From IMG/VR virus record IMGVR_UViG_3300048599_000771, positions 1 to 51,142 of that record: a DNA stretch of 51,142 bases. One strand, written 5' to 3'. Made by a program: the position numbers and the translations under genes. Source of the DNA: a virus. Taxonomy: Duplodnaviria > Caudoviricetes. The notes beneath the pieces were generated by a model that was not told the origin of the DNA, ran no database searches, and saw nothing but the letters and a program-made list of their open reading frames with translations. Shown piece by piece: positions 1-51,142 of this stretch. Each line of letters starts with the position of its first letter. Position 1 is the first letter of the stretch.

Positions 1-1
1 C

Positions 2-151
2 TCATTCACCTCCAGCAATGATTGTAGCCAGTTCAATCAAAGCCGCCTCAATGCTGTTTTTCCAATCATCCTCCGGCATCTGCTCCAACGGGCTGGGCTC
101 ATCAACAGGTTCTACCCATACGCCGTCGATCATGCGATACTCAGGCTCCAT
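2..151 (-). CDS. Small phage protein following tail fibre (49 aa)
   Basis: Read by eye: MEPEYRMIDGVWVEP...IEAALIELATIIAGGE*, GGAGG RBS upstream; typical of small ORFs after Firmicutes tail fibres. Confidence 0.55.
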   Translation of the reverse strand: MEPEYRMIDGVWVEPVDEPSPLEQMPEDDWKNSIEAALIELATIIAGGE

Positions 152-164
152 GTCTTATCCCTCC

Positions 165-3100
165 TTATTGGTAAGTCACGCTCAACACAGCGTCCTTGTC
201 CCACCGGGCGTAGTTCGTGCTATAATCTTTGCCGCTGGCCACACCGCTCTCAGCCGTGTAAAGGCCAATTGCCTTGTACGTCCCCGCGATCAGCGCTTGC
301 ACAACGCTTATGGGCAGTGTCATCTCCAGCGTCTGACCAGCACTCACTGAGCCAATGTTGGCGATGTAGTCGCCCCGTAACAGGCTGCCGCTAGCGCCGG
401 TATTGCTGATTGGATAGATACGCACGGGCACACCGCCTGACCGTCCATAGCTACTGTATCGGTGCAGCGTCAGGGATGCGGACAGGATCGTTTTACCGGA
501 CAAAGTCGACAAGTCAAACCATAGGCAAGTGGTGCAGCGGCCTTTGGCATTGGTATAGCCCTGATAGAGCGCCCCAGTCCAGCCGGATTCCGTCATGTAG
601 CAGCCGGATGTGGACAGCGATAGGTCCGTCGACACCGGACTGGTGCTTCCAGTGCTCGTCGATCCTCTGAACGCTGTGCGCGTTCCCAGTGAGTATGCCG
701 CTGTGCCGATAGAGGTATTGATGGCCACGGTACTGCTGGCGCACACAGGCGCAGTACCACTCCAGTAGATGGCACCACCCCAGACATCCATTAGGATAGC
801 GCTCGATGACAGGTCACCAATCGCGTTAATAACCGTGATCCTCCCACCGTAGCGAACCATAAGGGCTGTGCAGGCGACGCCCGTAGCGTTAACCAAAGCG
901 CAATTGTTCAGGTAGACCGATGCGTTCTGATCAGACCTGAGTAGTGTGCCGCCATAGGTTCCCGTATCCTCCAGCACACAACGCGTATATTCCAAGAACG
1001 TGCACCGGGAGATGTACGATACAAATCCTTGGCTCGCCGTCAGCGAGTTTCGTATGCGCAGATTCTGGATCGTGAGCCGGACCGTGCAATCCTGAGCGTA
1101 GAATAGACCAGTGTGCCGTGGCATGGAGTCGGATGGCGCTGTGTAAGTGCCCACACCGGTAATCGTTAGGTTTGCACCTGATATCCCACTGAGCACTATG
1201 TCGCTGTACTCATCGATGGATGCGTCAATCGTAACTGTCACGTTCTTAGGCAGCCACTTCCTATTCAGCGCCGTGACCAGCTGCGCCAGTGTCCTGAACG
1301 CCGTACCAGCCGTGATCTCCGCGTCCGTCGCGTTTGCTCGGACGGCGATGCTCGTCGGTCCAATATACGCCGGCATGATGCATGGCGATGCGAGCACAGG
1401 GATTGAAGCGGTTCCATCCTCGACCACCAGCGCGTCGTTGTCTGGGTTGCCGTCATTGCCAACCGAGAACTTGTCAGTCTGCACACGGATGTAGTCTTCG
1501 GTGATCTGGATATTGGAACCGATAATTGAGTTGGCGAGCCGCTGCCAGCCGCTGCCGGTGTAAGTCACACTGATGGATTCACCGTCAGTGGTGACGATAT
1601 TCGTGCCGTCGATTCCGGAGTGTTTTGTGCCAGGTCCAGTCGTGGTTACCGGGGTTGTAAGCTCTGCTACAACTTGGATCGGTGCACCGGCGGCCTTGAA
1701 AGCCGCGAGATATGCCTTAAACGCAGCGATTTTTTGCACGCTCGTCCATTCATCTGACCACCCTGAGAGCCGTGACTTCAGTATATAGATGAAGATCTGG
1801 TTGGCATCCACGTGGCCCTCGATTGCCTCCACGGTCGTCGCGCCGTAGAGCGGCGGGTACTGCCATGGCAGGCGGCTGCACAATCCATTGGCCCCAGTTT
1901 TTATCCCAGAAATGGTCAGGCCAAAACGCGCCAGCGTGGCCAGCGCCGGTTGCCCGGGGAAACCCCAGTTCTCTGTGCCATCCAGCTCTACATACAACGT
2001 GCTGTTAGTTTCCGTGCCGCCGCTCCCCACACAATCCATCGCGGTATCGACGCCGTATTTTGTCGATCGCAGCGGGATTGTTACGCGCTGCTCCGTATAC
2101 TGTACATAGCTAGTTGCCGTTGATCCGGATTCGAGTTGCAGGTGGATTGTCGTGTCGATCGTGACGCCCGAGTCCATCGCAACGTTGATCCAGGAGATTT
2201 TGGTTGCGGCTGTCAGTGTGCGTGTGACTGTGTTCTCGGACCACAACGTCGAGCCAGGTGATCCCAGCCGCACCTTGACTCGAGAATCAGTTTGCGTAAG
2301 CGTATACGTTCCCGCCGGAAGCCAAAATAGCGCTTTACTCCCGAAAAATGATCCGAGAAGCGACGTATTGATTGCTGCTGAGGAAGTTCCGGTTACCCGG
2401 ATCGACCCGTCTGTCTGTGGCGTAAACGTAACTCCATTCACCAATACAGCTGTCTCGGGCGGATTGATCAGATTCCTGGTCATTGGAACAATTGAGCTTA
2501 CTTCATTGTACCCCGAGATCGCGTATGGCGTTGTGAGTGAGGGCGTCCGCGCATCCTGCTTAGCAGTCATACCGACCCATATACCAATATCGTGGATATT
2601 GGACATGTCGATAATCTCGACCGCACCACCTGACTTTACCGCGGAATAGCGTCGCTGTGTGGGGTTGATCCCGCCGCCTGTCCACTGCAGCGCTTCGTTT
2701 GGCGTGACGCCGGTGTAGATAATCGTCTGCCCAGTGACGGGATCAGATGGGAGTGCCATGTAACGCAGGATCGCGTTGCTTTGAATACTCTCAATGACAC
2801 CAGCGTCCGCGATAAGCGTCCCCGCGTTGATGATGCCCGTCGTAATCTTGGCGATGATCGCGCTATCGCCGAAAATTTGATCAGCATTAAGCTCCTGCGT
2901 AGTGATCGAATTCTCGATAATATGCCGTCCTCCGATTGAGTTGTCCGCAATGTTGTCACCAGACATCTTGACCTCAGTTGTGACGATCTCTCCCTGCGTG
3001 TTGACCGAGACCCGGTAGTATCTACCGTCGTCTCCCCGCACCACCAGCGTGCCCACTGTAAGGTTGACCATGTTGGCTTCGGTCACAGCCAGACGACTGA

Positions 3101-4022
3101 TGTACAGTTTCTCGGCGGTGCCCCGCGTGATGATCGCGGTATCGGTGAGCAGGTCCTTAATATTTGCGTAGTCAATATTAGCGCTACCAATCTGTGCGTC
3201 CGCGATGCTGGCCAGCGCGGTCCGCAACTCGTCGGTGGTGACCGATCCAGCTACGGCCTCGTCGACGCGCAGTTTGACCACATTCGCCAGCGCGGTGTAC
3301 AACGCATCCGCATTGATCGTCTCCGCGGTGATCTGCTGCACTCGGAGCGCCACGATATCTGCGATGGCCGCGTACAGCGTGTCCGTGGTGACTGCCCCGG
3401 CCACGATCTCGTTGATCTTGGCCGTTAGCGCTTCGATGGAGCCGGCCTTAAACTTTTCAACAAACAGGTCATTCAAAAACAGCTCTTCGGTATCGATGTT
3501 CGCAGAGATCAGCTGATTTAGCAGCGGGGAGTCGCTGAACAGGTCGCTCAGGTCGACTTCCCGTGACGTAATCGACCCCTCCGCCAGTTTGGACGCGCTA
3601 ATGCTTCCGTCCTCAATGTTGTCCTCCCCGATCATGAATGGCTGCTCCGTCACTTCCCCTTCCTTGTCCACCGTCACCGTGAAGAGGTTGCCATCCTCGT
3701 CTCGGACCACCATTTCTCCGATATCCGTCTGTGGAAGGTTCTGATCCGTCACCATCAGCCGCGGGAAGAGGATTGACTCGTCACTGACCTCCTCCGAATC
3801 TTCCTCGGTCGGCTGATCCTCAGCGTCTCCGCCTTCCGCGCTGTACGATCCTGCCGTCCTGAAGATCGCCACGTCATTGTCGACGATTTGGCTGATATCG
3901 ACGGGATCACCCGCAAACAGCTGTAATCGGATTCTCATTCCTTCCGCCCGATCCTCCTCGGGCGGCTCCCCCTGACCATTTACGATCAACGGACATTTGG
4001 TTCTCACCACGTTGGTCTCCAT
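165..4022 (-). CDS. Phage tail fibre/receptor-binding-like protein (1285 aa)
   Basis: Repeats of the IxxGSIxxxKL/ITAETINAD tail-shaft type, central beta-rich modules, beta-helix-like region, C-terminal 'WFDLSTLSGKTILSASLTL' carbohydrate-binding-like domain. Confidence 0.7.
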   Translation of the reverse strand: METNVVRTKCPLIVNGQGEPPEEDRAEGMRIRLQLFAGDPVDISQIVDNDVAIFRTAGSYSAEGGDAEDQPTEEDSEEVSDESILFPRLMVTDQNLPQTDIGEMVVRDEDGNLFTVTVDKEGEVTEQPFMIGEDNIEDGSISASKLAEGSITSREVDLSDLFSDSPLLNQLISANIDTEELFLNDLFVEKFKAGSIEALTAKINEIVAGAVTTDTLYAAIADIVALRVQQITAETINADALYTALANVVKLRVDEAVAGSVTTDELRTALASIADAQIGSANIDYANIKDLLTDTAIITRGTAEKLYISRLAVTEANMVNLTVGTLVVRGDDGRYYRVSVNTQGEIVTTEVKMSGDNIADNSIGGRHIIENSITTQELNADQIFGDSAIIAKITTGIINAGTLIADAGVIESIQSNAILRYMALPSDPVTGQTIIYTGVTPNEALQWTGGGINPTQRRYSAVKSGGAVEIIDMSNIHDIGIWVGMTAKQDARTPSLTTPYAISGYNEVSSIVPMTRNLINPPETAVLVNGVTFTPQTDGSIRVTGTSSAAINTSLLGSFFGSKALFWLPAGTYTLTQTDSRVKVRLGSPGSTLWSENTVTRTLTAATKISWINVAMDSGVTIDTTIHLQLESGSTATSYVQYTEQRVTIPLRSTKYGVDTAMDCVGSGGTETNSTLYVELDGTENWGFPGQPALATLARFGLTISGIKTGANGLCSRLPWQYPPLYGATTVEAIEGHVDANQIFIYILKSRLSGWSDEWTSVQKIAAFKAYLAAFKAAGAPIQVVAELTTPVTTTGPGTKHSGIDGTNIVTTDGESISVTYTGSGWQRLANSIIGSNIQITEDYIRVQTDKFSVGNDGNPDNDALVVEDGTASIPVLASPCIMPAYIGPTSIAVRANATDAEITAGTAFRTLAQLVTALNRKWLPKNVTVTIDASIDEYSDIVLSGISGANLTITGVGTYTAPSDSMPRHTGLFYAQDCTVRLTIQNLRIRNSLTASQGFVSYISRCTFLEYTRCVLEDTGTYGGTLLRSDQNASVYLNNCALVNATGVACTALMVRYGGRITVINAIGDLSSSAILMDVWGGAIYWSGTAPVCASSTVAINTSIGTAAYSLGTRTAFRGSTSTGSTSPVSTDLSLSTSGCYMTESGWTGALYQGYTNAKGRCTTCLWFDLSTLSGKTILSASLTLHRYSSYGRSGGVPVRIYPISNTGASGSLLRGDYIANIGSVSAGQTLEMTLPISVVQALIAGTYKAIGLYTAESGVASGKDYSTNYARWDKDAVLSVTYQ

Positions 4023-4184
4023 CTTGTCCTCTCCTTTTTGTCGTTCGGGTTTTCTTTTCTGATGTAACTTCTGATTCCTTTGTTTTGACCGGCGCCGGTC
4101 TATATGTCATCGTCTCCGGTCGTTTATCCGTGAGACGTTGCTTTGGAGAGCATCCACTTCATGGGGCGAGCATATGCGAATACG

Positions 4185-4550
4185 CTATGCCGGCAGTGCC
4201 TGTGCCTCGCCATCCTTAAACGCGTCCGGTTCAAAGCCGGGCTGAATCTTTGCGGGAAGGAAGAGCTCGTCCACCGCCACCTCCACCGAGACGACCGGGA
4301 TGCCGCCGGCCTGAAACACTCGCTGCGTCAGATAGCCCTCCAGGGCGATCTTCATGCCCTTCGCCAGGCGCTCTCTGCTAAACTCCGCGTTCGCGTTCCA
4401 CGCGTTGATCCGGTACAGTTCCTTCTTCACGATGTTCGCGCTGGTCTTGTGGCGGACGGAGAGCGAGAATACCGTGTGCGCCGCCTGGCCCTCTCCGTTG
4501 ACCTGCCTGGGATCATCCGAAACAATGCCCGAAAGATACACCTTGTTCAT
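4185..4550 (-). CDS. ssb: Single-stranded DNA-binding protein
   Basis: MNKVYLSG...FSLSV...INAWN...LAKGMKIALEGYL OB-fold pattern; lacks the canonical acidic DDLPF tail. Confidence 0.8.
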   Translation of the reverse strand: MNKVYLSGIVSDDPRQVNGEGQAAHTVFSLSVRHKTSANIVKKELYRINAWNANAEFSRERLAKGMKIALEGYLTQRVFQAGGIPVVSVEVAVDELFLPAKIQPGFEPDAFKDGEAQALPA

Positions 4551-4692
4551 TGTGTTGTTTCCTCCTTAAATCATCCTGCTTCCAATCTTCGATGCGCAGC
4601 AACTTTTTGTGATAACCACAGATGTTGCCTCAGGGCACAGAGGATGCATTCCAAGCTTTCATAGTCAAATCACCTCCCATCTTTTTGTTTGT

Positions 4693-5100
4693 TCAGCCTG
4701 CCGTCCGCATTGGTGCGTACCCTGCGGGCAACGCCCTGTATTGCCAGCCCGTGAGTACTCGGGCGAGGAACGTCCGCCAACCTCGCATGACCACCTGCCA
4801 TGAGAACACCGGTCGGTAGACCTCTCTTCCTTCGCGTCGCCAGACGCGCAGGATGTGCCAGATGCCGTCAAGCTTGCGTATCAGTACGTTGATCCGATCG
4901 TCGAACCTCAGCGCCTGCCCCTCCGTATCCAGCTTCCGCCCCGCTTTCTCGTGGCAGAGGATGTACCGGGCGAGCTCGTCCTGAACGTCGGACATGGAAG
5001 GCCCGCCGTGGCGTCTTGTAATTTTGTGCAGCTGCCTCTCACTCTCCCGCGTTGGGATGATGGCTGCACTGGCAGAATTGATTTCACCCACCGGCTTCAT
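4693..5100 (-). CDS. Hypothetical protein
   Basis: 135-aa ORF with GAGGAGG RBS in the leftward operon. Confidence 0.55.
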   Translation of the reverse strand: MKPVGEINSASAAIIPTRESERQLHKITRRHGGPSMSDVQDELARYILCHEKAGRKLDTEGQALRFDDRINVLIRKLDGIWHILRVWRREGREVYRPVFSWQVVMRGWRTFLARVLTGWQYRALPAGYAPMRTAG

Positions 5101-5198
5101 ATCTTTTGTCCTCCTCGCTCGCCCGGTTCGGGCCTCGCTTCAAGGGGAATTATTTATCCCCTCATATTTCAGCCGGTGAAAAACACGAATCCGTACCG

Positions 5199-5678
5199 CT
5201 AAATTGCTGTTTCACCAATACTTAACATTATTTTCTTTAGCCGCTTCCTTACCGCTGCTTCGCTTACACCTTCTTCACGTGCAATGGAAGCAAAGGATTC
5301 TCCTCGTACTGTTATCTGAATCAGCAACTTCATTTGGCCAGGCGTGAGCTGTTTGAGGATCTGGCGCAGCATCTTTCGCTGCATTTCCCACTCGATCCGC
5401 ACAACCATCCGCTCCGCGGGATCACCGGACATATCCTTAAGGACTTCACTGTGATCATCCATCTCTTCGCAAAGGGCCTCCAGGCTAACCACTAAGTCCT
5501 CCCCGTGACGCATGCTGCTTCGCTCTTCCCGATGCCATACCTTCAGCCTTGCGATCCACTCCTCTGTCACCCCGTCCTGTCCCGCAACCAGTGTTACCTC
5601 CGTCCCATCATCCTGCCAGTAAGTGTAGCTGGCATTGTCCTTCCTGTACGCGTTGATAAATGCATGAAACCTGGCCAT
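5199..5678 (-). CDS. Sigma-70 region-4/ECF-like HTH protein
   Basis: C-terminal 'LTPGQMKLL...SFASIAREEGVSEAAVRKRLKKI'. Confidence 0.75.
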   Translation of the reverse strand: MARFHAFINAYRKDNASYTYWQDDGTEVTLVAGQDGVTEEWIARLKVWHREERSSMRHGEDLVVSLEALCEEMDDHSEVLKDMSGDPAERMVVRIEWEMQRKMLRQILKQLTPGQMKLLIQITVRGESFASIAREEGVSEAAVRKRLKKIMLSIGETAI

Positions 5679-5710
5679 CTGCCGCTCCTTTCGGAGCCGG
5701 ACAAATAGCC

Positions 5711-5759
5711 AAAAAGAAACGAGCCTGACTCATAACTTTATTAGCTACTTGTCAGGCTC
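5711..5759 (-). terminator. Intrinsic terminator/attenuator before the sigma-like gene
   Basis: GAGCCTGAC...GTCAGGCTC stem followed by GTTTCTTTTT on the minus strand. Confidence 0.5.
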
Positions 5760-6010
5760 ATCTGTCATCTGGATCACGGGCTCGTCCCGTGGATGCATTG
5801 GGCTCTGTACGATTTACAATTCTTTGTTATTCAGTTTTCTTGCCGGCCGCCGTTTTTCTCGCTGAATCACGTCAGGGCAGCATCAATACAAGCTCATGGA
5901 ATATCCATAAACAGCAAAATAACCCTATCGACCTGTCAACATGAAAACTTGCGCCAAGCGGGGGAGAGGACGCTCATATCTCTCCATCAACGTATACACC
6001 TGTTCGGGGG

Positions 6011-6313
6011 TTAGCCGTCGATCATCTCGACCGCATCATTCATCGGTTTACCGTAAGTGGGGACAACTTCTGCTAATCCATCTTCGTCCGTCTGCTCATG
6101 GGTTCGATTCGCTTCCGTTTCCTTCACCCCCAGCAGATGCTTACACCGCCAGCACTTAATGATGTAATCTGGCGGCTCCGTTGGTTCGTCCGTGCTCACC
6201 ATCACCTCAGTACCATATGCGGCGTCCAATATGCGCCCTCCGCAGCATGGGCACCGCACCGCCATCAGCCGTTGTTCTTTTCCTTCCTGCGCAATGAATA
6301 CATGCAACTTCAC
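6011..6313 (-). CDS. Small Zn-ribbon protein (Com-like CxxC..CxxC)
   Basis: RCPCCGGRILDA...YIIKCWRCKHLL. Confidence 0.6.
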   Translation of the reverse strand: MKLHVFIAQEGKEQRLMAVRCPCCGGRILDAAYGTEVMVSTDEPTEPPDYIIKCWRCKHLLGVKETEANRTHEQTDEDGLAEVVPTYGKPMNDAVEMIDG

Positions 6314-6366
6314 TCACCCGCTTTCCATGTCCCACGGTTGCGCTTGACGAGACCTTTGCCTCTTCT

Positions 6367-7101
6367 TCAGTCTCCGGCAGCGCCCTGTCTTCCAAACCCA
6401 AGCCCGCGCAGGCGGCTCTCAGCCGCTTTGTCTGATACATGAAATATGGGTGACAGTTCCACCGCCGCCATTCCGAGTGCAGTAGATTCGATCATCCCTC
6501 GCCCTACTCGATATCGATAGTACTCCTCCATTTCATTTCCACGAATGCAGGCGCGTACCGCGTCGATCGGCATCAGAAGGCACGAGGCCAGGTAGTTCGC
6601 CTGCCATTCCATTCGATCAAGGTCTGTCCACGCTTTTTCTGGGTCTCGAATGTCACCAATCAATGCCGTTCTTCTGCATGCAACCGCGTCCGGGTTTTGA
6701 CGGAAGTATGGCCGGTGAAGCACCTGATGCGCGCATTCGTGCATCAGGGTGAAACGCATCATGGGCTCCCGCGAGAGTTCCTGAAGCGACGCGTCCAACA
6801 GTACCGTGCCCAAAGTGTACTCCCTGCGAATCGGCTTGCCTTTCCCAGGGTCGTACAGTATGACGTTCTGGCGTTCGTCCAGAATCGCCGCGCCCAGATA
6901 GCATCCGTTGTTGGACAGCCATTGATATTCCACGTCGAGCTTCAGGTATCCGGTCGCGAAGTTTTCGGCCTGAAGAGGCTCTTCACCGGATAGAATGGAC
7001 GGCTGGAAATCCCGCGCCATTGCCTGTCCAAGCTCTTCCAAGTCAATCTTTGAAAGCACCGGCATGCCGCTTCGAGTTATACTGAACGTTGGCTTGATCA
7101 T
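6367..7101 (-). CDS. ImmA/IrrE-family metallopeptidase (anti-repressor)
   Basis: RFTLMHECAH (HExxH) and EWQANYLASCLLMP; ATGA overlap with upstream HTH gene. Confidence 0.9.
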   Translation of the reverse strand: MIKPTFSITRSGMPVLSKIDLEELGQAMARDFQPSILSGEEPLQAENFATGYLKLDVEYQWLSNNGCYLGAAILDERQNVILYDPGKGKPIRREYTLGTVLLDASLQELSREPMMRFTLMHECAHQVLHRPYFRQNPDAVACRRTALIGDIRDPEKAWTDLDRMEWQANYLASCLLMPIDAVRACIRGNEMEEYYRYRVGRGMIESTALGMAAVELSPIFHVSDKAAESRLRGLGFGRQGAAGD

Positions 7102-7460
7102 TCTTTGCCCTCCAACTGGTGGATAAAGCGGAGCCACTCAGCTTCACCGGCGCCCGCGCTGTTTGCCCGGCGCAGCGCCATCCGAACCACATCGTTCTCC
7201 CGAATGTAGGGGGATACGTCCGCCGGCACCTCACCGCGATACTCTCCGGCCAGGTCATAGTAATGATCGCGCTCTTCTCCCTGCAACCCCAGCGCGTCCG
7301 CCATCCTGCCAAGCAGCGGCTCCTCCGGCGGCCAGCGCCTGTCCTTCTCCATATCGCATAGATTCGGTGCGCCGATTCCCAGATCTGCCGCAAACCCTCG
7401 AAGGCCCAATCCCTGTTCGGTCCGCTTGCGCGCGATATACGCGCCAAAGGTCTCCTTCAA
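7098..7460 (-). CDS. XRE-family HTH repressor (ImmR-like)
   Basis: TFGAYIARKRTEQGLGLRGFAADLGIGAPNLCDMEKDRR; GGAGG RBS. Confidence 0.88.
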   Translation of the reverse strand: MKETFGAYIARKRTEQGLGLRGFAADLGIGAPNLCDMEKDRRWPPEEPLLGRMADALGLQGEERDHYYDLAGEYRGEVPADVSPYIRENDVVRMALRRANSAGAGEAEWLRFIHQLEGKE

Positions 7461-7478
7461 CCCGCTTCACCTCCAATT

Positions 7479-7492
7479 AGAACATTAGTTCG
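7479..7492. promoter_or_regulatory. Firmicutes LexA/DinR SOS box-like site
   Basis: GAAC-ATTA-GTTC (minus strand CGAACTAATGTTCT), between the leftward -10 and the HTH RBS. Confidence 0.65.
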
Positions 7493-7509
7493 TTCTCTAA
7501 TGTGGGAAC

Positions 7510-7538
7510 ATTATAGCTCGTGTGCCTGCCTTTGTCAA
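7510..7538 (-). promoter_or_regulatory. Consensus sigma-A promoter for the HTH-ImmA operon
   Basis: Minus strand TTGACA-17-TATAAT. Confidence 0.85.
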
Positions 7539-8046
7539 TGAGATAATCGCAGCGCAAGATCGATTTAACGGCATGTTCGTTGAGCCGGTTGCCGCTTAAG
7601 TCAACACGATGATTTAGACAGTAGAGGGTAATAGAAAAGACGCCCGGCAGAGCCAGACGTCCGGGAGAACTATTCTATTTTCGTCCCCTTACTATCTCGT
7701 AATTATACTATAACACATTTCCCATAATGCTGTAAAGGTCCAAAACCGCATCATTTTGGCATCAAATTGTAATATTTCGGGAACATTTCCGGCTTGTTTC
7801 GGATCAAATTGGATAATAGTAGCATTATTTCCGGCTTGATTCGGTTCGGATTTGGCACAAGACGGCTCGGTTTGGTATCAAAATGGGTTCAAAATGGTCC
7901 GTTTATATACTGGAGCAAGGTCATTATGGATCGGCACATACCATGAACGATTCGCTTCCGCATGCTCGGTTCGCCTTAACAAGGGGCAACAGATGGTAAT
8001 CCTTCATTTGATTCCAATAAACAGAGCGATGATCGGGAGGTATGCA

Positions 8047-8604
8047 ATGAACAACGACGCTCAATTACTGCTACGGAACCATAAGTTGGTAGAATCTAGG
8101 CGCTCCGCAATCCGGGCAAAACTCGTGAAGGCTGAAACGCTCAGGAACCAGCTGAGCGACGAGATGATTCAGTCCATGACCCTTGAGCGTCGCCCGCTAG
8201 ACGAGCTGCCTGCCGCGAGCGGCAATGGCAGCCGGACGGAATACGTGGCGCTCCATTATCAGGAACATCTTATAGAGGAACAACAAGAGCGTGAGCGGGA
8301 AATCAGTTGGCTTCGGGCTGAAATGGCTGAAGTCGAAGAAAAAGTCGCCCTGTATGACGCAGTTATGGGATCATTAAGTGAAGCGGAGGTTTTTCTGGTG
8401 CGGCTTCACTACGACGAAGCACTCTCTTTCCCGAGAATCGCGGAGATGAATACACTGTCTGACATCCCATGGATACAGTCCGTCAGCACCATGAAGCGGA
8501 TGAATGCCAATATACTCCGCAAGGTGAATGAAGTACTTGGACCTTCTTTACCGGCATCCGCTGTAGGGTTCAATTGGGGCGGAGAACGGGGGATCGAGGC
8601 ATAA
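8047..8604 (+). CDS. Sigma-r4/ArpU-RinA-like phage transcriptional regulator
   Basis: Coiled coil followed by 'LSEAEVFLVRLHYDEALSFPRIAE' HTH; GGGAGG RBS before ATG 8047. Confidence 0.65.
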   Translation: MNNDAQLLLRNHKLVESRRSAIRAKLVKAETLRNQLSDEMIQSMTLERRPLDELPAASGNGSRTEYVALHYQEHLIEEQQEREREISWLRAEMAEVEEKVALYDAVMGSLSEAEVFLVRLHYDEALSFPRIAEMNTLSDIPWIQSVSTMKRMNANILRKVNEVLGPSLPASAVGFNWGGERGIEA

Positions 8605-8763
8605 TACCAATGCGAAATATTAAAGCATCCAAAGCGACGAGGGATTTTCGATGCAGAGCAAGGAGCCGGAGCGAGGCGTAGCAGCGCTACGGTGAGCGGA
8701 AAGTGACGCAGCTGTGCGCGAAAAGACCCGGCGCGTCGATGCGTTAATGTTTCAAATTGGTAT
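8604..8763. repeat. ~160-bp palindromic MITE/REP-like element
   Basis: Imperfect terminal inverted repeats: ATACCAATGCGAAATATTAAAGCATC versus the reverse complement of the right end, ATACCAATTTGAAACATTAACGCATC; nested internal hairpins. Confidence 0.65.
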
Positions 8764-8897
8764 AAGCAAGCCACGAAGATTCCGGGCTCACTTTGAACCC
8801 GTTTCCCGTCGTGATTAATTCACATGATTTCGCGGTCCGGGAACGGGTGCTCCCTGGCCATTCTTTTTCAAAACTAAAGTAATAAAAGGGCGATTCA

Positions 8898-18910: not shown

Positions 18911-19213
18911 ATGAGAGAATCCGATATCGTGGCCGCCATCCTGCGGTTGCTCAAGAAAACTCCGGAATGCTTCGCCTGGAAGGAGCACGGCGGCATGTAC
19001 GGGACCGCAGGCATCCCCGACATCATCGCCTGCATCGGCGGGCGGTTCGTGGCCTTTGAGGTCAAAACCCCAGGTGAAAGGGGCACCGCCCCCAGCAAAT
19101 TGACAAAGCTGCAAGAGATCACCATTCAGAAAATCAAGGATGCAAAGGGACAAGCCTTCAAGGTCACATCGGCGGCGGAGGTCGCCGCGATCCTGAAAGA
19201 GATGGAGGGCTGA
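18911..19213 (+). CDS. VRR-NUC domain nuclease
   Basis: MRESDI...GIPDIIACIGGRFVAFEVK...LQE. Confidence 0.9.
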   Translation: MRESDIVAAILRLLKKTPECFAWKEHGGMYGTAGIPDIIACIGGRFVAFEVKTPGERGTAPSKLTKLQEITIQKIKDAKGQAFKVTSAAEVAAILKEMEG

Positions 19214-19218
19214 CCCTT

Positions 19219-19668
19219 ATGAATACCCCCAACATGGCCGCTCAGGCGCGGTCGTACTTATCCCGCGTGCACCGGCTGGACAGGCGGATCGAAGCAAAAC
19301 GCGCGCAGGTCGCCGTGCTCCGGGATCTGTCCACCAGCGCGACGGCACAACTCAGCGATATGCCGCGTAGCGACTCGGCCAACCTCCAGCGGATGGAAAC
19401 GCTGGTGTGCAAGATTACCGACCTTGAAAATGAGATCGGGGCGGACATCCTGGAAGCGGAACACCTGCGGATAGAGACCGCGCTCATGATATGTGCTGTC
19501 TCGGACGTGCAACAGCAACGGGTGCTAACCCTGCGGTACCTCTGCGGACGAACCTGGAATGCCATCATTGAAGAAATGGGCTACAGCCGAAGCCACATAT
19601 TCCGGCTGCATGAGGATGCGCTGTGCAATGTGGAGGCGCTCCTGCTGAACGGAGGTGCCGGACATTGA
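19219..19668 (+). CDS. DUF1492/ArpU-like late transcriptional regulator
   Basis: RVLTLRYLCGRTWNAIIEEMGYSRSHIFRLHEDAL. Confidence 0.8.
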   Translation: MNTPNMAAQARSYLSRVHRLDRRIEAKRAQVAVLRDLSTSATAQLSDMPRSDSANLQRMETLVCKITDLENEIGADILEAEHLRIETALMICAVSDVQQQRVLTLRYLCGRTWNAIIEEMGYSRSHIFRLHEDALCNVEALLLNGGAGH

Positions 19669-19856
19669 GCTATCTCGAAGCGAAAGCTGACGGCATCCGA
19701 ATCGAAGCGCAGAATCGCCAGACAATGTACTACCCACGCTGCCAGTTTTGCGGGCAGGAGGTCCGCTCGTTCAGCTACCTGCGCAGGAACCGATACACCT
19801 GCCCGGCCTGCCGCCCATACAAGGCGCTGTTCCAAAAGCTCAAGTTGAGATTCTGA
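19665..19856 (+). CDS. Small Zn-finger protein
   Basis: CQFCG...YTCPAC; GGAGG RBS with TTG start. Confidence 0.55.
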   Translation: MSYLEAKADGIRIEAQNRQTMYYPRCQFCGQEVRSFSYLRRNRYTCPACRPYKALFQKLKLRF

Positions 19857-19861
19857 TCCTT

Positions 19862-19893
19862 GGGGCGTCGCATCATCGCGGCGCCCCGTTTTT
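19862..19893 (+). terminator. Terminator ending the early/middle region
   Basis: GGGGCGTCGC/GCGGCGCCCC stem followed by GTTTTT. Confidence 0.75.
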
Positions 19894-19899
19894 CTAAAG

Positions 19900-19960
19900 A
19901 TGAGACCTAATGAGACTCGATGGGACTATGATGAGACCTAAATGAGACCTAAATGGGACT
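19900..19960 (+). repeat. Six phased ATG(A/G)GAC direct repeats upstream of the late operon
   Basis: Copies at 19900, 19910, 19920, 19931, 19942, 19953. Confidence 0.85.
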
Positions 19961-20023
19961 TGAAAAGACTTCACTTTTTTGCATTGTAAAGAGTGGCGAA
20001 TAAGAAATGGAGAGGTGGATGCC

Positions 20024-20404
20024 GTGCCAAGGAAGCCGCTTCGTCCATGCAGCCACCCGGGCTGCCCCTCGTTCACGGACGAACAGTACTGCCCAGAGCA
20101 TCGGAAGCTGGCGGCGGCACGCTACAACCGGTACGAGCGCGACCCTGCCATTCAAAAGATGTACGGCGGCGCGTGGCCGCGCATCCGCACGCGGTTCCTG
20201 GCCGGGCACCCGCTGTGCGCGGTGTGCCAGAAGGAGGGTCGGGTGACGGCAGCGGTGGAAGTCCACCACATCCTACCCCTCTCCCAGGGTGGCACCCATA
20301 CCGAGGACAACCTCATGGCGCTATGCAAGGTTTGCCATTCCAGCATCACGGCCCGCGAGGGCGGGCGCTGGGGCAGGCATGGGGGGAGCAATATCTTAAA
20401 ATGA
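20024..20404 (+). CDS. Packaging-associated HNH endonuclease (HK97 gp74-like)
   Basis: PLCAVCQKEG...EVHHILPLSQGG...NLMALCKVCH, directly before terS. Confidence 0.9.
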   Translation: MPRKPLRPCSHPGCPSFTDEQYCPEHRKLAAARYNRYERDPAIQKMYGGAWPRIRTRFLAGHPLCAVCQKEGRVTAAVEVHHILPLSQGGTHTEDNLMALCKVCHSSITAREGGRWGRHGGSNILK

Positions 20405-20491
20405 CGTTCGGAACGTAGCGGATACGCCCCTTCGCGCGAATTTTCGCGGAAACAAACAAGGGTATAGGCCTTCCGGGAAAAGAGGTTACCG

Positions 20492-21046
20492 ATGGCAAAG
20501 GATGGCACAATGCGCGGCGGTGCGCGCATCGGCGCCGGGCAGAAGAAAAAGCCCCTTTCGGACAAAATCGCCGAGGGCAACCCCGGCAAGCGCAAGCTCA
20601 CAGTGCTGGATTTCACGGCGAACGCCGCCGACCTCGAAGGCCAGACCATGCCGCAGCCCCGCGCCTATCTCGCCGCCAAGCAGAAGAACGGCAAGGACCT
20701 GTTGGCCCTGGACATCTACGAATCCACGTGGAAATGGCTGGACGAGCGGGGCTGCGCGAACCTCGTCCCTTCGCAGATTCTGGAGCAGTACGCCATGGCA
20801 ATCTCCCGCTGGATTCAATGCGAGGAATGCATCACCGAGTTCGGCTTCCTGGCGAAGCACCCGACCACCGGCAACGCCATCCCCTCGCCCTATGTGGCGA
20901 TGAGTCAGTCCTTCAGCAAGCAGGCCAACAACCTGTGGTACCAGATCTATCAGGTGGTCCGGGAGAACTGCTCCGTTGAGTTCAAGGGCGCGACGCCCCA
21001 TGACGATATGATGGAGCGCCTGCTTTCGGCGCGCCGTGGAGGATAA
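20492..21046 (+). CDS. terS: Terminase small subunit (P27-like)
   Basis: MAKDGTMRGGARIGAG...HPTTGNAIPSPYV. Confidence 0.85.
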   Translation: MAKDGTMRGGARIGAGQKKKPLSDKIAEGNPGKRKLTVLDFTANAADLEGQTMPQPRAYLAAKQKNGKDLLALDIYESTWKWLDERGCANLVPSQILEQYAMAISRWIQCEECITEFGFLAKHPTTGNAIPSPYVAMSQSFSKQANNLWYQIYQVVRENCSVEFKGATPHDDMMERLLSARRGG

Positions 21047-21048
21047 CT

Positions 21049-21633
21049 GTGAACATTAAAACCCTGCCCTTGAAGGACGTCCACCCATATGAGCGTAACC
21101 CACGCAAGAACGCCGCGGCCGTAAAGGGTGTCGTGGCCAGCATCCGGGAGTTCGGTTTTCTGGTGCCGCTGGTGATCGACCGGAACCATGAGATCGTGGC
21201 CGGGCACACCCGGTACAAGGCGGCGCAATCCCTGGGCATGAAGGAAGTCCCCTGCGTCATTGCCGACGAGCTGACCGAGGACCAGATCAAAGCCTTCCGG
21301 CTGGCCGACAACAAGGTCGGCGAGATGGCGCAATGGGACATGGACCTGCTGCCGCTGGAATTGCAGGGGATCATGCTGCCCATGACGGACTTCGGTTTCC
21401 AAGCCATTTCGGACGAGGAATTCTCCGACAAATTTACGCTGGACACCGGCGAGAAGAAGCCCTTCCAGCAGATCAGCATCACGGTCCACGACGAGCAGGC
21501 GAAGCTGATGCTGGCGGCGATCAAGTATGTGTATGAGCAGCAGGCCGTGACGGAGACCTTCGGGAACGAGAATCACAACGGGAACGGGCTGTATGAGGTG
21601 GTGAGAGAGTGGGCCGCGCTAAAGAAATTGTGA
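21049..21633 (+). CDS. ParB/Srx N-terminal domain protein
   Basis: PYERNPRKN...SIREFGF..PLVID...IVAGHTRYKAA...FRLADNK. Confidence 0.88.
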   Translation: MNIKTLPLKDVHPYERNPRKNAAAVKGVVASIREFGFLVPLVIDRNHEIVAGHTRYKAAQSLGMKEVPCVIADELTEDQIKAFRLADNKVGEMAQWDMDLLPLELQGIMLPMTDFGFQAISDEEFSDKFTLDTGEKKPFQQISITVHDEQAKLMLAAIKYVYEQQAVTETFGNENHNGNGLYEVVREWAALKKL

Positions 21634-22373
21634 TGAAGGTGCTCCCTTCCGACATCGCCAACGCGTTCATCCGTGCGCATCACTATTCTGGAAAAGTCGT
21701 GAACAATTCTAAGCTCCATTTCGGCGTTTTCCTCGACGGCCAGCTCCATGGCGTCATGAGCTACGGACCATCGTTGGACAAAAGCAAGATCATCGGCCTC
21801 GTGGAGGGTACCGGCTGGAACGAGTTTCTGGAGTTGAACCGCATGGCCTTTGACAGCGTGCTTCCCCGCAATAGCGAAAGCCGGGCCATCGCCATGAGCA
21901 TCCGTCTCCTGAAAAAGCACGCACCGCAGGTGAAGTGGATCATCTCCTTCGCGGACGCCTGCTCCTGCGGGGACGGCACGATCTACCGAGCCAGCAATTT
22001 CGTGCTGACCGGCATCAAGGAAAACCTGAACCTCGCGGAGCTGCCCGACGCCGGGAGCCCCGGTGGCGGCACCCGCATTCACAAGATGACGCTGGCATCG
22101 AACCCCACCACGCCTCGCCGGGAGTTGGGTGGGCTGACGTTCTTCGACGTGACGAACGGCACCTACAATTTCAAGAAGTACCTCGACTATGTGGGCGCGA
22201 AGCCTATCCCCGGCTTCCAGCTCCGGTATATATACTTCATCGACCCGGCCTGCCGTGCGCGTCTGACCGTGCCCATCATCCCATTCTCCAAGATCGACGA
22301 GTTGGGGGCGGGTATGTACAGGGGCGAGAAGGTCACGCAGGCAGAGCGGCATTCCATCATCACGCCGGGATAA
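21609..22373 (+). CDS. Mom-family (GNAT-like) DNA adenine modification protein
   Basis: AHHYSGK...ELNRMAFD..LPRNSESRAI...WIISFAD...GDGTIYRASNF. Confidence 0.75.
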   Translation: MGRAKEIVMKVLPSDIANAFIRAHHYSGKVVNNSKLHFGVFLDGQLHGVMSYGPSLDKSKIIGLVEGTGWNEFLELNRMAFDSVLPRNSESRAIAMSIRLLKKHAPQVKWIISFADACSCGDGTIYRASNFVLTGIKENLNLAELPDAGSPGGGTRIHKMTLASNPTTPRRELGGLTFFDVTNGTYNFKKYLDYVGAKPIPGFQLRYIYFIDPACRARLTVPIIPFSKIDELGAGMYRGEKVTQAERHSIITPG

Positions 22374-22390
22374 CCTCCCGGCGCTTTCAT

Positions 22391-22465
22391 GCGCGGATAG
22401 GCTAACAGCAGACCGCCCACCTACCCGGTGGGAAGCGACGGGGCGGCACCGTTCTCCGCGCTCCA
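22391..22465 (+). tRNA. Non-canonical tRNA-Gly-like element (anticodon ACC, encoded CCA)
   Basis: Acceptor GCGCGGA/TCCGCGC + T + CCA; anticodon arm CCCAC-CTACCCG-GTGGG; T-arm GACGG-GGCGGCA-CCGTT; weak D arm. Confidence 0.75.
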
Positions 22466-22490
22466 TTTCGATTCACAAACGGGAGAAGCC

Positions 22491-23804
22491 ATGAACATTC
22501 AGAAGATCCCGGCTGCCCTGCTCAACCCTGCGGCGTACAATCCGCGCAAAGACCTGAAACCGGGCGACAAAGAGTACGAAAAGCTCAAGCGGTCCATCGC
22601 CGAGTTCGGGTATGTGGAGCCGGTCATCTGGAATGCCCACACCTGCAACGTAGTCGGCGGCCATCAGCGGCTGAAGGTGCTGCTGGACCTGGGCCACACC
22701 GAAATCGACTGCGTGGTGGTCGATCTCGATCTCCAGCGAGAGAAGGCGCTCAACATCGCTCTAAACAAGATTCAGGGCGATTGGGACGAGGGCAAGCTGG
22801 CTTCCCTCATGGCAGATTTCGACGCTGAGGCGTTCGATGTGTCGCTGACCGGCTTCGACGCGTCCGAAATAGACGCACTGCTCAACAAATTCTACTCCAA
22901 GGATGCCGTGGAGGACGGTTTCGACGCTGACGAGGCAAAGAAGGACATCGAGGCTTCAGGCGGCTCTACCTCTCACGCCGGCGACCTCTGGCGGCTGGGC
23001 GATCACCTGCTCCTGTGCGGCAATCCGGCCGAGGCGGCGAGCTACGAGCGGCTCATGGGGGCCGAGCGCGCACAATGCGCGATCACTTCGCCGCCCGTCG
23101 ATCCCAAGGTATACGCCAGGGACGGCATCGACCCCTGGCTGGATCGCATGGGCGCGGTCATCAAGCACCTGACCCAGTACGCAGACATCATCTGTTGGCA
23201 GACCGCCGACCTCATGAAGACTGGGAGCCAATTCATCGAGCCGACCGGCTTCCACTCCATCCGGCTGTTCGCGGACGCGAACTACCGCCCACTGTGGATT
23301 CGCGTCTGGAAGATGGCTGGAGGCGCACCCGGCGCCGGTCCGTTGCAGCTCGCGTCCACAAAGCCCGCGCCACAATACGATACCGTGGCGGCGTTCGCCG
23401 GCCAGAGTCCGGCTGGCAGCCAAGAGACGGACGCCTACAACGATCAGGAGTATTCCTGGGTGTCGACCTTCGCCTCCCATGCCTTCCAATTCGTGCGCCG
23501 TCTCACCCACGACGAGCGTCGCAAATGGGGGTACGCCGGCGTGTGGGAGGTCCCCGCCGTCCGGCGCGATAAGGACAGCAAGCCGCAGATCCCGGTGGAA
23601 CTTCCGTGGCGCTGCCTCAAAATGCACTCCGATATGAACAACGTGATTCTGGACCCCTTCGCGGGCCTCGGCACAACGATCATCGCCGCCGAGCAGAGCG
23701 GGCGCGCCTGCCGGGCTATTGAGGCAGACCCAATGCGCTGCGATCTGATTGTGCGCCGTTGGGAGCAGTTCACCGGGGATAAAGCCGAGAAGATCGAGGC
23801 GTAA
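22491..23804 (+). CDS. ParB-fused N4/N6 DNA methyltransferase, catalytic motif altered (TSPPV)
   Basis: N-terminal ParB (YNPRKDL, VVGGHQR); DLWRLGDHLLLCG; ILDPFAGLGTT SAM motif. Confidence 0.8.
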   Translation: MNIQKIPAALLNPAAYNPRKDLKPGDKEYEKLKRSIAEFGYVEPVIWNAHTCNVVGGHQRLKVLLDLGHTEIDCVVVDLDLQREKALNIALNKIQGDWDEGKLASLMADFDAEAFDVSLTGFDASEIDALLNKFYSKDAVEDGFDADEAKKDIEASGGSTSHAGDLWRLGDHLLLCGNPAEAASYERLMGAERAQCAITSPPVDPKVYARDGIDPWLDRMGAVIKHLTQYADIICWQTADLMKTGSQFIEPTGFHSIRLFADANYRPLWIRVWKMAGGAPGAGPLQLASTKPAPQYDTVAAFAGQSPAGSQETDAYNDQEYSWVSTFASHAFQFVRRLTHDERRKWGYAGVWEVPAVRRDKDSKPQIPVELPWRCLKMHSDMNNVILDPFAGLGTTIIAAEQSGRACRAIEADPMRCDLIVRRWEQFTGDKAEKIEA

Positions 23805-23865
23805 AGCCTTCCATTTTCACCGGTTTCGGAGTACAGTCCTGTCACTTCGAAGGGAGGAACGGGAC

Positions 23866-24159
23866 ATGATGGCAAAATTCAAACTCGGGCAATTGGTGGC
23901 GACGCGCGGTGTGGCGGATCTGATGGGCGAAAACCCTGCTTTCTCGGTATTCGCCCGCCGTTCGCTAAGGCGATTCATCTCCGGGGATTGGGGCGAAATG
24001 TGTGAGAGCGACAAGCGCCAGAATGAGGACGCGCTCAAAAATCGCGACAACCGCATCTTTGCGGCCTACGAAAATCCTGAGCACGCCGCCTGGAAGCTCT
24101 GGATCATCACCGAATGGGATCACAGCGCCACGACGCTGCTATTCCCCAGCGAGTATTGA
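23866..24159 (+). CDS. Conserved hypothetical mobile-element protein
   Basis: FKLGQLVATRGV...GDWGEM...LWIITEWDHSATTLLFPSEY. Confidence 0.7.
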   Translation: MMAKFKLGQLVATRGVADLMGENPAFSVFARRSLRRFISGDWGEMCESDKRQNEDALKNRDNRIFAAYENPEHAAWKLWIITEWDHSATTLLFPSEY

Positions 24160-24172
24160 GGAGGCGGCGCAG

Positions 24173-24400
24173 ATGATGAACAACTATCCTTCCCGTGCGG
24201 TGGTCGAGAGCCTCCGCCGCATCTATCCCGAGGGCACGCGGGTGGCGCTGGTCCGGATGGATGATCCGTACACGAAGCTTCAGCCCGGCGATCAGGGCAC
24301 GGTGATCATGGTGGACGATATCGGCAGCGTCCACATCCAATGGGACAACGGATCGACGCTGGGCGCGGTGTACGGCGCGGATGTGATCCGAAAGGTGTGA
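24173..24400 (+). CDS. DUF4314 protein
   Basis: YPEGTRVALVRMDDPY...VDDIGSVHIQWDNGSTLG. Confidence 0.8.
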   Translation: MMNNYPSRAVVESLRRIYPEGTRVALVRMDDPYTKLQPGDQGTVIMVDDIGSVHIQWDNGSTLGAVYGADVIRKV

Positions 24401-24416
24401 TTCCAAAGTTATCTTC

Positions 24417-24439
24417 AAGCGGCGCGAGCCGCTTTTTTT
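24417..24439 (+). terminator. Intrinsic terminator
   Basis: AAGCGGC-GCGA-GCCGCTT followed by a T-run. Confidence 0.7.
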
Positions 24440-24469
24440 CTTGCACATTTCCAGGAAAGGAGGCTACCT

Positions 24470-24988
24470 GTGAGCAATCCTTACCGCATCACCCACCATG
24501 GGTACGGCGTCGCTGCTTTCGCGGGCGGCGGCGAGTTCCTGTTCGACCTGGCCGACCTACCCCTGATTCTACGCCATACCTGGCACCTGGGAAAGCGTGG
24601 CTACCCGGCCACGCATACCCGGCGCGGGACGGTTGTGCTCCATCGCCTCTTGTTCTCGGACATGGACGGCTACGAAATCGACCATATCAATGGGGACAAG
24701 CTGGACAACCGCCACGCCAACCTGCGCGCCTGCACGCACCAGCAGAACGGGTTCAACCAGAAGCGGCGACAAACCAACACCAGCGGATATATCGGCGTGA
24801 GCTTCGCACCACGGCTGAGCTGCTTTGAGGCGTACATTCACTATAACGGGACGAAGCACCACCTGGGCCTGTACGCCGACCCTGCTGCTGCCGCGCGGGT
24901 GCGCGATTGCGTGGCGCGGTTGCTGTTCGGCGAATACGCGCGCCTGAATTTCCCCAGGAAGGCGGGCCGCAGGTATGGCGCGGGCTAA
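24470..24988 (+). CDS. HNH-AP2 homing endonuclease
   Basis: LHRLL...IDHINGDKLDNRHANLR...NTSGYIGV...HLGLY...AAARVRD. Confidence 0.88.
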   Translation: MSNPYRITHHGYGVAAFAGGGEFLFDLADLPLILRHTWHLGKRGYPATHTRRGTVVLHRLLFSDMDGYEIDHINGDKLDNRHANLRACTHQQNGFNQKRRQTNTSGYIGVSFAPRLSCFEAYIHYNGTKHHLGLYADPAAAARVRDCVARLLFGEYARLNFPRKAGRRYGAG

Positions 24989-26573
24989 GCGGTTCAAGCC
25001 CACGGAGTTCATGCTGCCCGCCTCCCACTACGACAAGGCCCGCGCCGACCACGCCGTCGCTTTCATCCAGAGCCTCAAGCATACCAAAGGCGTGTGGGCG
25101 GGCCAGCCGTTCCTTCTGTTCGACTGGCAGGAGAAGATCATTCGGGACCTGTTCGGCGTGGTCAAAGAGAACGGCTACCGGCAGTTCAACACCGCCTTCG
25201 TGGAAATTTGCAAAAAAGCAGGAAAAAGCGAGCTCGCCGCTGCCGTTGCGCTGTACATGCTCTGCGCCGACGAGGAAGAAGGTGCGGAGATTTACGGCTG
25301 CGCCAACGATCGAGCGCAAGCCAGCATCGTGTTCGACGTGGCAAAGGACATGATGCTCCAAAGCCCGGCGCTGCTCAAGCGCATCAAGATCGTGGAGAGC
25401 CAGAAGCGCCTCGTCTACACGCCCACACGCAGCATCTATCAGGCGCTTTCTTCGGAGGTCGCCTCCAAGTACGGCTATAACGTCCACGCCTGCATTTTCG
25501 ACGAGCTATTGGGCCAGCCGAACCGGAAGCTGTTCGATGTCATGACGAAAGGTTCCGGCGCGGCGCGCAAGCAGCCGCTGAATTTCGTCATCACCACAGC
25601 CGGCTCCGACAAGAACAGCATCTGCTACGAGGTGCATTCGAAGGCCGTGGACATTCTGGAAGGCCGCAAGCACGATTCCACCTTCTATCCGGTGGTGTAC
25701 GGCGCGCCGACCGACGCCGACTGGACAGACCCGAAGGTGTGGCACAGCGTCAATCCCTCGCTGGGAAAGACCGTGGACCCGGAATTCTACCGCGCCGCCT
25801 GCGAGAGCGCGAAGCAGAACCCCGCCGAGGAAATGCAGTTCCGGCAATTCTTCCTGTGCCAGTGGACAAACACCACCGTCCGGTGGATGCCCATGGACAC
25901 GTGGGACGCCTGCGCGTTCCCGGTGGACCCGGAGCGCCTTCGCGGGCGCGTCTGCTACGGCGGTCTCGACCTTTCCTCCACTACCGACATCACGGCGTTT
26001 GTGTTGGTGTTCCCTCCCGAAGATGATGAAGGTAAATACGAAATCCTGCCGTTCTTCTGGCTCCCGGAGGACAACGTGGATCTCCGCGTACGGCGCGATC
26101 ACGTTCCCTACGATATCTGGGCCAAGCAGAGACACGTGTTCACCACGGCGGGGAACGTCGTGCACTACGGCTTCATTGAGGAATTCATCGAAGAACTGGG
26201 CACGAAGTACAACATCCGGGAGATCGCTTTCGACCGCTGGGGCGCCGTGCAGATGACGCAGAACCTTGAGGGGCTGGGCTTTACCGTCGTGCCTTTCGGC
26301 CAAGGCTACAAGGACATGTCGCCGCCCACCAAGGAACTCATGAAGCTGACTTTGGAGAAGAAACTGGCCCATGGTGGGCACCCGGTGCTCCGGTGGATGG
26401 TGGACAACGTGGCAATCCGCACCGACCCGGCCGGCAACATCAAAGCCGACAAAGAAAAGAGCACGGAGAAGATCGACGGCGCAATCGCCACCATTATGGC
26501 GCTCGACCGGGCGATCCGGCACGACGGCGTGGGTGGGTCAGTGTACGATAGTCGCGGACTGCTTCAGCTATAA
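24975..26573 (+). CDS. terL: Terminase large subunit
   Basis: EICKKAGKSELAA Walker A, IFDEL, ITTAG, GGLDLS, KIDGAIA. Confidence 0.95.
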   Translation: MARAKRFKPTEFMLPASHYDKARADHAVAFIQSLKHTKGVWAGQPFLLFDWQEKIIRDLFGVVKENGYRQFNTAFVEICKKAGKSELAAAVALYMLCADEEEGAEIYGCANDRAQASIVFDVAKDMMLQSPALLKRIKIVESQKRLVYTPTRSIYQALSSEVASKYGYNVHACIFDELLGQPNRKLFDVMTKGSGAARKQPLNFVITTAGSDKNSICYEVHSKAVDILEGRKHDSTFYPVVYGAPTDADWTDPKVWHSVNPSLGKTVDPEFYRAACESAKQNPAEEMQFRQFFLCQWTNTTVRWMPMDTWDACAFPVDPERLRGRVCYGGLDLSSTTDITAFVLVFPPEDDEGKYEILPFFWLPEDNVDLRVRRDHVPYDIWAKQRHVFTTAGNVVHYGFIEEFIEELGTKYNIREIAFDRWGAVQMTQNLEGLGFTVVPFGQGYKDMSPPTKELMKLTLEKKLAHGGHPVLRWMVDNVAIRTDPAGNIKADKEKSTEKIDGAIATIMALDRAIRHDGVGGSVYDSRGLLQL

Positions 26574-26602
26574 TTGCCATTATGCCTCTCATGTGCTATA
26601 CT
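26574..26602 (+). promoter_or_regulatory. Moron promoter
   Basis: TTGCCA-17-TATACT with extended TG. Confidence 0.7.
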
Positions 26603-26672
26603 CGTCTCGACGATAAACGGGAATTTGACGGGTAGATTCAGCTGCGGATTCTTTGTGGAAGGAAGTGTTTTC

Positions 26673-27077
26673 ATGAACGGAGATATGGATTGGTTTGGCG
26701 TAAAGCTGTTGCACAAGATTACAATATCGGGAATACCGGAAAAGGATAAACTGGATGAGTTTTATCGCGATAATTCTGAATTCTTTGAAGAAAGGATTAT
26801 TCTGGTGAAGGCCTCCTCTTTTGATGAAGCATACCAACTCGCTGAAAGCGAAGCTAAAGAGGGCGATGACGTTTATGAGAACAAATATGGACAGACGGTC
26901 AAATGGGAGTTTTATAGATCGGTAGATTGTTTTCATCTATTTGATTCTCTTCAATCGCCAGTGGAAGTGTTTTCCACACTCTTTGCAAAAAAACAAGGCG
27001 AAGATGAAGAAGGCCTGCTAGACAAACGATATGGCGGCTGTATTGCTGAAGAAACTCATGTTCTCCGGCACGCATGA
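26673..27077 (+). CDS. DUF4288-like moron protein
   Basis: WFGVKLL...FEERIILVKASSFDEAY...YENKYGQTVKW; AT-rich. Confidence 0.7.
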   Translation: MNGDMDWFGVKLLHKITISGIPEKDKLDEFYRDNSEFFEERIILVKASSFDEAYQLAESEAKEGDDVYENKYGQTVKWEFYRSVDCFHLFDSLQSPVEVFSTLFAKKQGEDEEGLLDKRYGGCIAEETHVLRHA

Positions 27078-27124
27078 CATCCGATTTGAACGCAGCCGGA
27101 AACCGACAAATTTTAAGTCTTCTG

Positions 27125-27149
27125 GAGCAACCATCGGTTGCTCTTTTTT
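27125..27149 (+). terminator. Moron terminator
   Basis: GAGCAACC-ATC-GGTTGCTC followed by T6. Confidence 0.8.
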
Positions 27150-27173
27150 ATGCTCAGCACCAGGAGGCAGAAA

Positions 27174-28421
27174 ATGAGAAATCCCTTTCCCCGTCTGATC
27201 CGAGCACGGGATAAGCCCCAAAACGCCCTCAACAGTGGTGCCTACTCCTTCTTCGTTGGCGGGACCACATCCGGCAAAGTAGTCAACGAGCGCTCGGCCA
27301 TGCAGATGACCGCCGTGTACGCCTGCGTGCGCATCCTATCCGAGGCGGTCGCCTCGCTTCCGCTGCATGTATACCAGTACAACAGCACAGGAGGAAAGGA
27401 AAAGGCTTTCAGGCATCCTCTGTATAGTATCTTGCACGACGTGCCGAACCCGGAGATGTCGGCTTTCTCCTTCCGGGAAACGCTCATGACCCACCTGCTC
27501 TTGTGGGGGAATGGCTTCGCGCAGGTGATCCGCAACGGACGCGGCGAGGTCTTAGCGCTCTATCCACTCATGCCCGACCGCATGACCGTGGACCGGGACG
27601 CCCAGGGCAACATCTTCTACGACTACACCCCCGCGGACGGGGATGCGCGCTCGATGGGCGGCAAGTCCACTGTGCGGCTTGCGCCTTCAGACGTGCTCCA
27701 CATTCCGGGCCTGGGCTTTGACGGACTGGTCGGTTACTCGCCCATCGCCATGGCGAAAAACGCCATCGGCATGGGGCTGGCCTGCGACGAATACGGCGCC
27801 TCCTTCTATCAGAACGGCGCACAGCCGGGCGGCGTGTTGGAACATCCGGGCGTGGTCAAGGACCCAAAACGCGTGCGCGATTCCTGGAACGCCATCTACC
27901 AGGGCAGCGCCAACGCCCACCGCGTCGCGGTGCTGGAGGAGGGGATGGCCTACAAACCCATCTCCATCTCCCCGGAGCAGGCACAATTCCTGGAGACGCG
28001 AAAATTCCAGATTGACGAGATCGCGCGCATCTTCCGGGTGCCGCCCCACATGGTGGGCGACCTCGAGAAATCATCCTTTTCGAACATTGAGCAGCAGTCG
28101 CTGGAGTTCGTAAAGTACACCCTCTCCCCATGGATCACACGATGGGAGCAGGCCATCTACCGGGCGCTTTTCTCGGAAGCCGAGAAGAAGCGCTTTTTTG
28201 TGCGCTTCAATGTGGAGGGCTTGCTGCGAGGGGATTATGCGAGCAGAATGACCGGATACTCCGTTGCCCGGCAGAACGGCTGGATGAGCGCCAACGACAT
28301 CCGGGAATTGGAGAACCTCGACCGCATCCCCGCGGAAGATGGCGGAGACCTGTACCTGATCAACGGCAACATGCTCACACTCGCTCAGGCGGGCGCGTTC
28401 GCAAAGGAGAAACCCAAATGA
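27174..28421 (+). CDS. Portal protein (HK97 family)
   Basis: TAVYACVRILSEAVASLP, LLLWGNG, EIARIFRVPPHM. Confidence 0.95.
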   Translation: MRNPFPRLIRARDKPQNALNSGAYSFFVGGTTSGKVVNERSAMQMTAVYACVRILSEAVASLPLHVYQYNSTGGKEKAFRHPLYSILHDVPNPEMSAFSFRETLMTHLLLWGNGFAQVIRNGRGEVLALYPLMPDRMTVDRDAQGNIFYDYTPADGDARSMGGKSTVRLAPSDVLHIPGLGFDGLVGYSPIAMAKNAIGMGLACDEYGASFYQNGAQPGGVLEHPGVVKDPKRVRDSWNAIYQGSANAHRVAVLEEGMAYKPISISPEQAQFLETRKFQIDEIARIFRVPPHMVGDLEKSSFSNIEQQSLEFVKYTLSPWITRWEQAIYRALFSEAEKKRFFVRFNVEGLLRGDYASRMTGYSVARQNGWMSANDIRELENLDRIPAEDGGDLYLINGNMLTLAQAGAFAKEKPK

Positions 28422-29155
28422 AGAAATTCTGGAGTTGGGCGGAGTCCGCCTGCCAGGTTCGGGACGAAACCACGCCGGATACCCGCACTCTGTACTTGGA
28501 CGGCGTCATCGCCGAAGATAGTTGGTTCGAGGATGATGTGACACCCGCCGCGTTCAAATCCGACCTCCTGTCTGGCACCGGCCCCATCACCATCTGGATC
28601 AATTCGCCGGGCGGCGATTGTGTCGCAGCGGCGCAGATCTACAACATGCTCATGGAGTACCCAGGCGACGTAACGGTCAAGATCGACGGCATCGCGGCCT
28701 CGGCGGCGTCCGTCATCGCCATGGCGGGGACGCGCGTCCTCATGTCCCCGGTCTCGACCATGATGATCCACAATCCGCTGACGGTGGCCATCGGCGACAG
28801 CGAGGAAATGCGCAAGGCGATCCAGATGCTGGTCGAATACAAGGAATCGATCGTCAACGCCTACGAGATCAAGACGGGCCTCTCCCGCGCGAAGCTGTCG
28901 CACCTCATGGACGCGGAGACCTGGATGAACGCGAACAAGGCGATGGAACTGGGCTTCTGCGACGAGATCCTGTTCAAGGATGCGCCGCCCGGCGATATGC
29001 CCGAAAACAGTTTCTCCTTCTCCCGCAGAGCCGTCACCAACAGCCTGCTGGACAAGGTGAAAGCTCGGATTCCAAAGGCTGAACAACCCCGAGTGAAAGC
29101 GTCGGACAGGGTGCCGGCCTCCGGCCTCGAAAAGAGACTGGCGCTTTTAAAATGA
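28418..29155 (+). CDS. ClpP-type head maturation protease
   Basis: INSPGGD, DGIAASAASVIAMAG, MMIHNP. Confidence 0.92.
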   Translation: MKKFWSWAESACQVRDETTPDTRTLYLDGVIAEDSWFEDDVTPAAFKSDLLSGTGPITIWINSPGGDCVAAAQIYNMLMEYPGDVTVKIDGIAASAASVIAMAGTRVLMSPVSTMMIHNPLTVAIGDSEEMRKAIQMLVEYKESIVNAYEIKTGLSRAKLSHLMDAETWMNANKAMELGFCDEILFKDAPPGDMPENSFSFSRRAVTNSLLDKVKARIPKAEQPRVKASDRVPASGLEKRLALLK

Positions 29156-29168
29156 AATGGAGGATAAC

Positions 29169-30371
29169 ATGAACCAAATTCTTACTCTGCGCGAGAAGCG
29201 TGCTAAGGCGTGGGACGCCGCGAAAGCGTTCCTGGACACCAAGCGCGGCACCGACGGCATGCTCTCTGCTGAGGATGCCACGACCTATGACAAGATGGAG
29301 GCGGATGTGATCGCCCTTGGCCACGAGATCGAGCGCCTGGAGCGTCAAGCCGCACTGGACCTGGAACTCTCCCAGCCGACCCGCAATCCCCTGACCGATA
29401 AGCCCGGCACTTCCAATGATAAGGGAAAAACAGGCCGCGCGTCCGACGAGTACCGGCGTAGTTTCTGGAACATGATGCGCAGCAAGAATCCGTCGTTCGA
29501 GGTCATGAACGCGCTGCAGGTGGGCGTGGACAGTGAAGGCGGCGTGTTCGCGCCGGACGAGTTCGAGCGTACCCTCATCGAGGCGCTGGAGGAGCAGAAC
29601 ATCTTCCGCCAGTTTGCCAAGGTGATCACCACCTCCTCCGGCGACCGGAAAATCCCTGTGGTCGCGTCCAAGGGCAGCGCCTCGTGGATTGATGAGGAAG
29701 CCGCCTACCCGGAGAGTGACGACGCCTTCGGCATGACCTCTATCGGCGCTTTCAAGCTGGCGACGATGATCAAGGTATCGGAGGAGCTTCTGAACGATTC
29801 GGTGTTCGACGTTGCATCGTACATCGCCAAGGAGTTCGCGCGCCGCATCGGCACCAAGGAAGAAGAGGCGTTCTTCGTGGGCGACGGCAGCGGCAAGCCC
29901 ACCGGCCTGCTCGCCAACTCCGGTGGCGCTGAACTGGGCGTGACCGCGGCCTCCGCCACGGCGATCACTTTCGATGAAGTGATGGACCTGTTCTACGCCC
30001 TCCGTGCCCCGTACCGTAAGAGTGCCGTCTTCCTCATGAACGATTCGACGGTCAAAGCCATCCGGAAGCTCAAGGACAATACCGGCAACTATCTCTGGCA
30101 GCCGTCGGTCACCGCGGCGACGCCCGATACAATTCTCAACCGCCCGGTCTACACCTCGTCCTATGTACCCGCACTGGCTGCGGGCGCGAAGGCAATCGCG
30201 TTTGGCGACCTGGGTTTCTACTGGGTGGCTGACCGCCAGGGCCGTAGCTTCAAGCGCCTGAACGAGCTGTTCGCCGCCACCGGGCAGGTGGGCTTCATCG
30301 CCTCCCAGCGGGTGGACGGCAAGCTGATCCTGCCCGAAGCGGTAAAGGTGCTCCAAATGAAGGCAGGATGA
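29169..30371 (+). CDS. Major capsid protein (HK97 fold)
   Basis: N-terminal delta coiled coil; EGG..PDEF, KVSEELLNDS, GDGSGKPTG. Confidence 0.95.
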   Translation: MNQILTLREKRAKAWDAAKAFLDTKRGTDGMLSAEDATTYDKMEADVIALGHEIERLERQAALDLELSQPTRNPLTDKPGTSNDKGKTGRASDEYRRSFWNMMRSKNPSFEVMNALQVGVDSEGGVFAPDEFERTLIEALEEQNIFRQFAKVITTSSGDRKIPVVASKGSASWIDEEAAYPESDDAFGMTSIGAFKLATMIKVSEELLNDSVFDVASYIAKEFARRIGTKEEEAFFVGDGSGKPTGLLANSGGAELGVTAASATAITFDEVMDLFYALRAPYRKSAVFLMNDSTVKAIRKLKDNTGNYLWQPSVTAATPDTILNRPVYTSSYVPALAAGAKAIAFGDLGFYWVADRQGRSFKRLNELFAATGQVGFIASQRVDGKLILPEAVKVLQMKAG

Positions 30372-30372
30372 T

Positions 30373-30654
30373 ATGGTCTCGCTTTCAGAACTGAAGGCAC
30401 ACCTACGAATTGAATCAGAGGAGGAAGACGCATTGCTCTCCTCCCTGATTCAGGCCGCGAAAGCCGCCTGCGAAGCCTTCTGCATGACGGCTTTCGAGGA
30501 ACCCGAGCCTGAACCCGTCCGGCTCGCGGTGCTCCTGTTCTGTGGACATTTCTATGCGAATCGCGAGAGCGGCGACCGTTGCGCCTATGACGCCATGATC
30601 ACCGCTTTTCGCGCGCTGCTCTGGCCATACCGCGATTCCACGAAGCTTTTCTAA
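30373..30654 (+). CDS. Head-tail connector (gp6-like)
   Basis: LSELKAHLRI...AVLLFCGHFYANRE. Confidence 0.88.
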   Translation: MVSLSELKAHLRIESEEEDALLSSLIQAAKAACEAFCMTAFEEPEPEPVRLAVLLFCGHFYANRESGDRCAYDAMITAFRALLWPYRDSTKLF

Positions 30655-30668
30655 AGGAGGCAACCCGC

Positions 30669-31019
30669 TTGGCAACAAGCAATACAAAACCCAAAGCGGG
30701 CGACCTCCGGCAACGGATCACGGTCGGGCGGATGGCCACCACGACCAACGAGAATGGCTACCCTGTGGAAACCGACACCGTTGTCTGCAACGTATGGGCA
30801 TCCGCCCGTGACGTCGGGTATCGGGAGTTTTTCGAAGCTGCGTCCGGCAATCTGGAGGACGTGGTCAACTTCGCAATCCGGTACCGCCCGGACATCGAGC
30901 CCGGCATGTGGGTGGAGTTCGAAGGAGAACGCCGGGAGATCGTGCAGGTCAACGGATACGACCACCTGCGCGACTTCCTGCTGCTCAAGACCGCCCGGCG
31001 AAAGGCGGTGAGTGGATGA
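30669..31019 (+). CDS. Head closure protein (SPP1 gp16-like)
   Basis: GDLRQRITV...VWAS...FAIRYRPDI. Confidence 0.85.
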   Translation: MATSNTKPKAGDLRQRITVGRMATTTNENGYPVETDTVVCNVWASARDVGYREFFEAASGNLEDVVNFAIRYRPDIEPGMWVEFEGERREIVQVNGYDHLRDFLLLKTARRKAVSG

Positions 31020-31351
31020 AACGCGTTCAGGATGCGCTTACCCCCACCGGAATACCCGCCTTCGCGCATGTCTGGCGCGCGAGCACCGCATATCCAGCAC
31101 CGCCCGCCCAGTATCTCACCTACACCACCCTGACGGTGGAAGGCGAACACCTCGACGACGCGCCAGTAGCCTACCGCCATTTCGTCTACCTGACCCTCTG
31201 GAGTACCGGCGACGTGACGAGCGCAATCCCCATCGTGCGGAACGCCATGCGTGCTGCGGGGTTTGGCATGGATGAAGAACGTACAGATTACGAGGAAGAC
31301 ACGAAAACCTTCCTCGTCATCTGGACTTGGGTGGGCATGGAGGAGGCGTGA
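31016..31351 (+). CDS. Tail completion/terminator-like protein
   Basis: Position in neck module; YLTY...LWS...MRAAGF pattern. Confidence 0.65.
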   Translation: MKRVQDALTPTGIPAFAHVWRASTAYPAPPAQYLTYTTLTVEGEHLDDAPVAYRHFVYLTLWSTGDVTSAIPIVRNAMRAAGFGMDEERTDYEEDTKTFLVIWTWVGMEEA

Positions 31352-31354
31352 TCC

Positions 31355-31774
31355 GTGGGCATGAAACTGAACGGCGCGGATGACCTAAAAAACGATCTCG
31401 CTTCCATTGCAGACGAGCTTGGGGATGACGGTACCACAACTGCCAGGATTCTGAAGGGTGCCGCTCAACCAATCCTGGATCAGATGATCCGAAACGCCGG
31501 CGCCGATCCACGCCCTCGCTCCGGCAATCTCAGAGGCTCCATAAAAATGAAAGCGGGTTCCCGCAAACATGGCGCTGCCCGCGTGACCGTGGGCGTGCAT
31601 TCCGGTGAAGCGGGCGCCCAGTACGCAAATCCAGTCGAGCATGGCCATGGCGGGCCGCATCCCGCGCCGCCCCACCCATTTGTCCGCCCGGCCTTTGACG
31701 CCAAGGTGGAAGAAGCCTATGAGGAAATGAAGACGCTCCTGAACGCCGCCCTCGACAAACGGGGGCTTTTCTAA
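31355..31774 (+). CDS. HK97 gp10-like neck protein
   Basis: SGNLRGSI...YANPVEHGH...HPFVRPAFD. Confidence 0.85.
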   Translation: MGMKLNGADDLKNDLASIADELGDDGTTTARILKGAAQPILDQMIRNAGADPRPRSGNLRGSIKMKAGSRKHGAARVTVGVHSGEAGAQYANPVEHGHGGPHPAPPHPFVRPAFDAKVEEAYEEMKTLLNAALDKRGLF

Positions 31775-31804
31775 TTCTGAAACAACAGATTGGGGGAACA
31801 ATCC

Positions 31805-32416
31805 ATGCCTGAACCCACCACATCTCCCGCGGTTTCCAGCACCGTCGGCCTCAAAAACGTGGTGCTGGCGCCGCTGACCACCGATACCGAAGCCGCGCTC
31901 GCCTACGGCACGCTGCAGCTGCTCGCGGGTGCCATCGACGCACAGATCTCGCCCGAAAACGCCGATCCCGAGGTGCAGTACTACGATGACGTCGAGGGTG
32001 ACGTCGTGTATCCGGACCCCGACGTCAAGCTGACCATGGAGATGGCGGACATCCCGCTGACGCTCCAGGAGATGATCCTGGGCAATACCATTGACGATAA
32101 TGGTGTGCTCCTCCGCGCTGCAGGTGATTCGCCGCCCTACTTCGCGCTTGGGTTCAAGAGTGAGAAGGCGGACGGCACCTACCGCTATGTCTGGCTGTTC
32201 AAGGGTCGCGCCAAGCCCGCGACCGAGCAGTATCACACGAAGGAAGGAAAGACGCTGACCCGGCAGACCGGCAAGCTCGAATGGTCCTTCCTCAAGCGCA
32301 CCAATGACGGACGCTATCAGGCGATTGCCGACGAGGGCCAGAACGGATTCACTCCGGAGAAGGCTGCGGCGTTCCTGACCAGCGTGTACACGCCGGTGAT
32401 TACTTCCGGCACCTGA
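31805..32416 (+). CDS. Major tail protein (phi13-like)
   Basis: YYDD..., PPYFALGFKSEKADGTYRYVWLFKG. Confidence 0.9.
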   Translation: MPEPTTSPAVSSTVGLKNVVLAPLTTDTEAALAYGTLQLLAGAIDAQISPENADPEVQYYDDVEGDVVYPDPDVKLTMEMADIPLTLQEMILGNTIDDNGVLLRAAGDSPPYFALGFKSEKADGTYRYVWLFKGRAKPATEQYHTKEGKTLTRQTGKLEWSFLKRTNDGRYQAIADEGQNGFTPEKAAAFLTSVYTPVITSGT

Positions 32417-32441
32417 TTATCAACAGAAGGGAGCGTCAGTC

Positions 32442-32801
32442 ATGATCACCTGCACCCTGGGAGAGAAGAAGTACTCCATTGATTTCGTGTCCGGCCGCGC
32501 GCTGCGCGAGATGGGACCCGCAGCCAAAATGCACGCGCACATCACCGGACTCGCCAAGAGCGCACTGGAAGGGAACGCCGTCGCCGATGAAACCAGCGTC
32601 GAGGACGCCATGGACGTGCTCGTCCGCTGGTTCTGCATCCTTTTCGGCAATCAGTTCTCGCCCGACGACGTTTTCGACCACTACCCCGTTGACCGCCTGA
32701 TCCACGACGTCACCTTCGCCATGATGGCCGTGCAGGCCCAGGCCACTTCCGTACTCTCCGAGTTCCCTATTCCGGCAGCGCAGGAGACGAAGGCGTCCTG
32801 A
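32442..32801 (+). CDS. Tail assembly chaperone G
   Basis: Lies between the major tail protein and tape measure genes. Confidence 0.8.
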   Translation: MITCTLGEKKYSIDFVSGRALREMGPAAKMHAHITGLAKSALEGNAVADETSVEDAMDVLVRWFCILFGNQFSPDDVFDHYPVDRLIHDVTFAMMAVQAQATSVLSEFPIPAAQETKAS

Positions 32802-32989
32802 CGCTGCACGACTACATTCTGGCGACCTACAACGAACTCCTGAAAACCGGGTGGACCATGACCGACATTGACGGCATGGACATGCCCGGCTTTCTGTCTG
32901 TCCGCGCCTGGGACGCAAAGCGCGAAGAGCGCGCGAAGGTCCCCAAGCGCCGGTTTATCGACGAAGCGTGGCCACAGCGGCCGCGCTGA
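32762..32989 (+). CDS. Tail chaperone T extension (-1 frame of G)
   Basis: Open -1 frame encoding LTLHDYILATYNELLKTGWTMTDIDGMD...RFIDEAWP; probable slip at TTC CCT A. Confidence 0.7.
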   Translation, partial: VPYSGSAGDEGVLTLHDYILATYNELLKTGWTMTDIDGMDMPGFLSVRAWDAKREERAKVPKRRFIDEAWPQRPR

Positions 32990-33004
32990 TTTTCATTTGA
33001 GAGG

Positions 33005-36000
33005 ATGGCGACACCCTTGGCCGAAACCCTGCGCGACCTTGTCGTGTCGCTGTCCCTCGACTCGGACAACTTCTCCAGGAACCTCAATAGCATCGGAAAA
33101 CAGATCCAGGAAGCGGAGAGCCGGTTCAAAGCGGCGGGCGCCGGCGTGTCCGGGTTCGAGAAGTCCGCCGCCGGGTTGGGCGCGAACATCTCCATGCTTC
33201 GGGATAAACTTGTCCTCCAGCAGAAGGCGGTGGAGCAGTACCGGCGCGCCCTCGACGCCGCCAATGGGAAGCTCACCGCCGCCGTCCGGAAGAACGACGA
33301 ACTGAAAACCTCACTGGATGGCGCAAGGACGAAGTATGCCGACCTCAAGAGCCGGATCGACCAGACCCGAGCAGCCTATGCGGCCAGCGTCAAGGCGACT
33401 GGGGACAACAGTGAGGAATCCAACCGGCTGGGGCTGGAACTGCTGGACCTCGAAGAACAGTACAATGCCACCGGCGCGGAGATCAAGAAGCTGGAAGGCC
33501 AGCTGGGCGCCAACCGAAAGTCCATGCAAAACGCCGCCGACGCGGTGACCAAGGCGGAAACCAACCTCAACGGTGCCAGGGCGGCGCTGAAGGAAACCGA
33601 ATCCGCAATCCAGAGCACAACCCAGCGGCTGGAGAGGGCACGCTTCAAGTGGCTCGCCACAGGCGCCGCCATGGAGTCTTTCGGGAAGAAGGCCATCGTC
33701 GCCGGTCAAGCGCTGGAGCGCGCCGGGCAGAAGCTAACCACCTTCGCCTCCGTTCCCCTCGCCGGGCTGGGCGTCGCCGCTGCCAAGGCGTCCATTGATT
33801 TCGAGGAAGCGTTCGCCGGCGTGCGGAAGACCGTGGACGCCACCGAGGGTGAGTACAAGCGGCTCGCCTCTGATGTGAAGACCATGTCCACCCAGGTGAC
33901 GGCGGACACCACCGCCATATCCGCCGTGATGGCGAACGCGGGACAGCTGGGCATCAAGAACGCTGCGCTGACGCCGTTCACCCGCGCCATGATCGACCTG
34001 GGCAACGCGACGAATTTGGCGTCCGAAGAAGCCGCGACGGCGCTGGCGCAGTTCGCCAACGTGACCGACATGGCACAGGACAACTTTGGACGCCTGGGAT
34101 CGGTCATCGTCGAGCTCGGCAACAACATGGCCACCACCGAGCGGGACATCGTCAACATGGCGACCCGGCTCGCCTCCGCGGGCACACAGGTCGGGCTGAG
34201 TGAATCGCAGATCCTGGGCTTCTCGGCCGCGCTGGCGTCGGTGGGCATCGAGGCCGAGGCGGGCGGCACCGCGTTCAGTAAGATCATGGTTGAGATGCAG
34301 CTGGCTGCGGAGACCGGGAAGAACGGCCTCTCCGATTTTGCGAAGGTCTCGGGCATGACGGCCTCCGAATTCCAGCAGGCATGGAAGGCCGACGCAGCGT
34401 CTGCCATTCAGGCGTTCATCGTGGGCCTTTCCAAGATGGACGAGTCCGGGATCAGCGCCATCGCGACGCTGCAGGACATGGGCATCACCGAAGTCCGGCT
34501 CCGGGATACGCTGCTGCGTGCAACCAACGCCAATGAGCTGTTCGGAAGAGCGCTCGGCATGGCGAACGACGAGTGGAAGCGCAATACCGCGCTGACAAAG
34601 GAAGCGTCCACCCGCTACGCCACAACCCAGAGCAGGATCACCATCCTCGGCAACAAGGTCAAGTTGTTCGGGCAGACGATCGGCGATGACCTTTCGCCCA
34701 CGATCGCCAATATGATCTCCGGCGCCGACGATCTCCTGGGCAGCCTCATGGAATTGGACGAGGGCCAGCGCCAGGCGCTGATCACCGCGGCCGCATGGGT
34801 CGCCGGGATCGGGCCGGGAATTCTGGTGCTTGGAAAGCTCAATACCGCTGTCGGCACGATCTCCACTGGGTTTGGAAAGCTCATCACCACCGCGGTCGAA
34901 GCGGGCGGCGGGATGAAGGGCGTGCTGGCCGCGTGCGGGAGCCTCTTGGGTCCGGTCGGCATCGCGGCGGTCGCCGCAGCGGCACTGTACGGCGCGTACC
35001 GCTGGATCGACTACGCCTCCGGAGCCAGGGAGGCACGGGAAGCACTTAAGGGCATGGCGGAAACCGCCAAAGCGTGGTCGGAACAGCAGGCGCAGACGGT
35101 TTTTGATACCGGGAACGATGCATTGGGCAGGTTCGGCTTGACCCCGGACAGCTTCGGCGGGATTGAAGAATCGAAGGACTGGCTGACCCGCCTCAACGCC
35201 ACCTGGACCGATGGAAAGCAGGAAACCTCCGAGATCGTCAAGTCCTATGTGGATGAGTTCAAGTCGGACAGCGATCAGCTGCGGCAAGCAATTGAAGAGC
35301 GCCAGAAGATCCTCAAGGGACTGGACGTCAAGGATTCGCGCTCGGATGAGGTACTGAAGCAGCTCGACAGCTACGACAAGGAAGTGCAGGCGCTGCTGAA
35401 AAAGCGCCGGAATGGCAAGCTCAGCGAAAAAGATCAGGCGCGGCTTCAGGAGATCGTGACCCAGCGGGTCCAGATCAAGCTGGAGTACGCGCTGGGCGAG
35501 TCCGGCGGATACGAGCAGATCCTGCAGGGCGTGGAGGCCGAAAAAGCGCGACTTGAAGCCGAAGGCGGTTCCACCTCCATCGACCTGTACGCCGACGCCA
35601 TGAAGGCCGCCGCCCAGGGCAGCGCCGAGTACAACGCCGCGCTGGAAGAAACCTATGCCTCTGAATACAAGGTCATCGCCGCCATGCAGGACGGTGCGGA
35701 GAAGCAGAAGGCGCTCGATGCGCTAAATGAGCAGCATAATCAGGCGAAGATAGAAGGCGCGAAGAAGTACGCCGAGGCCCTGTCCCAGCTCATGGAGCCG
35801 ATGCTTCAGAGCGAGGAATTGGGCGGGGCTGATGAGAAGCTGCAGAAACTGGTGGGCCTGCTCTCCGAGTTCCAGATCGCCTCCTCCCAAGGTGGCAACA
35901 CCTCCGGCATCCTGACGCAGTTGGACGAACTGACCAAGGGCATGGATGAGGGCGAACTTGCTTCATACCTGGCGATCCTGACCCAGATCCAGGACGCGGT

Positions 36001-37621
36001 GCAGCAGGGAGGTCTCACGCCAGAAGAGACGCAGAAGCTGTTCCCCGACCTCAACATCAAGGATGTGCTGGGCGGATACACGTCCATCGCCGACTTCCTG
36101 AAGGCCAACGCCGGATCGTTCGAAGGCCTCTCCACCATGTTCAATGAGGCGCTGCCGGATGAGGTCAAGCGCGTGCTGGTGGACCTGGACCTGACCAGCG
36201 CATCTACGGCGTGGGAACAATTCAAGACCGACACGTCATCGCTGACCACGACGCTCTCCGCGACCGTCACCGGCACCGTGCAATTTACGCCCATCGACGC
36301 TCAGGCAGCGACGGACTTTCGCACCGCAAACCCCGTGTCCCTCGACGGCCAGGTCATGAAAGTGGGCATGGTCGAAGGTGCTGAGCAAGCGTTCAAGGAT
36401 AAGTTCAACGCAGGCCTCCTGGCACTCTATGATGAGCACGGCGTCCCGATCCCGGTCACGCCGGAGGCGGTGGCGCAGATCAAGACCACCGACCTGGTGC
36501 TGGGGACCGACGAAAACGGTGTGCTGCACGTGCAGGTGCTGCCCAAGATTGGTTCCCCCGAAGGCGTACAGAACGCCGAGGCGGGCCTGAACTTCGTGCC
36601 CCAGAACTTTCTGCCCGACTGGCTGAAATCCAGCACCTCTGACAAGGTGAACTCCATCACCAGCCTCGTGCAGGGTGTGCAGGATCTTGCCGCAGCTGGC
36701 GAGGAATTCAGCGCCCAGCAGGGCAAGTCGGTGGTGCTGGAGCAACTTCATAGCCTGAACCCCGCAGAACTTCAGAACATCTCCACCTACATCACCCAGG
36801 CGATGGCGGCGCTCAGCAGCGGCACGCTGGACGCGGATACCGAATCGAAGGTGCAGGAGCAGTTGAACGCGCTGCTCACCGTCGTGCGAACCGCGGACGA
36901 GTACCTGGGTGTCGGCAACGACATCTCTGCCGGCATCGCCAGCGGTCTGACAGCCTACGGCTGGACCGGGGATGCCACCACCGTCGCTACTTCAATAGAA
37001 ACAGCGCTGCGCGTCGCTGCGCAAACCCACTCGCCATCCACTATGACGCGCCCGATTGGCGTCGACCTGTCGGCGGGCGTCGCAGTCGGAATGATGGCTT
37101 ACGGGTTCGGCTCCGCTGCGGGTGTGACAGCTGCGAAGGCTATCTCTGCACTGAAAACCAATCTTTCTTCGAGCACCACAAAGCCCATCGGCCTCTCTGC
37201 CATGAGTGGCCTCGCCCTCGGCATCCTCAGCGGTCGGAACCTTGTCGTAAACGCCATGAAGATCGTGGCGGAATCAGCCGTCCGTGCCGCGAAGGAAAAA
37301 CTCAAGATCCAGTCCCCGTCGAAAGTATTTCGTGACGAGGTCGGCCGGATGATGGTCCGTGGCATCGGCGAGGGTACGATCCTGGAGAGCAAAGCCCAGG
37401 CGAAAATCATCCAGAACGCCGCCCGGTACCTGACCGGCGCGGCACAATCGGGCGTTGGCGGCACTTCTTCCTACGACAACCGTCGCACCTATCATCAGGA
37501 CCAGAGAGTGACCGTTCAGGTTGACAAGCTCTACGTTCGGGACGAAAAGGATGTGCGAAGCCTCGCCATTGAACTGGCGCAGTTCAACAAGACCCAGTAC
37601 GCGGGGATGGGCGTCCGCTAA
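33005..37621 (+). CDS. Tape measure protein (TP901-like)
   Basis: 1538 aa, Ala-rich; IDFEEAFAGVRKT, AEAGGTAFS, IQSPSKVF. Confidence 0.95.
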   Translation: MATPLAETLRDLVVSLSLDSDNFSRNLNSIGKQIQEAESRFKAAGAGVSGFEKSAAGLGANISMLRDKLVLQQKAVEQYRRALDAANGKLTAAVRKNDELKTSLDGARTKYADLKSRIDQTRAAYAASVKATGDNSEESNRLGLELLDLEEQYNATGAEIKKLEGQLGANRKSMQNAADAVTKAETNLNGARAALKETESAIQSTTQRLERARFKWLATGAAMESFGKKAIVAGQALERAGQKLTTFASVPLAGLGVAAAKASIDFEEAFAGVRKTVDATEGEYKRLASDVKTMSTQVTADTTAISAVMANAGQLGIKNAALTPFTRAMIDLGNATNLASEEAATALAQFANVTDMAQDNFGRLGSVIVELGNNMATTERDIVNMATRLASAGTQVGLSESQILGFSAALASVGIEAEAGGTAFSKIMVEMQLAAETGKNGLSDFAKVSGMTASEFQQAWKADAASAIQAFIVGLSKMDESGISAIATLQDMGITEVRLRDTLLRATNANELFGRALGMANDEWKRNTALTKEASTRYATTQSRITILGNKVKLFGQTIGDDLSPTIANMISGADDLLGSLMELDEGQRQALITAAAWVAGIGPGILVLGKLNTAVGTISTGFGKLITTAVEAGGGMKGVLAACGSLLGPVGIAAVAAAALYGAYRWIDYASGAREAREALKGMAETAKAWSEQQAQTVFDTGNDALGRFGLTPDSFGGIEESKDWLTRLNATWTDGKQETSEIVKSYVDEFKSDSDQLRQAIEERQKILKGLDVKDSRSDEVLKQLDSYDKEVQALLKKRRNGKLSEKDQARLQEIVTQRVQIKLEYALGESGGYEQILQGVEAEKARLEAEGGSTSIDLYADAMKAAAQGSAEYNAALEETYASEYKVIAAMQDGAEKQKALDALNEQHNQAKIEGAKKYAEALSQLMEPMLQSEELGGADEKLQKLVGLLSEFQIASSQGGNTSGILTQLDELTKGMDEGELASYLAILTQIQDAVQQGGLTPEETQKLFPDLNIKDVLGGYTSIADFLKANAGSFEGLSTMFNEALPDEVKRVLVDLDLTSASTAWEQFKTDTSSLTTTLSATVTGTVQFTPIDAQAATDFRTANPVSLDGQVMKVGMVEGAEQAFKDKFNAGLLALYDEHGVPIPVTPEAVAQIKTTDLVLGTDENGVLHVQVLPKIGSPEGVQNAEAGLNFVPQNFLPDWLKSSTSDKVNSITSLVQGVQDLAAAGEEFSAQQGKSVVLEQLHSLNPAELQNISTYITQAMAALSSGTLDADTESKVQEQLNALLTVVRTADEYLGVGNDISAGIASGLTAYGWTGDATTVATSIETALRVAAQTHSPSTMTRPIGVDLSAGVAVGMMAYGFGSAAGVTAAKAISALKTNLSSSTTKPIGLSAMSGLALGILSGRNLVVNAMKIVAESAVRAAKEKLKIQSPSKVFRDEVGRMMVRGIGEGTILESKAQAKIIQNAARYLTGAAQSGVGGTSSYDNRRTYHQDQRVTVQVDKLYVRDEKDVRSLAIELAQFNKTQYAGMGVR

Positions 37622-37639
37622 ACGCAAAGCGAGGTGATT

Positions 37640-38341
37640 ATGATGGCCGACTGGTTCGCCTGGAATGGTGCGAAGTGTACGGACTACGGTGTTCATGTGC
37701 TGACTCACCCGGCCATCTCCCGGCCCAAGGAGCGGGCGACCACGCAGGCAGTGCCAGGGCGAAGCGGCACGCTGACGATTACGGAGGGCGACTGCGTGTA
37801 CGACGAGTTCATCGCCGCCTGCGAGTGCATCGCTCCGAACCCGGCGTCGATCCCCGCGTTCTCTGCCTGGCTTCATGGCCCTGGTGTCGTGATGTTCGGA
37901 AACCGTCCCACCGGCTACTACCACGCCCGCGTCAATAACCAGATCGATTTCGAGACGGTGGTGCGGGGTCGGCCCAACCGCAAGTTCACCGTCAACTTCA
38001 GGTGCCAGCCGTTCTTCTTCCTTTTAAATAGCCCTGACATCGTGCTGACCGCACCCGGTCCGGTCGTGAATATGGGCACCGTGTTCGCGGAACCCATCAT
38101 CGCGGTGGAGGGTGCCGGCGACATCGATCTGACAGTCGGCGAGGTGACACTGGGGATCGCTGCGCTCGCGTCCGCGATCACCATCGATGTGCCGCAACGG
38201 CTGGCATACAACGAAGGCATCAACCTGACCGGTTCACTGACCGGGGACGAGTGGCCGACGCTGCCGGTGGGCTCAACAGCCGTATCTTGGACAGGGAATG
38301 TCACCCGCGTCACCATCACCCCCAACTGGAGGGCGCTCTGA
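37640..38341 (+). CDS. Distal tail protein (Dit)
   Basis: VPGRSGTL, FRCQPFF; follows the tape measure gene. Confidence 0.8.
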   Translation: MMADWFAWNGAKCTDYGVHVLTHPAISRPKERATTQAVPGRSGTLTITEGDCVYDEFIAACECIAPNPASIPAFSAWLHGPGVVMFGNRPTGYYHARVNNQIDFETVVRGRPNRKFTVNFRCQPFFFLLNSPDIVLTAPGPVVNMGTVFAEPIIAVEGAGDIDLTVGEVTLGIAALASAITIDVPQRLAYNEGINLTGSLTGDEWPTLPVGSTAVSWTGNVTRVTITPNWRAL

Positions 38342-40791
38342 TGGGCGAGGTGTACATCTATTCCCCTGATGCCGAGGACTTCGATACCATGGGCCTCTGC
38401 GGAGCGCTCTCCGCAACATCCTGCGTGCACACCGAGGCCAAGAACGACCTCTCGGAGATCCGACTGGAACACCCCATCGACGAGAATGGGCGTTGGAAGT
38501 TTCTCCAGAATGACTACATCCTGAAATGCGATGTTCCAGTCCGCACCGTGCCGCCCATCACGCCTTTGGGCACGCTGGTCACCGCGCACGAGGTCTGGAC
38601 CATCAAGACCGGCACCACGAAAACCCAACGGAACCTGTACTATCACGCCACCGGTGACAAGGTCCGAAAGAAGAACCTGCCAGTGGGCATGACGCTGCCC
38701 ATCATCTTCAAGGGTGAGAATCGCTACAAGGGGATCTTCACCGGAAAGAAGAAAGTCAAGCGCCACGGCAAGTGGGTGTGGAAGAGCTACACCTATTACG
38801 GCTGGGTCGCGAAGTCCGTCATTCAGTACACGCTGACCGAGGACTGGCCAAACGACCCCGCCGCCATTGAGACCGTCGCGCCCGCCTGGATCGTGGCCGA
38901 CCAATTGTTCCGCATCTACAAGGTGGAGCTTCGGGACGATGGCGTAACGGCCTACGCCCGGCACATCTTCTACGACCTCTTGAACAACCTCACATCCTAC
39001 CCAGCCGGACAGACCTCCTGCGTGGACGCGGTGGACGGCATTTTAGATGGCTGTTTAGTACCTACGCAATTTTCGGGCTTCACCGACATCGGCGGCGAGC
39101 GTGTGATCGACGGCTGGACGCGGGTCAACCCCGTCAGCGCGCTGCTCGACCCCGAGGCCGGTGCCGTGACGCTCTGGGGCGCGGAAATGGTACGCGACAA
39201 CTACGATTTCTTCCTGCTCCGGGAAGCAGGGCTCAACCGCGGGGTGCGAATCGAGTACGCCAAGAACCTGCTGGGCGTCTCCTGCGAGGTGGACGCCTCC
39301 GATGTGGTAACCCAGATCGTACCTGTGGGCAAGGACAAGGGCGGCAAGGACCTTTTGCTTACGGCGGGCAGCTACAACGTGGACGGCACGGTGTACACGA
39401 TCGGCGCCGACCAGACCTGGATCGACAGCCCCCGTGCCAACCAGTATCCGACACCCCATGTACAGGCGCTAGAGTGCTCAGGAGAATGCAAGGAAACAAA
39501 GACGGTCTCGAAGACCGCCGTGCGCATCCGGATGATCCGGGAGGCGCTGGCTGCGCTGGCGAATGATGCGGACCTGCCCAAGGTATCCCTGAAGGTGGAA
39601 TTCCTCTCCTTGGGCGATACGGAGGAATATGCCCAATACCGCAGCCTGGAGGACGTGTTTCTCTACGACCGGGTTCGGGTGAAGCACCCCGGCATCCAGC
39701 TTGACGTCCTGACCGAAGTCAACCGGGTCGAATTCGACTGCCTGGGCGAAAAGTTCCGGTCCATCGAGCTGGGCTCCGTCCGACAGGACATGCGGAAAAC
39801 TGCCGTCGCCTCCTGGCAGCTTCCCTCCACGATCTCCGGCCGGAGAATCGCCATGGAAAGCATATCGGCTGCTCAGCTGGAGCCGGAGTCGGTGGAGGAA
39901 ATCGACCTGTCCTTAAACGGAAGCGTGCTCGGCGTCGCGGAGCAGACCGTGGGGCTTTCGGTGATGATCGAGGCTTCCCGTGGAACCGTGCTGACCAGTG
40001 ATGTTCCTGAGACGGTGTTGACCGCCCGCGTTGTGCGCGGCGCCACAGACCTGACCGCGAACTATGATACATCAGCCTTTTCCTGGGCGCGGACAAGCCT
40101 GGACGTGGATGGCGACACCGCTTGGAACGCAGCGCACCAGGGCGTGAAATCCGTAGCCGTCCTGAAAGCAGATCTGTTCCGACAGGCCGCCTTCACCTGT
40201 ACCGTGGCGGGGTTGAGCAACACCGGCCGGATCACCATCGTGGCACCAATTGATACGGTCCGGCAGGCCGACCCGCCGGAGAACCCCACGGACGGCCTAC
40301 TGTGGCTGAACACCGAGACCTATGTTCTGAAGATCTGGCACGCCGGCTCCGGCGGCGATCCGGGCGAATGGGAGGTCGTCGCCGATTATGCCGGCGCGGC
40401 TTCCATGATCGATGCGCTGATGCAGGGGACCATCCAGAACGACGTCTTTCAGAATGTCATGGTGAATGCCGGGGTGCTGGGTGATCTGGCCAGTCAAGAG
40501 AAGCAGGACCTGATGGACAACTTGGCGAAGTCGATGGATTTCGGCGAGAATGGTCTGACCATCACCAGCCTGAACGGGAAGTCCGCGGCGCGGCTTGGAA
40601 CCCAGCAGCTTGAATTCCTCGCAGGGCTGGGCGCGGACGCGGTCGTGGCGGCGGTGTTTGGCCTGCTCCAGACGGTCACGGCGCCGTACCTTCAGGTGGG
40701 CAAGTCCGCCCAATCGCCGCGGATGCGCTTGGGTGAGGCGATCTTCGAGTATCAGGCGGCGTCAGGGAATTTGACTTGCAGAAGGGCGTGA
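38341..40791 (+). CDS. Tail tip/Tal (prophage tail endopeptidase-like) protein
   Basis: QLFRIYKV...ARHIFYDL, RIEYAKNLLG, LYDRVRV. Confidence 0.8.
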   Translation: MGEVYIYSPDAEDFDTMGLCGALSATSCVHTEAKNDLSEIRLEHPIDENGRWKFLQNDYILKCDVPVRTVPPITPLGTLVTAHEVWTIKTGTTKTQRNLYYHATGDKVRKKNLPVGMTLPIIFKGENRYKGIFTGKKKVKRHGKWVWKSYTYYGWVAKSVIQYTLTEDWPNDPAAIETVAPAWIVADQLFRIYKVELRDDGVTAYARHIFYDLLNNLTSYPAGQTSCVDAVDGILDGCLVPTQFSGFTDIGGERVIDGWTRVNPVSALLDPEAGAVTLWGAEMVRDNYDFFLLREAGLNRGVRIEYAKNLLGVSCEVDASDVVTQIVPVGKDKGGKDLLLTAGSYNVDGTVYTIGADQTWIDSPRANQYPTPHVQALECSGECKETKTVSKTAVRIRMIREALAALANDADLPKVSLKVEFLSLGDTEEYAQYRSLEDVFLYDRVRVKHPGIQLDVLTEVNRVEFDCLGEKFRSIELGSVRQDMRKTAVASWQLPSTISGRRIAMESISAAQLEPESVEEIDLSLNGSVLGVAEQTVGLSVMIEASRGTVLTSDVPETVLTARVVRGATDLTANYDTSAFSWARTSLDVDGDTAWNAAHQGVKSVAVLKADLFRQAAFTCTVAGLSNTGRITIVAPIDTVRQADPPENPTDGLLWLNTETYVLKIWHAGSGGDPGEWEVVADYAGAASMIDALMQGTIQNDVFQNVMVNAGVLGDLASQEKQDLMDNLAKSMDFGENGLTITSLNGKSAARLGTQQLEFLAGLGADAVVAAVFGLLQTVTAPYLQVGKSAQSPRMRLGEAIFEYQAASGNLTCRRA

Positions 40792-40795
40792 TGGG

Positions 40796-42909
40796 ATGCC
40801 GACGGTAACGTTTCTAAATACAACCGGAACGAAGTGGGGTACTTCCGGGTACACGAACGGGGCTAGCCCATTCACGCTGGGCCGGACGGCCGACTATACC
40901 TGCAAGGGCCGTGTGGGCTGGGGGCCGCTCGATCCGACTTGGTATATCAAGTCGATCAAGCTGTACATGAACCGGACCGACACATGGGCCGGGAAGACGC
41001 TCAAGCTGGGCGCAAACCAAAGCGGTGAATATGCGGACCGCGGGATCGTGGATTGGTCGCAGAACATCTATGCGTCAACCGGGACCGGCGCGAAGTCCTG
41101 GGACCTGACGGCGTTCAAGGCGATCCTCCAGGGGTATCCGGGAACGTGGTACCTGCATTTCGATCATGGCTCCGGCGACTCGTCCTACTGCGAGTGGACG
41201 GCCGGCTCCGGCAGCAGCGCGCCGCGCCTGGTTGTTGAGTACGAGGAGGCGACGCTGTCCGTTCCGGGCGGTGCGTTCACCATCGGCACGGCATCCACGA
41301 TCACGGTCGGCACGGCTGGCAACGGGCTGACGCACAAGGTGTCGTATGCCATCGGCGCGTCGAGCGGCGCGCTGAACGGCGGGGCCGCGGTCAATGCGGG
41401 CGGCACGATCACTTGGACGCCGGCCACGACGCTGGCAAATGAGATCCGGGACGGCATGGTTGGGACGGTCACGCTGACGCTGGAGTCGTACCTGAATGGA
41501 GTCCTTTCCTCGTCGATCCAGCTCGAATATCCGCTGAACGTGCCGGCGTCCTATGTGCCGGCGATCAACAGCGCGAGCACGACGTTCTCCCTCTCGAACC
41601 CGTCCGGCGACAGCATCGGCGTCTATGTGCAGGGGCGGAGCAAGACGGTTTGCGCCATTAACGTGACGCTAAGTTACGGCGCGCCCATCGTGGAGTACAA
41701 ACTGACCATCGGTGGTAAGACGTACACGGTGCCGGCCGGCAGTACGCCGGTGAACCCGTTCTCGATCACGACGGACGCGCTGACGGCGACCGGCGCGCTG
41801 ACGGCGGTCATCGAAGTCACGGACTCCCGCGGCCAGAAGGCGACGCTGACGCGGTCTGCGGCGGTCACGGTGAACTCCTACTTCGCGCCGATGGTACCGG
41901 CTTCTCGCTCGCCCGCGCGAACTCCGACCAGTCGCTGTCCAACGACGGCACCTACATCAAGTTCACGCTGACCTGCGTCTTTGCCGCGATTGCGAACAAG
42001 AACACGAAGGCCGGCTCGATCAAGTTCAAGGCGGCGGGCGGCTCGTATTCTGCGTCGGTCCCTCTGGATTCGGCGATGGCTGCGGCCGGCTCTACGGTCT
42101 ACTCGTTCACGATCACCGGCGTGATCGGCAGCGGCACCATCGGCGTCGGCGGCTATACGGTTTCCGCTACGCTGGTGGACAGGTACACCACGGCGCCGGA
42201 AGCGCTCGCGGACCTGCCGAGTAAAAAGATCTGGTTCGACCTGCATTCCTCCGGCGAGGGCGTCGCCATCGGCAAGGTGGCGGGGACCGCGAGCCTATTC
42301 GATGTGGGCATTCCGTCAACTTTCCAAAAGGCCGCAACGTTTGCGGCGGGTGTAACGTTTGCGGGTGTGACGTTCGGGACGCCGGTGCCGGCTGCGCCGC
42401 CCATGCTGGGGTTTGGCGGTGTGCGGTTGACCTGCCACATCGACGCGACGAAGATGGGAACGACGACGACGAACTACGTCTCGTATTATGACGTCGCGGT
42501 GAACACGCCGGCGCTGTTCACGCCTTGGAAAATCAGCGGCCAGACCTACTATAACGGCGTGCAGGTGCTGGTTGCGGGCTGGTACATTTTCAATGGCCGG
42601 GCTACGTTCGGGGGCGTGACGGCCGTGGGGCATGGCCGGCTCAACATCGTAGCAATGGACGCCAGCAATGCGGCGTTGCTTACGGCCGCGCTCACGGGCA
42701 GCGCGAACTCACTCCCGTCCGCGATCCTGGATGCGGCGATTGATGCCTATTCCGCCACGAGCGACTATGAGACCGGCGCGTCCTTGATGTGCAAGGCGAC
42801 GAAGGTGTTCTATCTGCCCGCAAACGCAATCGTGGCGACGTATCTCAACGCACAGACCGCGAACCTGACGCGGGATGATGGGTTCTTCGAATTGTGCAGG
42901 GTCGGGTGA
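40796..42909 (+). pseudogene. Siphovirus minor tail/fibre protein (DUF859-like) split by a -1 frameshift near 41895
   Basis: YFAPMV continues as TGFSLARANSDQSLSNDGTYIK in the frame of ORF 42076-42909. Confidence 0.7.
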
Positions 42910-42977
42910 TCTACGGCAAGCGTCCTTATCATGTACTCTGCTGCCCGCTGGATGCCTTAAATAAGAATGAATCAGTC

Positions 42978-43006
42978 TTGACCTTATGCCCAGCATATAT
43001 TAGAAT
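42978..43006 (+). promoter_or_regulatory. Moron promoter
   Basis: TTGACC-17-TAGAAT. Confidence 0.7.
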
Positions 43007-43052
43007 GCAATTATGGATAGGTCAAGCGTTTATCAAGTATGGAGAGAGTATA

Positions 43053-44486
43053 ATGAAAGTTCTGAATTTACTTTTTCGCTGTGTGTTGTGCGCGCTGCTA
43101 GTTATTTCCCTACCCACCTATTCATCGACAGTTTACGCCGACGATAACGCCAGCAGCCCTGCACAGACTACCAGCGGAGACTATGATTATACCCTTAACG
43201 AGGATGGCGCAGCGACCATCGTCAATTATCATGGACCGGCATCTCAAATTATGGTTGCCTCGTCGCTGGATGGTTCAGCGTCCATCGTCACTTCTGATGG
43301 ATCGGCATCCAAACTCACGATTCCATCGTCGCTTGATGGGCATCCAGTAACGGGAATCAGAGGCCTTGCCTTCGCCTCCTGTTTAGGCTTGGTCTCAATC
43401 ACCATTCCGGATTGTGTAACATTTATTGAAGCGGGAGCTTTTAGGAATAACCCCCAACTGGGCGAGATCATCGTTTCAAAGGATAACCTCGTATACGAGG
43501 CCGTCGACGGCGTATTGTTTGATAAAACCACCAATACGCTACATACTTATCCTTGCGGAAAACGTATGGAGTCCTTTGATATACCGGCTGGCACCACTGC
43601 ACTCGGGGATTATTCCTTCTATCACATCCATGGACTAATCACCGCCACAATTCCGGATAGCGTGATTTCCATTGGTGAGTGTCCTTTTACGGGGTGCTCA
43701 AAGCTCAGTACCATTGCAGTATCAGAAAACAGCCACTCTTTCACTATGGTCGATGGCGTGCTGTTCGACAAAGCAACAAAAACACTTGTTGCATACCCTT
43801 GCGGAAAAAACGCAACATCTTACGAGATTCCACTTGGTACGACAACCGTTGGAGACAATGCATTCTCATCTTGTATCCATCTCGCGAATGTCACCATCCC
43901 GAACAGTGTGACCTCGATTGGGCGCGCTGCCTTCAGTTCCTGTGAAAACTTGACTTCTATCGTTCTGCCGGATAGCATAACATCCATAGCCAGTCACGCA
44001 TTCGATTTCTGCACTAGTTTGACCGCTTCCGTCATTCCCAGTGGCGTTGAATCCATTGGGGCAGGAGTATATTTCGGTTGCTCAAGCCTCGGGGCTATAT
44101 CTGTTTCAGATAATAATCCCATCTATACCGGTGTTGACGGCGTGCTCTTCGACAAAGCAACAAATACACTGCACACCTATCCTTGTGGGAAGAGCACTAC
44201 ATCTTACAACATACCGAACGGCACCGCGGCTATAGGGGATTTTGCATTTACTTTCTGCGACGGCCTGACCTCCATTACCATCCCGGACGGTGTTATATCC
44301 ATTGGGGAGCATACTTTCTCCGCCTGTGATAATCTGGTTTCCGTCTCAGTTCCGGACAGCGTGAACTCGATCGGCTTTGGCTCATTTGAAGGTAATAAAA
44401 ACCTGACCTTGAATGTGGTCTCCAATTCCTACGCAGACACTTATGCAACAGAAAACGCCTTAAGGTATGTAGAAGTATTATCGTAA
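43053..44486 (+). CDS. Secreted BspA-type (LRR_5) leucine-rich repeat protein, moron
   Basis: Signal-peptide-like N terminus; TIPDSVxSIGxxAFxxC repeats; three DGVLFDK...YPCGK inserts; lower GC than flanks. Confidence 0.88.
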   Translation: MKVLNLLFRCVLCALLVISLPTYSSTVYADDNASSPAQTTSGDYDYTLNEDGAATIVNYHGPASQIMVASSLDGSASIVTSDGSASKLTIPSSLDGHPVTGIRGLAFASCLGLVSITIPDCVTFIEAGAFRNNPQLGEIIVSKDNLVYEAVDGVLFDKTTNTLHTYPCGKRMESFDIPAGTTALGDYSFYHIHGLITATIPDSVISIGECPFTGCSKLSTIAVSENSHSFTMVDGVLFDKATKTLVAYPCGKNATSYEIPLGTTTVGDNAFSSCIHLANVTIPNSVTSIGRAAFSSCENLTSIVLPDSITSIASHAFDFCTSLTASVIPSGVESIGAGVYFGCSSLGAISVSDNNPIYTGVDGVLFDKATNTLHTYPCGKSTTSYNIPNGTAAIGDFAFTFCDGLTSITIPDGVISIGEHTFSACDNLVSVSVPDSVNSIGFGSFEGNKNLTLNVVSNSYADTYATENALRYVEVLS

Positions 44487-44658
44487 GGATGCGAAGTGTC
44501 CCTGAAAGGCCATCTAGCAACTTGTTAATAGGATCTGATTAGATTATGGGTAGCACAAAGGTGTTACCCATTAATTGTAATAGCTTCTATTATGGATCAC
44601 ATGCATGGGAAAAAATGGAAGCGCAAGGTGGCGCTTTAATTTATTATGGAGGTTCTAC

Positions 44659-45549
44659 ATGAGCTATTCGGATGTCGCAAAGGCCGCACGAGATTGGGCG
44701 GTCACCAAGGTGGGCTGCCGGTACAGTCAGGCGAAACGCACGCAGGAGAACATCTTCGATTGCTCCTCCTTCGTCGCTCGCGCCTACAGCGCCCAGGGCA
44801 AGGCGTGGAAGTACGGTGGTCGGGTACCACTATCCTGCTACGAGGTGTACGATGATGATTTCGAACTGCTCTGGCCGGAGAGCTATGCCGCCATTGGAAA
44901 GAAGTTTGGCGGCTCATCTGTGATCGCCAAGGCGACGCAGCCGGGTGATCTGCAATTCCTCTGCACCGAGAAGAACAGCAGTCGGGCGAACAAGATCACG
45001 CATGTCACGATGGTGGCGTCCGCCTCCAAGATCGTGCACGCGAGGGGCACCGCCTACGGCGTCCGAACGGACTCCATCACCCACTACGCTGGCAAGGTCT
45101 GCGCCGTAGTTCGGTATAACCCGTCTTGTGACCTGGTGCTGGGTCACAGGGGCTACCGTACGGCCGCGATGCAGAAGGCGCTGAACGAGCATGGCGCCGA
45201 CCTTAATGGCGACGGTGAGTTCGGCGTGAAGACGCTGGCGGCGCTCAAGGCGTTCCAGCAGAAGGCAGGGCTGCCGGTCACCGGCCGGGGCGACGCCGTC
45301 ACGCTCGCCGCGCTGGGGCTGACGACCGCAGCGGAACCGCCCGCCGATCCAGCGCCTACTACGGGCATCCGCGTCACGGGAGGCTCCGTCAACCTCCGCA
45401 CCGGGCCCGGCACTACTTATGACGCGGTAAAGGCTGTCGCCAGGAGCACGATACTGACACCGGTGGAAACGGACGGCTGGTCCCCGGTCCTGGTTGGCGG
45501 CGAGGTCCTGTGGATCAGCAAAGAGTACACAGAGGAGGTCAAACCATGA
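44659..45549 (+). CDS. Endolysin (NlpC/P60, peptidoglycan-binding and SH3-like domains)
   Basis: FDCSSFV...QPGDL...ITHV; DGEFGVKTLAALKAFQ; VNLRTGPGT. Confidence 0.88.
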   Translation: MSYSDVAKAARDWAVTKVGCRYSQAKRTQENIFDCSSFVARAYSAQGKAWKYGGRVPLSCYEVYDDDFELLWPESYAAIGKKFGGSSVIAKATQPGDLQFLCTEKNSSRANKITHVTMVASASKIVHARGTAYGVRTDSITHYAGKVCAVVRYNPSCDLVLGHRGYRTAAMQKALNEHGADLNGDGEFGVKTLAALKAFQQKAGLPVTGRGDAVTLAALGLTTAAEPPADPAPTTGIRVTGGSVNLRTGPGTTYDAVKAVARSTILTPVETDGWSPVLVGGEVLWISKEYTEEVKP

Positions 45550-45980
45550 AGGATACTTTCTTTTCTACCCTGACCGCGATTGGCGCGGGCGTGGCTTCGA
45601 CGCTGCTGGGCGGCTGGGACAAGAGCCTGGAGATTCTGCTCATTTTCATCATCATGGACTACATTACCGGCGTCGGTGCGGCATTCAAGACCAAGACGCT
45701 GAAATCCTCTGTGGGCTTCGAGGGCCTGATGAAGAAGGGCGCTATCTTCCTGATCGTCATCCTGGCGGCACAACTCGACCGGATCACCGGCAATGCTGCG
45801 GGCGTTTTTCGCACCTCCACAGCCTTCTTCTTCATCGCAAATGAAGGTCTTTCGGTCGTTGAAAATGTTGGAGAAATGGGTGTCAAATTGCCTGGGTTCA
45901 TCACCGGCGCGCTGACCAAACTGAGAGATGAACAAGACGATCCAAATACCTCGAACGATGAAAACGGTGTCTCAGAATAA
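45546..45980 (+). CDS. Phage holin (holin 4-1 type)
   Basis: LGGWD...MDYITG...GLMKK...FFIANEGLSVVEN. Confidence 0.9.
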   Translation: MKDTFFSTLTAIGAGVASTLLGGWDKSLEILLIFIIMDYITGVGAAFKTKTLKSSVGFEGLMKKGAIFLIVILAAQLDRITGNAAGVFRTSTAFFFIANEGLSVVENVGEMGVKLPGFITGALTKLRDEQDDPNTSNDENGVSE

Positions 45981-46001
45981 CCGCAAGAAACAGATACCCA
46001 C

Positions 46002-46033
46002 GTGCCGCAGGCCCACCGCCTGCGGCGCATTTT
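46002..46033 (+). terminator. Late operon terminator
   Basis: GTGCCGCAGGC/GCCTGCGGCGC stem followed by ATTTT. Confidence 0.65.
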
Positions 46034-46118
46034 ACACATAACATGATTACACGAAGCAAGAAGTCAACGCGCAAAGCGACACACCATCCTGGCCTCAGGC
46101 CATATCACGGAGGTGCGT

Positions 46119-46517
46119 ATGACTTCATCCCAAAAGGTACGTCTGCTCGAAATGCGGCAGGCGGGGTTGAGCTTTGCTCAGATTTCTGCCGATCTCGGTA
46201 TCTCAAAGAACACCCTCAAGTCCTTTTGCCGCCGTGCAGACGCCGATAGTGACGCGGCTGCGACTACCGCCTGTGCCCGTTGTGGGCATCCCATAGCAAT
46301 CAAAGGAAAGCGCCGGTTTTGCTCAGACGGCTGCCGCTATGCCTGGAGCTATTCCCACCGCATCCTCAGCGCCCACAATGCGGTCGAGAAGAAGTGTTCG
46401 TGCTGTGGCAAGTGCTTCTTCAGCTATGCGTCCAGCCACCGCAAATACTGCTCCCGCGCCTGCTATATCGCAGACCGCTATGGCAAGGAGGGTTGTCATG
46501 ACGGACATGCGGTATAG
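46119..46517 (+). CDS. HTH plus Zn-finger protein preceding the recombinases
   Basis: MRQAGLSFAQISADLGISKNTLKSFCRR; CxxC...FCSxxC twice. Confidence 0.75.
   Translation: MTSSQKVRLLEMRQAGLSFAQISADLGISKNTLKSFCRRADADSDAAATTACARCGHPIAIKGKRRFCSDGCRYAWSYSHRILSAHNAVEKKCSCCGKCFFSYASSHRKYCSRACYIADRYGKEGCHDGHAV

Positions 46518-51142: not shown

What the first reader, a model, noticed from the sequence alone, without database searches (positions are those of the whole stretch)
21049..23804. Mom-family DNA hypermodification gene followed by its own non-canonical tRNA-Gly-like RNA
Seen: 17 nt after the stop of the Mom-like gene (21609-22373) there is a 75-nt cloverleaf at 22391-22465. It has a perfect 7-bp acceptor stem GCGCGGA/TCCGCGC, discriminator T, encoded CCA, and a perfect anticodon stem CCCAC/GTGGG with loop CT-ACC-CG. 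The bacterial GlyRS identity elements (G1:C72, C2:G71, G3:C70, U73, C35, C36) are all kept. Translation-related features are lost: no D-loop GG (AACAGCA), T-loop GGCGGCA instead of TTCRANY, pyrimidine at 37, and an ACC anticodon that bacteria normally do not use. Known: Mu Mom makes N6-carbamoylmethyl-adenine, a glycinamide-like side chain; from memory, recent work reports Gly-tRNA(Gly) as the donor (verify). Staphylococcal non-proteinogenic tRNA-Gly species likewise lack GG/TTC and supply Fem ligases. Inference: ParB + Mom + private tRNA-Gly mimic + ParB-MTase form a packaging-linked anti-restriction system with a dedicated, translation-shielded glycyl donor RNA.
Basis: partly seen in the sequence, partly recalled or inferred. 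Interest (0 to 1): 0.95.

Follow-up and report, generated by a model that had tools for sequence, protein, structure and literature searches.

The report
Phage Mom gene's private glycine tRNA
Seventeen bases after its gene for Mom, an enzyme family that disguises phage DNA with glycine taken from charged glycine-tRNA, this phage carries a conserved but deformed glycine-tRNA look-alike that is probably the enzyme's own glycine carrier rather than a tRNA for making protein; nobody has tested this at the bench.

Summary
Window 21609-22373 encodes a Mom-family protein (Pfam PF25680, E 3.6e-50). A 75-nt cloverleaf lies at 22391-22465.

ARAGORN and Rfam do not call it a tRNA, and its fold energy alone is unremarkable (z -1.11). 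Comparison with other loci settles the matter:
- A covariance model built from 30 homologous elements scores the window element at 86.1 bits.
- The model finds an element in 119 of 158 loci that carry a related Mom gene. 76 of the 128 hits start 1-30 nt after the Mom stop.
- It finds none in 77 related terminase loci that lack Mom, and one in each of the 3 that have it.
- The cloverleaf covaries: 96% of cells paired, 13 pairs with double changes, 0 of 500 shuffles as high. The tertiary pair 18:55 covaries too.

Across 95 distinct elements, the glycine identity marks are kept:
- G1:C72 in 95
- C2:G71 in 95
- U73 in 93
- CC in the anticodon loop in 92

The decoding features are mostly gone:
- 66 have anticodon loops of 6 or 8 nt.
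- 79 have a bulge in the T stem.
- Only 1 is fully canonical.

Best reading (about 0.65): a dedicated glycyl-donor RNA for Mom that stays out of translation. Charging and use by Mom are inferred, not shown.

This scan has noted the same pairing on other DNA. I found the functional link in none of the papers I searched.

The parts
21049..21633 (+). ParB-like N-terminal-domain protein (194 aa). Its end overlaps the start of Mom by 25 nt.
   Evidence: PF02195 ParB_N, E 6.2e-12. phrog_620, E 9.4e-51. A ParB-like gene lies directly upstream of Mom in 131 of 143 assessable related loci.
21609..22373 (+). Mom-family GNAT-fold DNA-modification enzyme (254 aa, GTG start).
   Evidence: PF25680, E 3.6e-50, covering 2-202 of the 202-position profile. 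PDB 8bv8, E 1.6e-22. By my offset-of-9 mapping from chain index to Mu numbering, the equivalents of Mu R111 (in ELNRM), S124 (in NSESRA) and D149 are kept, and R151 is Cys. The N-terminus MGRAKE is conserved in 12 of 12 aligned relatives, which supports the GTG start.
22363..22383 (+). 8-bp hairpin (CGCCGGGA / TCCCGGCG) with the Mom stop codon in its loop. It is followed by CTTTCAT, which ends at position -1 of the RNA.
   Evidence: Fold of 22350-22500. A hairpin of at least 6 pairs ending within 14 nt of the element occurs in 80 of 101 distinct upstream stretches, with different stem sequences. T at -1 occurs in at least 78 of 101.
22391..22465 (+). 75-nt tRNA-Gly-derived cloverleaf. It keeps G1:C72, C2:G71, G3:C70, U73 and an encoded CCA. 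Its loop is C-U-ACC-C-G. It has A18/G19 in the D-loop, a GGCGGCA T-loop and a bulged T stem.
   Evidence: Sequence. MFE cloverleaf. 86.1 bits, E 3.8e-19 against model R1. Covariation counts. Feature table. Within its own subgroup the element is more conserved than its flanks: identity 0.876 against 0.56-0.66.
22491..23804 (+). ParB_N + N6/N4 DNA methyltransferase fusion (437 aa, ATG start 25 nt after the CCA, preceded by GGGAG). This neighbour varies between loci and is not part of the conserved core.
   Evidence: PF01555, E 3.2e-14, and PF02195, E 1.8e-05. phrog_498, E 1.4e-85. A methylase lies downstream of Mom in only 64 of 157 loci.

Best explanation
The element is a phage-borne RNA descended from tRNA-Gly that travels with the Mom gene. 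The proposed steps below are marked as shown or inferred.

1. It is transcribed with the ParB-Mom operon (inferred).
2. It is cut out like a pre-tRNA. RNase P cuts after the U at -1, which leaves the Mom mRNA ending in the hairpin at 22363-22383. The CCA is already encoded (inferred).
3. The host's dimeric glycyl-tRNA synthetase charges it with glycine, using the retained marks G1:C72, C2:G71, U73 and C35/C36 (inferred; only the retention of the marks is shown).
4. The glycyl-RNA is a poor substrate for EF-Tu and the ribosome. Reasons: the bulged T stem, the altered elbow, the pyrimidine at 37, possible C32-G38 closure of the loop, and A34 (inferred).
5. Mom takes its glycine and transfers it to N6 of adenine in double-stranded phage DNA. 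By analogy with Mu, the product rearranges to N6-carbamoylmethyl-adenine and blocks restriction (inferred by analogy with Mu).

Shown here:
- the fold and its covariation
- the linkage to Mom
- the selective retention of charging marks together with the loss of decoding marks
For: Linkage to Mom
- Model R1 finds an element in 64 of 80 viral Mom loci and in 55 of 78 genomic Mom loci spread over several phyla.
- 125 of the 128 hits are on Mom's strand.
- 76 hits start 1-30 nt after the Mom stop, although the next gene differs from locus to locus.
- Control: in 80 related TerL loci (912,658 nt), R1 hits occur in exactly the 3 that hold Mom and in 0 of the 77 that do not. ARAGORN finds no tRNA of any kind in those 80 loci.

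A real folded RNA
- 96.0% of cells are paired against 78.5% in shuffles. 13 of 21 pairs change on both sides. 0 of 500 shuffles reach this, and slid controls reach at most 50%.
- The tertiary pair 18:55 is G:U in 41 elements and A:G in 36, with 3 other combinations and no A:U.
- The tertiary pair 19:56 is G:C in 73 elements and A:U in 3.

Selection pattern over 95 distinct full-length elements
- Kept: G1:C72 in 95, C2:G71 in 95, G3:C70 in 88, U73 in 93, CC in the anticodon loop in 92. The base before CC is free (T 48, A 35, G 9).
- Lost: 66 elements have anticodon loops of 6 or 8 nt, 79 have a T-stem bulge, 51 lack TTC, 56 lack GG in the D-loop. Only 9 keep a 7-nt loop with U33 and a purine at 37.

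Not a decaying relic
- In the window's own subgroup (19 loci, 171 pairs), element identity is 0.876. The 20 nt upstream give 0.575, the 30 nt downstream 0.559, and the 400 nt beyond that 0.655.

Co-inheritance
- On a Mom tree, T-loop class needs 14 changes against 34.2 +/- 2.0 when shuffled.

Host context
- The hosts of the closest prophages have full canonical sets of tRNA-Gly (GCC, UCC, CCC), so there is no decoding gap to fill.
- They have the dimeric GlyRS (TIGR00389 in 4 of 4 genomes; GlyQ in 0 of 4).

Literature
- Mu Mom uses Gly-tRNAGly, accepts all three isoacceptors and rejects Gly-tRNAAla (PMC13219725, section 10).
- The glycine identity set is U73, G1-C72, C2-G71, C35 and C36. The GNAT toxin TacT reads U73 and G71 (PMC9976931, passages).
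- U73 protects Gly-tRNAGly from the deacylase DTD (PMC6097841, passages).
- EF-Tu affinity is set by the first three T-stem pairs, and Staphylococcus keeps weak-binding tRNAGly species for FmhB (PMC7826273, passages).
Against: - No experiment or expression data exist for this RNA.
- Mu Mom, and the homologues reported active in E. coli (PMC13219725, passages), work with host tRNA. A private donor is therefore not needed in principle.
- 39 of 158 Mom loci lack the element within 3 kb. A filters-off search of 15 of these gave one weak hit at E<0.001. 5 of 5 whole records searched lack it, including one provirus rated 100% complete.
- It is untested whether GlyRS can read C35/C36 in loops of 6 or 8 nt, or in a loop that may close to 5 nt.
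- The altered elbow could hinder RNase P, the CCA-repair enzyme or GlyRS as much as it hinders EF-Tu.
- The upstream hairpin followed by a T-run looks like a terminator in 45 of 101 cases. If it terminates efficiently, the RNA would need read-through or a promoter of its own, and none was seen.
- On a single sequence the fold is not significant (z -1.11).
- Mu R151, named among essential residues in the paper, is Cys in this Mom.
Confidence: 0.65

Rival explanations
1. The element is a tRNA-shaped processing, stability or regulatory signal rather than an amino-acid donor. RNase P would cut there to separate the Mom message from the next cistron and leave it a protective 3' hairpin. Alternatively, the structure could tune read-through or translation of the neighbouring genes.
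For: The element sits inside an operon, 17 nt after one gene and 25 nt before the next start codon. A hairpin precedes it in 80 of 101 distinct contexts, and T at -1, which suits RNase P (recalled), occurs in at least 78 of 101. No promoter-like site was found nearby.
Against: A mere cleavage signal has no need for invariant G1:C72 and C2:G71, U73 in 93 of 95, CC in the loop in 92 of 95, or an encoded CCA in 74 of 95. These are charging marks. It also would not follow Mom specifically while the downstream gene changes. It is absent from 77 related Mom-less loci with similar operon layouts. Processing and donor roles can coexist.
Confidence: 0.15
2. The element is a decoy or regulator. It would bind Mom (for example to hold a toxic enzyme in check), GlyRS, or a host factor that attacks tRNA-Gly, such as a GNAT toxin or an anticodon nuclease, without donating glycine to DNA.
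For: GNAT toxins such as TacT recognise Gly-tRNAGly through U73 and G71 (PMC9976931, passage), and both are kept here. Unregulated mom expression is harmful in Mu (recalled). The distorted loop would resist anticodon nucleases (inference).
Against: A decoy against host factors would not need to sit beside Mom or be co-inherited with it. Retention of the full charging set and the CCA points to an acylated species. No host toxin is linked to these loci in what I examined.
Confidence: 0.12
3. The element is an ordinary phage tRNA-Gly that supplements decoding of GGN codons.
For: ARAGORN calls tRNA-Gly(tcc) beside some related Mom genes. 9 of 95 distinct elements keep a 7-nt loop with U33 and a purine at 37.
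Against: The window's element has A34, C37, a potential C32-G38 pair, no TTC, no GG and a bulged T stem. ARAGORN and Rfam reject it. 66 of 95 relatives have loops of 6 or 8 nt. The hosts of the closest prophages already carry GCC, UCC and CCC tRNA-Gly genes. A decoding role would not explain the tie to Mom.
Confidence: 0.04
4. The element is a decaying pseudo-tRNA or integration-site remnant with no function.
For: Gene finders treat such elements as pseudo-tRNAs (PMC3146451, passage). The canonical loops are degenerate.
Against: The element is more conserved than the flanking spacers and the adjacent coding DNA (0.876 against 0.56-0.66). Compensatory changes occur in all four stems and at tertiary pairs. 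It lies mid-genome beside the terminase genes, far from the recombinase-like ORF noted only by eye near 46.9 kb (output; not analysed).
Confidence: 0.03

Closest known systems
Bacteriophage Mu Mom with host Gly-tRNAGly (Silva et al., Nat Commun 2026, PMC13219725; PDB 8bv8; Pfam PF25680)
   Same: Same enzyme family (E 3.6e-50 to PF25680; E 1.6e-22 to 8bv8). The R111, S124 and D149 equivalents are kept. The presumed chemistry is the same: glycine moves from a charged tRNA-Gly-type RNA to N6 of adenine in dsDNA.
   Different: Mu carries no tRNA and scavenges all three host isoacceptors. This phage, and 119 of 158 related loci, carry a dedicated non-canonical tRNA-Gly derivative next to mom. The gene context also differs (ParB-Mom here, com-mom in Mu; the latter is recalled). 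R151 is Cys here.
Non-proteogenic tRNAGly isoacceptors of Staphylococcus feeding FmhB/Fem transferases (Rietmeyer et al., NAR 2021, PMC7826273)
   Same: These are glycine-accepting tRNAs set aside for a non-ribosomal aminoacyl transferase. They have altered D and T arms and weak T-stem pairs that lower EF-Tu binding. The host GlyRS is of the dimeric type in both cases.
   Different: The Staphylococcus species are chromosomal, keep normal 7-nt UCC anticodon loops and serve cell-wall synthesis. Their paper describes them as a lineage found only in staphylococci. The element here is virus-borne and gene-linked to its presumed enzyme. It is far more deformed (loops of 6-8 nt, bulged T stem), and its acceptor substrate would be DNA.
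76-bp tRNA-Gly-like 'pseudo-tRNA' embedded in the first 150 bp of the mom homologue in Dehalococcoides ssrA genomic islands (McMurdie et al., BMC Genomics 2011, PMC3146451)
   Same: A tRNA-Gly-like cloverleaf physically tied to a mom homologue, with a ParB-domain gene just upstream.
   Different: That element lies inside the 5' end of the mom reading frame, whereas this one lies 17 nt after the stop. The paper used it as a primer target and drew no functional link, because Mom's co-substrate was unknown in 2011.
Phage-encoded tRNA genes in general
   Same: A virus-borne gene of tRNA descent with an encoded CCA.
   Different: Ordinary phage tRNAs are detectable and decoding-competent. They usually sit in clusters and match codon usage or replace cleaved host tRNAs (recalled). 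This one fails tRNA finders, stands alone and tracks one enzyme gene.

Membership tests
Mom protein family (Pfam PF25680) | Profile match above the curated cut-off over the full domain | tested here: met
   170.9 bits against a cut-off of 27.1, covering profile positions 2-202 of 202. phrog_1384, E 5.4e-44.
Mom protein family (Pfam PF25680) | Catalytic residues reported essential in Mu Mom (R111, S124), plus D149 and R151 | tested here: inconclusive
   Alignment to 8bv8: R in ELNRM, S in NSESRA and D in FAD are kept. The position of R151 is Cys. The residue mapping uses an offset of 9 between chain index and Mu numbering, which I inferred from the S124A mutation in the crystal construct.
Mom protein family (Pfam PF25680) | Gly-tRNAGly-dependent modification of N6-adenine in dsDNA | not testable with these tools
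   Needs an enzyme assay and LC-MS.
Canonical elongator tRNA (Rfam RF00005, ARAGORN) | Recognised by standard tRNA models | tested here: not met
   ARAGORN: 0 genes in the window. Rfam at E<=10: no tRNA match in 22200-22700.
Canonical elongator tRNA (Rfam RF00005, ARAGORN) | Four-arm cloverleaf supported by covariation | tested here: met
   96.0% of cells paired, 13 pairs with changes on both sides, 0 of 500 shuffles as high. The MFE fold is a cloverleaf.
Canonical elongator tRNA (Rfam RF00005, ARAGORN) | G18G19 in the D-loop, T54-Psi55-C56 in the T-loop, regular 5-bp T stem, 7-nt anticodon loop with U33 and purine 37 | tested here: not met
   In the window the D-loop is AACAGCA, the T-loop is GGCGGCA and the T stem has a bulge. 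The loop is CTACCCG, so it is 7 nt with U33 but has C at 37.
Bacterial tRNA-Gly identity (substrate of GlyRS) | U73, G1-C72, C2-G71, C35, C36 (set taken from PMC9976931) | tested here: met
   All are present in the window element. Across 95 distinct relatives: G1:C72 in 95, C2:G71 in 95, U73 in 93, CC in the loop in 92. The register of CC as positions 35/36 is clear only in 7-nt loops.
Bacterial tRNA-Gly identity (substrate of GlyRS) | Actual glycylation by GlyRS | not testable with these tools
   Needs an aminoacylation assay. The hosts of the closest prophages have the dimeric enzyme.
Mom-linked tRNA-Gly-like RNA (model R1, defined here) | High score to R1 and a position beside a Mom gene on the same strand | tested here: met
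   86.1 bits, 17 nt after the Mom stop, + strand. The window sequence was one of the 30 seed sequences, so its score is partly by construction. Non-seed relatives score 60-90 bits.
Staphylococcal non-proteogenic tRNAGly | Membership of the staphylococcal NP lineage; UCC anticodon in a normal loop; use by FmhB | tested here: not met
   Different sequence family, loop and context. The paper states that the lineage is restricted to staphylococci (PMC7826273, abstract). It is an analogue, not a relative.

The most novel reading that the evidence does not exclude
Many phages and prophages across several bacterial phyla carry an enzyme-RNA pair that stands apart from translation. The RNA is a non-decoding tRNA-Gly descendant. 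It is loaded by the host synthetase and kept away from EF-Tu and the ribosome by a bulged T stem and a deformed anticodon loop. A co-inherited Mom enzyme reads it as its private glycyl donor for hypermodifying DNA. This would be the first virus-encoded tRNA whose job is to feed a DNA-modifying enzyme rather than a ribosome. The 5 of 95 variants with G3:U70, the alanine determinant, hint that some pairs may carry a different amino acid.
Probability: 0.55. Interest if true: 0.9.

Novelty: new variant of a known kind. Interest (0 to 1): 0.82.

Why it matters
Mom was shown only in 2023-2026 to use charged tRNA-Gly as the donor for a DNA hypermodification.

If the RNA next to Mom is a private donor, three things follow:
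- Viruses would be shown to evolve tRNAs for uses outside translation.
- It would explain hundreds of 'pseudo-tRNA' annotations next to mom genes.
- It would give a natural example of an aminoacyl carrier that is charged by a housekeeping synthetase yet insulated from protein synthesis. Natural variation maps which parts of a tRNA can be removed for that purpose: loop length, a T-stem bulge, and the 18:55 swap from G:U to A:G.

The idea is directly testable with in-vitro transcripts, GlyRS, EF-Tu and Mom.

It also matters for annotation. Standard tRNA finders miss the window's subclass completely.

Tried and rejected
- Single-sequence statistics were not informative (z -1.11).
- My first two hand-written cloverleaf finders were too noisy or mis-set for the bulged T stem, and I dropped them. 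A third only served to pick seed coordinates. All counts come from the covariance model.
- A decoding role was rejected for the reasons given under the rival explanations.
- An integration-site remnant was rejected on position and conservation.
- Expression: no RNA holder was listed for 21609-22700.
- Host of this phage: the record is the 51,142-nt window alone, so there is no host genome. I used the hosts of the closest prophages instead.
- The promoter and terminator scan gave nothing above shuffles near the element.
- Loci without the element: a filters-off search of 15 of the 39 no-hit loci gave one weak hit at E<0.001, L194 at 24.7 bits. Whole-record searches of 5 gave none. The other 24 no-hit loci were searched only with default filters and only within 3 kb.
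- Rows dropped before the feature counts: 27 duplicate sequences and 6 gapped or partial rows (L013, L034, L196, L203, L230, L238) out of 128 hits.
- The 18:55 and 19:56 tables use only the 80 elements with D-loops of 7 or 8 nt.
- The Mom tree is a FastTree tree with many weak branches. Near-copies share labels, so it shows clustering, not a count of events.
- Print search for the functional link: searches found Silva et al. (no occurrence of 'neighbor', 'co-occur', 'genomic context' or 'phage-encoded tRNA' in its main text) and McMurdie et al. (the pairing is noted, no function is drawn). Supplements are closed, so a gene-neighbourhood table in the supplements of Silva et al. could hold this without my seeing it.
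- No structure prediction, complex prediction or large protein search was run. None would bear on the RNA question.


Full report
WHAT IS THERE

The window is a 51,142-nt virus record with no host DNA. Between a small-terminase gene (20492-21046, PF05119) and a large-terminase gene (24975-26573) lie three genes:
- a ParB-like gene (21049-21633, PF02195)
- a Mom-family gene (21609-22373; PF25680, E 3.6e-50, full-length match; phrog_1384)
- a ParB-N6/N4 methyltransferase fusion (true ATG at 22491, ending at 23804)

The Mom protein matches the crystal structure of Mu Mom (8bv8, E 1.6e-22). It keeps the equivalents of R111, S124 and D149, while the position of R151 is Cys. That residue mapping is my inference, based on an offset of 9.

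THE RNA

- acceptor GCGCGGA/TCCGCGC, U73 and an encoded CCA
- D-loop AACAGCA
- anticodon stem CCCAC/GTGGG with loop CTACCCG
- T-loop GGCGGCA

The T stem (GACGG with CCGTTC) has one extra, bulged base in its 3' strand.

RNAfold returns the cloverleaf as the best fold, but 27 of 200 shuffles fold as well (z -1.11). ARAGORN finds no tRNA in the window, and Rfam at E<=10 gives no tRNA match. The single sequence therefore proves nothing.

COMPARISON

A scan of IMG/VR with the Mom protein gave 80 loci at 69-95% identity. Simply printing the DNA after each Mom stop showed the same kind of element in most of them. In several loci ARAGORN calls it tRNA-Gly(tcc) or a tRNA with a two-base 'anticodon'. 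It calls no tRNA of any other identity beside these Mom genes: its other calls there are tRNAs of unassigned identity with two- or four-base 'anticodons'.

I aligned thirty diverse elements (A1). On the cloverleaf with a one-base T-stem bulge:
- 96.0% of cells pair, against 78.5% in shuffles.
- 13 of 21 pairs change on both sides.
- No shuffle in 500 reaches any of the five measures.
- Sliding the partners by 1-3 columns drops pairing to 38-50%.

The covariance model R1 scores the window element at 86.1 bits and finds elements in 64 of the 80 viral loci.

A second set of 78 Mom loci came from prokaryote genomes. Most are Bacillota, but the set also includes Treponema, Bacteroidota, Pseudomonadota and a Parcubacteria MAG, with Mom identity of 54-96%. 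This set gives hits in 55 loci, with element G+C ranging from 0.37 to 0.72.

Together, 119 of 158 loci carry an element and there are 128 hits:
- 125 hits are on Mom's strand.
- 76 start 1-30 nt after the Mom stop.
- 10 overlap the end of Mom.
- 13 lie 31-150 nt downstream.
- 18 lie further downstream.
- 11 were classed as upstream: 8 lie 1.2-2.2 kb ahead of Mom. The negative distances of the other three (L227, L232, L237) suggest that they sit at the end of Mom.

CONTROL

Eighty loci found with the large terminase (912,658 nt) contain Mom in three cases. R1 hits occur in exactly those three and in none of the other 77. ARAGORN finds no tRNA at all in these 80 loci. The three positives are the same contigs as three of the Mom loci, and some Mom-less loci are short. 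The control therefore shows specificity and gives no rate.

WHAT SELECTION KEEPS AND WHAT IT DROPS

The 128 hits contain 101 distinct sequences. I dropped 6 gapped or partial rows, which leaves 95.

Kept:
- G1:C72 in 95
- C2:G71 in 95
- G3:C70 in 88, plus 5 with G:U
- U73 in 93
- encoded CCA in 74
- CC in the anticodon loop in 92, preceded by T (48), A (35) or G (9)

Lost:
- The loop between the 5-bp stem is 6 nt in 41 elements, 7 nt in 29 and 8 nt in 25.
- Only 9 have 7 nt with U33 and a purine at 37.
- 79 have the T-stem bulge.
- TTC opens the T-loop in 44, TGC in 22 and GGC (the window's class) in 18.
- GG is in the D-loop in 39.
- One element is canonical on all four counts.

The kept set is the published glycine identity set: U73, G1-C72, C2-G71, C35 and C36 (PMC9976931, passages read). 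U73 is nearly unique to bacterial tRNA-Gly and shields Gly-tRNAGly from the deacylase DTD (PMC6097841, passages). That protection would matter most for a glycyl-RNA that EF-Tu does not cover.

The bulge sits in the part of the T stem that sets EF-Tu affinity (PMC7826273, discussion passage). That it weakens binding is my inference.

THE ELBOW IS MAINTAINED, NOT DECAYED

Among the 80 elements with D-loops of 7 or 8 nt:
- Positions 18 and 55 are G and T in 41, and A and G in 36, with only 3 other combinations and no A:T.
- Positions 19 and 56 are G:C in 73, A:T in 3, A:C in 3 and T:C in 1.

The window has A18:G55 and G19:C56. The missing 'GG' and 'TTC' are therefore a coordinated swap, which argues for a folded L-shape under selection.

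In the window's own GGC-loop subgroup (19 distinct loci, 171 pairs), mean identity is as follows:
- element: 0.876
- 20 nt upstream: 0.575
- 30 nt downstream: 0.559
- 400 nt further upstream (mostly Mom coding DNA): 0.655

Compensatory T-stem changes also occur within the subgroup (GACGG/CCGTTC against GAAGG/CCATTC).

CO-INHERITANCE AND HOSTS

On a FastTree tree of 205 Mom copies:
- Presence of an element needs 20 changes, against 38.9 +/- 1.9 when shuffled.
- T-loop class needs 14 changes, against 34.2 +/- 2.0.
- The window's Mom sits in a supported 13-row group, 11 of whose rows have the GGC class.

Kin share labels, so this shows clustering only.

Genomes holding the closest prophages carry canonical tRNA-Gly genes for GCC, UCC and CCC. 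These have GG, TTCGA, a regular T stem and CTTCCAA-type loops. They have the dimeric GlyRS (TIGR00389 above cut-off in 4 of 4) and no GlyQ (0 of 4, with positive controls). There is therefore no decoding gap for the phage RNA to fill. In the complete Lachnospiraceae genome the Mom-linked element scores 89.6 bits to R1 and the best host tRNA-Gly scores 64.

SURROUNDINGS OF THE RNA

An 8-bp hairpin at 22363-22383 holds the Mom stop codon in its loop and is followed by CTTTCAT.

A hairpin of at least 6 pairs ending within 14 nt of the element occurs in 80 of 101 distinct upstream stretches, with different stem sequences. At least 4 T in the last 9 nt occur in 50, and T at -1 in at least 78.

This fits processing by RNase P that would leave the upstream message a structured 3' end. 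It also looks like a leaky terminator. I cannot tell which.

No promoter-like site stands out.

A ParB-like gene lies directly upstream of Mom in 131 of 143 assessable loci. The methylase follows in only 64 of 157. The conserved unit is therefore ParB-Mom-RNA.

LIMITS

- 39 of 158 loci have no element within 3 kb.
- A filters-off search of 15 of them gave one weak hit at E<0.001.
- Five whole viral records, one rated 100% complete, gave none.
- Mu itself has none, and Mu Mom uses any host isoacceptor (PMC13219725, section 10).
- The RNA is therefore an accessory.
- No RNA run was listed for the locus.
- Charging, EF-Tu avoidance and use by Mom are all inferred.

WHAT IS KNOWN

- Silva et al. 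(bioRxiv 2023, search listing only; Nat Commun 2026, abstract, section 10 and passages read) showed that Mu Mom transfers glycine from Gly-tRNAGly to N6-adenine of dsDNA and rejects Gly-tRNAAla. Their main text has no occurrence of 'neighbor', 'co-occur', 'genomic context' or 'phage-encoded tRNA'. I could not see their supplements.
- McMurdie et al. 2011 (PMC3146451, passages) recorded a 76-bp tRNA-Gly-like 'pseudo-tRNA' inside the first 150 bp of the mom homologue of Dehalococcoides islands, after a ParB gene. They drew no functional link.
- Staphylococcal non-proteogenic tRNAGly species (PMC7826273) are the closest functional parallel.
- Four literature searches found no paper that proposes a Mom-dedicated tRNA.
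- Earlier notes of this scan describe the same pairing on other DNA in at least 15 genomes. One of them shares 8 of 11 sampled words with this element. Those are unchecked AI notes. What I report rests on my own calls.

VERDICT

I put about 0.97 on a functional, Mom-linked RNA of tRNA-Gly descent. I put about 0.65 on the full donor model.

It is a new variant of known kinds: Mom with Gly-tRNAGly, and non-proteogenic tRNAGly. It is not a member of the staphylococcal lineage, and it is not a canonical tRNA by the usual tests.

Noticed in passing
L009, L013, L020, L021, L025, L027, L041 and others: 50 of the 159 sequences examined (158 related loci plus the window) carry two tandem Mom-like genes on the same strand. 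Where an element is present, it usually follows the second copy. The window has a single Mom.
   Followed up: partly
window 22047-22068: The window's Mom has a six-codon insertion (AGSPGG) that is absent from all 11 aligned relatives. The DNA there forms a small CCGGG/CCCGG hairpin. Another note of this scan (e1-6324127) lists this site among 18-nt hairpin elements inserted in frame in several genes of this phage.
   Followed up: partly
L052-L054, L056, L061, L070 and relatives: 5 of 95 distinct elements have G3:U70 instead of G3:C70. G3:U70 is the main determinant for alanyl-tRNA synthetase and a determinant for the deacylase DTD (PMC9976931, PMC6097841). Whether these variants carry alanine or are edited differently is open.
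   Followed up: no
window 22363-22390 and the 45 nt before the element in related loci: A covarying hairpin followed by a T-rich run and (C/T)AT directly precedes the RNA in most loci, even where the element is not next to Mom (L040, L049, L050, L011). It may be a leaky terminator or a leader for RNase P.
   Followed up: partly
L221:3711-3784, L222:3657-3730, L196:2228-2296: In three genomic loci (two of them Faecalibacterium-type or Clostridiales) the element lies immediately after Mom but on the opposite strand, so it cannot be co-transcribed with Mom there.
   Followed up: no
L018, L019, L024, L026, L028-L033, L035, L048, about 20-70 nt after the element: A conserved promoter-like stretch (a TTGCTTT-type box, then GGGTAATCT or GAGTAATCT) follows the element. 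In these phages the Mom-RNA pair would therefore end one transcription unit and the next would begin right after it.
   Followed up: no
L274 (G009:C4:12609-12681): The MAG that holds the closest prophage also has a second, weaker R1 hit (59.6 bits). Its acceptor begins ATG... instead of GCG..., so it may be a decayed copy in another prophage.
   Followed up: no
L076-L078, L080 (two tRNA-Gly(tcc) in tandem); L184, L187, L201 (two R1 hits in tandem): Some Mom genes are followed by two elements in a row. In L184 and L201 the second copy has lost the CC in its loop (TGATCG, CGATTG).
   Followed up: no
window 24470-24988: An ORF of 172 aa between the methylase and the large terminase overlaps the terminase start. 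It looks like an HNH/AP2-type endonuclease by eye only. I did not search it.
   Followed up: no
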